UHGV virus genome: UHGV-0099063
Direction: 5' to 3' (one strand)
Origin: a virus
DNA length: 15,441 nucleotides
In this document: positions 1-15,441 of the stretch, piece after piece
Layout of the letters: the number at the start of each line of letters is the position of its first letter
Position numbering within the stretch: position 1 is the first letter of the stretch
The notes under the pieces: generated by a model
Databases searched by the model: none
Seen by the model: only the letters and a program-made list of their open reading frames with translations
What the model was told of the DNA's origin: nothing
Program-made: the position numbers and the translations under genes

Positions 1-160
1 ATACAGTCCATACACCAACAATATCTTTGTATGGTATGTAGCTGACACCTTCCAGGCCATCGTTACCACTTGGTCCAGTGATTAACACAGATGCTATAGC
101 AATAGCCCCGCCACTTATCGCCGCTATTACGCTATTTCGTAGTGCCGGTGACATTGCCAT
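1..160 (-). CDS. SAR endolysin (lysozyme, RrrD/R21-like), partial; C-terminus lies beyond the window start
   Basis: Minus-strand translation from ATG at 160-158 reads [53 protein letters not shown], matching the N-terminal signal-anchor-release region of lambdoid SAR lysozymes as recalled from E. coli RrrD. Overlaps the 3' end of the holin gene, as is usual in lysis cassettes. Confidence 0.85.
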
Positions 161-335
161 TCAATCTGTCCTCGCGCTCTTTGCGCTTGTAGTACCAGTT
201 GATGCCAAATGTGCCGACAGTACAAAGAATACCAATGATGACAGCCCAGTCATTCAGGGAGAGAATGCCACCCATCGCAGTCAGTCCTCCGAAGCTGTAA
301 CTGAACCATTCTCTGATTTTGTCCATACGGTACAT
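132..335 (-). CDS. class II holin (pinholin, S21-like) with dual-start motif
   Basis: 67 aa ORF with two predicted TM segments (Gly-rich [17 protein letters not shown], then [20 protein letters not shown]) and a charged C-terminus. N-terminus M-Y-R-M has two in-frame ATGs (335-333 and 326-324) separated by a basic residue, like the holin/antiholin dual start of lambda S and phage 21 S. Sits immediately upstream of the SAR endolysin. Confidence 0.8.
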
Positions 336-740
336 GCTCTACCCCTTCATTGAGGGGATTTGCTCTATTTAATTAGGAATAAGGTCGATTACTGATAGAA
401 CAAATCCAGGCTACTGTGTTTAGTAATCAGATTTGTTCGTGACCGATATGCACGGGCAAAACGGCAGGAGGTTGTTAGCGCAACCTCTTGCCACCCGCTT
501 TCACGAAGGTCATGTGTAGAAGGCCGCAGCGTAACTATCACTGATGAATTCAGGATAGCCAGTGGCTACGGCTCAGTTTGGGTTGTGCTGTTGCTGGGCG
601 GCGATGACGCCTGTACGCATTTGGTGATCCGGTTCTGCTTCCGGTATTCGCTTAATTCAGCACAACGGAAAGAGCACTGGCTAACCAGGCGCGCCGACTC
701 TTCACGATTATCGACTCAATGCTCTTACCTGTTGTGCAAA

Positions 741-782
741 TAAAAAAAGCCACCGTTGCAACTTAAGAGTCACTAACGGCAG
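741..782 (-). terminator. rho-independent terminator downstream of HNH endonuclease 1
   Basis: On the minus strand, hairpin GCUGCCGUU...AACGGUGGC (9 bp stem with two G-U pairs) followed by a run of seven U (plus 741-747 is AAAAAAA). Confidence 0.5.
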
Positions 783-791
783 CTTACATCT

Positions 792-1304
792 TTAAACGGT
801 ATGATATTTCATTCTGGCTGCCTCAAAAGCCGCAGCGGCAAGTTCGGCAGTGTCATGGTATCCAAGGTTAATACACTTTCCAGACGCATTAATTCTTGCT
901 CTCCATTTCCCGTACTTAGCATCCCAAGACACGCCACGGTATCCAGATTTATTATTCTTCTGAATTTTCCTGTTTTGCATATTTTCGGAATGAGTGACAA
1001 GACGAAGATTTGATATCCGGTTATCTGTTCTTACCCTGTTGATGTGATCAATAAAACCATCGGGCATGGTGCCATAAACAATCAACCATGCCAGTCTGTG
1101 AGCAGGGCATGCTTTACCATTAATCATAATCATTAAATACCCATCAGAATTTATTGATGAGCATTTCTTGAAAGCAAAACGAGAGTTCCATGTCAAAGTG
1201 GTCCTCTCTCTCCCCTGCCTCCATCTCCAGTGAAAGTCGCCTGATGATGGATTGTAATCAACAACAGAAAGCACCATTTCTGGCGTTAATTTTATTTCTT
1301 TCAT
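792..1304 (-). CDS. HNH endonuclease (HNH_3 motif plus AP2-type DNA-binding domain), homing-endonuclease-like
   Basis: 170 aa ORF with FIDHINRVRTDNRISNLRLVTHSEN (HNH_3-type catalytic motif) followed by GYRGVSWDAKYGKWRARI...LGYHDTAELAAAAFEAAR (AP2-like). Start 1304-1302 with AAGG 8 nt upstream. Lies between the candidate tR' and the lysis genes. Confidence 0.85.
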   Translation of the reverse strand: MKEIKLTPEMVLSVVDYNPSSGDFHWRWRQGRERTTLTWNSRFAFKKCSSINSDGYLMIMINGKACPAHRLAWLIVYGTMPDGFIDHINRVRTDNRISNLRLVTHSENMQNRKIQKNNKSGYRGVSWDAKYGKWRARINASGKCINLGYHDTAELAAAAFEAARMKYHTV

Positions 1305-1424
1305 CGCTTTACCTTAGGGATAGAGCCTGTTCGCGTAGATATGACAGCCAAGAGCGGAGCGATGTTTCCACCACCATATCTCAGGCCCATATCACTAAGA
1401 CTCTTGTTTTGATTGCACGCGAAT

Positions 1425-1449
1425 GCAAAAAAGCCCACAGGAGGTGGGC
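1425..1449 (-). terminator. rho-independent terminator just downstream of Q (candidate tR')
   Basis: Stem GCCCAC/GTGGGC (plus 1433-1438 and 1444-1449) with 5-nt loop; on the minus strand it is followed by UUUUUU (plus 1427-1432 is AAAAAA). Confidence 0.6.
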
Positions 1450-1491
1450 TTGTGATGGTTGCTGAATGCAAAAGCAGCAGCATATGTGAAT

Positions 1492-1522
1492 ATTATGGCT
1501 AAATGGCTAATTGCATGTCAAG
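1492..1522 (-). promoter_or_regulatory. candidate late promoter pR' overlapping the 3' end of Q
   Basis: Minus strand reads TTGACA (plus 1517-1522), 18-bp spacer, CATAAT (plus 1492-1497). Position directly after Q and about 40-60 nt upstream of the terminator matches the conserved Q-pR'-tR' arrangement of lambdoid phages. Confidence 0.4.
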
Positions 1523-2017
1523 ACTTTTAACAGCAACATGCTTAACTTTCTCAACACGTTTACGCATTTTGAAAGCATTTTGCATTGGTTGGTACAAAAC
1601 AAATAATGACGCTTTCAGGATATCGTCAATTTCGTTTCTACAGGTTGCCAGTGAAGGTTTTCTCCATCCCTCGCCACCACGCCCACACATCTTGCGTGGC
1701 TTTGCAGTCGCGTGATAGTAGGATGCAATTGCTCGCTTAGATGAACCATGAGCGTAGTAGCTGAGGAGGATGCCAAAGGCTTTCTTGTCAATGTACATGA
1801 CGGAATCGACGACCTGAGAAATCAACATTCCATCATCATCATTACACATTGGCCTTGTCATAACTCTTCCCAGCTCTACGCTCTCCATGAACTTCGCTAT
1901 TACGCTGCTCATGCGCTTTTCCAGGCGACCTGAATAAACCCATGCGCCCCACAGTTCAAGCCAGCCATTCAGCCAATCGTGCTGTTCTTTGGTGAGGTTT
2001 AGCTCTCTTATGCTCAT
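1499..2017 (-). CDS. Q: late-gene antiterminator Q (Phage_antitermQ family, QuuD-like motif)
   Basis: 172 aa ORF containing LELWGAW, recalled as a Q-family motif; last gene of the coupled nin operon (start overlaps ninH stop) and immediately upstream of the candidate pR'/tR'. Confidence 0.75.
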   Translation of the reverse strand: MSIRELNLTKEQHDWLNGWLELWGAWVYSGRLEKRMSSVIAKFMESVELGRVMTRPMCNDDDGMLISQVVDSVMYIDKKAFGILLSYYAHGSSKRAIASYYHATAKPRKMCGRGGEGWRKPSLATCRNEIDDILKASLFVLYQPMQNAFKMRKRVEKVKHVAVKSLDMQLAI

Positions 2018-2202
2018 CGTCTTCCCTTTTTGCCTGGCGTGACCATCAGGACGCCGTTAACTATTACGTGACGCTCGCCTTTGCTGTCTCGGTTGTACTT
2101 GAGCACTGTTCCTCTTGCGCAGGAAAGCATCCTCGCCACTTCGGTCTGATTGCCTCGTGTCTGGATAAGAAGCTCTGGTATCGTTTGAATTGTGGCGTTC
2201 AT
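2014..2202 (-). CDS. ninH: NinH
   Basis: 62 aa ORF MNATIQTIPELLIQTRGNQTEVARMLSCARGTVLKYNRD..., closely resembling lambda NinH as recalled (TIPDML...GNQTEVARRL.CSRGTVRKY). Start overlaps rusA stop. Confidence 0.8.
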   Translation of the reverse strand: MNATIQTIPELLIQTRGNQTEVARMLSCARGTVLKYNRDSKGERHVIVNGVLMVTPGKKGRR

Positions 2203-2561
2203 ACGCTCTCCAGTTCGGTGATTTTTATTCCAAGCCTTCCGCCTGGTACTTTTACGCCACGAATTACGCGAATGTCATCGAATTGCTCGTCGTCTTCCGC
2301 AAATCCGGCGTGGATAAGGGAGTCGAGTAAACCTTTCAGGATGTTGTCGAGGTCGCGGCGGCGGGAGTCTGGAACGTCTGCGATGACTTTGATACGGAGT
2401 CGTGATTTGGTGAAAATGTCTAACTTGAGTTGGCGAATGATTTGCTGAACGTCTTTTCGGTATTTCTGGCCTTTATCGCTGATGTAGTATTGGCTTCCCC
2501 GTCTTCGCCAGTAGGTGTTCACCGACGGCGGGTAAGGAAGCACAAACTGATATTCGTTCAT
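2199..2561 (-). CDS. rusA: RusA Holliday-junction resolvase
   Basis: 120 aa; LPYPPSVNTYW...DVPDSRRRDLDNILKGLLDSLIHAGF..DDEQ...GGRLGIKITE parallels E. coli RusA as recalled (LPWPPSNNRYY...PDRRRRDLDNLQKA..DALTKAGF..DDAQ...GGRLELTITE). Confidence 0.85.
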   Translation of the reverse strand: MNEYQFVLPYPPSVNTYWRRRGSQYYISDKGQKYRKDVQQIIRQLKLDIFTKSRLRIKVIADVPDSRRRDLDNILKGLLDSLIHAGFAEDDEQFDDIRVIRGVKVPGGRLGIKITELESV

Positions 2562-2848
2562 GGCTTAATCTTCCCCTCCTTCAGCAGTATCGCCTGCGTC
2601 CTGATCACGCCTTCGAGGTGGTAAAGTCTGGCGTCTTTGTTGTCGAGATTATGGGTGCGTCGGTCGATCTCCGCGTGACACGCGCTACAAGCCCATGCGC
2701 CGATCAGGTCGTCAGGTTTCATTCCCGTTCCGCAAATTCCAGCCATCCGGTAATGTGCCAGAACTGTAGTTTCAGGATTCCCATTGCATACGCCGTAAAT
2801 ACGTACCTGGCATTCTCTGCCGCGCGCTTCTTTGCGTAGGTTAGCCAT
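2558..2848 (-). CDS. ybcO: YbcO-like phage nuclease (DUF1364 family)
   Basis: 96 aa; MANLRKEARGRECQVRIYGVCNGNPETTVLAHYRMAGICGTGMKPDDLIGAWACSACHAEIDRRTH closely matches DLP12 YbcO as recalled; start and stop overlap the neighbouring genes. Confidence 0.8.
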   Translation of the reverse strand: MANLRKEARGRECQVRIYGVCNGNPETTVLAHYRMAGICGTGMKPDDLIGAWACSACHAEIDRRTHNLDNKDARLYHLEGVIRTQAILLKEGKIKP

Positions 2849-3053
2849 TTACCTTCCCTCGCAATTGAAGAATTGACTGAAGGTCTTTTTTAATAAATAT
2901 GCGAGTGCGAATTGAGCAGTAGTTTTCCTTCATTCTGGCGTAGTAATAGTCCTTTCTTTGCTTAAGTTTGTTGGCATCCGCTGTCATCCAGTCTTTTACA
3001 GCAAACTTAATTAGCCAGCGGTGGCAGAGATACCATTTCAGGTAATCACTCAT
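2841..3053 (-). CDS. hypothetical nin-region protein, 70 aa
   Basis: ORF translationally coupled on both sides: its ATG (3053-3051) lies inside the last codons of ninF and its stop overlaps the ybcO-like start. No family recognised. Confidence 0.55.
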   Translation of the reverse strand: MSDYLKWYLCHRWLIKFAVKDWMTADANKLKQRKDYYYARMKENYCSIRTRIFIKKDLQSILQLRGKVNG

Positions 3054-3222
3054 CGTCTTCTTCCTCGTACATTGAGCTATTCGGATCGCTCATCAGTTCT
3101 GCGCAGCAATCGGAGCACACGTGAACTTCCAGCACATGCAGCTTCTGACCGCAGTTAGCGCACGTTAAAGCTCGCTCGACGCTTTCTTTCTGGTATTGAA
3201 GGGATTGGGATGGGCTAAGCAT
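3046..3222 (-). CDS. ninF: NinF
   Basis: Not in the ORF track (58 aa). Minus-strand translation from ATG 3222-3220 gives MLSPSQSLQYQKESVERALTCANCGQKLHVLEVHVCSDCCAELMSDPNSSMYEEEDDE, essentially lambda NinF as recalled. Confidence 0.8.
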   Translation of the reverse strand: MLSPSQSLQYQKESVERALTCANCGQKLHVLEVHVCSDCCAELMSDPNSSMYEEEDDE

Positions 3223-3580
3223 TATTGGCGTCCTGCATCATGAGAAAGACAATCATGGCGGCGCGGAGGGGATTTTCATGTATAGCTCGCTTAGATTTAC
3301 AGTAGGCCACACCGCGTGCACCCCACTCGTCTTCATCGAGATTGATAATGCTAATCCTGTATTTTTCAATAATCGGCCATGCGTCTGCTGGGTTTGCGCA
3401 TGGGTTAAAGGAACCGCGCTCAACTTCTACTTCAACTGCGTCTCCGTTTACAATGTCTCCCTCAAATGAGACAAACACCATATCGCCATTCTCACCTTCT
3501 TTGTAATCCGGTGATCCGTTATGAATAGCTTCGAATACCGCCACGTTAATTTCAAAATCACTTAACTGTGAATAATCCAT
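3215..3580 (-). CDS. hypothetical nin-region protein (possibly YbcN-like)
   Basis: ORF in the track starts at a GTG (3622); the likely true start is ATG 3580-3578 (MDYSQLSDFEIN...), preceded by GAGGAA at 8-nt spacing and 2 nt after the ninE stop. C-terminal NPLRAAMIVFLMMQ looks familiar from nin-region proteins but is not firmly assigned. Confidence 0.55.
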   Translation of the reverse strand: MDYSQLSDFEINVAVFEAIHNGSPDYKEGENGDMVFVSFEGDIVNGDAVEVEVERGSFNPCANPADAWPIIEKYRISIINLDEDEWGARGVAYCKSKRAIHENPLRAAMIVFLMMQDANNA

Positions 3581-3582
3581 TG

Positions 3583-3759
3583 TCATTTCCTCGCACGATG
3601 TCTTAGCCACCGGATATCCCACAGGTGAGCCGTGTAATTGAAGGTTTTTACGTCAGATTCTTTTGGGATTGGCTTGCGTTTATTTCTGGAGCGTTTCGTT
3701 GGAAGGTATTTGCAGTTTTCGCAGATGATGTCGGTGATACTTCGTCGCTGTCGTCTCAT
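3583..3759 (-). CDS. ninE: NinE
   Basis: From ATG 3759-3757: [58 protein letters not shown], matching lambda/DLP12 NinE as recalled. Its ATG overlaps the TGA of the upstream HNH ORF. Confidence 0.85.
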
Positions 3760-4358
3760 GCCGCCCTGTCTCCCCATCTTGCTTTCATTGTTTCATTTGC
3801 AAATCGCCAGAATCTTCCTTTGTGATATGAGCTTTCGCCATTACAGCAACGACTAATTGACGAACTATCAAATCCTTCTCTGACAGCATCCATAGCTGCT
3901 TCATAATAAACCTCCTCCCCAGTTTTCATGTCAGTAGAAATAACAGCTTTACTGGCAGGATGATCACCACTAAATTTACCTAGCGATATAGGTATTCTTC
4001 CATTTTGTTTATATCCGTGCTTTGAGTTTTCAGAATGTGATACCCATTCAAGGTTTTCAGCCCTATTGTCATCTCTTTGCCCATTTTTGTGATTAACTAC
4101 CAAGCCATCACAGAACCCTGTACAGAATGCTTTCGCAACTATCCTGTGGGCGCTGTATTTCTTACCGTATACCTTTATTTGAAGATATCCTGTCGACTTG
4201 CACTTGAATGGTTTTACGCTAGTGCCATTAATTATTTTCTTATATGGCCTCTGTCTGGTTGATGTTACTGTAATTTCCCTCGTAATAGACCTGAAATTTC
4301 CTTTATTGCTAACCTGATAAAATGGAATTCCTTCGATATCTACCCAAACCTCAATCAT
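3756..4358 (-). CDS. HNH endonuclease (NUMOD4-like N-terminus plus HNH_3 motif), inserted into the 3' end of ninB
   Basis: 200 aa; N-terminal [20 protein letters not shown] (NUMOD4-like), then [25 protein letters not shown] (HNH_3). GGAGG lies 4 nt upstream of the ATG, inside the last ninB codons. The last nine residues, KARWGDRAA, match the recalled C-terminus of lambda NinB. Confidence 0.8.
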
Positions 4359-4767
4359 AATTCCTCCATTCGCTAAGATGAATTGAGTTCATGGCACAAT
4401 ATGCTTCTATGTAGTCCATTATTTCGGATATTTTTTTTACAGATAGAGTCGCCGTACTCTCTCTGATGTTTATTAGCTCACCTTCTAACCCTGATATAAT
4501 CTCAGGGTGCTGGTTGGTTGCAATCTGCCAACCAGAAACGAATAACCCCTTCCAAAACTCAATATTTCTTGCTTTTCCATGATATGTAGCCTTCTTACTT
4601 ATTTCAGATAGCATCGCGTGAAGGCGTGCATTTTGCCGAATGCTGCGGTTGCGTTCCTGAATGGTTACTACGATTGGTTTGGTTGGGTCTGGAAGAATTT
4701 GCTGGATAGCTTGAATGGCGTTCTGCTGATGGATGGGGCTTCTTAGTTCAAATGTTAGTTTCCTCAT
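4351..4767 (-). CDS. ninB: NinB recombination protein, with its natural C-terminus replaced
   Basis: From ATG 4767-4765: MRKLTFELRSPIHQQNAIQAIQQILPDPTKPIVVTIQERNRS..., near-identical to the recalled lambda NinB N-terminus. Ends ...HLSEW-RNYD-stop rather than the recalled ...[12 protein letters not shown]. Confidence 0.8.
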   Translation of the reverse strand: MRKLTFELRSPIHQQNAIQAIQQILPDPTKPIVVTIQERNRSIRQNARLHAMLSEISKKATYHGKARNIEFWKGLFVSGWQIATNQHPEIISGLEGELINIRESTATLSVKKISEIMDYIEAYCAMNSIHLSEWRNYD

Positions 4768-4930
4768 CACCCTTAATCCTCTCGAAGTTCTTCTCGAAGT
4801 TTTTGGTGTCGAACACTGACCACCGACCATTATGAATGGCGTATGCACAGGTCTTGTTTTCGTCCTGATAAACTACCCTTACCTTGCGATAAAACCGTGG
4901 CTTAATCTCTCTGAATATTTGCTCGCTCAT
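4748..4930 (-). CDS. hypothetical small phage protein, 60 aa
   Basis: ATG 4930-4928 preceded by AAGGAG at 5-nt spacing; MSEQIFREIKPRFYRKVRVVYQDENK... No family recognised. Its 3' end overlaps the ninB start by about 20 nt. Confidence 0.5.
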   Translation of the reverse strand: MSEQIFREIKPRFYRKVRVVYQDENKTCAYAIHNGRWSVFDTKNFEKNFERIKGDEETNI

Positions 4931-4940
4931 GCTCACTCCT

Positions 4941-5156
4941 TCACTTTAAATCCAGACTCCGGATAATTCTGTTGCGCTGAAACTCATTGTTGAGTCTGAA
5001 CAACCGACGAAGAACACGGTCACGCGGATAGCGTCGTGCGGCAGGTGAATGCTCATACAACTCATCAAGCGGCAAACTTGACGATGAACGATACCGATAC
5101 CAACGCGCCAACTCTTCACGAAAATTAGCCCTGACAAGCTCAGCTATCGTACTCAT
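4941..5156 (-). CDS. hypothetical small phage protein, 71 aa, Arg-rich
   Basis: ATG 5156-5154 preceded by AGGAGG at 9-nt spacing; first gene after the terminator that follows HNH endonuclease 3. Confidence 0.55.
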   Translation of the reverse strand: MSTIAELVRANFREELARWYRYRSSSSLPLDELYEHSPAARRYPRDRVLRRLFRLNNEFQRNRIIRSLDLK

Positions 5157-5280
5157 TTCTTAAAACCTCCTAAAACGCATTCTGACGAACTTTTACATCT
5201 CGCCACCCAATTACATGCCTGAGCAATGATTAGGTCGCCACAGGCTTATTTATGTGGCTTAAAATCGATTTTGCTTACAT

Positions 5281-5310
5281 ACAAACAAAAGACCTGCGAT
5301 TACCAGCAGG
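5281..5310 (-). terminator. hairpin terminator directly after HNH endonuclease 3, possibly bidirectional
   Basis: Stem CCTGC/GCAGG (5293-5297 and 5306-5310) with 8-nt loop; U-rich tract follows on the minus strand (plus 5281-5292) and a T-run follows on the plus strand (5318-5325). Confidence 0.45.
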
Positions 5311-5313
5311 CCT

Positions 5314-5925
5314 TTATCTTTTTTTAACACGCTTTCGAGTCCTTTTAGATTTTTCCTTAAGATATTCCGCAAGTTTATCCTCATCATTATTAAATTGAGA
5401 TAAAAGCTCATGCTCGCAATTAAGTGCTTTACTCGCATAAGTTCCATATAGTTTCTTTCTTGCTAGTGCTGCTATGAATGCTGCATCTTCTTTGCTATCG
5501 AAATACCCTAACGATATTGTCTTATTTTTATAACCAACATAAGACTTCCACCTGCCAGTTGTCTTATCCCAAGACACTCCAATCGCACCGGATGTGTTTA
5601 ACCTATTCCCTACAATGTTTCTTGCATTCTGCTCCTCTGTTGCCAGTCTTAGATTTGAAATCCTATTGTCAAGTCTGTTCCCATTTACATGATCAATAAA
5701 CTTAGGAGGCCATTTTTTGTATACATAGAACCAAGCAAGTCTATGCGCATAATACAAAACATTATTTATGCTAATGCATATATAACCACCACTAACACCT
5801 CCAGCAATACTACCTTTTACTCTTACTACTGAATTTGTTTTTAGCCATTTAAATATTCCTGTTTCTGAGTCATATGATAATGTTGACAGAAGCTCATCGT
5901 GATCAATTAGTTTTTTTATTCGCAT
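5314..5925 (-). CDS. HNH endonuclease (HNH_3 plus AP2-type domain), paralogue of the 792-1304 gene
   Basis: 203 aa; AHRLAWFYVYKKWPPKFIDHVNGNRLDNRISNLRLATEEQN (HNH_3) and GVSWDKTTGRWKSYV...LGYFDSKEDAAFIAALAR (AP2-like); collinear with HNH 1. Strongly AT-rich; no clear Shine-Dalgarno before its ATG. Confidence 0.8.
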   Translation of the reverse strand: MRIKKLIDHDELLSTLSYDSETGIFKWLKTNSVVRVKGSIAGGVSGGYICISINNVLYYAHRLAWFYVYKKWPPKFIDHVNGNRLDNRISNLRLATEEQNARNIVGNRLNTSGAIGVSWDKTTGRWKSYVGYKNKTISLGYFDSKEDAAFIAALARKKLYGTYASKALNCEHELLSQFNNDEDKLAEYLKEKSKRTRKRVKKR

Positions 5926-6003
5926 AAAGAATATACTTAATAATATATACAGTAAGAACCATTAGTAACGATAACCCTGCTATCAGCTCAGTGATGTAGA
6001 TGG

Positions 6004-6273
6004 TCATTGCTTCATCTCCCTTTCCATTTCATCAATGTCAACGTCATCAGGAAGATGGGAGCAATACGCCGCTATACCATGATGATTTATCTCATACCCT
6101 TTGAACGTTACCATCTGGCGCGTAATCTCAACTTCGTTCAGGAATCCGTCATCGCATAACTGCCTGGCTATTTTCGATTTGGTCTGGATTATTGGTAGTG
6201 CCTGTTCTTTCAAAGCGCATGATATTTGTGCATCCCATGCCTTTTCGAGAATGGCTAATTGTTTTTTATTCAT
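6004..6273 (-). CDS. hypothetical phage protein, 89 aa, downstream of the helicase
   Basis: ATG 6273-6271 overlaps the helicase stop codon (TGATG); same strand and operon as the replication genes. No family recognised. Confidence 0.6.
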   Translation of the reverse strand: MNKKQLAILEKAWDAQISCALKEQALPIIQTKSKIARQLCDDGFLNEVEITRQMVTFKGYEINHHGIAAYCSHLPDDVDIDEMEREMKQ

Positions 6274-7709
6274 CAGAATCCTCCTTTCTTCTTGGACTGC
6301 GGTTCCTCGCGTTCACGTCGGCGCATTTCAGCAGACTGTTGGTCTGTGTCATAAATAGCGCCATTTGCCTGAATGCAATACACCGTGCCGGTATTGCCAT
6401 GACGATTGAGGCGAAGGATTAGTTCGGTTTCACCAGGAGGAACGCTGTCATCAAAAGCACCTTCACGATGGATCCCCACCCAATAATCGCAATCCTGTTC
6501 AATCTGCCCTGTATCTCGTGAGTCACTTGGTAATGGGCGTTTATTGGTTCGGCTTTCCAGTGCGCGGTTAAGCTGTGTCAGAAGCACAACAACGCAATCA
6601 AGCTCTTTGGCAAGGTTCTTCAGTCCTTTGGTGATCATGCCGTAAGCAAGGTCGTTGCGATCGGCCTTTTCAGCGGTCATTAGTGTCAGGTAATCGACCA
6701 GAATCATGCCAACACATCCTTTTTCTCGCTTGATTCGACGGCTTTCGCTGACGATTTGAGCCAGAGATAATCCCGGCGTGTCGTCGATGTAAAGCAGGTC
6801 GATTTCACTCAAGCGATTGGCTGTTTCGATCGCCCTGTTGAAGTCACCATCGTAATCACCCTGATAGCCGTCATCAGCGTCATTTGTCGCCGGAAGGTAA
6901 AAAATATTCGGGTTAACACCTGACTTCTGTCCTACCAGTTTTTCCAGTATCTGGTCACCGGGCATTTCAAGGCTGAACATCAGAGCGGGCTTTTTCTCAT
7001 GCACTGCGCAGTTGATTGCCATCTGGCTGTATAGCGTCGTTTTCCCCATCTTAGGGCGAGCGCCAATGACAAACAGAGAGCCTTTCACCAGACCTTTCGG
7101 TGACAGCATCCTGTCCAGCGATGGGATCCCTGTGCTCATTCCCCGTTGTTCGCCTGATGGGTCAAATCGCTTCTCAAGGTCGCTAACCCAGTCTTCCATG
7201 ACCTCGCCAAATGAGCGAAGGCCGCGACGCGATCCGGTTTTTGCATGGTCTGTCAGTTGCGTGAAAATCGCCTGAATAGCTTCGTACTTCTGCGTCGCAG
7301 TCATTCCGTTGCGGGAATAGAGCAATTCCGTCGCTTCAGTCATGCGGTTGATGGCGTAGCGTTCCATTGCGGTTTCGCGAACCTGCATTGCATAGGCAAC
7401 GATGTTTGCGGCGCTCGGCGTGTTCTTTGCGATCTCAGCGATATAAGCAAAACCGCCAACAGACGCCGTTAACGATTTACGCTCCAGTTCATCGAAAAGC
7501 GTCAGGCCATCTACTGGCTTTTGCTCCCGGTGCATTCTGGTTATTTCTTCGAAAAGGATTTTGTGTGGTCGGCTGTAAAATGAATCAGGCTTCAGCATCG
7601 CCAGAACTTTCTGGACGCGCTCACTGCTGTCATCATCCAGAAGCAATCCACCAATCACCGCCTGCTCTGCCTCGATGCTATGGGGCGGCGCATAAAAATT
7701 ATCGGTCAT
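6273..7709 (-). CDS. replicative DNA helicase, DnaB family (P22 gene 12-like)
   Basis: N-terminal DnaB-type helical domain (SIEAEQAVIGGLLLDDD), Walker A GARPKMGKTTL, and RecA-like core motifs. Preferred start is ATG 7709-7707 (GAGGGTG upstream), overlapping the end of the O-like gene. Confidence 0.9.
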   Translation of the reverse strand: MTDNFYAPPHSIEAEQAVIGGLLLDDDSSERVQKVLAMLKPDSFYSRPHKILFEEITRMHREQKPVDGLTLFDELERKSLTASVGGFAYIAEIAKNTPSAANIVAYAMQVRETAMERYAINRMTEATELLYSRNGMTATQKYEAIQAIFTQLTDHAKTGSRRGLRSFGEVMEDWVSDLEKRFDPSGEQRGMSTGIPSLDRMLSPKGLVKGSLFVIGARPKMGKTTLYSQMAINCAVHEKKPALMFSLEMPGDQILEKLVGQKSGVNPNIFYLPATNDADDGYQGDYDGDFNRAIETANRLSEIDLLYIDDTPGLSLAQIVSESRRIKREKGCVGMILVDYLTLMTAEKADRNDLAYGMITKGLKNLAKELDCVVVLLTQLNRALESRTNKRPLPSDSRDTGQIEQDCDYWVGIHREGAFDDSVPPGETELILRLNRHGNTGTVYCIQANGAIYDTDQQSAEMRRREREEPQSKKKGGF

Positions 7710-8589
7710 CGTGTTCACCCTCACGAACTTTCAGGTAGGTATTATCGTTAAGCAGGAAATCAAATCCCTTTTTGTGCCAGACGGTTCCTCGCTGATGGTT
7801 TGGGCGCTCTTCGAACATCCATCGGCAATTTTCGCCTACGTATCTCAAATAATTTCTCCAGTCCTGCATCGTGAACCCATGCCCGTCAAGCTGGCGGGTT
7901 ATCACTCCGGCTTTGCGCCAGAACGTTCGGATCTGGTTTTTACGCTTGTCATTCAGTGCGCGGATTCTTGGCGCTTCAGGAAGGATTTCGTGGTAAGCAT
8001 CGACAACATCCTGACAGCTAACGGAAGGTTTTTTCTTGTCAGACTTTTTGTCTGCTGTGGCACTCTCTAATACGTCAGTATTAGAGATATTATTTATATT
8101 ATTGTTTATGGACAACCGTTGGACAACCGTTGGACAATCTCCGCTGAGAGCCTCGCCATTACTGGTGTTTGCGTTGGACAACCGTTGGACAACCGTTGGA
8201 CAATTTTTTGCCTGAAAATCGTCATATTTAACGATTGTAAACAGGCTAAATTTCTTCCCCATCGAGCAAATATTAAGCATCCCTTTCGACTCAAAAGTCC
8301 GTAATAAGCTCCGAACTTTGTTGTCGGGGATGAATGTTTCTCTGACCAGCGACGGGCGTCCAGTTATCATCTGACCGCGATCAACAGTTATCGGCCCGAT
8401 ATCCGTATTGACGACAGTAGATTCGTGATTAGCCTTGAGGATTAAGTGAAGCCAAAGATGTACTGCCTGAGAGTCCTTATAGAGCCTGCTGTCCATAAAC
8501 TGGCGGTGTATATAGGCATACCCCATACTGGATGCCTCCTGATGTTGTACAGGGTTATGCCTGTAATCAGCTAACTTAACGACGCCCAT
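7699..8589 (-). CDS. replication initiation protein (lambda O-like) containing the ori iterons
   Basis: 296 aa ORF immediately upstream of the helicase. Its coding sequence carries two clusters of direct repeats that translate to repeated PTVVQRLS peptides, as the lambda O gene does around ori. Start 8589 (AGGAG upstream) or internal ATG 8526. Confidence 0.8.
   Translation of the reverse strand: MGVVKLADYRHNPVQHQEASSMGYAYIHRQFMDSRLYKDSQAVHLWLHLILKANHESTVVNTDIGPITVDRGQMITGRPSLVRETFIPDNKVRSLLRTFESKGMLNICSMGKKFSLFTIVKYDDFQAKNCPTVVQRLSNANTSNGEALSGDCPTVVQRLSINNNINNISNTDVLESATADKKSDKKKPSVSCQDVVDAYHEILPEAPRIRALNDKRKNQIRTFWRKAGVITRQLDGHGFTMQDWRNYLRYVGENCRWMFEERPNHQRGTVWHKKGFDFLLNDNTYLKVREGEHDDR
8110..8203. 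repeat. origin of replication: 11-bp iterons GGACAACCGTT in two clusters, next to an AT-rich tract
   Basis: Direct repeats at 8110-8120 and 8121-8131 with a partial copy at 8132-8137, then 8176-8186 and 8187-8197 with a partial copy at 8198-8203. An AT-rich stretch at about 8060-8105 lies downstream in the direction of O transcription. Confidence 0.7.
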
Positions 8590-8737
8590 GTTTCACTCCT
8601 GCTTTGGCTAGTCTGTAAACACCAACAAGGCGCTCTGCGAACGCCCTGTTATTTGCTGCGGCTACCACTAATCCCTCAGGTGAATCAGGGTGTCGAATCT
8701 CTTCTTTTTCCTGGTATTTCTTACGACGTTTTGTCAT
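8576..8737 (-). CDS. hypothetical small basic protein, 53 aa, between cII and the O-like gene
   Basis: ATG 8737-8735 preceded by AGGAG at 6-nt spacing; its stop overlaps the O-like start. No family recognised. Confidence 0.45.
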   Translation of the reverse strand: MTKRRKKYQEKEEIRHPDSPEGLVVAAANNRAFAERLVGVYRLAKAGVKHGRR

Positions 8738-8771
8738 AATTACTCCTGTGGATTGATCCAGTCTTTCTACA

Positions 8772-9050
8772 TCAGGCCTCAAAACTGTTGCCGCAGTCTT
8801 GAGGCTTTTCTTTTGTCAGCACCATGGCTACTTTCTTTGCCAGCTCCGCTAATTCCTCGTCTTCAACACCCCACTCCAGCACAGCCAGAAGCATGGCCAT
8901 CTTTGGGATAAAGCTGTCTTTCCATCGCGAAATTTGCGATTCATTGATCCCTAATGCATCAGCAACCTTTCGCTGACCACGTACAGCAATTCGATTTAGG
9001 ATGTTGCTTGTAATTGCATTCGCTTTCTTGCGAGTACTTGTAAGTTGCAT
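8772..9050 (-). CDS. cII: CII-like transcriptional activator
   Basis: From ATG 9050-9048: ...GINESQISRWKDSFIPKMAMLLAVLEWGVEDEELAELAKKVAMVLT, matching the recalled lambda CII core (SQISRWKRDWIPKFSMLLAVLEWGV). AAGGAA 9 nt upstream. The upstream extension in the ORF track would run through nutR. Confidence 0.8.
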   Translation of the reverse strand: MQLTSTRKKANAITSNILNRIAVRGQRKVADALGINESQISRWKDSFIPKMAMLLAVLEWGVEDEELAELAKKVAMVLTKEKPQDCGNSFEA

Positions 9051-9108
9051 ATGTAAGTATTTCCTTAACAAATAAGAAGTTATGCGCACCAGCTGATGCG
9101 CGTTGTAT

Positions 9109-9152
9109 TCCCGCATTTCGGCGGGAATGAGGACCATGACTGTTAAAGAGCG
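9109..9152 (-). promoter_or_regulatory. nutR: boxA plus boxB hairpin
   Basis: Minus strand reads CGCTCTTTAACA (boxA, plus 9141-9152), then 14 nt, then hairpin TCCCGCCGAAATGCGGGA (boxB, plus 9109-9126); located between the cro stop and the cII start. The boxB is identical to the one in nutL. Confidence 0.65.
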
Positions 9153-9159
9153 GTGTTAC

Positions 9160-9384
9160 TTATGCTGCCTGATTCGGTTTTGGAAACAGGTGTGGCAAAT
9201 CGGGGCGAATTTCGTAAGCCTTGATCTGCCCTCCAGTGGCGTTAACGATGGCGGTAACTTTCTCTGGAGAGACCAACCCGCCTTTCAGCCATTTGTGTAC
9301 TGCTGGCTGCGTTACACCACACTTGTCGGCAAGGCGCTTTTGGCTACCGACAATTTTCAAGGCTCGTTGAATTACTAAATTCAT
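9160..9384 (-). CDS. cro: Cro-like repressor (YdaS/Cro-type HTH)
   Basis: From ATG 9384-9382 (GAGG 8 nt upstream): HTH segment QKRLADKCGVTQPAVHKWLKGG. Divergent from cI across the operator region and followed by nutR. Confidence 0.8.
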   Translation of the reverse strand: MNLVIQRALKIVGSQKRLADKCGVTQPAVHKWLKGGLVSPEKVTAIVNATGGQIKAYEIRPDLPHLFPKPNQAA

Positions 9385-9407
9385 GAGCATACCTCTTGTG
9401 GTCATTA

Positions 9408-9484
9408 CTTATAACCAAAGATAACTCAAGTTATAAAAAATAGCAATAACCTTTGTTATTTTACTTTGGATAACCGTAGTTATA
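9408..9484. promoter_or_regulatory. right operator region OR: three 14-bp palindromes ATAAC-N4-GTTAT
   Basis: ATAACtcaaGTTAT (9421-9434), ATAACctttGTTAT (9446-9459), ATAACcgtaGTTAT (9470-9483), spaced about 25 bp apart between the divergent cro and cI starts, plus an extra half-site at 9411-9416. Confidence 0.65.
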
Positions 9485-9495
9485 GATTTGTGAGT

Positions 9496-10203
9496 ATGAA
9501 AACATTCGCAGAAAGACTAAATGCAGCCATGAGCTCAGCAGGGGTATCACAATCACAGCTTGCTGACATGGTTGGAATATCTCAGCCAGCCATACAGAAG
9601 ATGTCGTCCGGTAAAACAAACGGATCTCGCAAGATGGTTGAATTAGCCAATGCTTTAAAAGTGCGTCCTGAATGGCTTAGTTCTGGTATTGGTGAAATGA
9701 GGGATGGTGCACATGAAGAACCATCCAATGTCCGTGAGTCATCTTTAAAAGCTGTGGTATGGGAAGACATTAAAAGAAACGATGACGAGTTTGTTGCGTT
9801 GCCTCTTCTTAACGTTTCGCTTTCAGCTGGAAGCGGTAGCTGCGAGCTAGAGGAATCATCGGAGTTCTCTTTGGTTTTCAGAAAGCACTATCTGAAAAAG
9901 ATGGGAGTATCAGAAAGATCAGCCAAGCTAGTTAGGGTTGTAGGGCAAAGCATGGAACCAACGCTTCACGATGGCGATGTTGTTGGTGTTAACACGCAAG
10001 ATACCACAATCAGAGATGGTAAAACCTACGCTATTTGCCAGTCTGATTTGTTACGAGTAAAAACATTAATCGCCACCCCTACATCGGTGATAATCAGATC
10101 AATAAATCGCGAAGAGTACCCGGATGAAGTAATGGATAGAGATGAATTTCATGAAACCGTAAGGATTATTGGCAGAGTATTCTGGTCGTCTCATAGTTGG
10201 TAA
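9496..10203 (+). CDS. cI: CI-type prophage repressor (N-terminal HTH, C-terminal S24 LexA-like autopeptidase)
   Basis: HTH SQSQLADMVGISQPAIQKM; candidate Ala-Gly cleavage site in LSAGSG; catalytic Ser in GQSMEP and a downstream Lys in LLRVKTL. ATG 9496 lies 12 nt after the third operator with no clear SD, compatible with a leaderless pRM-type transcript. Confidence 0.9.
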   Translation: MKTFAERLNAAMSSAGVSQSQLADMVGISQPAIQKMSSGKTNGSRKMVELANALKVRPEWLSSGIGEMRDGAHEEPSNVRESSLKAVVWEDIKRNDDEFVALPLLNVSLSAGSGSCELEESSEFSLVFRKHYLKKMGVSERSAKLVRVVGQSMEPTLHDGDVVGVNTQDTTIRDGKTYAICQSDLLRVKTLIATPTSVIIRSINREEYPDEVMDRDEFHETVRIIGRVFWSSHSW

Positions 10204-10243
10204 CCGATAATCAGAAGAAGACTTACGGAAGTGCGGAGGGATA

Positions 10244-10540
10244 ATGGAATTTCTGATAGTTTTTGTTGTTGTTTTGGTCATCATTCTTTTTGTTTTGCTA
10301 AGCATTAGCAAAAAGCTATCTCAAATGATTGAACATAGCTCTAATCGCGCAAAAGAAGAAGAGCATCTAATTGATATAAAAGAGATTCTCTCTGATATAA
10401 AAATCACATTAGATGAAATAAAATACACAACAGATCTAATTGAACAGTATAAAATACCAACCCCAAACGAGAGAAAAGCAATAGATCAATATCGTATTGA
10501 CTTAGAAATCGACGAAATGCTAAGCAAAAGAAAAGACTAA
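10244..10540 (+). CDS. small membrane-anchored protein co-transcribed with cI (rex/sie-position gene), function unknown
   Basis: 98 aa; N-terminal hydrophobic helix EFLIVFVVVLVIILFVLLSI, then a charged, probably helical domain. GGAGGG 4-5 nt before the ATG; starts 40 nt after the cI stop; markedly AT-rich relative to flanks; followed by a strong terminator. Confidence 0.65.
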   Translation: MEFLIVFVVVLVIILFVLLSISKKLSQMIEHSSNRAKEEEHLIDIKEILSDIKITLDEIKYTTDLIEQYKIPTPNERKAIDQYRIDLEIDEMLSKRKD

Positions 10541-10545
10541 AAACA

Positions 10546-10572
10546 CCCGGCCTCAGCGCCGGGTTTTCTTTT
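10546..10572 (+). terminator. rho-independent terminator ending the cI operon
   Basis: Stem CCCGGC/GCCGGG (10546-10551 and 10558-10563), 6-nt loop, followed by TTTTCTTTT (10564-10572). Confidence 0.75.
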
Positions 10573-10694
10573 CCTGCCGTTCACCACCCAATCAACCATC
10601 CTCATCATAGACAAGCATCAAGCCAAAGGTAACACCTTCACCCCGCACGTAAGCCCTCAAACACCAATCAATCAGCAACATTTACAAAAATAAA

Positions 10695-10780
10695 ATACCT
10701 TTGTTATCCATCACTTATAACTTATTTACCATAAAATATAAATTAGGTTATTGACCACACCTATAACCTAAGTTATCTTT
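10695..10780 (+). promoter_or_regulatory. left operator/promoter region OL-pL
   Basis: Operator-type palindromes ATAACctaaGTTAT (10763-10776) and variant ATACCtttGTTAT (10695-10707), plus a TTATAAC half-site. Candidate pL: -35 TTGACC (10750-10755), 17-bp spacer, -10 TATCTT (10773-10778) overlapping the operator. Confidence 0.5.
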
Positions 10781-10825
10781 AAGCCATCAGCAGGACGCTG
10801 GAAGCCAAACGGAACAGATTGGCAG

Positions 10826-10866
10826 GCTCTTTAACATTGATGGGATTGTCCCGCCGAAATGCGGGA
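10826..10866 (+). promoter_or_regulatory. nutL: boxA plus boxB hairpin
   Basis: GCTCTTTAACA (10826-10836), then hairpin TCCCGCCGAAATGCGGGA (10849-10866), identical to the nutR boxB; downstream of the candidate pL and upstream of N. Confidence 0.65.
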
Positions 10867-11296
10867 ACTGAGTTTAACCAAACAGGAGGTGCCGTAATGG
10901 TGCACTAACGCGGTTAGACCGCAGCCGAAAGGCAATGCAGCAGTAATGATGCTGCCCTGAGTCGCCATTGAGCGAGCCTGCTTAGCATCGGGTTAGGGTC
11001 AATATATTAAAAGTAGCTCCGGTAAAGCAGCGCGAATGCCAGACGCGCACCGGTTATCAGCGGCGATGAAGCGGCAGAGACTCAATGGCATGAGCGCGCT
11101 CACTGCGAGAGTGTGAGTCAAAGAGTAGTTGGCTTTGGGATTGGGTGAATGCGCAGACTGATGCGATATGACCTGCACTGGCGAGGAGACGATCCTCAGG
11201 GGGTCACTAGGCGTGATAATGACCAGGCGAAGCACTAACCAAGCCGGAGATCAGTACCGTCCACCTAATCACCAAAGCCAATCATCGGAGTTCAAC

Positions 11297-11566
11297 ATGA
11301 TAATCGTTACTTATCTGGCTGATGATAACGCCAGAAATCGCCGCAGAGCACGCAGACAGGCTCAACGTGAACAGGCAATGCAAGAACAGCGATTGGCACG
11401 AAAAATTGCGCTAAAGCTCTCTGGTTGCGTCAGAGCAGATAAAGCAGCATCACTCGGAAGCCTTCGCTGCAAGAAGGCAGATGAATGCAGTGGAAGTATT
11501 TGCCTGCCAAACGTAGCTATTTACGCGGCAGGCTACCGGAAATCAAAACAACTGACGGCGAGGTAA
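11297..11566 (+). CDS. N: N-type antiterminator (P22 gp24-like) with N-terminal arginine-rich motif
   Basis: From ATG 11297 (GGAG 6 nt upstream): MIIVTYLADDNARNRRRARRQAQRE... with C-terminus LPNVAIYAAGYRKSKQLTAR, matching the recalled P22 gp24 (MTVITY...LPGVALYAAGHRKSKQITAR). The upstream in-frame extension from 11168 lacks an RBS and would bury the arginine-rich motif. Confidence 0.8.
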   Translation: MIIVTYLADDNARNRRRARRQAQREQAMQEQRLARKIALKLSGCVRADKAASLGSLRCKKADECSGSICLPNVAIYAAGYRKSKQLTAR

Positions 11567-11568
11567 TT

Positions 11569-11931
11569 ATGGGTCAGGAAGAAAAATATGAGCTTAAAAA
11601 GCTCATTGAAGAAGACGCCATAGAAGAAATTGCAGCATTAACAACAGCTATAAAGAATATTAGGTATGCGCTAAATACGCTTATCTCCTCATGCGACAAA
11701 AATAGCAGGGAATTTTTGATACTTGGCGCAGCTCTAGGAATAGTTGATGCGGCAACGCTTCACCTAATTACTCATGACGATATTCTTATTGAGCCGTATG
11801 AAACATTACTGCTTGTCAGGCAAAAAATGGCTGATGCCGCAGCAAATGGAGACATTCAACTTTACATCGACTTAAGGAAAGTATTAAGGCGAATGGTCAG
11901 AACTGAAGGAGATATCCCCCTGACAAAGTAA
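11569..11931 (+). CDS. hypothetical early protein, 120 aa, between N and ral
   Basis: ATG 11569 sits 2 nt after the N stop (start MGQEEKYELKK...). Acidic, predicted helical; no family recognised. Confidence 0.55.
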   Translation: MGQEEKYELKKLIEEDAIEEIAALTTAIKNIRYALNTLISSCDKNSREFLILGAALGIVDAATLHLITHDDILIEPYETLLLVRQKMADAAANGDIQLYIDLRKVLRRMVRTEGDIPLTK

Positions 11932-12121
11932 GGGGGTGAAGAGGATTTTACTATTTTTCTCGCTGTAGGGGTACACGAGAACCACCGAGCCTGATGTGGT
12001 TAAAAGACAGGCACAATCTTTACTACCGCAAGCCACTATTTAAGGTGATATATGGAAGAAGAATTTGAAGAGTTCGAAGAGCATCCTCAGGATGTGATGG
12101 AACAATACTAGGACTATCCGT

Positions 12122-12322
12122 ATGACTACGACTATTGATAAAAATCAATGGTGTGGACAATTCAAGCGATGCAATGGATGCAAGCTGCAATCGGAATGCA
12201 TGGTTAAGCCTGAAGAAATGTTCCCTGTAATGGAGGATGGGAAATATGTCGATAAATGGGCAATACGAACGACGGCAATGATTGCCAGAGAACTTGGTAA
12301 ACAGAATAACAAGGCTGACTGA
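12122..12322 (+). CDS. ral: Ral restriction-alleviation protein
   Basis: 66 aa MTTTIDKNQWCGQFKRCNGCKLQSECMVKPEEMFPVMEDGKYVDKWAIRTTAMIARELGKQNNKAD, essentially identical to lambda Ral as recalled. Confidence 0.85.
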   Translation: MTTTIDKNQWCGQFKRCNGCKLQSECMVKPEEMFPVMEDGKYVDKWAIRTTAMIARELGKQNNKAD

Positions 12323-12340
12323 TAGTCGGCCTTTATTTTT
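12313..12340 (+). terminator. candidate rho-independent terminator overlapping the ral stop
   Basis: Stem GGCTGACT/AGTCGGCC (one G-U pair) with 3-nt loop, followed by TTTATTTTT (12332-12340). Confidence 0.5.
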
Positions 12341-12363
12341 GGCATAAACAATATGGGGTAAAA

Positions 12364-12690
12364 ATGAAAGTTTTAATGGTTTATGAAAATGTTCCAGAGT
12401 CGACTGAAATCTATATTTTTGATGCCAATGAAGATGAAGTTAACGATTTGAAATCGTCTCACGGCAATTACACAAATGCTAATTGTGATGAAAGTATCGA
12501 AAAAGCACTATCACGTGTTCTTGTCAGAATTAGTGATCCAGAACATTGTGATGATGATTGGCTTTCTTATTGTGGAGCGGTAAAAACTGATGCAGGAAAA
12601 TGGAGTAAAAGTAAAGTTGATAACTCAACTCCAATCATTATGAAAGATAGTGATATTGAAATGGTAATAATAACCGGAATGATTATGTAG
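12364..12690 (+). CDS. hypothetical acidic protein, 108 aa, AT-rich, adjacent to ral
   Basis: About 21 Asp/Glu against about 10 Lys/Arg; clearly lower GC than the flanks; followed by a perfect 9-bp inverted repeat (12706-12733) and a terminator. No family recognised. Confidence 0.6.
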   Translation: MKVLMVYENVPESTEIYIFDANEDEVNDLKSSHGNYTNANCDESIEKALSRVLVRISDPEHCDDDWLSYCGAVKTDAGKWSKSKVDNSTPIIMKDSDIEMVIITGMIM

Positions 12691-12796
12691 GCTGCGAATA
12701 AGCACTGTGTATTCATTCCAGCGAGTGAATACACGGAGCAATGTCGCTCGTAACTAAACAGGAGCCGACTTGTTCTGATTATTGGAAATCTTCTTT

Positions 12797-12820
12797 GCCC
12801 TCCGATGTGAGGGCTTTTTT
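12797..12820 (+). terminator. rho-independent terminator
   Basis: Stem GCCCTC/GAGGGC (12797-12802 and 12809-12814), loop CGATGT, followed by TTTTTT (12815-12820). Confidence 0.6.
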
Positions 12821-12886
12821 ATATTCATACCAATAACGCTTCACTTGAGGCGTTTTCGTTATGCAATCAAACAGAAGGAGCATCCT

Positions 12887-13057
12887 ATGCAACAGTTCGC
12901 TATTGCAGGGGCGGCATCGGTTCGCCCTTTCAACCCGATTTTATCGGTGCAGCATTCACGAAAAAATATTTTAACCGGAGCAGACTTTAAACAACCAAGA
13001 ATGAAAAGCTTGCTCGAAAAGCTTTGGGATATTTTGAAACAACAAGGCCGTCCATGA
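12887..13057 (+). CDS. cIII: CIII-like protein (FtsH inhibitor that protects CII)
   Basis: Not in the ORF track as a separate gene. ATG 12887 with AAGGAG at 6-nt spacing; MQQFAIAGAASVRP...SLLEKLWDILKQQGRP resembles the recalled lambda CIII (MQYAIAGWPVAG...SLLERITRKLRDGWKRLIDIL). Confidence 0.6.
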   Translation: MQQFAIAGAASVRPFNPILSVQHSRKNILTGADFKQPRMKSLLEKLWDILKQQGRP

Positions 13058-13224
13058 GTTTTGCAGATAACTGGTCAGACGAAGAATTCATTCGTCAGAT
13101 GAAAGAATTAATCGGTAATGAAGGAGATATTCATGTCACTTGCAACCACAGTGAAGGAGAGCAAGTTACAGAGACGCATGTACACGCAGCAGGCGTTAAT
13201 GTATCGCCAGAAGGGAGATCGTGA
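13054..13224 (+). CDS. hypothetical small acidic protein (kil-position ORF)
   Basis: ATG 13054 overlaps the cIII stop (ATGA) with AAGG 6 nt upstream. Overlaps the next ORF out of frame over about 90 nt, so only one of the two may be real. Confidence 0.4.
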   Translation: MSFADNWSDEEFIRQMKELIGNEGDIHVTCNHSEGEQVTETHVHAAGVNVSPEGRS

Positions 13225-13303
13225 AGGTGTTCGCGTATTTTTAAATGCGGCAAAGACTGAAGTATTAAATCAGCGTTATTTACTTGGGCCATGTCCATTC
13301 TGA
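13133..13303 (+). CDS. hypothetical small basic protein (arf-position ORF immediately upstream of erf)
   Basis: ATG 13133 preceded by AAGGAG at 6-nt spacing; ends 10 nt before erf. Position matches P22 arf, but the sequence identity is not verified. Confidence 0.45.
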   Translation: MSLATTVKESKLQRRMYTQQALMYRQKGDREGVRVFLNAAKTEVLNQRYLLGPCPF

Positions 13304-13313
13304 GAACAATCAT

Positions 13314-13919
13314 ATGAGCAAAGAATTTTACGCAAGACTGGCAGCTATTCAGGAGAATCTGAACGCGCCAAAGAATCAGTACAACTCATTCGGTAAATAT
13401 AAATACAGAAGCTGCGAAGACATTCTTGAAGGCGTTAAGCCGCTACTGAATGGCCTGTTTTTATCAATCAGCGATGAAGTTGTGTTGATTGGTGATCGGT
13501 ATTACGTGAAAGCCACGGCAACTATTACCGATGGCGAAAACAGTCATACGGCAACCGCCCTTGCACGAGAGGAAGAAAGCAAGAAAGGAATGGATTCTGC
13601 ACAAGTTACTGGAGCTACAAGCTCTTATGCACGCAAGTATTGCCTCAATGGTTTGTTCGGCATAGATGATGCGAAAGATGCAGATACAGACGAGCATAAA
13701 CATCAGCAGAACGCAGCAGCAAAGCAATCAAAGCCATCACCTACACCTGAACAGGTTTTAAAGGCATTCACTGACGCAGCAATGCAGAAAAACACCGTAG
13801 AAGAGCTTAAACAGGCGTTCGCCAAAGCGTGGAAGATGCTCGAAGGCACACCGGAGCAGCACAAAGCGCAGGACGTTTACAACATCAGACGAGACGAATT
13901 AGAAGGAGCGGCTGCTTAA
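13314..13919 (+). CDS. erf: Erf single-strand annealing recombinase (P22 Erf family)
   Basis: MSKEFYARLAAIQENLNAPKNQYNSFGKYKYRSCEDILEGVKPLLNGLFLSISDEVVLIGDRYYVKATATITDGENSH... is collinear with and near-identical to the recalled P22 Erf N-terminal domain. Confidence 0.85.
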   Translation: MSKEFYARLAAIQENLNAPKNQYNSFGKYKYRSCEDILEGVKPLLNGLFLSISDEVVLIGDRYYVKATATITDGENSHTATALAREEESKKGMDSAQVTGATSSYARKYCLNGLFGIDDAKDADTDEHKHQQNAAAKQSKPSPTPEQVLKAFTDAAMQKNTVEELKQAFAKAWKMLEGTPEQHKAQDVYNIRRDELEGAAA

Positions 13920-14302
13920 TGGCACATTCGATTACTGTAAGACTAAACAAGCCCGCAAGAAAGTTTCAGGCCGGGGAAAATATCGGATTCAACATCCGTG
14001 CTGGCGTTCAGTATTACGATCGCCAGACAAAAAAGAAAGAATGGACAAACTACAGCGCCGTTGTATTTGCCAAGCCGGGAGCGCAAGCGGATTACTACCG
14101 TAGTGTTCTTGTTGAAGGTGGCATTGTGGAAATTACCGGAGAAAACATCAGGGTTGATGTTTATCAGGGGCAAAATGGTCAATCAATCACTCTTGAATTA
14201 CTGAATGCAAAGATTGGATTTGCAACTTCAGGAAACAGCCAACAGCAGCAAAGTAGCAATCATCAAAATCATCCTGAATACGACGATTCAATTCCCTTCT
14301 AA
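13919..14302 (+). CDS. ssb: phage single-stranded DNA-binding protein-like (OB fold with SSB-type acidic C-terminal tip)
   Basis: ATG 13919 overlaps the erf stop (TAATG). The pattern KEWTNYSAVVFAK...VEGGIVEITGE..RVDVYQGQNGQ is SSB-like, then a Gln/Ser-rich linker, and the C-terminus ends ...EYDDSIPF (compare bacterial SSB ...DDDIPF). Confidence 0.7.
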   Translation: MAHSITVRLNKPARKFQAGENIGFNIRAGVQYYDRQTKKKEWTNYSAVVFAKPGAQADYYRSVLVEGGIVEITGENIRVDVYQGQNGQSITLELLNAKIGFATSGNSQQQQSSNHQNHPEYDDSIPF

Positions 14303-14325
14303 AGTAGCAACATAAGGATTCCATT

Positions 14326-14619
14326 ATGCCAGCGCCTCTGTATGGTGCGGATGACCCACGCCGCTGTTCCGGCAATTCCGTATCGGAGGTGCTGGATAAA
14401 TTCAGAAAAAACTACGATCGAATAATGTCTCTACCGCAGGAAACGAAAGAGGAAAAGGAATTTCGCCACTGTATATGGCTTGCAGAGAAAGAAGAACGCG
14501 AGCGAATTTACCAGACATCAATCCGACCATTCCGCAAAGCCACATATACCCACTTCCCTGAAATTGACCCTCGCCTGCGTAATTACCGCTCACGCTATGG
14601 CGCTATCAGTAATGACTGA
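14326..14619 (+). CDS. abc2: Abc2-like protein (tentative; RecBCD modulator in P22-type recombination modules)
   Basis: 97 aa with AAGGA 7 nt upstream; position after erf/ssb and its length fit P22 abc2. Sequence identity is recalled only loosely, so the product name is tentative. Confidence 0.5.
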
Positions 14620-14629
14620 GGAATTTACC

Positions 14630-14776
14630 ATGAGAGGACTTGCATACAATCCCGGCATTCTTCCGGCAGAAATGATTATTAGCCAACGCGTAAAGCCAAT
14701 GCCATCGAGAGAGGAATTGCTTAAGAGAAATTCTTTTCCGTCAGTGAATCAAAACAAATATCTGAATGCGATGTGA
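14630..14776 (+). CDS. hypothetical small ORF, 48 aa
   Basis: ATG 14630 with GAGGAA 6 nt upstream, immediately after the abc2-like stop; no family recognised. Confidence 0.3.
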
Positions 14777-14790
14777 CGGAGTGGGAAGAA

Positions 14791-15336
14791 ATGAAGAAAA
14801 TGTCACTAATTGAGATGGATGGATTTCTGAAAGTTAAATGCATCCCACGAGATTTAAAGGTTAACGAAACAAACGCTGAATATTTTGTCCGTAAATTTGC
14901 TGAAGCGGAGGCCAAGTGCGCGGCGCTGGCGGCGGAGAATGAGCTGGCTCGTAAGGCAGTTCAGGCATTCTGCGATGTTGTTGGCGACAACACCGAGGTT
15001 ATCTGTGAGGCGGTTGGGAGAGATGGCGTTCTGGTTATTTTGGAGGCCATGAAGGCAACAGGAAATATGTCAGCCACCGACGCTTTCCTGGCTGAAATAC
15101 GTGCGGAGGCACGCAACGAGGGGATTAACTACACCGCAAGCCGTCTTGCTGCTGCGTTCAATCACGGATTTATCAATAAGTCTTTGCGTGAAGTTTTCGA
15201 CGTTACACGCATGATTTTGTCAGCGAAAGAAGAGTTGGCTAATGAACCGCATCCGATTGATGGCCTGTCCGGTGAATATGCGGAGAAATCCCTTGAAGAA
15301 TGGGCGGAACAGATTCGCAAAGGAGGCAACCAGTGA
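14791..15336 (+). CDS. hypothetical early-left protein, 181 aa
   Basis: ATG 14791 with GGAG 9 nt upstream (the track ORF begins at a GTG at 14773). Ala/Glu-rich, helical; no family confidently recognised. Confidence 0.55.
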   Translation: MKKMSLIEMDGFLKVKCIPRDLKVNETNAEYFVRKFAEAEAKCAALAAENELARKAVQAFCDVVGDNTEVICEAVGRDGVLVILEAMKATGNMSATDAFLAEIRAEARNEGINYTASRLAAAFNHGFINKSLREVFDVTRMILSAKEELANEPHPIDGLSGEYAEKSLEEWAEQIRKGGNQ

Positions 15337-15441
15337 GCAAGATTGACTATCAGGCACTGCGTGAGTTAGCAAAACAGGCAACACAGGGCGAATGGGTCGC
15401 ATTTATTTCGCCGGGCAAATACGGCACGTACGCCGTGCACA
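15333..15441 (+). CDS. Ead/Ea22-like protein, N-terminal fragment (continues beyond the window end)
   Basis: GTG 15333 preceded by AGGAGG at 6-nt spacing and overlapping the previous stop; translation VSKIDYQALRELAKQATQGEWVAF... resembles the N-termini of Ea22-like prophage proteins as recalled. Confidence 0.45.
   Translation, partial: MSKIDYQALRELAKQATQGEWVAFISPGKYGTYAVH

Follow-up and report, generated by a model that had tools for sequence, protein, structure and literature searches.

The first late lysis gene of the lambdoid prophage analysed here probably encodes a class II holin of the HP1 family with two start codons, which is preceded by a hairpin of the lambda sdi type and acts as a pinholin together with an R21-type SAR endolysin. 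The analysed DNA, called the window throughout, is the whole stretch of 15,441 nt from the virus genome UHGV-0099063, and all features of the cassette are collected in Table 1. Since lambda S and phage 21 S/R, the combination of a dual-start holin, a stem-loop occluding the SD and a SAR endolysin has belonged to the textbook knowledge of lysis regulation. What we describe is an ordinary lysis cassette of E. coli and Salmonella lambdoid phages, well supported and unsurprising to a specialist in phage lysis. The exact gene pair is already known, having been in GenBank since the entry of phage PS34, and the holin gene has long been annotated.

Table 1. Features of the late region and the lysis cassette, in window positions.
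Feature	Position	Strand	Remark
Q antiterminator gene	2017..1499	minus	
Late promoter-like site, TTGACA-18-CATAAT	1492..1521	minus	3' end of Q gene
Intrinsic terminator-like hairpin with U-run (tR'-like)	1431..1451	minus	downstream of late promoter
HNH endonuclease ORF, 170 aa	792..1304	minus	between late promoter/terminator and lysis genes
Second terminator hairpin with U-run (GCCGUUAGUGACUCUUAAGUUGCAACGGUGGCUUUUUUU)	742..790	minus	identical to BTP1 tR' region after Q
Untranslated late-operon leader	336..620	minus	285 nt, ~97% identical to lambda 44903-45185
Stem-loop CCCCU-CAAUGA-AGGGG	342..357	minus	3' arm = SD; homologue of lambda sdi stem-loop
5' arm CCCCU	357..353	minus	
Loop CAAUGA	352..347	minus	
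3' arm AGGGG	346..342	minus	
Holin gene, long form	132..335	minus	67-codon ORF, ATG1 to stop TAG, putative antiholin
Holin gene, short form	132..326	minus	64 aa from Met4, putative effector holin
ATG1	335..333	minus	
Tyr codon TAC	332..330	minus	
Arg3 codon CGT	327..329	minus	extra positive charge of long form
ATG4	326..324	minus	
Stop codon TAG of holin ORF	134..132	minus	
R21-type SAR endolysin gene, first 53 codons	1..160	minus	ATG 160..158; cut by window edge
GTG ORF, 91 aa	78..353	plus	antisense to holin gene

By its sequence the holin is assigned to the HP1 family and not to the families of S21 or lambda S. It matched Pfam PF16080 (Phage_holin_2_3, HP1 holin family) at residues 5-53 with 75.1 bits (E=4.4e-21), which is above the curated gathering score of 28.8 bits, and also PHROG 20 'holin'. 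The closest named relative is gp13 'holin' of Salmonella phage PS34 (GenBank AJ011580, 98.5% identical), and Hol of Haemophilus phage HP1 is 41% identical over the 41 aa of the TMD1-loop-TMD2 core (E=5e-6). With 19.5 bits the protein stays under the cut-off of 26 bits for PF04971 (Phage_holin_2_1), the family of phage 21 S, and the BLASTP comparison with S21 71 was not significant (E=0.27), so that the resemblance to S21 described below would be one of mode of working and not of sequence family. A PDB sequence search with the holin gave nothing meaningful among solved structures. The hydropathy profile contains two hydrophobic segments, W10-L27 and W30-Y49, the second being strongly and the first only weakly hydrophobic (mean Kyte-Doolittle hydropathy 1.02), while the C-terminal tail carries a net charge of +3. 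The topology check suggested in a preliminary description of this DNA thus returned two segments, and the Gly-rich TM1 reported there is found again in the four Gly and 50% G/A/S/T of TMD1. Being small, with a charged tail and two TMDs predicted as N-in/C-in from the hydropathy profile as the sole basis for topology, the protein classifies as a predicted class II holin. The plus-strand GTG ORF was rejected as a gene, as it mirrors the conserved holin coding sequence and is most likely spurious.

The endolysin start overlaps the 3' end of the holin gene by 29 nt in another frame (132..160, minus strand), and this overlap of holin tail and endolysin start is inherited as a unit even where the N-terminal halves of the holins differ. 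The start reads ATGGCAATG ('MAM', N-terminus MAMSPALRN); MAM as a second dual-start motif was rejected, since the second Met is not conserved in relatives (MAIS, MAVS and others). Phage 21 R is the prototype SAR (signal-anchor-release) endolysin. The N-terminus encoded in the window is identical to phage 21 R at 45 of 51 aligned residues, with six substitutions, and of the 167-aa endolysin from a locus with an identical cassette (L001) 165 aa matched the PDB entries 3HDE/3HDF of phage 21 R with ~96% identity (E ~1e-107); RrrD of DLP12 (4ZPU) was likewise matched by the full-length L001 protein. The SAR segment of 20 residues consists of 60% G/A/S/T and has a mean Kyte-Doolittle hydropathy of 1.97, with a maximum of 2.2 over 15 residues. 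Judged from the 53 codons inside the window and from L001 for the full length, the gene encodes an R21-type SAR endolysin (GH24 lysozyme), and the SAR partner proposed in the preliminary description turned out to be a near copy of phage 21 R. At the DNA level the cassette is ~96% identical in BTP1, ST104, SPN9CC, Emek, Oslo and many E. coli prophages, and for the SPN9CC endolysin a functional SAR domain has been reported. In full-length relatives the Rz/Rz1 spanin genes come next, downstream of the endolysin.

The holin ORF opens with ATG-TAC-CGT-ATG. Two in-frame ATGs split by Tyr-Arg, as had been noted before, are therefore present and they are kept across species; the extra positive charge ascribed to the longer form also holds, as the N-terminus of the long form has a net charge of +1 and that of the short form a net charge of 0, equal to S21 71 and S21 68. 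Homologous proteins with identities down to ~60% begin with M-[Y/Q/H/T]-R-M, and M-x-[R/K]-M or M-R-M was found in frame in 35 of 39 loci of other enterobacterial species (contigs, one genome per species, with Citrobacter, Raoultella, Yersinia, Kluyvera, Klebsiella, Atlantibacter, Pectobacterium and Sodalis among the genera). Among the dual-start relatives codon 2 is free (TAC, TAT, CAA, CAT, ACC, ACT, ACA, GCC or AAA, encoding Y/Q/H/T/A/K). The basic codon is present in all of them and shows only synonymous change (CGT, CGC, CGA, AGA) or Lys (AAA), and both ATGs are retained throughout, which together argues that codons 1-3 are translated in at least some of the products. Met4 is at least 90% conserved in the protein alignment (A1) and is retained in every dual-start lineage, even where the spacer is shortened to M-R-M. 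A single-start relative (L092) begins at exactly the Met equivalent to Met4, and the PF16080 profile match begins at residue 5, just past it. The sole good SD of the holin, AGGGG, has a distance of 6 nt to AUG1 and of 15 nt to AUG4, with 6-7 and 15-16 nt across the dual-start relatives and the same spacing in phage 21 S; 15 nt is a poor geometry for direct SD-guided initiation at Met4. In having two conserved in-frame starts within one to three codons and a basic residue between them, the holin corresponds to a dual-start gene. The pattern of conservation suggests that both starts are used in vivo, and by analogy the long form may act as an antiholin. Our literature search on the start codons of this holin subfamily found no paper.

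Upstream of AUG1, and separated from it by the spacer UAGAGC, the transcript can form a hairpin with a 5-bp stem and a stability of -7.5 kcal/mol. The preliminary description had placed a hairpin upstream of the start, which stands, and had given its coordinates as 343-358, which are off by one base (357..342). It had also called the hairpin positioned like lambda sdi, and here the data go further: the ~97% identity of the leader with lambda extends through the 5' arm of the stem-loop upstream of lambda S, so that the element is a homologue. In the alignment the lambda side reads AAAUCCCCU-UAUU-GGGGGUAAGAC-AUGAAGAUG and the window side AAAUCCCCU-CAAUGA-AGGGGUAGAGC-AUGUACCGUAUG. As leader and 5' arm are shared with lambda, the window hairpin is the lambda element joined to another holin. 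According to PMC3369941, the stem-loop upstream of S in lambda determines how initiation is divided between the two starts; our definition of an sdi-type translational stem-loop comes from the same source, and the hairpin at 357..342 with the SD as its 3' arm has this structure. Its stability may likewise control the start ratio in the window. Taken alone, the hairpin is not statistically exceptional (z = -1.4 to -1.6, with 16-22 of 200 shuffles equally stable), and we accept it as real because it is homologous to the lambda stem-loop and conserved in relatives. In 81 near-identical loci variation is limited to the loop and one added G, the stem being unchanged.

The leader itself is common to many lambdoid phages, with a conservation of 93-99% in lambda, HK97, PS34 and BTP1 and of 75-81% in P22 and epsilon34. 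Folding of the 285 nt at 336..620 gave an MFE of -98.3 kcal/mol, which none of 200 shuffles reached (-71.9 +/- 4.7 kcal/mol, z = -5.6). The part upstream of the hairpin (372..620, minus strand) is strongly structured and contains several long hairpins, including a terminator-like one (…CAACCUCCUGCCGUUUUGCCC). An Rfam scan of window positions 1-2100 at E<=1 yielded noise matches only and no family for hairpin or leader.

In all 32 distinct dual-start start regions the SD forms the 3' arm of a hairpin when each sequence is folded by itself (-9 to -13 kcal/mol). Phage 21 S, found in phi458 with a 100% match, is among them, as are Stx-phage S and a DLP12-like S. Different lineages have different arms: CCCCU/AGGGG, CCCC/GGGG with another loop, CGCC(A)UCCGA/UCGGAGGUG, CACCCGC/GCG(A)GGUG, CCC(A)CCC/GGG(A)GGG and UCCGU/GCGGA. 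On average, the SD core paired upstream with an ensemble probability of 0.84 in 22 holin start regions vs 0.25 in the controls, which were 70 start regions of other long ORFs from the same loci (Mann-Whitney p=9e-11, a value that overstates independence because the holin sequences are related). For a 9-bp helix in an alignment of 20 sequences 91.7% of the cells were paired, compared to 34-47% in slid controls, and its closing pair alternates between AU, UA and CG. When a covariance model (R1) was made from the start regions of the 89-aa type, its matches were limited to its own lineage, S21 and, at a weak score, one further locus (L082); the window, lambda and Yersinia types were missed. An alignment by MAFFT that took in all lineages (A2) was not consistent with the structure. 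Since R1 missed other lineages, covariation across lineages is not countable on one alignment, and the cross-lineage support for the hairpin comes from the per-sequence folds and the contrast in SD pairing probability. An SD-occluding hairpin is present in the single-start relative L119 (Sodalis) and absent in the single-start relative L092. The hairpin is thus not strictly bound to dual starts and may serve a general throttling of holin translation, beside or instead of start partition.

Compared with known systems, the cassette has the design of lambda S and phage 21 S/R, with the hairpin of lambda, the endolysin of phage 21 and a holin of the HP1 family. With lambda S it shares the ~97% identical leader, the 5' arm of the hairpin, a G-run SD 6 nt before AUG1, two in-frame AUGs and an extra basic residue in the longer product. 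In contrast, lambda S is an unrelated class I holin of 105/107 aa with three TMDs and has the soluble endolysin R as partner instead of a SAR type; its starts are two codons apart (M-K-M) and not three (M-Y-R-M), and its hairpin has a 5-nt loop, 6 bp and -9.7 kcal/mol, whereas 6 nt, 5 bp and -7.5 kcal/mol are found here. Phage 21 S is likewise a two-TMD class II holin of ~70 aa with an M-x-x-M-D-K-I start, charges of +1/0, the same SD-to-AUG spacings, an SD-occluding hairpin, a weak Gly-rich TMD1 and a strong TMD2, and R21 is ~96% identical to the endolysin here. It differs in the holin sequence, where similarity is not significant, in the periplasmic loop (~7 residues in S21 vs ~2, N-D, here) and in the hairpin arms (UCCGU/GCGGA). 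For phage 21 S two products, S71 and S68, have been described. HP1 Hol/Lys has in common with the window the family PF16080 and a holin gene overlapping the downstream SAR endolysin gene, but HP1 hol has a single start, no antiholin, 78 aa and a longer C-terminal tail; its SD is also predicted as paired, and a C-out activated topology has been proposed for the protein (PMC7312051). In LambdaSo, S(So)/R(So) again combine an HP1-family holin with alternative starts and a SAR endolysin, but S has 89 aa and three candidate starts and needs the extra membrane protein Lcc6. PS34 (gp13/gp19), ST104, BTP1, SPN9CC, Emek and Oslo carry effectively the same genes, with the same overlapping R21-like endolysin and the same hairpin except for loop or single-base variants. 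The upstream context also sets the window apart, which has another Q/HNH module and lacks the tRNA-Asn/Thr genes of BTP1.

In the mode of lysis that we propose, initiation at Met1 would give the 67-aa form, in which TMD1, weakly hydrophobic and Gly-rich, would leave the membrane more slowly owing to the one extra positive charge of Arg3, so that this form would be an antiholin, and initiation at Met4 would give the 64-aa form as effector holin. The open/closed equilibrium of the hairpin would set the share of initiation at each AUG and with it the timing of lysis. Once triggered, the holin would depolarise the membrane through small holes, and with depolarisation the R21-type SAR endolysin, already exported and tethered, would be set free and become active; the Rz/Rz1 spanins would follow after the endolysin, as in full-length relatives.

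A pinholin cannot serve a soluble endolysin, and SAR endolysins function with large-hole holins too. The holin has a SAR endolysin as partner, and among related loci with a complete downstream gene 113 of 113 have an endolysin with an N-terminal hydrophobic segment, belonging to three subtypes (R21-like, 'KLSAAVVGLILAGASAP' type and P1 Lyz-like); no soluble partner was seen across these loci. Such exclusive pairing with endolysins of this kind fits the pinholin prediction, as a pinholin could not work with a soluble one, but it would also be tolerated by a large-hole holin and is no proof of pinholes. That the same holin and SAR endolysin work through large non-specific holes, the holin being of the canonical kind, appears unlikely to us, even if a SAR endolysin is released by any membrane depolarisation (as the cited descriptions also state) and no significant similarity links the holin to the prototype pinholin S21. 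Large holes agree poorly with the missing soluble partner across 113 loci and three endolysin subtypes, with the two TMDs including a weak Gly-rich TMD1 as in S21, and with two studied members of PF16080 that show pinholin behaviour: HP1 Hol is lethal without causing lysis or a leak of beta-galactosidase and has a SAR endolysin partner (PMC7312051), and LambdaSo S depolarises the membrane and combines alternative starts with a SAR endolysin partner (bioRxiv 10.1101/2024.01.23.576932). By homology to these two holins and by the exclusive endolysin pairing, the holin is probably a pinholin; a literature search on this holin subfamily found no experiment.

With respect to the dual start, it is conceivable but very unlikely that one start is used, most likely Met1, so that Met4 is an ordinary internal Met and the hairpin merely lowers the translation of a toxic protein. 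The SD located 6-7 nt from AUG1 vs 15-16 nt from AUG4, the SD hairpin in the single-start L119 and the one start and predicted paired SD of HP1 hol would all agree with a single start. Opposed to this are the retention of Met4 in all dual-start lineages including those with M-R-M, the start of L092 at this very position, phage 21 S, which makes both products from the same geometry, and lambda, where the homologous hairpin controls the proportion of two starts (PMC3369941). We can practically dismiss a role of the inverted repeat as a plus-strand terminator or as some other plus-strand signal at the DNA level: a simple scan does list 342-357 as terminator-like, followed by ATTTGCTCTA, but this T-run is poor and no U-run follows the hairpin on the sense strand, the sole plus-strand ORF at this place (78..353) is antisense to the conserved holin, and the element is homologous to the translational stem-loop of lambda with the SD as its 3' arm. 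Two starts under an sdi-type hairpin remain our preferred reading, and the preliminary description is borne out in all that concerns the sequence.

The upstream region points to an exchange of modules. On the minus strand the Q antiterminator gene, annotated as antiterminator Q family protein in the homologous regions of E. coli prophages, is followed by the late promoter-like site, the terminator, the HNH ORF, a remnant of a second terminator, the leader and the holin gene. The second terminator (742..790) comes without the promoter that BTP1 has, and the tRNA-Asn/tRNA-Thr genes located after the terminator in BTP1 are replaced by lambda-like sequence; ARAGORN found no tRNA in the window, though relatives have tRNA-Asn/Thr upstream. 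Some E. coli prophages (H62, H63) have the identical Q-HNH-leader module, down to position 333, followed by a lambda-family holin. In E. coli SBF22 the genes fused to this module at the holin ATG are those of a class I holin of the lambda family and of a GH24 endolysin, which shows an exchange of modules precisely at the start codon. The recombination joint lies at the hairpin loop or at the ATG.

Some further observations on the start region may be added. The 12 nt from Met4 on (ATGGACAAAATC, M-D-K-I; window 315..326 on the minus strand, 910..921 in the phage 21 S-type locus L121) are identical in the holin gene and phage 21 S, and outside of them the two genes are unalignable; the shared stretch may be a recombination joint or a convergence. 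Many prophages of Citrobacter, Kluyvera and Klebsiella (L087-L120, e.g. L088 1354..1632) have a holin of 89-92 aa (MTRMSTIYSRLSYGTG…) with TMD2 and tail of the window holin, another N-terminal half and ~25 extra residues between the TMDs. One of these (P0042) was matched by both PF16080 and PF04971, and by sequence they look like chimeras of HP1-type and S21-type holins. In three loci a second copy of the holin start region with hairpin, SD and ATG was found (L096 880..918; L090 and L116 670..708), scoring 35-47 bits with model R1 and located ~450-650 nt upstream of the real holin start. The duplicated start regions flank an ORF of ~65-90 aa (…MKEGYYWIQHVGVVQVAYYTNDTVDDLETGK…), which looks like a moron insertion with target duplication.

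As a tentative generalisation, lambda leader and sdi hairpin could form a portable timing module that has been recombined at the loop or ATG onto unrelated holins, namely class I holins of the lambda S type and class II holins of the S21 and HP1 types, and the enteric HP1-family holins might in this way have gained a dual start that is absent in their Haemophilus namesake. If this is true, one RNA element would tune the antiholin-to-holin ratio for structurally different holins, and start partition would be governed by the RNA, independently of the coding sequence. With the lambda leader and hairpin in front of an unrelated class II holin, the cassette represents a natural experiment and is a suitable system for asking whether sdi-type partition of starts works irrespective of the gene that follows. 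Furthermore, the pinholin status of the enteric HP1-family holins bears on the annotation of hundreds of Salmonella and E. coli prophages.

Follow-up and report, generated by a model that had tools for sequence, protein, structure and literature searches.

A close described relative of the locus studied here is the late region of phage 21 (OL657228; Q21 structures 6P18 and 6JNX). The two share the Q family, a −10-like pause element at equal distance and then an intrinsic terminator. For Q21, a Q binding element (QBE) of two 8-bp direct repeats has been described (10.1101/651190), and in phage L the pair AATTATCC/ATTTAGCC, near-identical to the one found here, has been proposed as the QBE (PMC8022706).

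Between tR′ and the holin gene lies a slot for late-operon morons such as the tRNA-Asn and tRNA-Thr of phage 21, Sf6, L and SPN9CC, with a content that varies among similar phages. In Stx phages the late-operon cargo between tR′ and the lysis genes comprises stx genes and tRNAs. Free-standing phage HNH homing endonucleases with HNH_3 and AP2 domains (PHROG 99) resemble the endonuclease gene of our locus in domains, intergenic location and presence or absence at one site.

Two further phages match large parts of the locus. HK629 (JQ182735) is 99% identical to it from position 1560, at the end of Q, via the late promoter pR′, a first terminator (t1), the HNH gene and a second terminator (t2) to position 716, and the HNH gene is annotated there, whereas its leader middle and its holin (lambda S type) differ. 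Lambda has a leader of ~400 nt between tR′ and S (44771-45185) that is alike from the terminator T-run to the hairpin before the holin start.

The window is the whole stretch of 15,441 nucleotides analysed here, from the virus genome UHGV-0099063, and the genes in its positions 1-2100 lie on the minus strand throughout. The interval between Q and the holin gene probably belongs to a lambdoid prophage whose Q is of the phage 21 type, and comprises its late regulatory region and leader. This layout has been seen before: a Q21-type control region, an HNH gene at the site (HK629) and the lambda leader are in public records, so the finding as submitted adds little. An earlier note on this DNA had described six features, namely pR′, tR′, the HNH gene, a second terminator, a non-coding stretch and a hairpin, and all of them are present on the minus strand where it had placed them. 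The genes and control elements are as follows.

1499..2017, minus strand: late antiterminator Q of the phage 21 type, 172 aa (Pfam PF06530, E 6.3e-25)
1492..1521, minus strand: late promoter pR′, with −35 TTGACA at 1521..1516, −10 CATAAT at 1497..1492 and a spacer of 18
1478..1485, minus strand: predicted start of late transcription (A at 1485) and the sigma-dependent pause element (SDPE) TATGCTG at 1484..1478, both positioned in register with the start site and SDPE annotated for phage 21
1425..1451, minus strand: terminator t1, with stem AAGCCCAC-CTCCT-GTGGGCTT at 1451..1431, then TTTTTG (terminator scan)
792..1304, minus strand: HNH homing-type endonuclease gene, 170 aa (HNH_3, E 3.8e-18; AP2, E 1.6e-08)
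742..786, minus strand: a TAAGCTG at 786..780 that copies the pause element of phage 21, and terminator t2, a phage 21-type tR′, identical to the annotated SDPE and terminator of OL657228
342..357, minus strand: hairpin CCCCT-CAATGA-AGGGG just 5′ of the holin start (scan and lambda comparison)
132..335, minus strand: holin gene of the HP1 family, 67 aa, with a possible dual start MYRMDK (Pfam PF16080, E 4.4e-21; PHROG 20, holin)

Q matches the solved Q21 structures 6jnx and 6p18 with an E of 6e-90 across residues 1-162. Downstream of it, TTGACA-18-CATAAT agrees with the promoter consensus at 11/12 positions and is the sole strong promoter-like site on the minus strand within 1-2200 in the promoter scan. 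This promoter is common to 59 phage records and is annotated as pR′ in HK75 and Sf6. It overlaps the 3′ end of Q and t1 comes shortly after, which bears out the reading that pR′ and tR′ adjoin Q. Its spacer contains a tandem 8-bp direct repeat, AATTAGCC/ATTTAGCC at ~1513..1497, a candidate QBE whose position agrees with that of the annotated phage 21 QBE. The repeats are of the phage L, Sf6 and HK75 type, whereas phage 21 has ATTGAGCA/AATGAGCA.

The TATGCT motif lies 7 nt past the −10 element and is in register with the phage 21 TAAGCT (ATTCACA-TATGCTG in the window versus ATTCGCA-TAAGCTG in phage 21, the start site standing at the hyphen). It is identical in the Hafnia phage yong1, where the first 31 nt 3′ of the −10 hexamer are the same and the QBE differs. 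The start site, the pausing and the read-through by Q are predicted by homology with these systems. The t1 terminator also stands 3′ of the promoter in HK629 and in PhiR12_1 to _5, and in yong1 it is followed by a holin gene ~110 nt on, with no HNH gene. An RNA ended at t1 is predicted to be ~60 nt long, and t1 is probably the functional tR′ of the present arrangement. A 60-aa ORF at 1483..1301, with its first base at +3 of the predicted RNA and an ATGA overlap with the HNH start, is probably due to chance, because in yong1 it stops after 9 codons.

Late transcription would then run as follows. RNA polymerase would start at pR′ at ~1485 and pause at the −10-like TATGCT, and Q bound on the two 8-bp spacer repeats would load onto the paused polymerase. 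Modified by Q, the polymerase would cross t1, the HNH gene, t2 and the 400-nt leader and go on to transcribe the holin and lysis genes. In the absence of Q, it would stop at t1 and leave the ~60-nt RNA. The holin ATG at 335 is ~1150 nt downstream of the predicted start, in keeping with the earlier estimate of about 1.1 kb.

The second terminator, earlier placed at 741-782, is a long hairpin with a T7 run at ~784..742. It is annotated as tR′ in HK75, Sf6 and Nil2. The simple terminator scan did not list it. The phage 21 pause element and terminator are thus kept identically in the window, but a 705-bp stretch with another pause element, t1 and the HNH gene parts them from the promoter. Also in contrast to phage 21, the window is without tRNA-Asn and tRNA-Thr and has a lambda-type leader instead.

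The reading of this interval as a late-operon cargo slot agrees with what the relatives contain, as other phages carry the same promoter and phage 21-type terminator with different contents behind them. Phage 21, Sf6 and SPN9CC have tRNA-Asn and tRNA-Thr there, HK75 has a tRNA-like sequence, several prophage contigs from IMG/VR have a hammerhead-like motif and the window has the lambda-type leader. Hammerhead models gave one sub-threshold match of interest on the related loci, and tmRNA and YrlA models gave noise matches only. The window differs from the late-operon morons in two respects. Its HNH gene lies upstream, not downstream, of the ancestral terminator, and its variable RNA cargo is neither a tRNA nor a protein-coding gene.

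The HNH gene, rightly recognized as such in the earlier note, encodes a product that matches PHROG 99 (HNH endonuclease) with an E of 1.8e-72. The cassette around it spans ~1491..788 and stands in place of 6 nt (TAGAAG) of the empty site, which in HK75 or Sf6 reads CATAATTAGAAGGTAAGCTGCC. The cassette is present in HK629, in the PhiR12 phages and in 39/5426 complete E. coli genomes, counted as those with at least 80% of a query from the Q end to the leader and hence with the cassette at the same site. It is absent, next to the same promoter, from HK75, CUS-3, Sf6 and SPN9CC and also from most of the 863 matching E. coli genomes. On these comparisons the HNH gene is a presence/absence cassette in otherwise homologous genomes, and it is probably a mobile homing-type endonuclease cassette. 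It departs from a clean insertion in that 6 nt are replaced, and its homing is putative. Two further HNH genes lie elsewhere in the window.

By its position, the cassette separates the −10 element of the promoter from the ancestral pause element and terminator. Control by Q would nevertheless be preserved, because the cassette brings a pause element and t1 upstream of the HNH gene. The gene would be expressed only late.

The stretch downstream of t2 had been taken for roughly 440 bp of unexplained non-coding sequence, and this description no longer holds. Its origin is the lambda late leader, as 751..353 is 96.6-97.3% identical to lambda 44771-45170. In the window this leader follows the phage 21-type terminator rather than lambda tR′ and precedes an HP1-family holin rather than S. 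Its last hairpin also differs, with CCCCT/AGGGG around a 6-nt loop in the place of the CCCC-TTATT-GGGG hairpin upstream of lambda S, the ‘sdi’ structure. In P22-like phages the start-site stem is kept with a different sequence (CCTCAC-GGTC-GTGAGG).

The 3′ part of the leader is kept across Q types and holin types, with ~75% identity in P22-like phages, and from this part through the holin gene and the sequence beyond (578..3) the window is 96% identical to SPN9CC. In the aligned relatives, only the middle part (~716..587) is variable cargo. That the 3′ part is nearly identical among lambda-like phages could be due to recent recombination and not to function. In a GTDB genome scan for the core leader, 18/27 matches were identical to lambda, mostly in non-enteric genomes, and were taken as lambda DNA contamination. 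The informative matches are few, in Escherichia sp., Erwinia dacicola and Pluralibacter.

As the earlier note had it, 353-790 holds no ORF of 60 aa or more and no recognizable tRNA; the longest ORFs are of 50 and 52 aa. Covariance scans name no family here either. ARAGORN and the Rfam tRNA model gave no tRNA or tmRNA in the non-coding stretch. For the Rfam families, 1-2600 had no match at E≤1, and with the limit raised to E≤10 the matches in 330-800 were noise. The lambda locus likewise gave nothing at E≤0.5.

The 461-nt leader RNA is predicted to fold far more stably than its shuffled versions (−164.5 versus −127.6 ± 6.3 kcal/mol, z = −5.9), and 0/100 shuffles were as stable. By its predicted fold and the variation among relatives, the leader consists of conserved RNA helices that follow one another and bear compensatory changes. 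Its parts are listed below.

661..736, minus strand: leader helix S1, with arms CACAACAGGTAAGAGCATT (736..718) and AGTGCTCTTTCCGTTGTG (678..661); inverted repeat I5
577..671, minus strand: closing stem GTTGTGCTG/CAGCACAAC around a 65-nt element; inverted repeat I2, fold z = −3.5
436..507, minus strand: rod-like structure H1-H2-H3 (RNAalifold consensus); inverted repeat I3
356..438, minus strand: three-part repeat A/B/C; inverted repeats I1 and I7

S1 encloses an insert of 39 nt at 717..679, GAGTCGATAATCGTGAAGAGTCGGCGCGCCTGGTTAGCC. Across 27 arm variants, 95.7% of the cells pair and 12/18 pairs have changes on both sides, which 0/500 shuffles equal. Many of its G-U pairs would be A-C mismatches on the opposite strand, and therefore the sense strand is the folded one. 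Elsewhere, depending on the phage, the S1 stem encloses any of ~16 unrelated inserts, 10-170 nt long, among them T-arm-like hairpins, a hammerhead-like core and the 65-nt element. The ends of S1 (CACAAC...GTTGTG, with a variable centre) are reminiscent of integron attC sites, whose end consensus is RYYYAAC/GTTRRRY. The S1 ends are off this consensus and there is no sign of an integron, and this reading was set aside.

The 65-nt element lies at 657..593 (AATTAAGCGAATACCGG...CGCCGCCCAGC). Phage D6 has it with 98% identity and rV5-like phages with 83%, each time just 3′ of a tRNA-Ser gene, and it occurs also in the Salmonella phage ST1UNAM. Its closing stem differs in sequence from context to context and is always complementary in those compared phages. 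A recombinant type (contigs L070 and L079) has no closing stem around the element.

In the rod, H1 is TTCGTGA/TCACGAA, H2 is GCGGGT/GCCCGT and H3 is the hairpin singled out in the earlier note (466-487), at 492..463 with the loop CGCTAA. That hairpin is real and forms the tip of a 12-nt inverted repeat (463-474/481-492, 92% complementary). Among 71 unique variants, which also underlie the A/B/C counts, H1 pairs in 70-71, H2 has C-G to U-A double changes and H3 has U-A to C-G double changes, with the fifth, central pair of H3 standard in only 20/71. The hairpin at 463-492 was considered as an intrinsic terminator and rejected, as the sequence behind its stem is GUUUUG (4 U), the scan passed it over and P22-like versions have UGAUCUG instead. 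A 12-aa upstream ORF (ATG ACC TTC GTG ... CGC TAA) with its stop in the same hairpin loop was also set aside; it is without a ribosome-binding site, its start is not conserved and the Erwinia and Pluralibacter versions no longer have its stop.

Segment B, GGATTTGTTC (within 407..395), has two possible partners, A, GAACAAATC (438..430), and C, GAGCAAATCC (within 368..356). The B:C pairing has 10/10 positions paired in 71/71 variants, while A:B loses 3 pairs in a diverged clade, and B itself is unchanged even in the prophages of Erwinia and Pluralibacter. There is hardly any variation in H1, in B and in most of 466..389, so that their pairing is compatible with the structure rather than proven by covariation.

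The earlier suggestion of a regulatory RNA is plausible, because the leader helices covary, and it stands as a putative function. In the records and the accessible literature we found no function for the ~400-nt leader helices and inserts, and in the open-access literature no mention of the sequences of S1, its inserts and the 65-nt element. An RNase III site requires ~20 bp or more of near-continuous double-stranded RNA. By prediction and covariation, S1 has 18 bp and the rod (507..436) ~25 bp with internal loops. The sites at which RNase III processes the late RNA of lambda are the subject of Daniels et al. 1988 (reference 49 of PMC7547250). We tentatively propose that the leader serves late mRNA processing or stabilization, possibly by RNase III, and that the partner taken by B, A or C, would act on the hairpin at the start site and, through it, on holin translation.

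A more elaborate form of this proposal is possible but somewhat doubtful. The late leader would be an array of stem-bracketed RNA cassettes, with the stems as processing signals, perhaps for RNase III, that release small RNAs from the Q-dependent transcript, and with the A/B/C switch tuning translation at the holin start. The 65-nt element does occur in other complementary stems within tRNA clusters, in the P1-like D6, in rV5-like myoviruses and in a Salmonella siphovirus.

It is rather unlikely that the non-coding stretch is a decayed cargo array, in which lambda and the window would both retain non-functional debris of ancestral tRNA genes and spacers. The same flanks, t2 upstream and AACTGAGCCGTAGCC downstream, do enclose the tRNA-Asn and tRNA-Thr of phage 21, Sf6 and SPN9CC, and the 65-nt element stands next to tRNA-Ser genes as given above. 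The HK75 leader middle scores 29.3 bits against the Rfam tRNA model (gathering score 29), with acceptor, D and T arms and with 74 nt in place of the anticodon arm. Its acceptor stem is homologous to the closing stem of the window, TGTGCTG/CAGCACA, which lies at the same position.

Debris should decay, however, yet S1 and the closing stems stay paired via compensatory changes, unrelated groups of phages share the 65-nt element at 83-98% identity and the 3′ 240 nt are conserved irrespective of the Q and holin beside them. The window is also without any remaining tRNA signal by ARAGORN and Rfam, and decay could cover at most ~716..587. Hence the degraded moron of the earlier note fails for the stretch as a whole, in view of its conserved helices with compensatory changes, and could hold at most for the variable cargo of ~716..587.

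That the conserved 3′ leader is a DNA-level recombination linker without RNA function, its similarity coming from module exchange, is unlikely. Such a role would fit the CUS-3 record, where the ‘boundary sequence’ bsq3 is annotated over exactly the 3′ ~240 nt of the leader and bsq4 over pR′-tR′. It would also fit the mosaic junctions at the 3′ leader edges, with Q types varying upstream and holins downstream, and the near invariance among lambda-like phages. But in the P22-like, Erwinia and Pluralibacter versions (~75% identity) compensatory or wobble changes maintain H2, H3, B:C and the start-site hairpin, and the G-U pairs indicate a constraint on one strand only. Moreover, a recombination role and an RNA role can coexist.

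It is very improbable that the terminator after Q ends an early operon and that the true late promoter lies downstream of t1 or just upstream of the holin gene, with the HNH gene or the leader outside Q control. In the HK629 record the terminator after Q is not named tR′, and a ‘putative late promoter pR′’ is set 30 nt 5′ of the HNH gene. The hexamer annotated there, TCTACG, is unlike a promoter element, which suggests that the pR′ annotation in that record is misplaced. The scan of the minus strand gave no promoter-like site between 1492 and 336, and thus none just upstream of the holin gene. The upstream promoter, by contrast, has a Q21-type repeat and a pause element in the phage 21 register, and the HK75 and Sf6 annotations put pR′ at the Q end. 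An RNA 5′ end after the tRNAs in BTP1 could stem from tRNA processing.

Least credible of all is that the 3′ leader encodes a small protein from a 50-aa ORF with a GTG start (541..389), which matches PHROG 22751 (unknown function; E 2.6e-29), is called as ‘hypothetical protein’ by gene callers in several phage records and has 7/12 variable sites, defined by at least 3 unique variants differing from the majority, on third codon positions. PHROG 22751 is not independent evidence, because it was built from called ORFs in this conserved DNA stretch. The ORF is without an ATG start and without a Pfam match, and its 3′ 78 nt (466..389) have only rare variants, each in 1-2/62 unique sequences, with no third-position concentration. 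It is rejected because a TGG to TGA change at 491 makes an in-frame stop in 5 unique variants, HK629 among them, and because the lambda-like and P22-like versions are out of frame with each other through an insertion and a deletion of 1 nt each, the P22-like ORF ending early. No conserved protein-coding gene appears in 353-790 among the compared relatives.

In sum, three points are of some value, one of them the probable misplacement of pR′ in the HK629 record. The HNH cassette with its own pause element and terminator would be a selfish gene that enters the most tightly gated spot of the phage and leaves Q control intact. In the leader, ~400 nt of lambda itself are made up of RNA helices that covary and inserts that can be exchanged. 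If the leader acts in RNA processing or lysis timing, this would be directly testable in lambda, the best-studied phage.

All genes in window 1-2100 lie on the minus strand, and the late region reads as follows.

Features of the late region in order of transcription
2017..1499, minus strand: Q gene, the first in order
1521..1492, minus strand: promoter-like site TTGACA-18-CATAAT, matching the consensus at 11 of 12 positions
1451..1431, minus strand: terminator hairpin t1, with a T-run after the stem
1304..792, minus strand: HNH_3 + AP2 gene, by domain matches
about 784..742, minus strand: second long hairpin t2, with a T7 run
between t2 and the holin gene, minus strand: non-coding stretch of about 400 nt, longest ORF 52 aa
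657..593, minus strand: 65-nt element, found also at L007 1501-1565 (phage D6) and at two other compared loci, L005 601-685 and L162 701-767
507..436, minus strand: rod of helices H1, H2 and H3, with pair counts over 71 unique variants
start at 335, minus strand: holin gene, HP1 family, by family match

The promoter scan yields 1521..1492 as the only strong promoter-like site on the minus strand. What the earlier note had observed here is all confirmed, namely the gene order, the promoter, the two terminators, the HNH gene, the non-coding stretch and its hairpin, the last being the tip of a 12-nt inverted repeat (463-474/481-492). The absence of a recognisable tRNA from the stretch also holds, as ARAGORN finds none in the window and an Rfam search of it gives no match at E ≤ 1 and only noise at E ≤ 10.

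On nucleotide comparison, the 440 bp that had been called unexplained turn out to be lambda's own leader. Window 751..353 aligns with lambda 44771-45170 at 97.3% identity (96.6% for 748..340 by blastn), and the matched lambda stretch is the leader from the tR′ T-run to the hairpin before S. Phage HK629 has the same arrangement at 99% identity, so, judged by such comparisons, the arrangement is already known.

The leader is a mosaic. Its 5′ part, with the helix S1, is common to the window, lambda, HK75, CUS-3 and HK629, its middle (716..587) is lambda-specific among these compared phages, and its 3′ 240 nt, annotated as 'boundary sequence bsq3' in CUS-3, are common to all of them. P22, ES18 and relatives have a core of about 115 nt of the 3′ part (window about 508..394) at about 75% identity. 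The space between t2 and the shared 3′ part holds tRNA-Asn and tRNA-Thr in phage 21, Sf6 and SPN9CC. Thus, the earlier interpretation of a cargo slot stands, while that of a degraded moron falls for most of the non-coding stretch. Of the 27 GTDB genome hits to the core leader (L015-L041), 18 have the phage lambda sequence unchanged. Most of these come from non-enteric genomes (Pseudomonas, Shewanella, Bradyrhizobium and Paenibacillus among them), and many sit on low-coverage contigs about 48 kb long; they look like lambda DNA contamination of the assemblies.

The candidate for a conserved protein gene within 353-790, the case that the earlier note had set against its own reading, is ORF 541..389, which matches PHROG 22751 and fails the coding tests. 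TGG changes to TGA at window 491 in 5 of the 62 unique lambda-like variants, HK629 included, the P22-like versions break the reading frame, and the 3′ 78 nt hold only rare variants, in one or two sequences each, with no concentration at third codon positions. We therefore reject this ORF as a gene, and the same observations argue that the constraint on the 3′ leader acts at the nucleotide level.

The Q protein matches the solved Q of phage 21 with E 6e-90. The pR′ spacer contains the repeat pair AATTAGCC/ATTTAGCC; the Q binding element (QBE) of Q21 is two direct repeats of 8 bp (10.1101/651190), and the QBE proposed for phage L, AATTATCC/ATTTAGCC, is nearly identical to the window's repeats (PMC8022706). 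The phage 21 annotation (OL657228) gives, in order, −35, QBE, −10, start site, pause element TAAGCTG (+2..+8) and terminator. The window shares this register, having ATTCACA followed by TATGCTG where phage 21 has ATTCGCA followed by TAAGCTG, from which homology predicts a transcription start at 1485, followed by a pause element at 1484..1478.

Among the 59 phage records sharing pR′, the similarity to the window ends directly after CATAAT in 50, where TAGAAGGTAAGCTG and then a phage 21-type terminator follow. The t1 version is carried by HK629, five PhiR12 phages and Hafnia phage yong1 (78.6% identity). The yong1 repeat is phage 21-like (ATTGAACA/AATGAGCA) and its first 31 nt 3′ of the −10 hexamer are identical to the window's; t1 is present but the HNH gene is absent, and the holin comes about 110 nt further on. 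This occurrence of the pause element and t1 without the HNH gene rules out t1 as a chance hairpin and argues that the two together are a natural alternative module. An ORF of 60 codons (1301-1483, minus strand) opens with the pause element's ATG, +3 in the predicted late RNA, spans t1 and finally overlaps the beginning of the HNH gene at an ATGA. It is probably chance, because it has no family match and its yong1 counterpart stops after 9 codons.

As to the second terminator, TAAGCTGCCGTTAGTGACTCTTAAGTTGCAACGGTGGCTTTTTTTATTTG at 786..737 is identical to the annotated pause element and terminator of phage 21, and the same sequence carries the tR′ annotation in HK75, Sf6 and Nil2. It represents the ancestral tR′, which has been displaced to the 3′ side of the HNH cassette. 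The HK629 record (JQ182735, 42635-42750; L001 1552-1667) puts a 'putative late promoter pR′' downstream of the post-Q terminator; contrary to it, pR′ falls at the Q 3′ end on comparison with HK75, Sf6 and phage 21.

The empty site in HK75, CUS-3 and Sf6 reads CATAAT, TAGAAG and GTAAGCTG in succession, and in the window TAGAAG is replaced by 705 bp that extend from ATTCACATATGCTG to the HNH gene end. At least 80% of a query spanning the cassette interval is found in 39 of 5426 complete E. coli genomes and some part of it in 863. One genome, TB4019, has the cassette and then tRNA-Asn, therefore the cassette can precede either leader type. Similarity of the PhiR12 phages to the window stops 68 nt into the HNH gene. 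The promoter scan finds no promoter-like site between t1 and this gene, and the hexamer annotated as 'putative pR′' in HK629 is TCTACG, so the gene is most likely expressed only by Q-modified read-through. Two further HNH genes lie in the nin/replication region (3756-4358 and 5314-5925, both minus strand), one with NUMOD4 and HNH_3 and the other with HNH_3 and AP2, the product of the latter being 40% identical to the cassette's HNH protein (792-1304); homing-type endonuclease genes thus number three within 6 kb.

Folding of the 461-nt leader RNA gives z = −5.9. In S1 (736..718 with 678..661), 95.7% of the cells pair across 27 arm variants, both sides change in 12 of 18 pairs, none of 500 shuffles reaches these values and slid controls pair at 36–61%, with the arms gathered by a fuzzy search for a near-palindromic consensus, a procedure biased towards pairing. 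Despite this bias, the double changes from GAGC/GCTC to GGGT/ACCC, ATAG/CTAT and GAGAAC/GTTCTC are real, and the frequency of G-U pairs indicates that the sense strand is the folded one.

In the rod, H1 hardly varies and pairs in 70–71 of 71 variants, and both H2 and H3 have double changes when the lambda-like clade is compared with the P22-like one. In H3 the fifth pair is hypervariable, being standard in only 20 of the 71. Its window positions 488 and 467 (minus strand, hairpin 492..463) vary more than any other site in the 3′ leader, with G, A or T at 488 and C or A at 467 in seven combinations; the neighbouring 5′-arm sites 483 and 482 also vary, and the hairpin's 3′ arm and downstream sequence are almost invariant. 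As the leader's obvious long helices, S1 and the rod would be the candidates for any processing by RNase III.

Segment B (GGATTTGTTC) is invariant across all versions. In all 71 variants, 10 of 10 positions pair between B and C (GAGCAAATCC); the alternative partner of B is A (GAACAAATC), which repeats C directly. The hairpin ahead of the holin start has a 5′ arm that overlaps C, and the P22-like phages keep this hairpin with a different sequence. These features tentatively suggest that the partner choice of B may affect the start-site hairpin and hence holin translation. Lambda's equivalent hairpin has a role in the choice between two S start codons. The HP1-family holin (132-357, minus strand, with the hairpin) begins MYRMDK, two Met codons with Tyr-Arg between them, and its hairpin includes the likely ribosome-binding site, resembling the annotated dual-start holin/antiholin of lambda S, phage 21 S and Sf6 genes 60/61.

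The 65-nt element has no Rfam family match. Phage D6 has it at 98% identity and rV5-like phages (myoviruses) at 83%, directly downstream of a tRNA-Ser gene in both, and it lies between tail genes in Salmonella siphovirus ST1UNAM, likewise within the range of 83–98%; in D6 and ST1UNAM it is inside S1 itself. Its closing stem differs by context, being GUUGUGCUG/CAGCACAAC in the window, a 15-bp stem in D6, UGUUGACC/GGUCAACA in an rV5-like phage and TGTGGTG/CACCACA in other contigs, and one recombinant type has none. Directly downstream of it in D6 (1586-1706) is an Rfam match to STnc100, a gammaproteobacterial sRNA, whose 39.6 bits fall short of the gathering score, 47.

In the HK75 late leader (L003 1625-1751), the stem found in the place of the 65-nt element's closing stem encloses a tRNA-like sequence. 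Its Rfam tRNA score is 29.3 bits (gathering score 29); the acceptor, D and T arms are present, 74 nt replace the anticodon arm, and ARAGORN makes no tRNA call there. Among IMG/VR prophage contigs, S1 surrounds about 16 different inserts. One of 167–168 nt, in at least six contigs (L112 1867-1913; L143, L136, L074, L118 and L125), has a complete hammerhead core, CUGACGAG...CGAAAC...GUC, scoring 24.7 bits (E 0.0012) for RF00163 (Hammerhead_1), below the gathering score of 34. An open-access literature search gave no mention of the 65-nt element, the S1 inserts or the hammerhead insert. The verdict on the finding is independent of the 65-nt element and the S1 inserts, which underlie a possible reading of the leader as stem-bracketed RNA cassettes.

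Follow-up and report, generated by a model that had tools for sequence, protein, structure and literature searches.

Our analysis suggests that the window, the whole 15,441-nucleotide stretch of viral DNA analysed (UHGV-0099063), probably harbors three HNH homing endonuclease genes that are free-standing and were acquired independently, each lying in a discrete cassette at a conserved lambdoid sequence of the pR/pR' operons. The genes, here HNH1 (792..1304), HNH2 (3756..4358) and HNH3 (5314..5925), are intact and lie on the minus strand at the coordinates given in the initial annotation, co-oriented with the pR/pR' operons.

HNH1 (170 aa) and HNH3 (203 aa) both carry an HNH_3 core (Pfam E 3.8e-18, 65.3 bits, and E 8.1e-16, 57.8 bits; cut-off 24.8) followed C-terminally by an AP2 domain. 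The AP2 match of HNH1 (E 1.6e-8, 35.1 bits) exceeds the cut-off of 33.3; that of HNH3 (E 1e-7, 32.6 bits) falls marginally under it and is collinear with that of HNH1. The two proteins are collinear paralogues (40% identity across 161 aa, E 5e-33), and both match PHROG 99, 'HNH endonuclease' (E 1.8e-72 and about 1e-72). HNH2 (200 aa) is of a different type, with NUMOD4 (E 1.5e-13, 51.2 bits; cut-off 23.4), HNH_3 (E 8.2e-12, 45.0 bits) and a C-terminal region resembling the DNA-binding region of I-HmuI, in which the I-HmuI NUMOD-like model matches weakly (19.3 bits versus a cut-off of 27); the HNH core is the sole part that it has in common with HNH1 and HNH3. In alignments, the positions of the predicted catalytic His and the metal-binding Asn/Asp are filled in all three (D86-H87...N108 in HNH1, N89-H90...N111 in HNH2 and D78-H79...N100 in HNH3), with the Asp-to-Asn difference in HNH2 as a caveat. 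By these profile matches the three are predicted HNH_3 nucleases with AP2 or NUMOD4 DNA-binding modules. The GC contents of the ORFs (0.41, 0.395 and 0.35) are below that of the whole window (0.448), and the genes are AT-rich relative to most of the backbone (0.42 for the 89-aa ORF at 6004-6273, 0.455 for Q, and 0.51-0.52 for P and for ninH to ybcO). The domain assignments, the paralogy of HNH1 and HNH3, the AT-richness and the three module junctions proposed in the initial annotation were borne out, the domains by the profile searches that it suggested.

HNH1 lies between Q/pR'/terminator and the holin gene. Its cassette (788..1491, minus strand) measures 704 bp against empty sites of the same Q type, with a minimal unit of about 785-1483, and comprises, ahead of HNH1, a new initial transcribed sequence, a terminator of its own and a 125-nt spacer. 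Two empty alleles (L004 and L005) have 6 bp (TAGAGG or TAGAAG) in its place, and a second promoter context, occupied in L026 and empty in L003, narrows the junction to the point between GCATA and AGCTGCCG. The cassette terminator (1431..1451, minus strand; terminator scan and fold), predicted as an intrinsic terminator between pR' and HNH1, has an 8-bp GC-rich stem followed by T6 (whole leader dG -21.5, z -3.9). It was found in 38 IMG/VR contigs, each of which also has the cassette, at an identical left junction in 38/38; in the 35 contigs that reach the far end the unit is whole with an identical right junction, and the other 3 loci end within it. The cassette occurs behind three Q alleles (97-100%, 89.6% and 85%), and its junctions are identical in every copy that extends to them. 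The predicted late promoter pR' (1492..1521, minus strand; TTGACA-18-CATAAT), which overlaps the end of Q, is the best promoter-like site within 1-6400 (11/12 matches) and is conserved in empty and occupied alleles. Both the pR' assignment and the reading of a pause element are inferred from consensus matching only, and the late promoter annotated by the depositors of HK629 lies elsewhere, which counts against the assignment. The resident predicted tR' (740..785, minus strand; hairpin 747-785, dG -20.2 kcal/mol, z -3.85; T-run 740-746) directly follows pR' in insert-free alleles and now lies downstream of HNH1. The insertion point would be at about +1 of the predicted late transcript, between pR' and tR'.

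The HNH3 cassette (5311..5975, minus strand; 665 bp) comprises a 50-nt leader, the ORF and 3 nt, and interrupts ninA at the 5' foot of tR2. A relation between NinA and tR2 is on record (PMC4824070). Empty alleles (L001, L002, L006, L007 and lambda) and occupied ones (the window, L003 and L008-L011) differ by a 665-bp insert at a single point, ATGACCATCTACATCACTGAGCTAATAACAGG^CCTGCTGGTAATCGCAGGCC; an imperfect 8-bp repeat (ATAGCAGG / ATAAAAGG versus ATAACAGG in the target) leaves the exact junction ambiguous, and a single A-to-G change lies 5 bp from the junction. Upstream, the 5' part of ninA (5976..6007, minus strand) matches lambda from 40568 onward with single-base differences; its ATG at 6007 overlaps the stop of the preceding ORF, and its frame continues into the cassette to 5903 (MTIYITELIAGLSLLMVLTVYIIKYILYANKKTN and a stop). 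Downstream, the tR2 hairpin with its T-rich tail (5278..5315, minus strand; hairpin 5288-5315, dG -15.8, z -4.8) was recognized by terminator scan, fold and identity with the lambda ren-ninB intergenic sequence, and has one C-to-T change in its 3' arm. No Shine-Dalgarno sequence is present at HNH3. In the window the cassette lies between the replication genes (P and the 89-aa ORF) and DUF7301/ninB; elsewhere, too, its neighbors vary, with any of four unrelated replication genes before it (P/DnaB, the 89-aa ORF, a toprim primase or a replicative helicase) and a variety of genes after it. Ordinary homologous recombination at the conserved ninA/tR2 flanks, which are about 33 and 40 bp long, could move the cassette without nuclease action. 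The hairpin terminators that the initial annotation had noticed after HNH1 and HNH3 are indeed there, but they are not properties of the inserted genes, as both exist in insert-free relatives as tR' and as the tR2 of lambda.

HNH2 is located between ninB and ninE, as described, with an ATGA start/stop overlap at each end, but it is not simply an intergenic insert. The upstream ninB (4351..4767, minus strand; 138 aa; Pfam NinB E 4.4e-40) is chimeric by protein and DNA comparison: residues 1-42 are lambda-type and the remainder is of a divergent second type. Codons 43-138 and HNH2 form a co-inherited AT-rich block (3790..4641, minus strand; GC 0.39), whose left breakpoint, sharp in the comparison with L050, is at ninB codon 43 and whose right breakpoint falls inside a lambda-type ninB tail. 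This 3'-end remnant (3756..3790, minus strand), recognized by DNA matches to the ninB ends of L003 and L050, now codes for the HNH2 C-terminus (..KARWGDRAA and stop), so that HNH2 ends in the last ~10 codons of lambda-type ninB. The sequence comparison thus indicates a gene fused to a ninB tail that travels with part of ninB, and a polymorphism in the form of block replacement within ninB. In E. coli genomes the block is all-or-none: it is whole in 77, and among the other ninB-block matches listed (a spread sample of 40) the ninB 5' end alone is covered. A NinB ORF lies directly upstream of the exact HNH2 protein in all 10 places listed (138 aa in 8 of them, 131 and 137 aa in L054 and L058), and HNH2 without its ninB segment was never seen in the copies compared. 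The gene downstream of HNH2 is ninE, dam, ninD or one for a PAPS reductase, depending on the phage. The linked ninB tract is compatible with co-conversion, although it does not prove it.

The three cassettes are sporadic, occurring in 0.6-2.3% of genomes. Among 5,426 complete E. coli genomes, the HNH1 cassette is present in 34 (uninterrupted pR'-tR' site of this Q type in 357), the HNH2 block in 77, and the HNH3 cassette in 126, at 138 places (uninterrupted site in 1,885); for HNH3 the best place per record covers at least 80% of the 665 bp, and one of the listed copies, in H355, breaks off at 565 bp. No place in these genomes covers 80% of window positions 1-7800, and none of the records found holds all three cassettes together. 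The initial annotation regarded the density of such genes as unusual, a claim that is weak in view of the relatives sampled, among which it is not very unusual. Of the HNH1-bearing viral contigs, 15 extend 5.5 kb or more upstream; four of these carry a pair of HNH_3 genes and one carries three. At least two are found at the locus in 4 of the 10 HNH2-bearing places listed, three of which carry further homing-endonuclease-type genes (T5orf172, LAGLIDADG-containing primase). In E. coli AMSCJX03 the early-right operon contains three HNH_3 genes, placed at other junctions, and VR50 has two in that operon and one in the early-left operon. With at least two such genes in about a third of the related early regions sampled and three in a few, three intact HNH genes are the upper tail of a distribution and not a new situation.

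Two features expected of homing genes are apparent from these comparisons. A presence/absence polymorphism at a defined site is exact for HNH1 and HNH3, and for HNH1, HNH2 and HNH3 alike one cassette is found at one target sequence in different backgrounds. The HNH genes appear to lack promoters of their own and so would depend on phage transcription: from pR in lytic growth for HNH2 and HNH3, and for HNH1 only upon Q read-through of the terminator that the cassette brings in upstream of the gene, so that all three would be silent in the lysogen. In a cell shared by a cassette-bearing phage and a lambdoid phage or prophage that lacks the cassette, the nuclease would nick or cut the cassette-free allele near the insertion point, and recombinational repair would copy the cassette and some flanking sequence into it. 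Differences in sequence beside the junctions are suggestive of a resistant cassette-bearing allele. The Asn that HNH2 has in place of the metal ligand Asp74 of I-HmuI counts against this reading. Insert-free alleles, which the initial annotation had suggested looking for, were found for all three genes with base-exact junctions; together with the HNH_3 and AP2/NUMOD4 domains and the junctions at which the genes lie, they make its proposal of selfish mobile genes, possibly cutting competing phages, a reasonable one.

It is unlikely that the units are ordinary mosaic modules, moved around at conserved lambdoid junctions by general recombination, whether homologous or illegitimate, with the nucleases as inactive passengers or relics. 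Mosaicism is pronounced in lambdoid nin regions, many of the junctions in the loci compared fall on gene boundaries, and the conserved ninA/tR2 and tR' sequences could act as short recombination linkers. However, the insertion points of HNH1 and HNH3 lie within a conserved element rather than at its edges, and these points are base-identical in each context seen, including unrelated upstream genes and three Q alleles. The cassette copies are 95-100% identical, so recent spread by any route is possible, and some are decayed, being frameshifted or split (L032, L022, H329 and H355). Against a role as relics, the predicted catalytic motifs are intact, the putative site-specific DNA-binding modules are kept, full-length copies are intact in 38/39 cases for HNH1, 4/4 for HNH2 and 7/8 for HNH3, and synonymous variants exceed non-synonymous ones in two of the three genes (13:9, 10:4 and 6:6).

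For HNH2 specifically, one might suppose that the gene is not selfish but the partner of the divergent NinB, in a pair of recombination mediator and nuclease like the Orf-HNH fusions of Gram-positive phages, in which Orf-family proteins are fused to HNH domains (PMC4118853). The strict linkage to the same upstream ninB segment, in the 77 E. coli genomes and the 10 listed places, and the ATGA overlap would fit such a pair; the same linkage is also expected if the target of HNH2 lies in ninB and the linked variant is a resistant allele. We consider the pairing quite improbable, as the architecture is that of I-HmuI (NUMOD4, HNH, C-terminal DNA-binding) and not that of a DUF968 zinc-finger HNH, related second-type NinB alleles occur without an HNH neighbor (L001, L002 and L011), and the leftover lambda-type ninB tail in HNH2 points to a gene that entered ninB by insertion or recombination rather than to a purpose-built pair. 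Least credible is that the three are packaging-associated proteins of the HK97 gp74 type, or prophage defence nucleases that protect the lysogen, even though HNH proteins have both roles in other phages according to work cited in PMC12315714. Against the gp74 type, no terminase or portal gene adjoins any of the three, which are all situated in the early-right/Q region. The VR50 prophage, whose backbone is the closest, is P22-like and has no HNH gene beside its terminase, about 4 kb beyond the lysis genes. The terminase-adjacent location that the initial annotation took as the usual one belongs to the packaging-associated HNH proteins of cos phages, a different functional class, which gives no baseline for the site-specific AP2 and NUMOD4 types. 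Defence of the lysogen is further opposed by the sporadic distribution and by the expected silence there of the units, which belong to the pR operon or are separated from pR' by a terminator. No defence-system component model in PADLOC matched the three proteins; generic 'HEase' models alone did, HNH2 being hit only as 'homing endonuclease' (E 2.3e-26).

Homing endonuclease cassettes remain our preferred reading, and the closest known systems are of that kind. HNH2 aligns with I-HmuI, the intron-encoded HNH homing endonuclease of Bacillus phage SPO1 (PDB 1U3E; phmmer E 4.7e-14, residues 55-186), across the HNH core and the C-terminal DNA-binding region, and is collinear with its order of NUMOD4, HNH core and C-terminal DNA-binding region. 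Of I-HmuI D74-H75...N96, the general-base His and the metal-binding Asn are conserved, and Asn replaces Asp74. Unlike I-HmuI, HNH2 is free-standing without an intron, lies in a temperate coliphage operon and has a captured ninB tail as its C-terminus. HNH1 and HNH3 resemble the free-standing HNH_3+AP2 phage endonucleases (PHROG 99; T7 gp3.8; the multiple HNH genes of T5-like phages), with homologues in 3,768 phage records and frequently several in the same genome, and with an AP2 domain that aligns to plant AP2/ERF domains (WRI1 AP2 repeats, PDB 7WQ5). They differ from these enzymes in that their hosts are temperate lambdoid phages and their sites are transcription control elements, and their identity to almost all phage homologues is below 60%; among these records HK629 alone shares the HNH1 gene. 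The Seg and Mob free-standing homing endonucleases of T4 bring about marker exclusion and co-conversion of flanking sequence. All three genes are like them in their intergenic or gene-end location, the absence of their own promoter, the sporadic occurrence among close relatives, and the linkage of a divergent sequence to the nuclease gene (for HNH2 the ninB segment, for HNH3 the A-to-G change near its junction). The Seg family is of another nuclease family, GIY-YIG, and T4-type phages are virulent with homing experimentally shown, whereas homing of the genes in the window is predicted. The nearest relatives are copies of these cassettes that occupy the same sites and are 97-100% identical: gp62 of HK629, which is 99.4% identical to HNH1, and the HNH and NUMOD4 genes of Stx2 phages (Stx2-converting phage 86, phi419, TL-2011a and Stx2_16002) and EHEC prophages, with the difference that many Stx phages have a dam gene separating HNH2 from ninE. 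The cassettes are thus already annotated in sequenced phages, and the three nuclease genes, all of well-known types, are an ordinary case of mobile genes colonising phage genomes.

Our results suggest that the three HNH genes of the window are likely to be independent free-standing homing endonuclease genes, whose cleavage, specificity, and homing we infer from sequence. This reading is favored because each protein couples site-specific DNA-binding modules to an HNH core, the insertion points lie at exact positions inside conserved sequences, the same cassettes recur sporadically in several backgrounds, the copies are mostly intact with few decayed, and the genes have no promoters of their own. 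Positions 1 to 9405 of the window, on the minus strand, hold an early-right operon of lambdoid type and, behind it, the late control region. The operon begins with cro, cII, and O and continues with P (DnaB-like; 6273-7724), an 89-amino-acid ORF (6004-6273), HNH3 (5314-5925), a DUF7301 gene (4941-5156), ninB (4351-4767), HNH2 (3756-4358), and then ninE, ninX, ninF, a 70-amino-acid ORF, ybcO, rusA, and ninH in this order; Q (1499-2017), HNH1 (792-1304), and the holin gene (132-335) follow, all on the minus strand. The backbone shows 97 to 98% identity with segments of HK629, HK022, Sf6, P22-like phages, and many Escherichia coli prophages, and none of the phage records or 5,426 complete E. coli genomes covered at least 80% of window 1-7800. 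Rfam and tRNA scans of the window gave no match, and the cassettes are devoid of known RNA families and not intron-borne. Two noncoding stretches, 5171-5286 (116 bp after tR2, where relatives usually have TATTTGGGGGAGAG and then the next gene) and 588-715 (128 bp between tR' and the holin gene), differ from all or most relatives and are further mosaic junctions.

All descriptive statements of the initial annotation, its domain assignments among them, were borne out. Pfam matches to HNH_3 lie far above the cut-off in all three proteins, and the AP2 domain proposed for HNH1 and HNH3 is matched above the cut-off in the former and 0.7 bits below it in the latter. These two proteins are collinear paralogs, as had been claimed (40% identity; E 5e-33), and HNH2, described as a different, NUMOD4-like protein, indeed has a NUMOD4 domain, together with a weak I-HmuI NUMOD-like match, and only the HNH core in common with the other two. 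The genes are also AT-rich as stated, with GC contents of 0.41, 0.395, and 0.35, against 0.42 to 0.52 in their neighbors and 0.448 in the window. No NCBIfam model matched the three proteins or the small neighboring ORFs. HNH1 homologs occupy 6,252 places in 3,768 phage records.

Insert-free alleles exist for HNH3. In HK629, strain 317, Xuzhou21, and O157 strain 3384, the site reads ATGACCATCTACATCACTGAGCT(A/T)(A/G)TAACAGG^CCTGCTGGTAATCGCAGGCCTTTTTATTTGGGGGAGAG, and 665 bp are present at ^ in the window, E. coli AMSCJX03 and VR50, and three further loci (L008 to L010). In the cassette (5311-5975, minus strand), the ORF follows an AT-rich leader of 50 nt that lacks a Shine-Dalgarno sequence, and is itself followed by 3 nt. 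An imperfect 8-bp repeat leaves the position of the cassette junction ambiguous, and G replaces A 5 bp upstream of this point in all six upstream junctions of these occupied loci, that of VR50 being taken from near-identity up to an adjacent IS3. This IS3-family element (VR50 locus, 21394-22714) lies exactly at the upstream edge of the cassette, and the occurrence of the equivalent of window 5971-5975 on both of its sides suggests a 5-bp target duplication.

The HNH3 target sequence is, in phage lambda, the intergenic stretch between ren and ninB (40,568-40,646). Since the start codon of NinA is placed 30 bp upstream of tR2 and its stop codon 16 bp downstream (Li et al. 2015, PMC4824070), the target is ninA with tR2 inside it; the small conserved ORF behind the replication genes, considered as a new, unannotated gene, is this lambda ninA. 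A hairpin with a T-run follows both HNH1 and HNH3, as the initial annotation noted, but that behind HNH3 is present at empty sites, and is therefore not part of the cassette but the resident tR2, older than the insertion. The ninA reading frame of the window extends into cassette sequence and overlaps, in a different frame, the start of HNH3. The cassette is found behind four unrelated genes (P/DnaB, the 89-amino-acid ORF, a toprim primase, and a replicative helicase) and is followed by several different genes. It occurs in 126 of the 5,426 genomes, at 138 places; the best place of every record covers at least 80% of the 665 bp, and one listed copy (genome match H355) is cut at 565 bp. The uninterrupted 70-bp target is present in 1,885 of the 5,426 genomes, with up to six matching places per genome. 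Decayed copies were seen in locus L022 (1-bp insertion) and in genome matches H329 and H355 (separate AP2 and HNH pieces annotated, or cut at 565 bp). The ninA/tR2 element itself (window 5976-6007 plus 5278-5315; lambda locus 369-447) is nearly identical at the base level behind five or more unrelated genes (ren, P/DnaB, the 89-amino-acid ORF, toprim primase, and replicative helicase), with its ATG overlapping the stop codon of the upstream gene and its stop codon overlapping the start of the next gene.

At HNH1, the top promoter-like site of the region, TTGACA-18-CATAAT, overlaps the Q stop codon. From consensus and position we infer that this site is pR', that TA(A/T)GCT is a sigma-dependent pause element required for Q loading, and that HNH1 is expressed solely under Q. 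Two HNH1-free loci with the same Q (L004 and L005) have the promoter-like site, 6 bp, GTAAGCTGCC, and then a hairpin with a 17-bp stem and T7; in the window, HK629, strain 317, and VR50, these 6 bp are replaced by 704 bp (788-1491). In a second Q/promoter context, GCATA is joined directly to AGCTGCCG in the empty AMSCJX03 versus GCATA, TGCTGCTGC...GATGTA, and then AGCTGCCG in the occupied locus L026, which narrows the junction. By this mapping, the cassette lies at the start of the predicted late transcript and opens with a near-copy of the initial transcribed sequence that it displaces (TATGCTGCTG for TAAGCTGCCG); on the minus strand, a terminator of its own (1431-1451), a spacer of 125 nt, and HNH1 follow, and after these comes the resident tR'. 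All 38 IMG/VR contigs holding the cassette terminator carry the HNH1 cassette with the same left junction, across three Q alleles; the whole unit and the same right junction are found in the 35 contigs that reach the far end, and 3 loci end inside. The cassette occurs in 34 E. coli genomes, versus 357 with an uninterrupted site of this Q type.

In the HK629 record (locus positions 2518-2523 and 2611-2633), the depositors place a 'putative late promoter pR'' after the terminator, immediately before the HNH gene. In our reading, pR' coincides with the Q stop codon and this terminator belongs to the HNH1 cassette, and the two annotations conflict. A decayed HNH1 copy with a 1-bp deletion is present in locus L032. 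In locus L052 (10090-10428), a 112-amino-acid HNH_3 plus AP2 ORF lies between a Q of another Pfam family (PF03589, Antiterm) and the holin gene, so the Q-to-lysis interval hosts such genes in another Q context too.

HNH2 overlaps its neighbors by ATGA at both ends (start with the ninB stop, stop with the ninE start), and the DNA of its last 10 or so codons (..KARWGDRAA-stop) is that of a lambda-type ninB 3' end. The ninB of the window is chimeric: codons 1 to 42 are near-identical to a lambda-type allele (L050), and past codon 42 the gene switches abruptly to an AT-rich, divergent version of a second NinB type. The block from this breakpoint to the ninB tail (about 3790-4641, minus strand; GC 0.39) is all-or-none in E. 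coli, with 77 genomes having all of it and the other matches listed covering the ninB 5' end only. The exact HNH2 protein was found in 2,092 blocks of the assembly collection. This NinB precedes HNH2 in all 10 HNH2 places listed (138 amino acids long in 8), and the downstream gene is ninE, dam, ninD, or a PAPS-reductase gene. HNH2 is present in Stx2-converting phage 86, phi419, TL-2011a, dozens of Stx2a phages, and O157:H7, O121, and O103 prophages; among species-representative genomes, the search for relatives gave one unrelated MAG match only.

Such strict linkage is consistent with a resistant target variant in ninB having been co-converted. It is also compatible with HNH2 and NinB forming a functional pair, for which Orf-HNH fusions of other phages provide a precedent (PMC4118853), but we consider such a pair very improbable, and rate it below co-conversion, because HNH2 has the I-HmuI architecture and a leftover ninB tail, and related NinB alleles occur without any HNH neighbor. 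Passive shuffling of the cassettes by ordinary recombination through conserved flanks fits HNH3 most readily; as an account of the cassettes it seems unlikely beside homing. Roles as packaging HNH proteins or in lysogen defense were rejected on the basis of position, expected expression, and PADLOC results.

A stronger form of the homing reading, which we regard as possible but rather doubtful when taken as a whole, is that the cassettes target shared transcription-control elements. The targets would be the ninA-internal tR2 and the pR' transcript start together with tR', elements common to very many lambdoid phages, and the junctions would not be arbitrary. The HNH1 cassette would have evolved a working substitute for the Q-loading initial transcribed sequence (TATGCT for TAAGCT) and added its own terminator, making the nuclease strictly Q dependent while leaving late-gene control unbroken. 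The enzymes would cut cassette-free rivals, lambda at tR2 included, during co-infection or co-induction, and, where one E. coli cell harbors several lambdoid prophages, marker exclusion among them would result.

The initial annotation regarded this density of homing-type genes as unusual, which holds only mildly: the cassettes occur in 0.6% (HNH1), 1.4% (HNH2), and 2.3% (HNH3) of E. coli genomes, and all three together were not found in the 5,426 complete genomes. Multiple homing-type genes per lambdoid early region are, however, common. In two small samples selected for carrying HNH1 or HNH2, and thus as conditional estimates, 10 of the 15 HNH1-bearing viral contigs with enough upstream sequence have one HNH_3 gene, 4 have two, and 1 has three (the third frameshifted), and 4 of the 10 HNH2-bearing places have at least two HNH_3 genes in the locus. 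Two of these four (L052 and L061) additionally have a T5orf172 gene, and one of the three HNH_3 genes of L052 is not in the early-right operon but past the repressor gene. At other junctions, AMSCJX03 carries three HNH_3 genes (rusA/ybcO, inside ninF, and P/ninB), and VR50 has HNH1, HNH3, and a third HNH gene between Rad52 and ssb. In a further HNH2-bearing place, L054, a toprim primase with a LAGLIDADG match exceeds its relatives by 342 amino acids.

Several of these loci hold additional features. The extra length of the L054 primase (2406-5312; 968 amino acids with a weak LAGLIDADG_3 match, against 626 in L052, L053, L059, and L061) is probably an intein. In AMSCJX03, an HNH_3 gene (5113-5619) divides ninF into two annotated pieces (5052-5761), and, at 7886-8916, the DnaB-like helicase gene is annotated as two partial pieces about 1 kb apart. 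The T5orf172/MUG113 protein of 200 amino acids, encoded between DUF2740 and the replication initiator (L052, 2021-2623; L061, 775-1377), represents a further candidate for a mobile nuclease gene in this type of operon, and L061 has a NUMOD4 plus HNH_3 gene between the initiator and the primase.

The results provide three concrete target-site predictions for uncharacterized HNH endonucleases, of which the predicted HNH3 site (ninA/tR2; lambda 40,568-40,640) is in lambda DNA itself, a convenient experimental handle, and in roughly one in three complete E. coli genomes. They also illustrate insertion into phage control regions (the foot of a terminator, the start of the late transcript, and the last codons of a gene) that leaves the surrounding elements intact in sequence. 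If the enzymes are active, recombination would be biased among lambdoid and Stx prophages with common sites, with a bearing on the origin of Stx phage mosaics; beyond the site predictions and insertion pattern, the result is routine annotation.

The gene families, their architecture, and the sporadic, apparently mobile nature of HNH genes in lambdoid phages, the last as a general remark (PMC12315714), are already known, and the three cassettes are in GenBank/RefSeq, annotated as HNH or NUMOD4 proteins. In the literature on lambdoid HNH and homing genes and on HK629, we found no study of these particular genes and no description, at base resolution, of where they are inserted (HNH3 within ninA/tR2, HNH1 with its own leader and terminator at the pR' transcript start, and HNH2 joined to a ninB tail). 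By alignment, all three proteins retain the catalytic His and the metal-binding Asn. Plant WRI1 aligns with the AP2 portions of HNH1 and HNH3, and HNH2 is homologous to I-HmuI (1U3E; E 4.7e-14), including the stretch past the HNH core, but has Asn at the position of I-HmuI Asp74.

Follow-up and report, generated by a model that had tools for sequence, protein, structure and literature searches.

As free-standing endonucleases of phages spread, the DNA beside them is co-converted, and they are also able to split genes [PMC2988022]; both marker exclusion and intronless homing with co-conversion have been described for those of the T-even phages [PMC2988022, PMC2790892]. The T-even Seg and Mob endonucleases are encoded beside a conserved gene, endonuclease-free alleles exist at the same locus and the flank travels along with the endonuclease gene [PMC2988022, PMC2790892]. 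The HNH gene described here, which lies between ninB and ninE in a lambdoid nin region, resembles them in its place beside a conserved gene and in a flank that travels with it; endonuclease-free alleles are known at its locus too, but they are other ninB alleles. However, the flank that co-travels in the T-even phages amounts to a few polymorphisms, whereas here it is the body of ninB, a whole divergent allele. T-even endonuclease genes also have their own stop codons and often their own promoters or regulatory hairpins; in contrast, the HNH gene described here has translational coupling to the genes before and behind it, and its last codons are those of the host gene. Gene-splitting insertions such as mobE in nrdA of phage Aeh1, mobA in gene 60 of T4 [PMC2988022] and that in nrdD of FelixO1-like phages [PMC4837284] likewise put an endonuclease gene within a coding region or at its end and leave gene fragments behind. 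While in those cases both fragments stay functional parts of one enzyme, the NinB described here appears complete on its own, and the nine-codon fragment next to it seems to come from a displaced allele and is read together with the endonuclease.

With regard to the enzyme itself, the closest known system is the homing endonuclease I-HmuI of Bacillus phage SPO1, to which the protein can be aligned both in its HNH catalytic core and in its C-terminal region for DNA binding. I-HmuI is intron-encoded, whereas the HNH gene in the nin region is free-standing in an operon, and its product differs from I-HmuI in having a NUMOD4 N-terminus, an Asn in place of the Asp that precedes the catalytic His, and a ninB-derived extension of nine residues. 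A physical tie between a NinB-family protein and an HNH nuclease is also known from the Orf/NinB-HNH fusions (DUF968) of Gram-positive phages [PMC4118853, PMC2034487]. These are single polypeptides with a zinc-finger HNH domain at the C-terminus of NinB, in contrast to the two overlapping genes described here, of which the HNH gene has the architecture of a homing endonuclease. The HNH gene is not a new kind of element, but its manner of settling in a tightly coupled operon appears to be undescribed, and no paper describing a ninB-stub fusion was found in the literature.

A coupled HNH gene between ninB and ninE

The window, that is, the whole stretch of 15,441 nucleotides analysed (UHGV virus genome UHGV-0099063), carries on its minus strand the early-right region of a lambdoid E. 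coli prophage that resembles HK022 and HK629. Its makeup is mosaic, with the best phage record covering at most 43% of it; its closest relative for gene P (98.3%) and from ninE onward (98.4%) is HK629, and its ninE is 98.4% identical to those of HK629 and N31. The features of the ninB–ninE region are collected in Table 1.

Table 1. Features of the ninB–ninE region, in window coordinates.
Feature	Position	Strand	Evidence or remark
ninB, short-tailed 'type-2' allele, 138 aa, complete	4351..4767	-	PF05772, E 2.5e-40 (profile positions 2-129 of 131)
54-nt block, ninB nt 73-126 (codons 25-42), common to lambda-type ninB	4642..4695	-	putative left recombination joint
type-2-specific ninB body, codons 43-138, low GC	4351..4641	-	without DNA similarity to lambda-type past nt 126
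GGAGG ribosome-binding site of the HNH gene, within ninB codons W134-R135	4363..4367	-	read from sequence
ATGATTGA, overlap of HNH start and ninB stop, 8 nt	4351..4358	-	sequence
HNH ORF, 200 aa, including the C-terminal stub	3756..4358	-	sequence
HNH endonuclease proper, residues 1-191: NUMOD4, HNH_3, I-HmuI-like C-terminal DNA-binding region	3786..4358	-	Pfam, phmmer
stub of apparently displaced lambda-type ninB, KARWGDRAA plus stop, read as HNH C-terminal extension	3756..3785	-	9/9 aa, 28/30 nt
ATGA, overlap of HNH stop and ninE start, couples both	3756..3759	-	sequence
ninE	3583..3759	-	PF05322, E 5.8e-43

The original prediction had described a ninB ending in HLSEWRNYD, an HNH ORF that begins inside the last ninB codons with its own GGAGG, a tail on this ORF made of the C-terminus of lambda NinB, and an ATGA coupling to ninE that was kept. 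All of these observations were borne out, the GGAGG standing 4 nt ahead of the HNH ATG. The tail corresponds to the last nine ninB codons plus the stop, in the ninB frame, when compared with the ninB 3' ends of lambda and E. coli N31; its 28 matches in 30 nt to both are far beyond chance, and homology runs on from there into ninE at about 98–100%. It likewise holds that a gene of the homing-endonuclease type sits within the nin operon with polarity unbroken. How the gene came to lie there, as the original prediction interpreted it, is only partly supported.

The Pfam matches of the HNH protein comprise NUMOD4 (E 1.5e-13, residues 3–63) and HNH_3 (E 8.2e-12, residues 69–112), and phmmer aligns residues 55–186 to residues 36–170 of the 174-residue I-HmuI chain (1U3E; E 4.7e-14). 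In this alignment the C-terminal region corresponds to I-HmuI residues 136–170, and the match of residues 145–181 to the I-HmuI NUMOD-like profile PF22083 scores 19.3 bits, below the curated cutoff of 27. The HNH motif aligns to VVDHKDG..NLRW..IN of I-HmuI, and among 26 homologues H90, N98, N102 and N111 are invariant or nearly so. A metal-binding Asp stands ahead of the catalytic His in I-HmuI, but the window protein has Asn there (VNH), which counts against a working homing endonuclease; this Asn is nearly invariant within the subfamily, and the exchange is probably a subfamily trait rather than a sign of decay. Values of dN between 0.15 and 0.46 at saturated dS indicate that the gene is under purifying selection. 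Public records of Stx phages, SEN22 and many E. coli prophages already label it as an HNH endonuclease.

We hypothesize that a free-standing, I-HmuI-like homing endonuclease cassette replaced the body of a resident ninB and now uses the stop and restart left over from it, a reading to which we give a probability of roughly 0.6. Within this reading, the comparisons set out below make the proposed anatomy of cassette and stub highly probable; whether the protein has endonuclease activity, acts at a target site in ninB and has driven its own spread we regard as about evenly balanced.

The probably native end of NinB and the tail of the endonuclease

Residues 1–130 of the window NinB align to residues 1–126 of lambda Orf (1PC6; phmmer, E 1.4e-31), and the central-channel residues named for NinB/Orf (R41, Q45, N46 and W/H50) [PMC4118853] are present as R41, Q45, N46 and H50. 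The dN/dS of 0.06 between the window ninB and that of SEN22 can be read only qualitatively, as purifying selection, with dS saturated for nearly all pairs. The protein ends at the equivalent of lambda A134 and lacks the C-terminal helix with W137, a residue that contributes to DNA binding in lambda Orf. Since this helix is absent in all short-tailed NinBs, including that of the endonuclease-free HK629, its absence is a trait of the subfamily and not damage. Judged by its sequence, the window NinB thus belongs to a separate short-tailed clade, not to the lambda-type proteins with a lost tail, and it is probably intact and functional.

The end of this NinB also looks native. In HK629, NinB ends in ..FTDRRYE-stop and is ATGA-coupled straight to ninE; two further endonuclease-free NinBs end in ..DRRYD-stop (L078) and ..DWRKYDMYS-stop (L080), and 18 nt of the latter are identical to the ninB/endonuclease junction of L007. 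A GGAGG..ATG element is also found at short-tailed ninB ends ahead of non-endonuclease genes, and in endonuclease-free relatives the short NinB end carries the ribosome-binding site and start of whichever gene comes next. We conclude that RNYD-stop is most plausibly the native end of the window NinB. A degenerate NUMOD4 remnant ('SNDNRRS') seen by eye 3' of the short-tailed ninB of L078 was dropped as unsupported. In two viral contigs (L039 and L040) the locus is one base shorter and NinB is truncated (..SVKKYPK-stop) at a run of eight A residues that lies at 4431–4438 on the minus strand of the window; this could be either a sequencing error or homopolymer slippage.

The KARWGDRAA extension, on the other hand, appears foreign to the endonuclease. 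I-HmuI stops four residues past the position equivalent to WRF186, and the 26 HNH homologues usually stop 4–8 residues past WRF, so the extension lies outside the enzyme fold. The SEN22 orthologue, which is 78% identical, ends in ..FADERMAA-stop without KARWGDR. The last 12 nt or so of the stub are also found at a dam–ninE junction and are therefore part of the ninE translation-initiation region. Within the stub, an in-frame ATG (AAG ATG GGG) is a possible alternative start of ninE, which would add six residues (3583–3777, minus strand).

The original prediction had accounted for the tail differently: the ninB of this allele was once long-tailed, and an endonuclease gene of about 580 bp inserted in frame between its W and K codons, so that RNYD-stop would be a new tail and KARWGDRAA the ancestral tail of this very NinB. 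In its favour, the tail does come from the 3' end of a ninB and is read in the ninB frame, W134 can be placed against lambda W137 by MAFFT, and endonuclease-free type-2-like NinBs with long W..RWG.A-stop tails exist (L094). Longer ninB-like tails occur on endonucleases elsewhere, for instance at the end of the HNH-AP2 protein of L007; the endonuclease tails of L007 and L008 (..AKEQAIDWARRFGETKRAA-stop) are collinear with a long ninB tail split right after ..LED, and for these two loci the data are still collinear with an ancient, simple insertion into a ninB with a long tail. For the window, several points speak against the account. Short-tailed NinBs without an endonuclease have RNYD-like ends and the GGAGG..ATG element as native features, as set out above. 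The stub matches the end of lambda NinB, as the alignment called for by the original prediction was expected to reveal, but joining W134 to W137 is not collinear in phmmer, where the extended alignment places LSEW opposite lambda WSDE and not opposite LEW. Furthermore, the stub is lambda-type DNA, whereas the ninB body cannot be aligned to lambda-type ninB past nt 126, which argues against a tail that belonged to this body.

Base composition points the same way. As predicted, 3786–4365 is GC-poor (38.4%, versus 48.3% for the tail plus ninE), but so is the ninB body (38.9% for codons 51–134, versus 46.7% for the first 150 nt of ninB); the foreign low-GC block includes the ninB body, beginning at codon 43, and the GC contrast was rejected as support for an insert of 580 bp. 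The proposed search for an empty site of this allele was also negative in each of the four collections used. Among 50,697 phage records searched with BLAST, all 65 that matched the type-2 ninB body carried the HNH gene. When 5,426 E. coli genomes were searched with a synthetic query made of ninB (..W134), tail and ninE, none matched it in one piece; the matches were either occupied loci in two pieces or lambda-type ninB–ninE junctions from the shared GAATGG onward. Degenerate patterns for the empty junction matched neither the 2.9 million viral contigs, which contain the occupied junction 27 times, nor the 100,044 GTDB species genomes. Endonuclease-free ninB–ninE junctions are known in N31 and HK629, but with other ninB alleles, so that a comparison within one background gives no reading on homing. 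Taken with these results, a simple insertion between W and K is quite unlikely for the window.

Extent and movement of the cassette

The first 126 nt of the window ninB are lambda-like, and nt 73–126 are 100% identical to lambda and N31; phage APC_JM3.2 differs from the window at one base (nt 86) within this 54-nt block. From nt 127 the allele types diverge, with no DNA similarity to lambda-type ninB afterwards and a protein identity of about 30% over the body, until identity with lambda-type ninB resumes exactly at the K codon. On the left side, a global MAFFT alignment of the window with N31 was unusable and an ungapped comparison in codon register was used instead. From these boundaries, the foreign low-GC unit would be about 856 bp long (4641–3786) and would consist of ninB codons 43–138 plus the HNH gene, in place of the 580-bp gene alone.

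This unit, which spans ninB nt 127 through HNH codon 191, shows 98.7–100% identity across three settings: it precedes ninE in the window, dam in P27 and about 60 Stx phages, and ninC in APC_JM3.2, and the same cassette body is joined to two different ninB 5' variants. The nine-codon stubs differ between phages by up to 5 of 30 nt, whereas the cassette differs by about 1.3%, and the stubs resemble various lambda-type tails. The stubs therefore belong to the recipient side of the joint, varying as they do more than the cassette. As far as such a comparison of sequences can show it, the cassette has moved between backgrounds.

According to the replacement reading, a resident ninB of the lambda type would have lost its body to the cassette. 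On the left, the joint would lie in the 54-nt block common to all these ninB alleles, and the right joint would be an illegitimate or microhomology junction (AATG/AAAGC) just ahead of the resident codon K138. In this way the last nine codons of the resident gene, its stop and its ATGA restart site would have survived, to be translated as the C-terminal extension of the endonuclease; the surviving stub would supply the endonuclease with a stop codon and keep ninE translationally coupled. As for the driving force, the endonuclease may nick or cut endonuclease-free ninB alleles near their 3' end, after which repair of the break would copy the endonuclease gene together with the linked, uncuttable ninB body, i.e. 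intronless homing with co-conversion. Because of the position of the right joint, the cut is predicted to fall in the 3' end of lambda-type ninB near the W137/K138 codons, and a cleavage site there is a testable prediction. Such a mechanism may also account for a NinB clade that has only been met together with an endonuclease. In that case, the classic mosaicism of lambdoid nin regions, those of Shiga-toxin phages included, would stem in part from allele replacement driven by endonucleases.

Linkage with NinB and parallel loci

The 12 lineages of the short-tailed NinB clade with readable context, from E. coli, Salmonella, Yersinia, Pantoea and metagenomes, all have an overlapping HNH gene at the ninB stop (56–100% identity). 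The gene is of the NUMOD4 type in nine and of the HNH-AP2 type, at the same start position, in the other three; behind NinBs that are more distant, the next gene is mostly ninG or another gene. Conversely, a NinB-family gene lies directly upstream in 23 of 28 informative HNH loci (at least 44% identity), the upstream gene being DUF1367 in four and an unknown ORF in one, and HNH relatives beyond the 44% threshold are found in unrelated contexts. The divergences of NinB and HNH correlate (r = 0.85). In the four DUF1367 loci (L119, L121, L122 and L127; about 1544–2585), a NUMOD4-HNH gene of the same subfamily (63–68% identical) follows DUF1367 in the ninB position, with tails such as ..WRFADERMAA-stop. 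Neither hhalign nor BLASTP detected any similarity of DUF1367 to NinB or YbcN, and with both searches empty a hidden relationship of DUF1367 to these proteins is not claimed.

That all 12 lineages carry the endonuclease and that the divergences correlate runs counter to the homing reading and would also fit a functional partnership. In such a partnership, the HNH protein would not be selfish but the dedicated partner of the short-tailed NinB/Orf in a coupled 'nick and load' module, the tail being incidental: the HNH nickase would make a lesion at which the short-tailed NinB loads RecA or Red-beta, and the two would form a co-evolving recombination-initiation module. The 12 of 12 NinB lineages with an overlapping HNH gene (at least 56% identity), the upstream NinB-family genes and the correlation under purifying selection all favour this possibility, as do the NinB/Orf-HNH fusions of Gram-positive phages, for which collaboration has been proposed [PMC2034487, PMC4118853]. 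If it were true, the pair would be a split-gene counterpart of those fusions, and the repeated capture of stubs would reflect a module that displaces stand-alone ninB alleles across Proteobacterial lambdoid phages. However, the architecture of the HNH protein is that of sequence-specific homing endonucleases, an unrelated HNH-AP2 architecture takes the same start codon in three NinB lineages, and in four loci the HNH gene lies behind DUF1367 and not NinB. Lambda-type and HK620-type NinBs work without an HNH protein, and the Gram-positive fusions use a different, zinc-finger HNH. In addition, one E. coli prophage (L015) has its HNH gene broken after about codon 47 by an insertion of about 1.2 kb (3049–4246), presumably an insertion sequence, and the endonuclease is therefore dispensable in a prophage. 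A dedicated partnership is thus unlikely, and we consider the co-evolving nick-and-load module to be equally unlikely.

Two further loci have a makeup that fits the replacement of ninB segments by endonuclease cassettes. In L065 (2492–3690), a NinB allele ending in ..IEIKDLT-stop comes first, next an HNH-AP2 gene that has a stop of its own, and last an out-of-frame stub of 11 codons (KFNDRWGFYGR-stop). This stub equals the last 11 codons of a ninB allele that is intact in the endonuclease-free L076, with homology at 97% beginning exactly there. The KFND/IKD duplication, in which the stub repeats a segment already present in the intact NinB, argues for replacement and against simple insertion. 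In L041 (1912–2905), an HNH-AP2 endonuclease is joined in frame to the start of ninB and its first 32 codons; behind it come a complete NinB, the N-terminus of which is a divergent replacement (MKCVKYHLTNES..QRNRS), and then a NUMOD4 HNH gene with a KARWGDRVA tail, the 5' fusion being the mirror image of the 3' stub in the window. In these cases endonucleases seem to arrive with a replacement copy of the neighbouring segment, their reading frames running into what is left of the displaced allele or starting from it, and the borrowed stop or start, together with the restart signal, preserves polarity. A general rule is suggested by three independent examples, in which two families of endonuclease are represented.

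The same joints could also be created by ordinary mosaic recombination among lambdoid phages, without any action of an endonuclease; ninB-HNH would then be a passenger module, the HNH gene would have no role in its spread and the stub would be a chance in-frame join. The patchwork nature of the window speaks for this, as do the recurrence of the last stub nucleotides at a dam–ninE junction and the placement of the joints at conserved sequences, which lambdoid phages usually show. Yet the combination of an endonuclease with a replacement ninB segment and a stub left by the displaced allele recurs three times independently, with endonucleases of two families, and the HNH gene is under strong purifying selection. 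Moreover, another HNH-AP2 gene in the window has a clean empty site in HK629, from which it follows that endonuclease genes are actively colonising this phage lineage. Mosaic recombination with an inert HNH gene is accordingly very unlikely.

This second endonuclease gene (5314–5925, minus strand; 203 aa, GC 34.8%) encodes HNH_3 plus AP2 and splits a small ORF (MTIYITELI../..GLLVIAGLF..) that is intact in HK629. By comparison of the two sequences, HK629 thus carries a true empty site for this element, unlike for the ninB-linked one. A third ORF with HNH_3 plus AP2 (792–1304, minus strand; 170 aa, GC 41%) lies downstream of a 172-aa ORF (1499–2017), so that the prophage holds three endonuclease genes within about 5 kb.

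Follow-up and report, generated by a model that had tools for sequence, protein, structure and literature searches.

A cluster of short repeats lies within the reading frame of an O-like replication initiator in the virus genome UHGV-0099063 (the whole stretch of 15,441 nucleotides analysed here is referred to as the window), which raises the question of whether the region 8060–8203 is an origin of replication and, if so, of what type. A previous reading of the letters without database searches (the sequence-only reading) had described four full and two partial copies of one repeat in two clusters about 36 bp apart, and this description is accurate: the + strand carries exact copies of GGACAACCGTT at 8110, 8121, 8176 and 8187 (n = 4, with no exact copy expected by chance in 200 shuffles), a partial copy GGACAAT follows each pair (at 8132 and 8198) and the gap separating the clusters is 36 bp. 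All copies fall within the minus-strand ORF 7699–8589 (296 aa), as had been proposed, and the repeated peptide PTVVQRLS is recovered in the translation as CPTVVQRLSN and CPTVVQRLSI. Comparison with relatives indicates that the array is made up of six sites and not of four plus two partial ones: TGGACAA is found at 8109, 8120, 8131, 8175, 8186 and 8197 in a strict 11-bp register, with an offset of exactly 66 bp (6 × 11) from triplet to triplet, and the whole window holds 9 copies of this motif against 2.1 expected. On the coding strand, the unit reads TTGTCCAAC in five sites and a degenerate TTGTCCATA in the one adjoining the AT-rich tract. The promoter-proximal triplet (8173–8203, minus strand) thus consists of three GTTGGACAA units as read on the + strand, spaced by 11 bp and with equivalents in 26/26 sequences compared, and the AT-proximal triplet (8107–8137, minus strand) of two GTTGGACAA units and a degenerate TATGGACAA. 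The 30-nt blocks 8109–8138 and 8175–8204 are identical, and the spacer between the clusters (8138–8172, minus strand) is variable in sequence and tolerates amino acid changes, its length holding the triplets 66 bp apart. No other repeat arrays were found within the window. A search for DnaA boxes at the origin returned a single match with one mismatch (TTATGGACA at 8106), which overlaps the last repeat and is not kept in the other iteron types; this candidate was rejected, and DnaA-box matches across the window were not enriched (22 vs 15.5 expected).

The AT-rich tract that had been placed next to the repeats is indeed present: a candidate DNA-unwinding element of 21 bp spans 8088–8108, with a GC content of 0.225 over 8080–8119 and of 0.225–0.275 over 8060–8119, and it is found at the same place in all relatives and also in lambda and P22. 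Beyond this tract lies a perfect palindrome, TCTCTAATAC-TGAC-GTATTAGAGA on the coding strand (8064–8087), with 10-bp arms (8064–8073 and 8078–8087) and a 4-nt loop. The palindrome was absent from the sequence-only reading, though it falls within the region which that reading covered.

Rather than being new, the feature has been recorded before as a putative origin. The initiator gene exhibits 98–99% DNA identity to the O genes of HK106, mEp234, IME10, HK75 and HK629 as well as to Sf6 gene 43, and the rep_origin annotated in Shigella phage Sf6 (AF547987, 2911–3006 of the locus) corresponds exactly to 8109–8204 of the window, with 98.8% identity over the gene. The label in the Sf6 record reads 'putative; repeat region reminiscent of the phage lambda origin; similar to phage HK620', and a rep_origin is also placed on the equivalent repeats in gene O of HK620 (AF335538) and in gene 18 of Salmonella phage L (MW013502). 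The origins in these three records are all labelled putative, and the AT-rich tract and the palindrome are annotated in none of them. For phage L, 'six imprecise 11-bp repeats' have been described as the likely origin, and the genetics of phage L and P22 place the origin within the replication-gene region; P22 gp18 is of a different type, with four roughly 20-bp repeats, and is 25% identical to phage L gp18 (PMC8022706). The window displays every feature of the Sf6/HK620/phage L type: near-identity to an annotated rep_origin, two 11-bp triplets 66 bp apart, an AT-rich tract, a palindrome and a PHROG 345 gene followed by the gene for a DnaB-type helicase. The origin DNA is present in 371 of 5,426 complete E. 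coli genomes (about 7%), where it is nearly always chromosomal, whilst the PLSDB plasmids gave none but one partial 70-nt match; the element is accordingly not a plasmid replicon.

The gene that carries the array (7699–8589, minus strand) matches PHROG 345 'replication initiation O-like' (E = 1.5e-84), and its 296-aa product reached no Pfam threshold, gave no PF09681 match and matched no NCBIfam family. Structure prediction divides the protein into three parts: an N-terminal winged-helix domain (residues ~22–127; 8209–8526, minus strand; AF2 pLDDT about 90) that would be the iteron-binding module, an interdomain linker predicted to be disordered (codons ~129–185; 8035–8205, minus strand; AF2 pLDDT about 30) and a C-terminal helical domain (residues ~190–290; 7720–8022, minus strand; AF2 pLDDT about 90) that would recruit the helicase. 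Proteins from a second protein search, which were largely 'partial', were used solely to deepen the alignment for structure prediction. The model of the N-domain retrieved the winged-helix proteins CodY, TubR, GlxR/CRP and MarR in Foldseek with probabilities of 0.9–1.0 and weak E-values (0.04–0.17), so that the domain is predicted to adopt a winged-helix DNA-binding fold; searching the PDB by sequence with the N-domain profile returned nothing significant. At the family level, the N-domain matched 'DnaD-like helicase loader' PHROG families (1.9e-22 to 2.5e-09), and PF09681 (Phage_rep_org_N) gave weak sub-threshold matches in 6 of 41 family members (best 1.2e-4; CobraSix E = 0.22). These weak scores suggest a remote kinship with the 'replisome organiser'/DnaD-like initiators of Gram-positive phages (PF09681). 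Among these initiators, G38P of SPP1 also binds repeats inside its own gene.

The origin DNA makes up the first 48 codons of the linker (129–176, nt 8204–8064), and the fact that this part of the protein is a disordered linker under little protein-level constraint is what allows an origin to lie within the gene: as in lambda, it is located where protein-level constraint on the gene is weakest. The gene for a phage DnaB-type replicative helicase (6273–7724, minus strand; Pfam DnaB_C 3e-60, DnaB 3.5e-31) overlaps the end of the initiator gene, and a small PHROG 1331 gene (P22 orf48/HK97 gp53 type) lies upstream, followed further upstream by the oop promoter/5' element (8730–8762, as defined in PMC3349717), cII (8772–9137), a cro-like gene and a LexA-type repressor. 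The order cII, oop, orf48-like gene, O-like gene and DnaB-type helicase is the classical lambdoid replication layout, and the window overall is that of a mosaic lambdoid phage or prophage, with its best partial matches to HK629, HK542, mEp506 and HK022.

As the repeats are translated, they could in principle be a by-product of selection on the protein, in which the peptide CPTVVQRLS is maintained twice as a flexible or interaction-prone linker. Such an origin of the repeats would agree with the 66-bp duplication encoding a 22-aa repeat and with the variants with one, two or three copies all staying in frame. The public initiator proteins are of 274, 296 and 318 aa, that is, they differ by steps of one 22-aa (66-bp) block and carry one, two or three triplets. 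However, 11 is not a multiple of 3 and the three units of a triplet are hence read in three different frames: the 11-bp period is out of frame and invisible in the protein, so that a peptide repeat cannot explain it, and only the 66-bp duplication is visible as a repeated peptide. The linker is moreover predicted to be disordered, and relatives keep the same 11-bp/66-bp geometry with quite different peptides (VPADYQQITT, CPADVQPVS). Selection at the protein level also cannot produce the suppression of synonymous change that is seen here: amongst codons with identical amino acids, synonymous differences in the origin (codons 129–176) as compared to the rest of the gene amounted to 0/43 vs 82/197 in the related locus L011 (p = 2e-9), 4/34 vs 91/174 in L105, 3/33 vs 61/154 in L012 and 1/39 vs 55/182 in phage L. 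We thus regard an explanation through the peptide as very improbable. With respect to copy number, 80 loci of type A have six recognisable sites, with three sites in 1 locus, nine in 1 and five in 2; six sites therefore appear to be the favoured state, although the natural one- and three-triplet variants indicate that a requirement for six is not absolute. These copy-number variants fit unequal recombination between the 66-bp repeats.

The comparison of the window with 25 further loci (26 sequences in total, drawn from annotated phages, GTDB genomes and viral contigs) revealed that the architecture is invariant: all 26 exhibit 3 + 3 units of 11 bp, the exact 66-bp offset, the AT-rich tract and a perfect palindrome of 9–10 bp. 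What differs is the core of the iteron, which is TGTCCAAC in the window, Sf6 and phage L, TTACCAGC in HK620, TGTCCAGC in CobraSix, TGCCAACA in a Klebsiella phage and TGCCAWCA in Erwinia Eho59. Phage L shares the TGTCCAACG core with the window and varies in the bases of the spacer, whilst HK620 combines the same 3 + 3/66-bp layout and the same palindrome with the differing core TTACCAGC. The core tracks the N-domain of the initiator: N-domain identity is 72–100% between sequences with the same core and 42–65% between those with different cores, ranges that do not overlap, whereas the corresponding ranges for the C-domain (15–100% and 8–98%) overlap completely. Two natural chimeras make this especially clear. 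HK620 has a C-domain that is 98% identical to that of the window, together with an N-domain of 50% identity and different repeats; the Dryocola locus L023 carries TGTCCAAC repeats and an N-domain that is 79% identical to that of the window, joined to a lambda-O-like C-domain and followed by a lambda P loader (PF06992, 4.9e-65) in place of a helicase. The type of the C-domain goes with the downstream partner, the window type with a DnaB-type helicase and the lambda-O-like type with the lambda P loader. The tracking of core and N-domain, together with these chimeras, suggests that the N-domain and the repeats behave as a single cassette, with the caveat that the association could partly reflect linkage rather than co-selection, since the two are physically adjacent. 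The proposal that the iteron sequence sets replicon specificity is consistent with these data, as the core follows the N-domain and not the C-domain. In more distant homologues (N-domain identity 28–41%), repeats of the CCA[AG]C type with an 11-bp period directly follow the N-domain in 3 of 4 sampled loci, with no repeats found in the fourth (L109); one-turn tandem sites hence seem to be characteristic of this N-domain family.

The joint of the cassette falls in the AT-rich/palindrome/linker region, and this raises the possibility that the segment serves chiefly as a recombination joint at which halves of the gene are exchanged, and is kept for the shuffling of modules and not for the firing of replication. 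The mosaic boundary itself speaks for this: downstream of the palindrome, HK620 and the window share about 98% identity, whereas upstream of it they diverge, and the C-domain swap of L023 is located at the same place. Joints at a domain boundary are to be expected in any case, because functional chimeras survive there, and a joint leaves both the six phased sites that track the N-domain and the compensatory changes in the palindrome unexplained. We consider it highly doubtful that this is the main function of the segment, and a role as recombination joint is in any event compatible with one as an origin. The invariant layout, the tracking of core and N-domain, the synonymous suppression and the location in the linker together support, on comparative grounds, a function at the level of DNA.

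The palindrome lies 42–53 bp past the start of the second triplet in the 26 sequences, with the loop T[AG]AC in all versions but one. As single-stranded DNA, its hairpin has a predicted energy of about -7 to -10 kcal/mol (z about -3.8 to -4). Across 10 distinct relatives with 8 sequence versions, 97% of the cells are paired and 9 of the 10 pairs are changed on both sides, a result that was approached by no shuffle or slid register. An element acting in RNA, either an antisense (+ strand) intrinsic terminator or a stem-loop in the mRNA, could also preserve pairing, and there are indications in this direction: on the + strand, TATTATTTAT follows the palindrome stem and gives a weak terminator-like score, and the phage L record contains predicted terminators at the place of the palindrome. 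However, the stem has just 3 G-C pairs and its T-run is interrupted, terminator-like matches are at the level of shuffles (2 vs 2.0), no Rfam family was matched in a scan of 7600–9500 (E <= 0.1) and the lambda and P22 origins have palindromes in the same place. Furthermore, there is one G-U among 97 paired cells, and such nearly exclusive Watson-Crick pairing is the signature of a palindrome in double-stranded DNA and not of an RNA helix. We therefore judge an RNA-level role of the palindrome unlikely. Its sequence does not track the iteron type and follows the C-domain type inconsistently, a pattern that speaks for a structural role rather than for a partner recognising a specific sequence. 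A tentative reading, which we hold as possible rather than probable, is that the palindrome is a structural DNA part of the origin and no sequence-specific protein site: once the DNA melts, it would fold into a hairpin or cruciform, which would either stabilise the open complex or mark the site of helicase loading. If this is true, a feature of lambdoid origins that has long gone without an assigned role could be accounted for, as lambda (12+4+12) and P22 have counterparts in the same place. In addition, structured origin DNA might then be what Lamassu-like defence systems sense at phage origins, as the Lamassu defence system has been found enriched at the active lambda origin (PMC12663957).

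The sequence-only reading had further claimed that the locus mirrors the ori-in-O arrangement of lambda. This is borne out for the architecture, with mid-gene repeats, AT-rich tract and palindrome, but neither for homology of the N-domain nor for the geometry of the iterons. Both systems place the origin midway along the gene of the initiator, with repeats, AT-rich tract and 4-nt-loop palindrome following one another in the direction of transcription; both initiators are modular, origin binding being assigned to the N-terminal part and the recruitment of helicase or loader to the C-terminal part, and the gene context in lambda is likewise cII, oop, O and P. In contrast, lambda exhibits four iterons of roughly 19 bp with an internal dyad, spaced by 20/24/23 bp, where the window has six direct repeats of 11 bp that abut in two triplets; lambda relies on the P loader and host DnaB, where the module of the window encodes its own DnaB-type helicase; the AT-rich tract is roughly 40 bp in lambda vs 21 bp in the window; and the lambda palindrome (12+4+12, 92% complementary, 42 bp past the last iteron) compares with 10+4+10 in the window. 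The O-some, the AT-rich tract and a minimal requirement of two iterons have been described for lambda (PMC7466680). Even at E <= 1, PF04492 (Phage_rep_O) was matched neither by the protein of the window nor by any of five relatives, as compared to 5.7e-36 for lambda O. Homology of the N-domain to lambda O was also rejected by profile comparison: hhalign with the N-domain profile gave a probability of 0.1%, and a 96.8% match to lambda O was due solely to the lambda-O-like C-domain of an Erwinia sequence in the alignment. With no detectable N-domain homology to lambda O, the mechanism of lambda is carried over by analogy: the element resembles lambda ori in its arrangement and does not belong to the lambda O family by homology of the DNA-binding module. 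In case of P22 (NC_002371), the ori is again located within the initiator gene (gene 18), which is followed by the DnaB-type helicase gene 12, and iterons, AT-rich tract and a short G+C-rich palindrome come in that order; the repeats differ, with four dyad-containing units of roughly 20 bp at the lambda-like spacing of 20/24/23 bp. Outside the phages, a winged-helix initiator on direct repeats beside an AT-rich unwinding element is the arrangement of iteron plasmid origins of the RepA/pi type, although plasmid iterons are usually 17–22 bp and located outside the rep gene, and 11-bp head-to-tail spacing is a known winged-helix binding mode, for example in PhoB boxes. The likeness of the window to iteron plasmids and PhoB boxes is one of layout.

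The grounds for reading the region as an origin are its anatomy, its conservation, the covariation of core and N-domain, the synonymous constraint and the layout of the domains, and from these we infer binding, unwinding, helicase recruitment and firing. The winged-helix N-domain of the initiator would bind the six 11-bp sites (core TTGTCCAAC on the coding strand) head-to-tail, placing the two triplets roughly on one face of the helix through the 11-bp spacing and the 66-bp offset. The resulting nucleoprotein complex would bend or wrap the DNA and destabilise the adjacent 21-bp AT-rich tract, leading to melting, and the C-terminal domain would then recruit the phage's own DnaB-type helicase. 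For the AT-rich palindrome beyond the unwinding tract, a role in the DNA itself is probable, as a hairpin, a cruciform or the boundary of the melted region, and, in a more speculative step, it may be extruded as a hairpin that stabilises or delimits the bubble. The same order of iterons, AT-rich tract and palindrome in the experimentally defined lambda and P22 origins supports the origin reading. The repeats might instead be protein-binding sites for regulation only, through autorepression, a transcriptional roadblock or copy control by handcuffing, with the true origin located elsewhere. Plasmid iterons serve both initiation and control, and weak promoter-like matches were obtained at the iteron core, which is similar to a -35 hexamer. 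For this type of origin, the searchable literature yielded no experiment that demonstrates binding, unwinding or autonomous replication. Yet the promoter-like matches are no commoner than in shuffles (4 vs 2.9), for which reason promoters in the repeats were rejected; the sites abut an AT-rich tract and a palindrome in the order of the lambda origin; the window offers no second repeat array; and the phage L/P22 genetics cited above place the origin in the replication-gene region. A purely regulatory function of the sites accordingly appears to us quite improbable. The interpretation as an origin has strong comparative support, and we conclude that the region 8060–8203 is very probably the theta-replication origin of a lambdoid phage or prophage with a replication module of the Sf6/HK620/phage L type.

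Taken by itself, the element in the window adds little, being another copy of a replication module that is found in about 7% of complete E. coli genomes. The comparison, however, defines an origin type, characterised by six phased sites of 11 bp (core of the CCA[AG]C type), the fixed 66-bp register, the AT-rich tract and the covarying palindrome. Modest value is added by the findings that the palindrome covaries, that the iteron core is tied to the N-domain and that natural chimeras exist. Five natural specificity classes are available, along with chimeras that pair one origin-recognition cassette with either a DnaB-type helicase or the lambda P loader, and these lend themselves to studies of the recognition of tandem one-turn sites by a winged-helix initiator. 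They also allow the role of the palindrome in lambdoid origins to be tested, and could aid in predicting the compatibility of prophage replicons, including those of Stx phages with the HK620-type variant.

The iterons of the initiator gene vary in number by whole triplets: natural initiators come in several lengths, separated by exactly one 22-aa/66-bp block (database entries P0002, 318 aa, and P0037/P0041, 274 aa; variant arrays at loci L081 2387-2541 and L083 2387-2409), and this block variation results in one, two or three iteron triplets, with the two-triplet form by far the most frequent among the loci compared. Many of the initiator entries P0121-P0167 are labelled "partial" (130-220 aa) and end near the origin repeats, which suggests that short-read assemblies are often interrupted at the 66-bp repeats of this gene. 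In P22 gene 18 (L112 2837-2925) and lambda (L009 435-521) the four iterons have equal start-to-start spacing (20, 24 and 23 bp) despite unlike sequences. The degenerate last repeat of the window yields TTATGGACA at 8106-8114, one mismatch from the DnaA-box consensus; this site is kept within TGTCCAAC-type loci and missing from other iteron types, and DnaA-box-like sites show no enrichment across the window.

Adjoining the AT-rich tract lies a perfect 10+4+10 palindrome (window 8064-8087), equivalents of which are present in the compared loci L003-L007, L012, L014, L015, L023 and L105. Eight distinct palindrome sequences occur among these relatives, each perfectly complementary: nine of the ten pairs show double changes, and G-U occurs just once. 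Palindromes are found at the equivalent relative position in lambda (L009 563-590) and P22 (L112 ~2970-2985).

Beyond the initiator gene, the minus strand at window 8730-8762 matches exactly the 33-bp oop promoter/5' element conserved among lambdoid phages (sequence from PMC3349717); this site is flanked by cII and a small orf48-like gene (8576-8782, PHROG 1331). A 21-bp unit, TGAAATAAAAAACACAACAGA, is called by Tandem Repeats Finder as present twice, with 77% matches, at 10393-10435, downstream of the repressor gene.

Pectobacterium phage ZF40 gp14 (L008) has only the C-domain in common with the window initiator, its N-domain being of the unrelated HTH_36/DnaD_N type; the gp14 gene contains neither the 11-bp triplets nor the palindrome, but two 44-nt repeats (L008 688-797), likewise exactly 66 bp apart and each with an internal dyad CTGTGC...GCACAG. 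In the natural chimeras from Dryocola sp. BD626 (L023 2001-3580), Erwinia phage Eho59 (L007) and loci L025-L027, the window-family N-domain is joined to a lambda-O-like C-domain, and the downstream gene encodes a lambda P loader (PF06992) rather than a DnaB-type helicase; the Dryocola locus also retains TGTCCAAC repeats. In the case of HK620 gene O (L004), the C-terminal half is ~98% identical to window 7699-8589, whereas the N-domain is 50% identical and the repeats are not alike, which places the mosaic joint between the repeats and the palindrome.

Follow-up and report, generated by a model that had tools for sequence, protein, structure and literature searches.

The stretch analysed here (the window: 15,441 nucleotides of virus genome UHGV-0099063) very probably contains the module that governs immunity and early control in a temperate, Stx1-phage-like lambdoid coliphage, with predicted CI/Cro operators and N/boxB antitermination. 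Its repeated palindromes are almost certainly operators of the repressor and Cro, and its repeated hairpin the RNA target of the N protein, as judged by comparison with related phages. Among the loci compared the hairpin is seen to go with N's arginine-rich motif (ARM) and not with the immunity module, while the operator half-site is seen to travel with both recognition helices, that of CI and that of Cro, changing when they change. The control region is that of an ordinary, lambda-like Escherichia coli phage and both kinds of site are already known in kind.

The minus strand carries cII, nutR and cro. OR, cI, a small open reading frame, a terminator, OL/pL, nutL and N follow on the plus strand (Table 1). 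CII, Cro, CI and N are matched by Pfam families. The cro start chosen at the 74-codon ATG is also that of the SH2026Stx1 annotation. CI features an HTH DNA-binding domain followed by a LexA-like S24 self-cleaving domain according to Pfam, the make-up of the repressor in a CI/Cro switch. In the translated S24 domain the Ala-Gly (SAGSG) and Ser-bearing GQSMEPT motifs can be recognized, and its catalytic Lys was picked by eye. The recognition helices read ISQPAIQKM in CI and VTQPAVHKW in Cro. The ARM of N is DDNARNRRRARRQAQREQA, with its core NARNRRRARRQ at residues 11-21, and the C-terminus of the protein is P22-gp24-like.

Table 1. Features of the immunity and early-control region (window coordinates; a dot marks sites without strand)
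Feature	Position	Strand	Basis
cII (92 aa)	8772..9050	-	Pfam Phage_CII, E 7e-45, full length
nutR boxB hairpin UCCCGC-CGAAAU-GCGGGA; stem extends to 9107-9128	9109..9126	-	exact repeat; MFE hairpin; same place in 74/80 same-ARM loci
nutR boxA GCTCTTTAACA, begins 8 nt past cro stop codon	9141..9151	-	exact repeat
cro, 74 aa from ATG 9384 (ORF reaches 9405)	9160..9384	-	Pfam YdaS_toxin/HTH_3/P22_Cro; PHROG 35 transcriptional repressor
pR (predicted), -35 TTGCTA 9446-9441, 17-nt spacer, -10 TATCTT 9423-9418	9418..9446	-	read from sequence
OR1 ATAACTCAAGTTAT	9421..9434	.	exact palindrome; half-sites conserved in CI relatives
OR2 ATAACCTTTGTTAT	9446..9459	.	exact palindrome; half-sites conserved in CI relatives
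pRM (predicted), -35 TTTACT 9460-9465 abutting OR2, -10 TAGATT 9483-9488	9460..9488	+	read from sequence
OR3 ATAACCGTAGTTAT	9470..9483	.	exact palindrome; half-sites conserved in CI relatives
cI repressor (235 aa)	9496..10203	+	Pfam HTH_3 + Peptidase_S24; translation
98-aa ORF, co-oriented with cI	10244..10540	+	PHROG 18389 ('unknown function' class), E 5e-62; no Pfam match
Intrinsic terminator closing cI operon (tIMM-like)	10545..10564	+	terminator scan
OL2 ATAAATTAGGTTAT, 1 mismatch	10738..10751	.	one-base overlap with pL -35; 25 bp upstream of OL1; equivalent site in PA28, SH2026Stx1
pL, -35 TTGACC, 17-nt spacer, -10 TATCTT	10751..10779	+	promoter scan
OL1 ATAACCTAAGTTAT	10763..10776	.	exact palindrome, within pL spacer and -10 region
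nutL boxA	10826..10836	+	exact repeat
nutL boxB hairpin	10849..10866	+	exact repeat; MFE fold; co-inheritance with ARM
Conserved structured non-coding element, 5' SD-ATG-stop mini-ORF (ATG 10898)	10885..11129	+	comparative analysis
N antiterminator (89 aa)	11297..11566	+	Pfam N_peptide, E 5e-15; PHROG 271; homologs begin at same Met

The palindrome ATAAC-N4-GTTAT has exactly four sites, about 0.01 being expected by chance, and none of 200 shuffles reached four matches. Three exact copies, 25 and 24 bp apart, lie in the 111-bp interval between the divergent cro (ATG 9384, or 9405) and cI (ATG 9496) genes, which is the three-operator organization of a lambdoid switch. The first-pass annotation had described precisely this, a palindrome repeated three times at about 25 bp between cro and cI and again in the pL region. 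Its statement that OR and OL share one operator palindrome holds exactly for OR1-3 and OL1, and with one mismatch for OL2; one perfect and one near-perfect operator occupy at pL the register of OR1 and OR2 at pR. A third OL operator is doubtful, the candidate at 10694 having two mismatches and lying outside the 24-25 bp register. Promoter pL was found by a promoter scan and the pR and pRM hexamers were assigned by eye. Predicted pR has the same layout as pL, yet its score of 8 of 12 is under the scan threshold; both pRM hexamers are kept in PA28. The cI mRNA is predicted to be leaderless as in lambda, with a start at or beside the cI ATG.

In CI relatives down to 75% identity whose helix is SQPAIQK, three ATAAC-N4-GTTAT sites persist in unchanged register, with divergence in the central 4 bp and in the DNA between operators. 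Altered helices are accompanied by altered half-sites at the same positions: ATCGC-N4-GCGAT is found with CI AQSSVNK and Cro AQSTICD, ATAGC-N4-GCTAT with CI AQPSVWK and Cro KQPSVWA, and ACAAC-N4-GTTGT with CI SQAAIQK and Cro SQQAVYK, each of these three classes comprising one to five loci. In the window a QPA core is common to the helices of CI (SQPAIQK) and Cro (TQPAVHK). The covariation of the half-site with both helices in four classes supports recognition of the operators by both CI and Cro, and with it the earlier proposal that the palindrome is the CI/Cro recognition sequence.

The solved structures nearest to the N-terminal domain of CI are those of the 434 repressor (E 1e-7) and 434 Cro (E 8e-6; phmmer against the PDB). 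The operators of phage 434 are 14 bp long, conserved in the outer bases and variable in the centre; three of them lie in OR, and its CI and Cro share recognition-helix residues. Its half-site is different (ACAA with a 6-bp centre, against ATAAC with a 4-bp centre in the window) and the window Cro, of YdaS/P22-Cro type, is not a homolog of 434 Cro. The Stx1 phages SH2026Stx1 and Stx1a_10051 have the same OR and OL palindromes as the window, and the half-sites are also the same with the PA28-type CI, which is 85% identical; no operator annotation was present in the examined regions of the SH2026Stx1, Stx1a_10051 and PA28-type records. The ATAAC-N4-GTTAT immunity type was found in Stx1-converting phages and, in a search of 5,426 complete E. 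coli genomes, in prophages of dozens of them. The lambdoid switch of the Stx2 phage 933W resembles that of the window in its three OR sites, in having no more than two clear OL sites and in the ...AAC/GTT... core of its half-sites (PMC3317979). The 933W type was experimentally tested: its operators are 15 bp long and symmetric about a central base pair, with positions 2-5 conserved (consensus G, A, A, C), and its repressor binds non-cooperatively (PMC3317979). Assignment of the window to 933W immunity, prompted by a note on the PA28 Cro, was rejected on comparing the 15-bp sites, with their other half-site, to the 14-bp ATAAC-N4-GTTAT sites of the window (PMC3317979).

The 18-nt hairpin TCCCGCCGAAATGCGGGA is present in exactly two copies, one per strand, and 0 of 200 dinucleotide shuffles gave any match to it, even at two mismatches. 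The boxA sequence also has exactly two copies, each upstream of the hairpin on the same strand with a spacer of 14 nt in nutR and 12 nt in nutL, confirming the earlier description of one hairpin in both nut sites, each after an rrn-like boxA. The nut sites, composed of boxA, spacer and boxB hairpin, are located to be transcribed from pL and, past cro, from pR. The hairpin is the MFE element of both NUT RNAs, with a stem of 6 bp in nutL and 8 bp in nutR and a CGAAAU loop. The folding z-scores of the short NUT pieces (-0.55 and -1.58) are by themselves not significant.

A tblastn search of the phage collection with the ARM peptide returned nothing, probably through low-complexity masking, and ARM loci were found by DNA and pattern searches instead. 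A pattern scan of genome contigs yielded true copies in 4 of 120 rows, the matches being mostly chance ones in GC-rich genomes. Among 80 viral loci with ARM NARNRRRARRQ, 74 have the exact hairpin upstream of N and again, inverted, 1.15-1.74 kb farther upstream; these nutL-nutR distances differ, and therefore several immunity modules are represented among the 74 loci. In two of the others nutL is present and no nutR hairpin lies within 3.8 kb; two more have neither. In mEp213 an N of this type, accompanied only by a decayed boxB and no boxA, is found downstream of a lambda-type nutL and N. The exceptions to the pairing are truncated loci or decayed copies. Phage mEpX2 carries both hairpins alongside HK620-type cI/cro and lacks the ATAAC operators. 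Conversely, across 80 loci with relatives of cI, the window cI (at 98% identity or more) is joined to the ARM and boxB of the window, to the P22 ARM with a GACAA boxB, or to ARM KAREIRKLERARKHK with boxB UGGGGAUGAUUCGUCCCCA, and the PA28-type cI comes with the phage 21 ARM and boxB. None of these cI-relative loci in which both were detected pairs an ARM with a foreign boxB, and the comparative tables display clean module swaps between boxA and boxB. The data support a match of boxB specificity to the ARM, as presumptive cognate pairs. These natural swaps agree with the view of the first-pass annotation that the hairpin marks N specificity. The boxA element would add nothing to specificity, because it is common to phages of different N types.

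The N/boxB type is not new. The comparison of boxB with those of P22, lambda and phage 21, advised in the first-pass annotation, revealed different loops, and the nut type is that of HK620 (GenBank AF335538): the 47-nt boxA-spacer-boxB query is 100% identical to HK620 nutL. The HK620 record of 2001 annotates the identical sequence as putative nutL/nutR, positioned after pL and after cro as in the window. This annotation is sequence-based and no experimental test of the HK620 nut sites was found. HK620 N was retrieved by the ARM-motif scan, and mEp213 labels its copy of this N HK620-like. HK620 differs in its immunity module, with its own cI/cro and 17-bp operators, and in its short nutL-N leader, which has a ~245-nt insertion in the window. 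Literature searches turned up no assay of binding, footprinting or antitermination with this immunity type or this N/boxB pair, and no paper was retrieved when full texts were searched for the ARM, for boxB or for strings from the leader element.

The architecture shared with lambda consists of N as first gene of the pL operon, nut sites made of boxA and a hairpin, and an N-terminal ARM, whose pattern A-x-x-RRR-x-RR-x4-Q in the window resembles the lambda ARM AQTRRRERRAEKQAQW. The differences are a C-GAAA-U loop on a 6-8 bp GC stem against a GAAAA/GAAGA pentaloop on a 5-bp stem in lambda, the absence of a Trp equivalent to lambda W18, a full rrn-type boxA against CGCTCTTA, and a P22-gp24-like rather than lambda-like sequence in the C-terminal two thirds of N. 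P22 gp24 and phage 21 N share Pfam family PF25694 and a homologous C-terminus (...CLPNVAIYAAGYRKSKQLTAR) with the window N, and their types occur naturally on the same cI backbone as alternatives to it, P22-type nut/N being that of SH2026Stx1. Their ARMs (GNAKTRRHERRRKLAIER in P22, GTAKSRYKARRE in phage 21) and boxB loops (GACAA and CUAACC, respectively) are unlike those of the window, and in each of them the left boxB differs from the right one, while the two boxB of the window are identical. Identity with the N/nut system of H-19B was rejected, the H-19B nutR boxB oligo having a P22-like GACAA loop.

A duplicated, stable and GC-rich hairpin could also be a processing or termination signal (an RNase III site or an intrinsic terminator) placed in both early operons; the lambda N leader is indeed processed by RNase III. 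This is extremely improbable for the window hairpin, as neither copy is followed by a U-run or was called by the terminator scan, each lies 12-14 nt past boxA at canonical nut positions, and the hairpin is inherited along with a particular ARM, other hairpins standing in its place where the ARM differs. It is also very unlikely that module exchange or gene conversion at recombination boundary sequences, rather than selection for protein binding, accounts for the pL/nutL conservation and the hairpin identity. Between the pL start and boxA, ~50 nt are almost the same across phages of different immunity and N types, the CUS-3 annotation labels the cI-N interval boundary sequence, and many E. coli prophage matches stop exactly at the 3' edge of boxB. 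Such an origin, which is compatible with function, suits the segment near boxA. It fits neither boxB, which differs with the ARM inside otherwise identical flanks, nor the operators, whose half-sites are kept amid diverging DNA and change with the helices of CI and Cro.

The palindromes might instead serve CI or Cro alone, the other regulator binding different or overlapping sites. The two proteins belong here to different HTH families and departures of lambdoid switches from the lambda paradigm are possible, as 933W shows (PMC3317979). It is very unlikely that this applies to the window: the QPA core is common to both helices, each of which varies along with the half-site over four operator classes, and the 111-bp OR region shows no other evident repeated motif.

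The preferred reading, of operators common to CI and Cro and of a hairpin bound by N, was built from what the analysis obtained directly: the sequences themselves, where they lie with respect to genes and promoters, and how they are co-inherited and covary with the proteins. Dimers of CI (434-like HTH with S24 autoprotease domain) and of Cro (YdaS/P22-Cro-like HTH) would bind the same 14-bp ATAAC-N4-GTTAT operators; this binding, like the promoter start points and any cooperativity, is predicted. OR1 and OR2 would cover the -10/spacer and -35 edge of pR, OR2 would abut the pRM -35 and OR3 cover the pRM spacer and -10, while OL1 and OL2 would cover pL in the same register. With operators so placed over promoters, pR and pL would be closed by repressor at O1 and O2, and pRM by an occupied OR3, as is the case in lambda and 434. 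After induction, the pL and pR transcripts would bear NUT RNAs with an rrn-type boxA (the NusB/NusE site) and boxB UCCCGC-CGAAAU-GCGGGA, whose GAAA-containing loop would be bound by the N-terminal arginine-rich helix of the 89-aa N. The loop fold is predicted, and the mode of N-boxB binding is extrapolated because the loop is a C-GAAA-U hexaloop, not the GNRA-like pentaloop of lambda and P22. N and Nus factors, with a presumed Nus dependence, would then assemble on RNA polymerase and confer resistance to termination.

The covarying element of ~245 nt inserted between nutL and N starts 18 nt past boxB and has an invariant SD-AUG-stop mini-ORF. From its comparative analysis it is classed as a member of an undescribed RNA family that Enterobacterales phages carry in leaders of operons antiterminated by N and by Q. 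Its structure is visible only in such comparison, the single-sequence fold being no better than shuffles (z -0.9, either strand). Rfam 15 had nothing relevant at gathering thresholds over the whole window or at E<=5 in 10500-11400, and ARAGORN found no tRNA or tmRNA. The Pas sRNAs of EHEC/EPEC prophages, which lie beside holin genes, were compared with the element by description; they are short and terminator-ended, and the description gave neither a match to the element nor grounds for setting them apart from it.

The locus itself adds little to the lambdoid map: one more immunity specificity and one already annotated N/boxB specificity. In practice it would help to predict superinfection immunity, and likewise cross-antitermination, between Stx phages. 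More useful than the single locus are the comparative tables; they include the four-class series ATAAC, ATCGC, ATAGC and ACAAC, whose half-site varies jointly with the helices of CI and Cro and which is directly testable. A further reading, in which the leader RNA is a new cis-acting layer on the N/nut circuit and, separately, the CI/Cro/operator series could be used as a natural recognition code for a 434-like HTH family, is tentative, with somewhat less than an even chance of being correct. If cis-acting, the leader element may play a role in, for example, translation or autoregulation of N, transcript processing, or ribosome loading beside the antitermination complex. This neighbouring RNA is the unexpected item of the region and the one likeliest to reward experiments.

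The segment 8772-11566 is a full lambdoid early-control region, in an orientation opposite to that of the usual lambda map. All elements reported by the first-pass annotation, a boxB hairpin common to both nut sites and preceded in each by a boxA, and an operator palindrome present three times between cro and cI and again at pL, are found where it placed them and far above chance. The 18-nucleotide hairpin sequence occurs exactly twice, once per strand, had no match in shuffled sequence even with two mismatches permitted, and is the minimum-energy element on folding of both NUT RNAs. The boxA GCTCTTTAACA likewise has exactly two copies, each upstream of a hairpin at a distance of 12 or 14 nt, and ATAAC-N4-GTTAT has exactly four (0.01 expected), the copies between cro and cI being spaced by 25 and 24 bp. 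Relaxed matching adds OL2, with one mismatch and 25 bp from OL1, and an off-register copy at 10694 with two mismatches.

Features of the control region and its flank, in map order
Feature	Coordinates	Strand	Evidence or position
cII	8772-9050	minus	Pfam Phage_CII, E 7e-45
nutR hairpin	9109-9126	minus	between cII and cro
cro	9160-9384	minus	YdaS/P22_Cro/HTH_3
additional ATAAC half-site	9411-9415		within 9411-9424
OR1	9421-9434		ATAAC-N4-GTTAT
OR2	9446-9459		ATAAC-N4-GTTAT
TTTACT (putative pRM)	9460-9465		adjoins OR2 immediately
OR3	9470-9483		ATAAC-N4-GTTAT
TAGATT (putative pRM)	9483-9488		overlaps OR3
cI	9496-10203	plus	HTH_3 + Peptidase_S24
98-aa ORF, function unknown	10244-10540	plus	PHROG 18389 match
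intrinsic terminator	10545-10564	plus	3' of 98-aa ORF
OL2	10738-10751		one mismatch
pL, TTGACC-17-TATCTT	10751-10779	plus	promoter scan
OL1	10763-10776		ATAAC-N4-GTTAT
nutL hairpin	10849-10866	plus	after pL, before N
leader element	10885-11129	plus	between nutL and N
N, 89 aa	11297-11566	plus	Pfam N_peptide, E 5e-15; PHROG 271
ORF overlapping the N 3' end	11485-11931	plus	PHROG 7374 (function unknown), residues 29-148 only

OL1 occupies the spacer and -10 of pL, and the last base of OL2 is the first base of its -35. The minus strand on the cro side reads GGTTAT-TGCTA (-35 TTGCTA), 17 nt with OR1 inside, then TATCTT; because this layout is the same as that of pL, the region is read as a putative pR, which scores 8/12, under the promoter-scan threshold. 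On the cI side, TTTACT and TAGATT, whose last base is 7 nt upstream of the cI ATG, probably form pRM, and their placement predicts that, as in lambda, the cI message is leaderless. Phage PA28 keeps both hexamers, while its cI and cro are ~79.5% identical in DNA to those of the window. The additional half-site (ATAACCAAAGATAA), 10 bp cro-ward of OR1 and with a 4-bp overlap with it, is kept in window-like and PA28-type OR regions and absent from locus L136.

CI relatives with the recognition helix SQPAIQK, down to 75% identity, have three ATAAC-N4-GTTAT sites at unchanged distances from the cI start, while the central four bases and the inter-site DNA vary freely (in locus L155, ATAACCCTAGTTAT, ATAACTTTTTTTAT and ATAACAGAAGTTAT). 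Remoter relatives carry 5-N4-5 palindromes at the same positions with other half-sites, and both their CI and Cro helices are altered; three of the operator classes are supported by just one to five loci each.

Operator half-sites and the helices of CI and Cro found with them
Operator	CI	Cro
ATAAC-N4-GTTAT	(I/V)SQPAIQKM	V(T/S)QPAVHKW
ACAAC-N4-GTTGT	VSQAAIQKI	LSQQAVYKW
ATAGC-N4-GCTAT	MAQPSVWKL	VKQPSVWAW
ATCGC-N4-GCGAT	MAQSS(V/I)N(K/R)L	KAQSTICDW

The joint variation of half-site, CI helix and Cro helix is the best evidence obtainable short of protein work that the palindromes would be the shared target of CI and Cro. The half-site, kept with SQPAIQK and altered alongside the two helices, probably determines immunity, as had been proposed. 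The pentapeptide QPSVW is common to CI and Cro of the ATAGC class, and the OR regions and cro genes of loci L155-L164 form a natural specificity series inside one CI/Cro family.

The closest solved structures to the N-terminal domain of the window CI are 434 repressor and 434 Cro. These proteins also bind 14-bp sites, in which the outer bases are conserved and the inner ones vary. The immunity of 933W was ruled out as a match, since its half-site differs and its operators are 15 bp long, symmetric about a central base pair (PMC3317979). Neither annotation nor test of operators of the ATAAC-N4-GTTAT type was found in records or literature.

The nut part of the observation had been recorded before: boxA, spacer and boxB of HK620 (AF335538, 2001) are 100% identical to those of the window and are annotated there as 'nutL; putative N-utilization leftward', with a corresponding nutR. 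Records of HK and mEp phages annotate the boxA, and that of CUS-3 annotates the interval as boundary sequence. The H-19B system (Sen laboratory) was ruled out, its nutR boxB oligonucleotide having a P22-like GACAA loop. The arginine-rich motif (ARM) of the window N resembles that of lambda (A-x-x-RRR-x-RR). The boxB loop CGAAAU tops a GC stem of 6-8 bp; unlike the lambda pentaloop with its one extruded base, it may form a genuine GAAA tetraloop with a C-U mismatch as the closing pair.

A motif scan of IMG/VR, from which the best 80 loci were retained, all with the ARM TYLADDNARNRRRARRQAQREQ, found two exact copies of the 18-mer in 74, one upstream of N and the other, in inverted orientation, 1.15-1.74 kb further on. 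The distance between the two copies varies with the immunity module, ATAAC operators being found only in the 1,740-bp class; mEpX2 has both hairpins and the same ARM with an HK620-type cI/cro, and no ATAAC palindromes. Among the exceptions, two loci have nutL without a nutR hairpin within reach, two with short flanks lack either hairpin and one is truncated upstream. The last, mEp213 (L167, 75-130 and 1479-1500), carries two N genes (373-705 and 1858-2130): a lambda-type N behind a lambda-type nutL and, downstream of these, an HK620-type N. Upstream of the latter are the leader element and only a decayed boxB with a broken stem (GCCCUCCGAAAUGCGGGA; GCCCTCCGAAATGCGGGA), with no boxA, and this gene looks like an orphan N left over from recombination.

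A second sample comprised 80 loci retrieved with the window's CI. CI at least 98% identical to that of the window is found with its own ARM and boxB, with the P22 ARM and boxB (left GCGCUGACAAAGCGC, right ACCGCCGACAACGCGGU), and with a 68-aa N of ARM KAREIRKLERARKHK and boxB UGGGGAUGAUUCGUCCCCA. This 68-aa N has a GTG start, the ARM KAREIRKLERARKHKEATAKRK and the same C-terminus, and its boxB, TGGGGATGATTCGTCCCCA, is in both nut sites; the pair (L097 4331-4730; also L099, L107, L117, L118, L125-L127) was matched to no named N type. PA28-type CI (85% identical) comes with the phage 21 ARM and boxB. The P22 and phage 21 hairpins, whose comparison had been proposed, each come with their own ARM, and no ARM was paired with a foreign boxB in the 80 loci. 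Such natural module swaps, in which boxB follows the ARM across immunity modules, argue that the hairpin is the likely determinant of N specificity. The boxA and ~50 nt upstream are common to all N types compared, which places the exchange junction between boxA and boxB and implies that boxA carries no phage specificity. Between the pL start and boxA, ~50 nt (10780-10836) are near-identical in mEpX2, SH2026Stx1 and PA28 despite differing immunity and N types, and many E. coli prophage matches stop right after boxB, at query position 1769 (10868 in the window); ~10837 and ~10868 look like module-exchange junctions on either side of boxB.

In mEpX2, CAAAGAGTAGTTGG lies directly 3' of boxB, where the window has ~250 additional bases. 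These include a structured element of ~245 nt, unannotated in GenBank and RefSeq records and 69-90% conserved in phages of E. coli, Hafnia, Klebsiella, Edwardsiella and Providencia. Pattern scan and profile search of fetched loci yielded 106 distinct copies, from Enterobacterales phages, and four more true copies are in Kluyvera, Silvania and Pseudocitrobacter genomes and in genome locus L379. Covariation strongly supports the structure: an RNAalifold consensus of 32 pairs, built on 42 representatives under 85% identity, shows canonical pairing in 98.1% of cells and two-sided compensatory changes in 18 pairs, against at most 87% and 15 pairs in column shuffles and 25-44% with slid partners. 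The element has no conserved reading frame, no terminator seen at its 3' end, no Rfam 15 match and no match in a full-text literature search by its sequence. At its 5' end a Shine-Dalgarno and ATG, fixed 16-17 nt upstream of the first hairpin, are followed by a stop after 0-5 further codons of variable sequence (52 of 57 anchored copies have this pattern). Of the best 80 HK620-type N loci, 11 have it between nutL and N; it is also found 5' of N genes whose ARM differs, between Q and late-operon tRNA or holin genes, and in other intergenic gaps, oriented as the neighbouring genes at all sites checked. It may act in cis in the leader (on N translation or autoregulation, on processing or on ribosome loading) or be a stable RNA that acts in trans.

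The 98-aa ORF, between cI and the terminator, takes the place of lambda rex or HK620 hkaS; its N-terminus appears hydrophobic on by-eye reading of the translated DNA, and a Pfam search gave no match. It may be an exclusion or lysogenic-conversion gene expressed from the prophage. The limits of the PHROG 7374 match suggest that the ORF after N really starts at ~11569, just past the N stop.

The nearest deposited phage is the Stx1a-converting phage Stx1a_10051 (98.9% over 85% of 2.7 kb), and N has a 100% match in one IMG/VR contig. The cro-to-nutL block is present at a coverage of at least 80% in 88 of 5,426 complete E. coli genomes. The region had been read correctly and is a lambdoid control region of the ordinary sort, combining a known nut type with an uncharacterised yet conventional immunity type.

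Follow-up and report, generated by a model that had tools for sequence, protein, structure and literature searches.

Genes on the repressor transcript are what a dormant prophage gives its host, and every characterised gene of this slot (rexAB, hex, stk and bstA) has brought to light its own way of excluding phages or controlling the lysogen. The virus genome UHGV-0099063, a stretch of 15,441 nucleotides that we call the window, carries behind its cI gene a 98-codon open reading frame, ORF98, whose RefSeq name is "hypothetical protein". Its family has no known fold or domain and is present in Stx1 prophages of O26:H11. What, then, does this gene do for the lysogen? On the analysis described here, ORF98 would be a credible candidate for a protective or stabilising factor of the lysogen.

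Layout of the immunity region and predicted expression of ORF98

The ORF list and Pfam matches identify the window as early-region DNA of a lambdoid E. coli prophage, and positions 9400-10800 are 99.4% identical to the Stx1a-converting phage Stx1a_10051. Genes on the minus strand, read leftward, are cro, CII (Pfam Phage_CII, 1.5e-44), a replication protein, a DnaB-type helicase, NinB, YbcO, RusA and Q; on the plus strand, read rightward, they are cI, ORF98 and N, with an ERF recombinase further on. The cro-like repressor gene (9160..9384, minus strand) matches Pfam YdaS_toxin/HTH_3/P22_Cro and corresponds to WP_001054987.1 in identical E. coli loci; it encodes 74 amino acids in RefSeq relatives, and the longest ORF reaches 9405. 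The operon's first cistron, cI (9496..10203, plus strand), encodes 235 amino acids with Peptidase_S24 (1.5e-17) and HTH_3 matches in Pfam, its start being taken from the RefSeq annotation WP_000846394.1. Between cro and cI, a pattern search located the three OR operators (9421-9434, 9446-9459 and 9470-9483) as perfect copies of the palindrome ATAACNNNNGTTAT. This palindrome has four perfect copies in the window, all in OR or OL: the three in OR and one at 10763.

Downstream of ORF98, the OL operators (10694-10707, 10738-10751 and 10763-10776, plus strand) include degenerate copies of ATAACNNNNGTTAT at 10738 and 10694, and they overlap a pL-like promoter found by promoter scan (TTGACC at 10751-10756, a 17-nt spacer and TATCTT at 10774-10779, plus strand). 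Next on the same strand is a site, read by eye, that we take to be nutL-like from the nut consensus as generally known (10826..10866); it consists of the boxA GCTCTTTAACA (10826-10836) and a boxB-like hairpin (10849-10866). The N antiterminator ORF (11168..11566, plus strand) matches Pfam N_peptide over residues 53-132 (4.7e-15) and PHROG 271. This ORF is probably annotated too long, with the true start at an internal ATG, at 11297, that immediately precedes the arginine-rich motif DNARNRRRARRQ. A scan of positions 9000-11700 against Rfam returned no RNA family. The resulting order, cI, ORF98, terminator, OL/pL, nutL and N, matches the lambda order cI-rexAB-timm-OL/pL-N, and ORF98 thus occupies the rexAB slot, the position that a first-pass annotation of the sequence had assigned to it.

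That annotation had also described a 98-amino-acid ORF 40 nt behind cI with its own strong ribosome-binding site and a strong terminator, and each of these features is found. The cI stop lies at 10203, and ORF98 (10244-10540, plus strand) begins with an ATG at 10244. Within the 40-nt spacer (10204..10243), a GGAGG at 10235-10239 lies 4 nt ahead of the start codon, and an SD-like motif precedes the gene in the homologues examined as well. The gene is followed by an intrinsic, timm-like terminator (10545..10572, plus strand) with a 7-bp stem containing six GC pairs (10545-10564) and then TTTTCTTTT. Its folding energy is -13.7 kcal/mol (z = -3.3), only 1 of 200 shuffles folds as well, and the element scores terminator-like on the minus strand too. 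A hairpin plus T-run is found 3' of the gene in most family loci. Beyond the terminator, the spacer that leads to OL (10572-10690) is C-rich and G-poor on the plus strand, with a GC skew of about -0.40; within it, CCAATCAAYC... recurs as an imperfect direct repeat (10588-10605 and 10664-10681), and it has no ORF and no Rfam match.

Signals that might separate the expression of ORF98 from that of cI were sought at the junction. An attenuator or terminator between the two genes was rejected, as the junction shows no significant RNA fold (z = +0.74) and a terminator scan of the gap found none. Also rejected was a promoter belonging to ORF98 itself: promoter-like sites are not above chance (3 found versus 4.0 expected), and the sole candidate, TTGGCA-17-CATAGT (10169-10197), is a 9/12 match situated beyond the limits of the conserved cassette. 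As the DNA shared with Citrobacter phages starts at 10234, only 10 nt ahead of the ATG, the cassette has no space for a promoter. Given no promoter of its own and no barrier behind cI, we infer that ORF98 is co-transcribed with cI. The Shine-Dalgarno sequence, ORF98 and the terminator would then form a promoter-less cassette that serves as the second cistron of the cI operon, and its synthesis would go along with that of cI, in the lysogen via pRM and during establishment via pRE. Such arrangements have precedents: rexAB, 933W stk and 434 hex are all co-transcribed with cI (PMC3564112). Similarly, RNA-seq has shown cI and bstA to form one operon, and accessory genes are known to concentrate at a hot spot between cI and N (PMC7067206).

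A rare family and its place behind the repressor

A profile search matched ORF98 to PHROG 18389 over its full length (1-98 of 98, E = 5.2e-62), and this PHROG is also matched by 16/16 aligned family members. Because PHROG 18389 carries no annotated function, membership names the family and explains nothing. No significant match to ORF98 was obtained in Pfam or NCBIfam, and searches of the PDB and of folds and profiles returned generic coiled coils only, none of them significant. In PADLOC-DB v2 the best match was ZorB (E = 0.0089, 13.5 bits), which involves the TM region only and falls below significance; together with sub-threshold matches to DUF5385 and MscL it was dismissed as driven by the TM helix or by composition. 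Literature searches for the protein accessions and for slot-specific descriptions found nothing on the ORF98 protein. Hence the initial impression that the protein belongs to no recognised family agrees with all of these searches, and the family is new and uncharacterised, in a known kind of slot.

The family is also very rare. ORF98 occurs in 102 of 5,426 complete E. coli genomes (~2%), always on the chromosome, and an exhaustive HMMER scan of 1.84 billion representatives, with an E cutoff of 1e-3, yielded only 13 clusters at 50% identity, with lengths of 94-126 amino acids. Named sources are E. coli, Citrobacter, Yersinia frederiksenii, Pelagicoccus and one Pseudomonas genome. When 50,697 phage records were searched by tblastn, ORF98 matched Stx1a_10051 only. 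A scan of GTDB genomes added one Pseudomonas locus only, a scan of metagenome contigs recovered near-identical copies only, and neither produced a new lambdoid subtype. Two E. coli strains, FXCREC035 (H22) and 3CM (H48), have two ORF98-query matches per genome, which may reflect two prophages with the same immunity cassette or hits split around an insertion.

To judge from its sequence, ORF98 is a real gene, because comparisons with diverged homologues give dN/dS values of 0.12-0.25, with synonymous sites near saturation, and because relatives are detected down to ~35% identity. Much the strongest regularity among these relatives concerns their location. Family members and S24 repressors were called by profile HMMs in every fetched locus, and the loci analysed come from Escherichia, Citrobacter, Yersinia and metagenomes. 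An S24 cI repressor lies directly upstream on the same strand in 55 of the 57 loci containing the family, with a gap of 1-54 nt between repressor and gene and, in one of the 55, an IS3 in between. The partner repressors fall into at least 7 classes whose mutual identity is only ~20-40%, and the Cro types differ too, while the family gene stays 35-77% identical across these classes. For example, the window and Citrobacter are 77% identical in this gene, 23% in cI and 32% in cro. On these sequence comparisons, the family keeps its position behind cI whatever the cI type, which is the main new result of this study.

Exceptions to this rule are few and distant. The 2 of 57 loci that have no adjacent repressor are a plasmid-like contig, carrying Rep3 plus an integrase, and a Pelagicoccus contig. 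Two further distant homologues, outside the 57, likewise have no adjacent repressor: one sits 3' of a gene for a SHOCT-domain protein, and the other, from Pseudomonas sp. (L067, 3989-4345), is chromosomal and lies among several small membrane-protein ORFs. The design of a TM helix plus YKLP motif is found outside lambdoid phages in Pseudomonas (L067), Pelagicoccus (L013), the Rep3 plasmid-like contig (L012) and L059.

Comparisons with related prophages define the boundaries of the cassette. In SH2026Stx1, the cro-cI DNA is 94% identical to the window, and homology runs from cro through cI to 10205, 2 nt beyond the cI stop, resuming at the terminator (10545-10575, 87%) and at OL/pL (10676-10842, 94%). 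The intervening slot of SH2026Stx1 (L006, 3803-5229) spans ~1.4 kb and, in place of ORF98, holds a DUF3024 gene and two other ORFs, of 177 and 44 aa. A closely similar cro-cI region and the same terminator thus flank different cargo, which is direct evidence that cargo is exchanged at fixed breakpoints. The converse comparison is with Citrobacter phages, whose sole shared DNA, 10234-10567, comprises the Shine-Dalgarno sequence, the ORF and the terminator. In PA28, where cI is 79% identical in DNA, no gene is annotated in the slot. Within E. coli, the cassette tracks one cI allele, as cI at 95% identity or higher is present in 106 genomes and ORF98 in 102. In the Citrobacter-type loci, a convergent ORF of 68-74 amino acids abuts the cassette terminator (minus strand; L008 5324-5530, L010 5324-5548 and L014 2402-2611); the one in L014 has 69 amino acids and belongs to DUF2767, and the window has no counterpart.

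These breakpoints bear on a further proposal of the first-pass annotation, that low GC content marks ORF98 as separately acquired. Its GC content of 30.3% is indeed far under that of cI (43.2%) and of the window (44.8%), only 0.18% of 297-nt windows are as AT-rich, and GC3 is likewise lower (27% versus 38%). However, the family gene is 4-16 points under its adjacent cI in 10/10 lambdoid loci examined, and because the whole family is AT-rich the composition is weak evidence for recent acquisition. In part it appears to follow from the many I, K, E and D residues of the protein. The good evidence for separate acquisition, as judged from these alignments, is the mosaic breakpoints rather than composition.

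Strain 3CM (L004, 2525-4197) carries an IS3-family element between cI and a truncated, 75-aa ORF98 remnant. This allele amounts to a naturally occurring knock-out within a prophage that is otherwise similar, and it means that ORF98 is dispensable for prophage carriage. With 98 residues, four invariant positions and this knock-out strain, ORF98 is an easy target for study. It might be argued that a gene that is dispensable, interrupted by IS3 in one strain, rare and very AT-rich is simply a non-functional ORF hitch-hiking with the immunity region. We consider this extremely improbable, as dN/dS is 0.12-0.25 with saturated synonymous sites, and all 98 codons are intact in every E. coli-type locus examined save the IS3-disrupted one. 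Moreover, length, TM helix, motif, synteny and, in the homologues examined, the SD-like motif are kept down to ~35% identity, and a terminator lies 3' of the gene in most loci.

Protein design and candidate functions

The first-pass annotation read the product as a single N-terminal TM helix followed by a charged helical domain, and both parts of this description hold. The one hydrophobic segment, residues 3-21, has a mean Kyte-Doolittle value of +3.67, and the remainder is charged, with 14 K+R and 18 D+E. Two AlphaFold2 runs gave all-helical models with a break at residues 69-73 and mean pLDDT values of 81 and 79. Because pTM is ~0.3, the packing of the helices is undefined in these models, and a deeper alignment gave no better one (pTM 0.30). 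In the protein, the TM helix (~3-21) and KK (23-24) lead into a variable linker (~27-43), which is followed by a helical hairpin (44-97) that is conserved and has the turn Y69-K-I-P-T-P74. The hairpin carries the motif KYTTDxIEKYKLPxPxERKxIDQxRIDxEI. Conservation is highest in the Y-K-L/I-P-x-P turn and in helix 3, and Y69, P72, D81 and E88 are invariant; the anchor is conserved in hydrophobicity alone, and the linker is the most variable part.

In 16/16 aligned members, the N-terminal flank is 0-8 residues long with no K/R before the TM helix, and 1-4 K/R occur within 15 residues past the hydrophobic segment. By the positive-inside rule, this distribution predicts an Nout-Cin topology. A cleavable signal peptide was considered and judged improbable, as no member has a basic n-region and the hydrophobic stretch extends over ~19-20 residues. 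In ORF98 and its closest relatives, the TM window contains zero polar or charged residues; some distant members score 1-2, where the fixed 19-residue window overruns into the flanks. An inert anchor joined to a conserved hairpin is the pattern of a passive tether that holds a binding module, and not that of a pore-former.

This pattern is relevant to the most familiar occupants of the slot. Like ORF98, lambda rexA-rexB is the next thing 3' of cI, ahead of the terminator, OL/pL and N, and it provides a membrane-associated accessory product, ORF98 being presumably likewise transcribed with cI in lysogens. The Rex system, which excludes T4 rII and other phages by depolarising the membrane, combines a soluble sensor with a four-TM partner, RexB, a polytopic, channel-like membrane protein. 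In contrast, ORF98 is one gene, the only ORF between cI and the terminator, its protein would have a single inert anchor, and searches of Pfam, PHROG and PADLOC revealed no sequence similarity to RexA or RexB. A Rex-like abortive infection would have ORF98 form oligomers via its coiled-coil region and, when a superinfecting phage is sensed, permeabilise the inner membrane or depolarise it. We find this quite unlikely: the inert and poorly conserved anchor, a single TM helix with no polar or charged residue in ORF98 and its closest relatives, argues against a Rex-like pore. Furthermore, the conserved part is the cytoplasmic hairpin rather than the TM helix, there is no sensor partner gene, and PADLOC gave nothing past a composition-level match to ZorB (E = 0.009).

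We instead favor a role in superinfection exclusion serving the lysogen, by means of a tethered blocker, and tentatively assign this reading a probability of roughly 40%. The product would be a single-pass inner-membrane protein whose chemically inert N-terminal anchor holds the conserved hairpin of ~55 residues at the cytoplasmic face of the membrane. There, the tethered hairpin might bind to some component of the host or of the incoming phage and block it, for example on the DNA-entry route, and exclusion would occur without pore formation. This reading is preferred because of the precedents in the slot, the predicted lysogenic expression and the membrane location. Small inner-membrane proteins that block DNA entry include T4 Imm and Sp, HK97 gp15 and lactococcal Sie2009, and genes of the Sie2009 type sit beside the repressor. 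P22 SieA is another small prophage-encoded protein of the inner membrane and prevents DNA entry, although it has 3-4 TM helices, with its best-conserved motif predicted to be cytoplasmic (PMC10883804), whereas ORF98 has one TM helix and a predicted cytoplasmic helical hairpin. No Pfam or PHROG match links ORF98 to P22 SieA or SieB, and the SieA motif FxRYPxEAxxFNK (PMC10883804) is absent from it. BTP1 BstA and 933W Stk, like ORF98, are products of single accessory genes right behind cI, and both act by abortive infection (PMC7067206, PMC3564112); however, BstA, a DNA-binding protein, and Stk, a kinase, are large and soluble and have no homology to ORF98.

Several observations nevertheless weigh against exclusion. 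Searches of Pfam, PHROG, NCBIfam and PADLOC linked ORF98 to none of the known proteins of exclusion or defence, and it matches none of the Pfam or PHROG families of SieA, Imm, Sp, gp15 and Sie2009. The side of the membrane also differs, as several injection blockers have periplasmic active parts; the active part of T4 Sp, for example, faces the periplasm, and the ORF98 hairpin is predicted to be cytoplasmic. Purifying selection (dN/dS 0.12-0.25) is explained no less well by a conserved cellular partner than by the target of an arms race. Such a partner fits at least equally with the retention of the motif in the absence of an adjacent cI, as seen in Pseudomonas, Pelagicoccus and the plasmid-like contig. 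Finally, the IS3 within the gene in strain 3CM indicates that keeping the prophage does not require it.

The main rival to exclusion is a Hex-like factor that stabilises or regulates lysogeny, in which the tethered domain would modulate induction or establishment rather than act on foreign phages. Its targets might be, for example, RecA-stimulated cleavage of the S24 repressor or FtsH-dependent turnover of CII/CIII. The precedent is 434 Hex, an accessory ORF in the same slot 3' of cI on the PRM transcript, which is unneeded for lysogeny itself and lowers spontaneous induction, showing that genes of this slot may both exclude foreign phages and stabilise the lysogen (PMC3564112). Hex is nonetheless a different kind of protein: it has 158 amino acids, its ORF overlaps cI at the end of that gene, and a soluble fragment of it has been purified (PMC3564112), whereas ORF98 has 98 amino acids, is encoded separately and is predicted to be membrane-anchored. 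The tblastn search of phage records, rather than an alignment with the Hex sequence itself, detected no similarity. Every lambdoid partner of the family is an S24 autocleaving repressor, and the linkage extends over at least 7 immunity classes, although this association does not discriminate between readings because all lambdoid cI proteins are of the S24 type. The predicted cytoplasmic domain and the purifying selection are likewise as expected for a conserved host partner. We consider a Hex-like role unlikely, given the great rarity of the family (13 clusters at 50% identity) and given that closely related cI genes manage without ORF98, that prophages bearing it still encode CIII, that a membrane anchor has no obvious role in the control of RecA, and that distant homologues have no adjacent repressor.

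Alternatively, ORF98 might be a lysogenic-conversion factor that acts on host physiology, such as the envelope, stress tolerance or colonisation, and be unrelated to conflict between phages. Predicted expression in lysogens and membrane location would suit such a role, as would its presence in O26 Stx1 prophages and in the prophages that other pathogenic E. coli carry, and the distant Pseudomonas homologue lies among small membrane-protein genes. Lambda bor and lom are precedents (PMC7067206). This explanation seems improbable, since ORF98 has no homology to known virulence or stress factors and its strict restriction to the cI slot in enterobacterial phages suggests a phage-centred role.

More broadly, the family might represent a new single-protein exclusion or defence module linked to the cI operon, in which a tethered cytoplasmic-face hairpin with a YKLP-ER-D-E signature has been reused in Pseudomonas, Verrucomicrobia and plasmid-like elements. 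We put this broader idea forward as a doubtful one. An equally novel alternative is that the family provides a membrane-anchored general modulator of induction in prophages with S24 repressors.

Other features of the window

The nin/Q region of the window contains three ORFs resembling HNH_3 homing endonucleases (792-1304, 3756-4358 and 5314-5925, all on the minus strand), two of them with an AP2 domain and one with NUMOD4, and the lowest GC content of the window (~5653) falls within one of these ORFs. Further along the same strand, a 296-aa ORF (7699-8589) occupies the position of the replication initiator, O. It has no Pfam match at E of 1e-4 or better, and the protein is annotated as "hypothetical" in strain 3CM.

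Follow-up and report, generated by a model that had tools for sequence, protein, structure and literature searches.

The unusually long leader between nutL and N in the virus genome UHGV-0099063 is a lambda-type N leader that also holds a conserved, mobile, structured RNA cassette. This cassette (hereafter, the module) is a horizontally mobile structured RNA of temperate phages of the Enterobacterales, and every copy lies, in sense orientation, in a transcription unit antiterminated by N or Q. To judge from Rfam 15 and from the literature that could be searched, the module is an undescribed class of RNA with an unusual, ribosome-linked signature. We refer to the whole stretch of DNA analysed, 15,441 nucleotides, as the window.

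A lambda-type N leader and its RNA cassette

The plus strand of the window runs in the direction called 'leftward' in lambda, and the layout and much of the sequence are those of phage HK620, in which pL, nutL and N are annotated. The region contains the following features:

9466-10203: CI-like repressor gene (phrog_4)
10244-10540: 98-aa ORF in the rex position between the repressor gene and pL (phrog_18389, a family of unknown function), with a hydrophobic N-terminus
10545-10564: intrinsic terminator
10751-10779, plus strand: pL promoter, TTGACC-17-TATCTT, from a promoter scan; aligns with the annotated HK620 pL
10826-10865, plus strand: nutL, from its sequence; aligns with the annotated HK620 nutL
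10826-10834, plus strand: boxA GCTCTTTAA, part of nutL
10850-10865, plus strand: boxB hairpin CCCGC-CGAAAT-GCGGG, part of nutL
10883-11121, plus strand: RNA module, from a covariance-model match; missing from HK620 at the same site
11122-11296, plus strand: lambda-type N leader
11128-11147, plus strand: 5' arm of the long-range stem, from the minimum-free-energy fold, with compensatory differences in relatives
11148-11261, plus strand: variable interior of the N-leader stem, from alignment; 59 nt in HK620 and mEp213
11262-11282, plus strand: 3' arm of the long-range stem, ending 4 nt before the N Shine-Dalgarno sequence
11287-11290, plus strand: N Shine-Dalgarno sequence GGAG
11297-11566, plus strand: N gene, 89 aa, ATG at 11297 (phrog_271 N-like antiterminator, E 2.5e-33); 95.5% DNA identity to HK620 N

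Three hallmarks of a lambda-type N leader are present: boxA and boxB downstream of pL, an N-family gene, and a long-range stem at the N ribosome-binding site. Ahead of its ATG, the N frame stays open for a further 43 codons (11168-11296), giving a possible 132-aa form; the extension falls within the variable segment of the leader, and HK620 and mEp213 do not conserve it.

The sequence-only reading had described the interval from boxB to N as unusually long, at about 430 nt, and GC-rich. The length of 430 nt is confirmed, with boxB ending at 10865, one base before the position given there (10866), and it compares with 107 nt between the annotated end of nutL and N in HK620. In lambda, about 150 nt separate boxB from the N AUG. 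The interval has 53.7% G+C, against 44.8% for the window and 37% for the 600 nt upstream. Since nutL and N of HK620 are 87-95% identical to those of the window, the extra sequence can be located precisely. Window positions 10722-10868 match HK620 through the end of boxB, positions 11119-11139 match the next 21 nt of HK620, and the alignment resumes at 11272 with the ribosome-binding site and N. Relative to HK620, the window thus has approximately 250 extra bases immediately 3' of boxB, in addition to a longer variable segment (132 versus 59 nt). The extra block is an indel exactly between boxB and the leader stem, and the event could have been either an insertion in the lineage of the window or a deletion in HK620. 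Among 201 phage records matching the nutL/N region, only about seven contain the interior sequence; relatives with the extra block are two Stx2c-converting phages, mEp213 and Hafnia phage yong1. By contrast, phages IME10, Gally and 611R6 have the whole 175-nt segment downstream of it, at ~69% identity, without the module, indicating that 11122-11296 is the normal N leader.

The long-range stem of this leader includes an exact inverted repeat (11129-11138 with 11272-11281), and it is kept with compensatory differences in Stx2c phage 5044, HK620/mEp213 and Hafnia phage yong1. The compensating arm pairs among these relatives are AUUGGGUG/CACCUAAU, AUUGGAUG/CAUCCAAU, GGUGACG/CGUCACC and GGUGUGGUG/CACCACACC. 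An RNase III site had been suggested for the interval, and what supports the suggestion is this predicted stem of the lambda RNase III type, adjoining the N ribosome-binding site and showing compensatory changes among relatives. The lambda counterpart is cut by RNase III and couples nutL-bound N to repression of N translation; the arms in the Hafnia relative, GGCUUUGGGGUGUG and CACACCACCAAAGCU, presumably match those of lambda. The window therefore resembles lambda in having boxA and boxB just after pL and a long-range stem of ~20 bp whose 3' arm lies just before the N Shine-Dalgarno sequence. It differs in having a 240-nt module between boxB and the stem, which is absent from HK620 and IME10 and, we presume, from lambda itself.

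A direct repeat is found at the two ends of this arrangement, with TAACCAAACAGGAG at 10875-10888, at the 5' edge of the module, and TAACCAAGCCGGAG at 11236-11249, inside the N-leader loop. Judged from sequence, it may have been left by a recombination event that brought module and leader together.

Fold and covariation of the module

The module folds into approximately ten helices with a three-way junction and a pseudoknot:

10910-10922, plus strand: P1 hairpin GCGG-TTAGA-CCGC (10910-10913 with 10919-10922); CGG/CCG invariant
10924-10933, plus strand: P2 hairpin GCC-GAAA-GGC (10924-10926 with 10931-10933); 3 of 3 pairs changed on both sides, length varying in relatives
10937-10955, plus strand: P3 hairpin, loop GUNRUGA (10937-10942 with 10950-10955); both-side changes in 6 of 6 pairs, 95.6-96.8% paired
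10956-10998, plus strand: three-way junction, closed by P4' (10956-10958 with 10996-10998)
10962-10965 with 10972-10975, plus strand: P5; 3 covarying pairs
10976-10980 with 10989-10993, plus strand: P6; 2 covarying pairs and an invariant G.U
10984-10986 (P6 loop) with 11016-11018, plus strand: pseudoknot; both-side changes in 2 of 3 pairs, 78% paired in the MAFFT alignment
11019-11023 with 11049-11053, plus strand: P8, enclosing P9; 2 of 5 pairs covarying
11030-11034 with 11044-11048, plus strand: P9, its loop with a conserved GCCA; 5 of 5 pairs covarying, 99% paired
11058-11080, plus strand: variable hairpin region P10; three types among homologues in alignment A3
11081-11117, plus strand: near-invariant block CTCAAGGGCATGAGCGCG (CUCAAGGGCAUGAGCGCG) with hairpin CUCA/UGAG (11081-11084 with 11091-11094), including P11; used as search pattern
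11099-11103 with 11113-11117, plus strand: terminal hairpin P11; 2 covarying pairs, 99% paired

Evidence for this fold comes from alignment A3, a MAFFT alignment of 49 sequences less than 90% identical, in which junctions and loops are conserved and stems differ in sequence and length. Standard pairs form in 93.6% of its cells, as compared with 32-35% when the partners are slid by one to three columns. Changes on both sides are seen in 27 of 47 pairs (237 cells), against 11-18 pairs (27-74 cells) in the slid controls. The covariation score was 0.362, against no more than 0.082 in controls, and was reached in none of 500 shuffles; the shuffles ignore phylogeny, for which the slid controls correct. 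A covariance model built from A3 (R1) matched window positions 10883-11121 at 249 bits (E 6e-73) and found one copy per homologous locus. It gave no match in HK620, in the HK022 immunity region or in a locus identified by chance (below). In a larger alignment of 75 isolate and species-representative sequences (A4), which was fitted to R1 and hence leans towards structure, 97.1% of cells were paired and 27 of 44 pairs had both-side changes. Overall, 93-97% of cells were paired, versus 30-38% in slid controls. The invariant G.U pair of P6, together with U.G-to-A.U switches, places the fold on the transcribed strand.

Individual helices vary in how far covariation bears on them. The CGG/CCG of P1 is invariant, so covariation speaks neither for nor against this hairpin; an alternative proposed by RNAalifold, pairing the 3' strand of P1 with GCG at 11096-11098, shows one-sided changes only. 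A first long-range helix, CCC.GAG with CUC..GGG, was dropped because GAG changes to GAA uncompensated in five sequences. It was replaced by CCY with RGG (10956-10958 with 10996-10998), which covaries: the third pair of P4' switches between C:G and U:A (44 versus 22 sequences). The P2 hairpin, GCCGAAAGGC (10924-10933), resembles the loop region of boxB, GCCGAAATGC (10853-10862); this likeness is probably a coincidence, since P2 loops vary freely in homologues. Natural deletion variants also exist (L154, L175, L186, L143 and L165): L154 lacks P1-P3, L175 and L186 are shorter, and lengths of 160-200 nt occur among the others; in L159 and L164 only the 3' 40-55 nt of the module are left.

These data bear on three earlier suggestions. 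The hairpin GCAGCA-GTAATGA-TGCTGC at 10937-10955, noticed in the sequence alone, is real: it is P3, and all six of its pairs covary. The proposal that the interval holds a regulatory RNA structure was right in that covariation identifies the block as a conserved RNA structure; as a structure specific to N it does not hold, the same module being found after Q and after lysis genes. The idea of a remnant of an inserted element stands to the extent that the block was inserted or deleted relative to HK620, but the block is intact, widely conserved and unlike an insertion sequence (IS) or MITE. We detected no terminal inverted repeats and no flanking or target duplications around it; together with the occurrence of one or two copies per genome, this led us to reject an IS or MITE remnant.

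Other identities were also discarded. A protein-coding gene in either orientation is ruled out, since 258 of 339 indels relative to the window (76%) are not multiples of three, substitutions are not periodic in threes, and a comparison of homologues leaves no frame uninterrupted. Rfam 15 returned no match at E<=1 on the window, no real match at E<=10 on 10860-11300, and none for two homologous loci; ARAGORN found no tRNA or tmRNA. The 9-10-mers common to the module and the rrnH operon are at chance level, so mimicry of or complementarity to rRNA was rejected. There is neither a promoter nor a sense-strand terminator in the interval, whose base composition favours G over C (129 versus 102). A riboswitch or attenuator was dismissed because of this lack of a terminator and because downstream genes and distances vary; a terminator follows the module only in phiKO2. 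Homology to HK022 put was likewise rejected: in HK022 24000-32000, which we expect to hold putL and putR, neither nhmmer with the family HMM nor cmsearch found any similarity. AgvB, AsxR and STnc100, known EHEC prophage sRNAs of the late moron site, were excluded as their Rfam families gave no match; Pas, also of that site, was tentatively set apart from the module. The searchable literature, in which coverage is incomplete and an earlier description may exist, included a review of small RNAs in phages from 2025 and a survey of sRNAs in prophages from 2026, and contained nothing at this position or of this kind.

Genomic contexts and a mini-ORF at the 5' edge

The module is present in at least 190 phage or prophage loci of Enterobacterales, always in sense orientation, and in three settings: pL leaders, sites just 3' of the terminator downstream of Q, and sites after lysis genes. 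A distant BLAST search with 10867-11139 found the core (approximately 10911-11115) at 68-85% identity at unrelated sites. In Klebsiella phages RothC and RothD and coliphage mEp237 the module is just downstream of the gene for the Q antiterminator; coliphage 733R5 has it between lysis genes and terminase, and Edwardsiella EPP-1 and Providencia PSTCR7lys have it in the early-left region. In phiKO2, a linear-plasmid prophage, it follows gp62 and is itself followed by a terminator. In total, 18 GenBank phages carry homologues. We scanned genomes and IMG/VR with the near-invariant 27-mer of the module as pattern, identifying at least 120 IMG/VR contigs and, in bacteria represented by one genome per species, 66 loci. 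One of these, from a Pirellulaceae MAG, is a chance match with no homology to the module and no covariance-model match, leaving 65 that carry it. Among these, the non-Enterobacterales are two assemblies, labelled Vagococcus and Bacillales, which may reflect contamination. Genera with the module include Kluyvera, Citrobacter, Enterobacter, Klebsiella, Xenorhabdus, Morganella, Proteus, Providencia, Edwardsiella, Pectobacterium, Erwinia and Tatumella. The module is carried by 117 of 5426 complete E. coli genomes, none of which annotates an RNA there and a few of which annotate a 'hypothetical protein'; carriers include Stx2c-converting phages and prophages of O145 and 55989. There are one or two copies per genome, all in prophages and usually one per prophage.

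We determined the nearest genes in non-redundant sets of loci. Upstream on the same strand (n=142) were at least 28 CI-like repressors, at least 21 Q-like antiterminators and 12 Rz-like spanins; downstream (n=123) were 13 N-like genes, ~15 holins and an otherwise diverse set. In Q contexts the module comes directly after a tR'-like terminator, and in pL contexts a nut-like region precedes it. The distance from the module to the next gene is variable, with a median of 80 nt and ~180 nt in the window, and sometimes the next gene is a tRNA. A tRNA gene lies just downstream, 11-82 nt after the module, in five of 195 loci (L005, L069, L134, L140 and L150); those of L005, which is RothC, are Met and Arg according to ARAGORN but Ile and Arg in GenBank, and the other four loci have Ser, Arg or Asn. 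A linkage to tRNAs was dropped, as it is confined to these five loci.

Several loci have features of their own. Phage mEp213 (L002, 394-726 and 1879-2151) has two N genes, one HK244-like and one HK620-like, and its module is upstream of the second, preceded by its own boxB-like hairpin. In EPP-1 (L006, 1815-2873), approximately 1 kb of GC-rich sequence without a convincing ORF separates a divergent gene from rdgC. The module is preceded there by sequences similar to the N-leader stem arms; we saw no N-like ORF, and more structured RNA may be present in this stretch. In a second class of pL leader (L020 4980-5160; L096, L105 and L118; Xenorhabdus and Morganella loci), the module is preceded by an rrn-like boxA, TGCTTTTTAACAA, and by a conserved motif, GAACGGGCAACACTGGC, and is followed by a long-range stem of the same kind; an acidic ORF of 64 aa replaces N.

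At its 5' edge the module carries signals for translation initiation:

10884-10889, plus strand: Shine-Dalgarno sequence AGGAGG of the mini-ORF, with a 7-nt spacer to the ATG
10897-10908, plus strand: mini-ORF ATG GTG CAC TAA, three codons and a stop

In 116 of 128 distinct homologous 5' ends, a start codon (113 times ATG) is positioned exactly 13-14 nt before the CGG of P1; it is missing from this position in ~9% of homologues. A purine-rich Shine-Dalgarno sequence lies within -15 to -4, at -12 to -9, in 113 of the 116 with a start, the spacer itself being unconserved. The start is followed by no sense codon in 17 cases, by one in 27, by two in 66 and by five in five, and a stop codon occurs within five codons in 115 of 116. 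The encoded peptides are unrelated (M, MKH, MKQ, MV, MVH, MHQ and others). Variants in which the ATG is directly followed by a stop nevertheless keep the distance from ATG to P1, indicating that the conserved feature is the position of ribosome initiation relative to the fold and not the product. A ribosome with AUG in its P site has a 3' edge that reaches about +15, so that a ribosome on the mini-ORF would be predicted to reach the foot of P1. In principle, the ATG and TAA could instead be structural nucleotides. Shine-Dalgarno sequence, start and early stop, conserved across homologues, are the sequence marks of a leader minigene, of which lambda bar is another. The sequence-only reading had seen no convincing coding ORF in the interval. 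There is indeed no long conserved ORF; there is, however, a conserved ribosome-binding site with a three-codon ORF. The conserved ORF with a ribosome-binding site that it had named as evidence against its view exists only in this degenerate form, with zero to two sense codons and an unconserved peptide.

Possible mode of action and significance

We are highly confident of what the module is; our account of how it works is tentative. Taken as a whole, the explanation that we favour, with moderate confidence, is that the module travels in antiterminated operons as an autonomous RNA passenger that docks a ribosome, and is not a regulator of N. The module would be transcribed from pL as part of the leader, and a ribosome initiating on the mini-ORF would come to lie right next to the fold. 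Together with this compact, G-rich structure, the ribosome would delimit and protect the RNA. The functional product would be the folded RNA, and not regulation of N; the folded body, whether as a stable RNA or as a ribonucleoprotein, would probably act on some conserved component of the host. We regard the module as a passenger, an RNA 'moron', because HK620 and others use the same nutL and N without it, and because most copies are not next to N. Its restriction to antiterminated operons may arise because an untranslated RNA of ~230 nt would elsewhere be prone to Rho-dependent polarity; the same logic of antitermination versus Rho polarity applies to rRNA operons, and the G-rich, tightly folded nature of the module fits it.

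Among the other readings, one that is possible, though improbable, sees in the module a phage RNA of a new class whose action depends on the ribosome that it recruits: with the start codon kept 13-14 nt from the fold, an initiating 30S or 70S would dock there, and the structured domain would trap, mark or exploit it. The ribosome could then serve as a shield or folding chaperone, or the RNA could interfere with host translation or with ribosome-dependent defence. To a similarly low probability we assign a cis-acting stabiliser or insulator, in which the parked ribosome and the fold would bar scanning by RNase E, or loading and translocation by Rho, protect the downstream message (here N) and prevent misfolding with upstream sequence. 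The location of the module at the 5' end of long operons or between cistrons is consistent with such a role, as are a strong ribosome-binding site with an A/C- or U-rich upstream spacer and a G-rich sequence unlike a rut site. There are also precedents in two-codon leader minigenes that act in cis on the next gene: the AUG-AAA-UAG minigene in the EHEC LEE1 leader acts on ler (PMC3262186), and minigene mg2 of axe-txe acts in cis, possibly via mRNA protection (PMC8708949). The module resembles these in having a Shine-Dalgarno sequence and a two- to three-codon ORF in an untranslated leader, and in that translation, and not the peptide, would matter. In both precedents, however, the distance to the next start is critical (PMC3262186, PMC8708949), whereas the module conserves the distance from start to fold, and the next gene lies at no fixed distance. 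Moreover, the module has start-stop versions and its ORF is part of a mobile RNA module, and simple protection needs no intricate conserved fold of ~210 nt with near-invariant single-stranded blocks.

An RNA-based processive antiterminator or anti-Rho element acting on polymerase, like HK022 put, we consider unlikely. The module does share with putL and putR the character of a cis-transcribed structured RNA directly downstream of a lambdoid early promoter (pL or, for the module, also the late promoter region), and some pL leaders with the module show no nearby N-like ORF (EPP-1 and L020). Yet the HK022 immunity region has no similarity to it by family HMM or covariance model, and put is ~70 nt long, whereas the module, at ~240 nt, is three times that size and has a ribosome-binding site and mini-ORF. 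The module coexists with N and nutL or with Q; in Q contexts it is downstream of tR', the terminator that Q must read through; copies also follow lysis genes; and HK620 has the same nutL and N without it. Some of the same observations make a dedicated regulator of N synthesis very unlikely. Such a regulator would extend the autoregulation of the lambda type, where nutL-bound N represses translation of N and RNase III lifts this repression. The position of the module between nutL and the leader stem in the window, the Stx2c phages, mEp213 and Hafnia phage yong1 invites this reading, and module and long stem recur together in other pL leaders, so that a cis role in early leaders is possible. An N-like protein is encoded downstream in only 13 of 123 distinct cases, though, with copies after Q and after Rz, and HK620, IME10 and Gally share the leader and N without the module. 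There remains a small protein gene, sense or antisense, or decayed mobile DNA without function at the RNA level. This we regard as extremely improbable, even though some RefSeq and GenBank records call a 'hypothetical protein' over the module and a 78-aa antisense ORF is present at 10999-11235. Contradicting it are the indels, the absence of codon periodicity and of a lasting open frame, the lack of terminal inverted repeats and target duplications, the usual single copy per prophage, and the fact that compensatory changes and G.U pairs are peculiar to the sense strand.

GOLLD, ROOL, HEARO and similar RNAs are large, phage-associated structured RNAs of unknown function. Like these, the module is prophage-borne, with an ornate conserved fold, near-invariant loops, no adjacent dedicated protein gene and occasional tRNA neighbours; unlike them, it is much smaller, limited to Enterobacterales and without an Rfam match, and its 5' edge bears a translation start. 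AgvB, AsxR, Pas, STnc100 and IsrK are likewise non-coding RNAs of lambdoid prophages, some of them downstream of Q, but they are short, mostly Hfq-dependent, have their own ends and are mostly in Rfam. The module, in contrast, has neither promoter nor terminator, and it folds in a far more complex way.

Few stretches of DNA have been studied as thoroughly as lambdoid immunity regions, yet these contain an unannotated RNA of 240 nt whose covariation support is comparable to that of an accepted RNA family. Genome annotation now places spurious hypothetical proteins over it. A start-stop mini-ORF at a fixed distance from a fold is an unusual signature that provides a testable link between a non-coding RNA and the ribosome, and the distribution of the module indicates that untranslated structured RNAs can travel as 'morons' specifically within antiterminated operons.

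Follow-up and report, generated by a model that had tools for sequence, protein, structure and literature searches.

The 120-aa open reading frame that lies just behind the antitermination gene N in a 15,441-nt stretch of viral DNA (UHGV-0099063, hereafter the window) is, judged by sequence identity, hkaQ of coliphage HK620, a gene already catalogued and not new. Its pattern of substitution and the conservation of its start mark it as a genuine protein-coding gene, and its distribution shows it to be an optional accessory cassette in a recombination-prone mosaic slot. As for its role, analogy with the surrounding genes makes of HkaQ a candidate dispensable accessory conflict protein, which would bind a protein of the host or of a rival phage; we hold this reading tentatively, with slightly less than even confidence. 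As it stands, hkaQ is a catalogued orphan gene, and what has been gained is a better description of its boundaries and context.

Reading frame of hkaQ

The features discussed below are collected in Table 1. An initial annotation of the window had noted a 120-aa gene starting 2 nt after the stop codon of N, with ral as the next neighbour. Reading the sequence gives the same coordinates, and both flanking genes are recognized by their Pfam models. After the N stop (TAA, 11564-11566) come a TT spacer (11567-11568) and the ATG of hkaQ (11569-11571), and the frame runs to a TAA at 11929-11931.

Table 1. Features of the N-ral region of the window, with the evidence for each.
Feature	Position	Strand	Basis
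pL promoter-like site (TTGACC, 17-nt spacer, TATCTT)	10751..10779	+	pattern scan
nutL: boxA-like GCTCTTTAAC and boxB hairpin CCCGC-CGAAAT-GCGGG	10826..10866	+	sequence
N, antitermination gene (89 aa)	11297..11566	+	Pfam PF25694 N_peptide, E 2.2e-15; PHROG 271, E 2.5e-33
Shine-Dalgarno sequence GAGG of hkaQ	11560..11563	+	within the last codons of N (last sense codon AGG), 5 nt before the ATG
hkaQ, coding sequence	11569..11931	+	363 nt, i.e. 120 codons and TAA
Conserved right boundary of the variable slot	11933..12036	+	blastn; sequence just outside the start of lambda sieB
ral, restriction alleviation (66 aa)	12122..12322	+	Pfam PF11058, E 3.8e-48; 97.7% nucleotide identity to lambda

An ATG located further upstream, at 11485, would give a 148-aa form of the protein, and some annotations adopt it. 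The divergent homologues share the start residue of the shorter form, beginning at the equivalent methionine with MSLEEKYEL or MNLEEKYEL, so that the 120-aa form is the correct one; the upstream extension is lacking in the Citrobacter-cluster proteins P0003, P0026 and P0028.

That the frame is a protein gene, as had been supposed from the start, is borne out by comparison with a Citrobacter homologue 64% identical to HkaQ. The dN/dS ratio is 0.17 (pS 0.66, pN 0.23), with synonymous sites near saturation against this homologue, which comes from Citrobacter-type prophage contigs. One could still imagine a chance or decaying frame, without function, simply carried along with N: HkaQ has no known domain, its distribution is very narrow, and truncated or frameshifted copies occasionally turn up (P0004, P0005, P0031). 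Yet a dN/dS this low at saturating synonymous divergence effectively refutes such an origin. The start, the length and a near-invariant motif of 19 residues are kept in other genera, down to 40% identity, and the gene is intact, at 80% of its length or more, in 95 of the 96 E. coli genomes that carry it. We give next to no credence to a frame devoid of function.

Two further features of the frame were considered and rejected. A frameshift fusion between N and HkaQ finds no canonical slippery heptamer in 11480-11566, and the 148-aa extension is absent from the Citrobacter-cluster proteins. A perfect palindrome, ATGAGCTTAAAAAGCTCAT, at 11588-11606 looks like a terminator on the minus strand; it is not conserved in the Citrobacter and Yersinia genes and was put down to chance.

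Identity and distribution

The gene had first been described as unassigned. This is right in that the HMM and structure searches assign it to no characterized family, and wrong in that it already has a name and a family: it is hkaQ of HK620 (GenBank AF335538, protein AAK28865, annotated 'unknown'), where it has an identical length and likewise starts 2 nt after N, and its product matches the PHROG 7374 profile from end to end (residues 1-120 against 1-120 of 120, E 3.7e-79), a family with no assigned function. Identity between the window frame and hkaQ of HK620 is 98-99%, and 99.2% at the nucleotide level over 363 of 363 nt, the three differences being all nonsynonymous and none synonymous, hence three amino-acid differences. 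Nucleotide identity reaches 99.2-99.4% when hkaQ of HK620, HK629 and HK630 are taken together, and the same gene is present, at 99% nucleotide identity, in the Stx1a-converting phage Stx1a_10051. These four are the only distinct phages with hkaQ among 50,697 records. The prophage of strain H19 is among the Stx1 prophages that have it as well.

HK620 and the window nevertheless differ around this shared gene. The immunity region of the window is different and its N leader is longer, and while in HK620 and H19 hkaQ is followed by a convergent gene of 164 codons, hkaP, the window has no hkaP and its hkaQ is joined to the region upstream of ral.

Among 5,426 complete genomes of E. coli, hkaQ was found in 96, in every case on the chromosome. 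Beyond this species the family is tiny. A profile search of 1.84 billion representatives returned eight matches, made of family members, fragments and three repetitive proteins; another search, word-indexed and run with a broader profile, recovered only nine clusters among 5.8 billion proteins. The three repetitive proteins (P0007, P0010, P0011), long and eukaryote-like, were read from their sequences as chance matches inflated by repeats and were not retained as relatives. With nine clusters and eight exhaustive matches, the power of any comparison is low. Full-length forms exist in E. coli, E. albertii and Citrobacter freundii. In Yersinia pekkanenii, Symbiopectobacterium purcellii and further contigs the forms are short, of 92-93 aa, and 40-44% identical; for one of the predicted proteins, P0030, the gene call used an upstream start in a different frame and gave 115 aa. 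Across the collections searched, the family is restricted to lambdoid prophages of Enterobacterales.

The literature that we searched contained no functional study of hkaQ and no phenotype for it, the sole mention found being of the region between hkaP and hkaQ, used as a neutral site for insertion. The HkaQ sequence is absent from the supplements of PMC12373910. A protein of a ral-containing accessory region, orf184 (Silas et al.), was compared with HkaQ at every residue, its sequence being taken from the deposited model; it begins MEALVVERSEDGYW and is a different protein.

Transcription and probable translational coupling to N

The gene had been placed under both pL and N antitermination. 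Membership of the pL operon stands. The pL-like site and nutL are both colinear with their annotated counterparts in HK620, pL/OL (positions 10686-10868 align with 3438-3620 of L001) and nutL; the nutL of the window also matches nutR of that phage at 82%. The N protein of the window is 93% identical to N of HK620; no NCBIfam model matches it. Dependence on N is the less likely part. Scanning the window turned up no terminator-like site from pL as far as the end of ral (Rho-dependent terminators being unpredictable by such a scan), and the annotators of HK620 put tL1 downstream of hkaQ, so that hkaQ is more likely to be an immediate-early gene, co-transcribed with N. Its expression would then probably proceed without need for N antitermination, a timing that we infer from the layout of the operon. 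An annotation of tL1 was not found in the lambda records. In the window a terminator-like hairpin is present at 12311-12333, after ral.

Translation appears to tie the two genes together too. The ribosome-binding site of hkaQ is inside N and its ATG is 2 nt past the N stop; HkaQ is thus probably made by translational coupling. The junction, of the form GCGAGG-stop-NN-ATG, is invariant in the homologues of E. coli, Citrobacter and Yersinia, in alternative coupled cassettes and in the short-form locus L156, and it is kept among homologues of 40-64% identity; in Symbiopectobacterium the spacer between the N stop and the hkaQ ATG has 3 nt. Because this junction is invariant from E. coli to Yersinia, HkaQ is very likely translated by ribosomes that terminate on N. 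The N alleles that have no coupled gene downstream end in AGA TGA and have no Shine-Dalgarno sequence.

The variable slot between N and ral

The initial annotation took hkaQ to be inserted between N and ral, on the premise that in lambda ral follows N closely. The premise fails, as about 750 bp separate the two genes in lambda, with a convergent sieB (34482-35036) and orf28 between them. The idea of an insertion has to be replaced by that of a hypervariable slot, in which five or more alternatives are found downstream of one and the same N. Our survey of this slot covered 80 loci from IMG/VR, each with an N sharing 91% identity or more with that of the window. hkaQ occupies it in 19 of them and is missing from the other 61. 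What follows the N stop may otherwise be a 75-aa gene (PHROG 5305), a 97-aa gene with the same GAGGTAAttATG junction, a 156-aa gene (PHROG 1636), or no plus-strand gene at all, a convergent SieB then abutting N; SieB comes after N without hkaQ in about 32 of the 80 loci. The 97-aa cassette (L120) was examined as a remote homologue of HkaQ and rejected, with a BLASTP E of 0.2 despite the shared junction. The gene also changes N partners. It is found behind at least two types of N in E. coli, respectively 97% and 47% identical to that of the window, and in Citrobacter and Yersinia the N protein ahead of the homologue shares 34-40% identity with it.

The right boundary element of the slot starts at the end of the hkaQ cassette. 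This segment matches lambda at 34.4 kb (blastn). It follows hkaP in HK620 and H19, sieB in L104 and in the Yersinia locus L048, and a gene for a GhoS-like protein in the Citrobacter locus L003. From just outside the start of sieB through ral, the window (11956-12351) is 97.7% identical to lambda. The boundary region (11925-12055) shows no unusual RNA fold (z -0.35).

In E. coli the downstream junction of hkaQ falls into three classes, leading to the hkaP cassette, to a direct fusion with the conserved element that precedes ral, or to a third module, which changes the last residues of HkaQ. The window belongs to the direct-fusion class. Compared with HK620 and H19 it lacks a 533-bp hkaP cassette, and the endpoints of this deletion fall within the imperfect repeats GGGGTGAAGAGG and GGGGTAAGAGG. 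All variants, including those of Yersinia and Citrobacter, have in common a left flank, formed by the C-terminal codons of N, and a right flank, the CTGTAGGGGTACACGAGAACCACCGAGCC... element. These shared flanks are probably the homologies through which the cassettes exchange. Genes of conflict surround hkaQ there: Ral, SieB and the GhoS-like protein are its slot neighbours, and in lambda and P22 the same N-ral slot holds sieB (with esc), being devoted to optional functions of phage-phage conflict.

Relationship of HkaQ to the N protein

Such a constant association with N calls for an examination of HkaQ as an accessory factor of this protein, acting in antitermination, on the stability of N (for example against Lon) or in N autoregulation. 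Every homologue found sits directly after N, with the same coupled junction, in at least five lineages, and coupled translation would tie the synthesis of HkaQ to that of N. Many copies moreover bear, in PGAP annotation, the label 'antitermination N domain protein'. However, the same N (at least 91% identical) does without hkaQ in the 61 loci just mentioned, where unrelated genes may take the coupled position, and the N proteins with which hkaQ is itself paired share only 34-47% identity among themselves. Since the same N works without hkaQ in most loci, a role as N cofactor is unlikely, and recombination at the conserved flanks is enough, by itself, to account for a gene always placed directly after N. 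All told, we consider an accessory factor of N highly improbable.

The label itself, given by RefSeq/PGAP to many copies of HkaQ, has no support in sequence comparisons. The N_peptide model (PF25694) matches the true N only, with no match to HkaQ at E up to 1, and no NCBIfam model matched HkaQ. The protein begins MGQEEKYELKKLIEEDAIEE and has no N-terminal arginine-rich motif of the kind that binds boxB; with its pI of 5.0 it is acidic, where an N protein would be expected to be basic. HkaQ was therefore rejected as an N protein. In strain MBT-5 the name is borne by the gene next to a true N that has been left without annotation, and it therefore looks like a misplaced label. It is of some consequence that this unsupported name is spreading over hundreds of records, the true N being sometimes left unannotated.

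The HkaQ protein

HkaQ (13.5 kDa) had been described as an acidic, helical protein. Helical it is predicted to be, as AlphaFold2 models it with four helices at a pLDDT of 74, or 77 with a four-sequence alignment; acidic it is only mildly, with 20 Asp and Glu against 15 Lys and Arg, for a net charge of about -5. The predicted fold is a generic helical bundle, and we draw no function from it.

The most conserved stretch of the family is the near-invariant motif IVDAATLHLIxHDDxLxEP, at residues 58-76 of HkaQ. Its end, HDDxLxEP, is modelled as a loop of low confidence, pLDDT falling below 50 at residues 68-75. Helices 3 and 4 are missing from the short forms, so that the conserved core is reduced to helix 1 (AIxNIRY/HxL) and to helix 2 with the segment behind it: A-x-x-IVDAATLHLIxHDDxLxEP.

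Helix 2 (residues 49-67, FLILGAALGIVDAATLHLI) is hydrophobic, with a Kyte-Doolittle mean over 19 residues of 2.03, and 1.99 in Citrobacter; with a hydrophobic moment of only 0.10 it is not amphipathic. Might HkaQ then be an early membrane-associated protein, inserted through this helix and acting, say, in superinfection exclusion or in modification of the envelope? The segment belongs to the most conserved part of the family, and the slot otherwise houses a membrane protein, SieB. The Wimley-White octanol free energy of helix 2 is however marginal, between -1.3 and +1.3 kcal/mol, to be compared with -12.6 for the SieB-like protein of the slot and -18.2 kcal/mol for the 98-aa protein next to cI, and the Kyte-Doolittle value of the segment is only 1.5 in the homologues of Yersinia and Symbiopectobacterium. 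An invariant Asp and an invariant His lie within it, AlphaFold2, here at its highest confidence, packs it into the core of a soluble bundle, and HkaQ has no signal peptide. Because its free energy of membrane insertion is marginal, we take helix 2 to be a core or interface helix, and a membrane-associated HkaQ to be very unlikely.

The searches by HMM and by structure that had been proposed for this gene were run, and matched no well-characterized family. In Pfam only DUF4230 came up, at E 0.16, below threshold. The defence HMMs of PADLOC-DB gave no family at E up to 1, either for HkaQ of the window or for P0003. Two matches to sequences of the PDB, Tim29 (E 0.085, with a single protein as query) and a designed protein (E 0.0026, with a profile as query), were judged spurious. 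Searching the PDB and BFVD with the model of HkaQ returned no structural match, and neither sequence nor fold searches revealed a similarity to a known defence or anti-defence protein.

Three known families were considered by name and dismissed. HkaQ is not matched by the Pfam model of SieB (PF14163), and its best 19-residue Wimley-White value is -1.3 against -12.6 kcal/mol for the SieB-like protein. It is not Ral (PF11058), as only the gene at 12122-12322 matches the Ral HMM. A DNA-mimic antirestriction protein of the Ocr or ArdA type, which would call for a very high net negative charge laid out like the DNA backbone, fits neither the net charge of about -5 and pI of 5.0 nor the outcome of the PDB and BFVD searches.

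Possible role of HkaQ

The reading of HkaQ as a conflict protein stems from the company it keeps. The gene is optional, quickly swapped and narrowly distributed, and it is found among sieB, ral, kil and genes of recombination or anti-RecBCD functions, which suggests a part in conflict. This is guilt by association, the neighbours sieB, ral, kil and gam/abc2 serving as the analogy. Ral, Kil, CIII and Gam/Abc2 are small, non-essential, early proteins of the same operon that bind a host protein, and they offer a model for HkaQ, although it resembles none of them in sequence or fold; hkaQ is upstream of their genes, directly after N, and is probably expressed earlier. SieB, the other obvious reference, differs in several respects. 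Its gene is convergent, while hkaQ is on the pL strand; HkaQ has neither a match to the SieB HMM nor strong transmembrane segments; and HkaQ is expected, from its position, during lytic growth, whereas SieB is made from the prophage.

On this model hkaQ would be the second cistron of the leftward early mRNA from pL, and HkaQ would be made with N as soon as infection or induction begins, without being part of the antitermination machinery. The invariant hydrophobic helix 2, together with the HDDxLxEP segment that follows it, may bind a protein of the host or of a rival prophage, and HkaQ would thus favour lytic growth, whether through counter-defence, anti-exclusion or host takeover.

A bolder version, which we regard as unlikely though worth stating, would see in HkaQ an unrecognized immediate-early protein of counter-defence or anti-exclusion, with a new combination of fold and motif (the hydrophobic helix and HLIxHDDxLxEP), made before any other leftward gene product and disarming a system of the host or of a resident prophage. 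In its most specific form HkaQ would be the antidote of the convergent HkaP in prophages of the Stx1 H19B and HK620 types.

This leads to the question of whether HkaQ is a self-immunity escape factor, directed against the convergent exclusion gene of its own prophage, hkaP in E. coli or sieB in the lineages with short forms. The logic would be that of Esc against SieB in P22: the exclusion protein aborts lytic growth, and HkaQ, first made from pL, neutralizes it. Distribution is suggestive. In E. coli hkaQ is present in 96 genomes and hkaP in 66, none of which has hkaP without hkaQ, while 30 have hkaQ alone; a composite query of hkaQ and hkaP matches the same 96 genomes and is contiguous in 66. 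In IMG/VR all 15 hkaP loci (99-100% identical) have hkaQ next to them, and 23 loci have hkaQ without hkaP. All the short-form homologues examined (L048, L049, L155, L156, L157) abut a convergent SieB, with which they stand back to back, and immediate-early timing is what would suit an antidote. There are, however, several facts against such an escape factor. Three unrelated families supply the convergent partners of hkaQ (HkaP, SieB and the GhoS-like protein); SieB often follows N with no hkaQ in between, in lambda and in the 32 or so loci of the survey; and a homologue of HkaP, 50% identical, adjoins lysis genes with no hkaQ nearby. The copies of hkaP being 99-100% identical, their nesting within the distribution of hkaQ may reflect a single recent insertion followed by clonal spread (O26 and other STEC), and the exclusion role of HkaP is a guess from its position, made by the annotators of HK620. 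We therefore see an escape factor of this kind as rather improbable, and retain as the preferred reading the broader one, of an accessory conflict protein.

Were HkaQ to act in counter-defence or anti-exclusion, this would be the first of the accessory functions that the pL operon expresses in Stx1-converting and HK620-type phages. The N-proximal slot, with hkaQ, its alternatives of 75, 97 and 156 aa, sieB, hkaP and the gene of the GhoS-like protein, would then be a compact and clearly bounded place in which to mine new genes of phage conflict.

A structured RNA in the leader of N

A separate observation concerns the leader of N, upstream of the genes discussed so far. Where HK620 has 80 nt, the window has a segment of about 400 nt (10869-11271), the core of which, around 10900-11154, is 69-98% identical to unannotated intergenic DNA of other phages, from E. 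coli, Hafnia, Klebsiella, Providencia and Edwardsiella, with a Yersinia contig in addition. An Rfam 15 scan gave no match, and neither a tRNA nor a tmRNA was found there. RNAalifold, applied to an alignment of eight sequences, proposes 57 pairs in 13 helices. Compensatory double changes occur in 20 of these pairs, against 7.2 ± 2.0 in shuffled alignments (none of 500 reaching 20) and 4-6 after sliding the partner columns by 1-3 positions; likewise 92% of the cells are paired, against 24-42% in the slid structures. In the Klebsiella phage RothC the element is located just downstream of the antiterminator Q, and not downstream of pL. Covariation and location taken together, it looks like an undescribed structured RNA of phage operons controlled by antitermination.

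Alternative cassettes at the N-proximal position

The position directly 3′ of N is a compact hotspot of accessory genes. Behind an N of the window's type (at least 91% identity), three mutually unrelated, uncharacterised genes take the place of hkaQ, the 120-aa gene that the window shares with HK620; the IMG/VR loci in which they lie are listed in the table. The variable interval between N and ral is closed on its distal side by a conserved non-coding boundary element, found again in lambda, just outside the start of the exclusion gene sieB, as well as in Citrobacter (L003, 2065-2099) and Yersinia (L048, 4902-4956). Its predicted RNA fold is not unusual (z -0.35), and it may correspond to the sieB promoter region together with a recombination joint.

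Features of the window and of comparison loci
Feature	Locus	Coordinates	Strand	Remarks
98-aa ORF	window	10244-10540	+	directly 3′ of cI, rexAB position
Bidirectional terminator-like hairpin	window	10545-10564		3′ of 98-aa ORF
Structured RNA, ~255 nt	window	10869-11271, core ~10900-11154	+	pL leader, between nutL and N
Boundary element (…CTCGCTGTAGGGGTACACGAGAACCACCGAGCCTGATGTGGTT…)	window	11933-12036		conserved, non-coding; 3′ of every N-ral cassette variant
108-aa ORF	window	12364-12690	+	directly 3′ of ral and its terminator-like hairpin
75-aa gene	L053	2771-2995		hkaQ position; PHROG 5305
97-aa gene	L120	2770-3063		hkaQ position; without PHROG; junction GAGGTAAttATG same as that of hkaQ
156-aa gene	L087	2208-2678		hkaQ position; PHROG 1636
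GhoS-like protein, 94 aa	L003	1713-1997	-	convergent; PF11080, E 8.6e-07

HK620 and E. coli H19 carry a 533-bp cassette with the convergent gene hkaP, 3′ of hkaQ, while the window lacks it. Comparison with H19 (L131, 2865-3420) locates the absence at window positions 11933-11944, and the endpoints of the cassette fall within imperfect direct repeats, GGGGTGAAGAGG and GGGGTAAGAGG. HkaP, a protein of 164 aa, belongs to PHROG 1244 (annotated as of unknown function). Its gene is present in 66 complete E. coli genomes, contiguous with hkaQ in all of them; a homologue with 50% identity, on viral contig L148, is flanked by lysis and late-regulatory genes.

Citrobacter-type loci have yet another convergent gene, which shares 18 nt with the 3′ end of the hkaQ homologue. 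Its GhoS-like product belongs to an antitoxin endoribonuclease family, and the gene recurs in L002, L004 and L049 (~5262). No GhoT-like partner was noticed in these loci.

In many E. coli genomes, for instance NZ_CP058682.2 (2125-2863), hkaQ carries the name 'antitermination N domain protein', assigned by the RefSeq pipeline PGAP. In strain MBT-5 the true N, directly 5′ of hkaQ, is without any annotation. The Citrobacter homologue bears the same name. We found no HMM support for this label, and it is probably a mislabel that propagates.

A structured RNA in the pL leader

Where the window has its structured leader segment, HK620 has a segment of 80 nt. Relatives with 69-98% identity occur in intergenic DNA without annotation in phages of E. 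coli, Hafnia, Klebsiella, Providencia and Edwardsiella, and in a Yersinia contig. RNAalifold predicts 13 helices, with compensatory changes in 20 of the 57 pairs, against 7.2 ± 2.0 after shuffling (none of 500 shuffles reached as high) and 4-6 in slid controls. Rfam 15 holds no matching family, and neither tRNA nor tmRNA was found in it. The element begins with a strong Shine-Dalgarno sequence and a mini-ORF of three codons (AGGAGGTGCCGTAATGGTGCACTAA). In Klebsiella phage RothC it lies directly 3′ of the antiterminator gene Q and 5′ of tRNA genes.

Other reading frames of the window

The product of the 98-aa ORF (PHROG 18389, annotated as of unknown function) has a very strong transmembrane helix at its N-terminus (Kyte-Doolittle 3.67; Wimley-White -18 kcal/mol) and is a candidate membrane protein expressed from the prophage. 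PADLOC gave only a weak ZorB/MotB-like match (E 0.009). The 108-aa ORF, without a Pfam family above threshold, falls in PHROG 4658 (likewise annotated as of unknown function); lambda, by contrast, has its ea10 region there.
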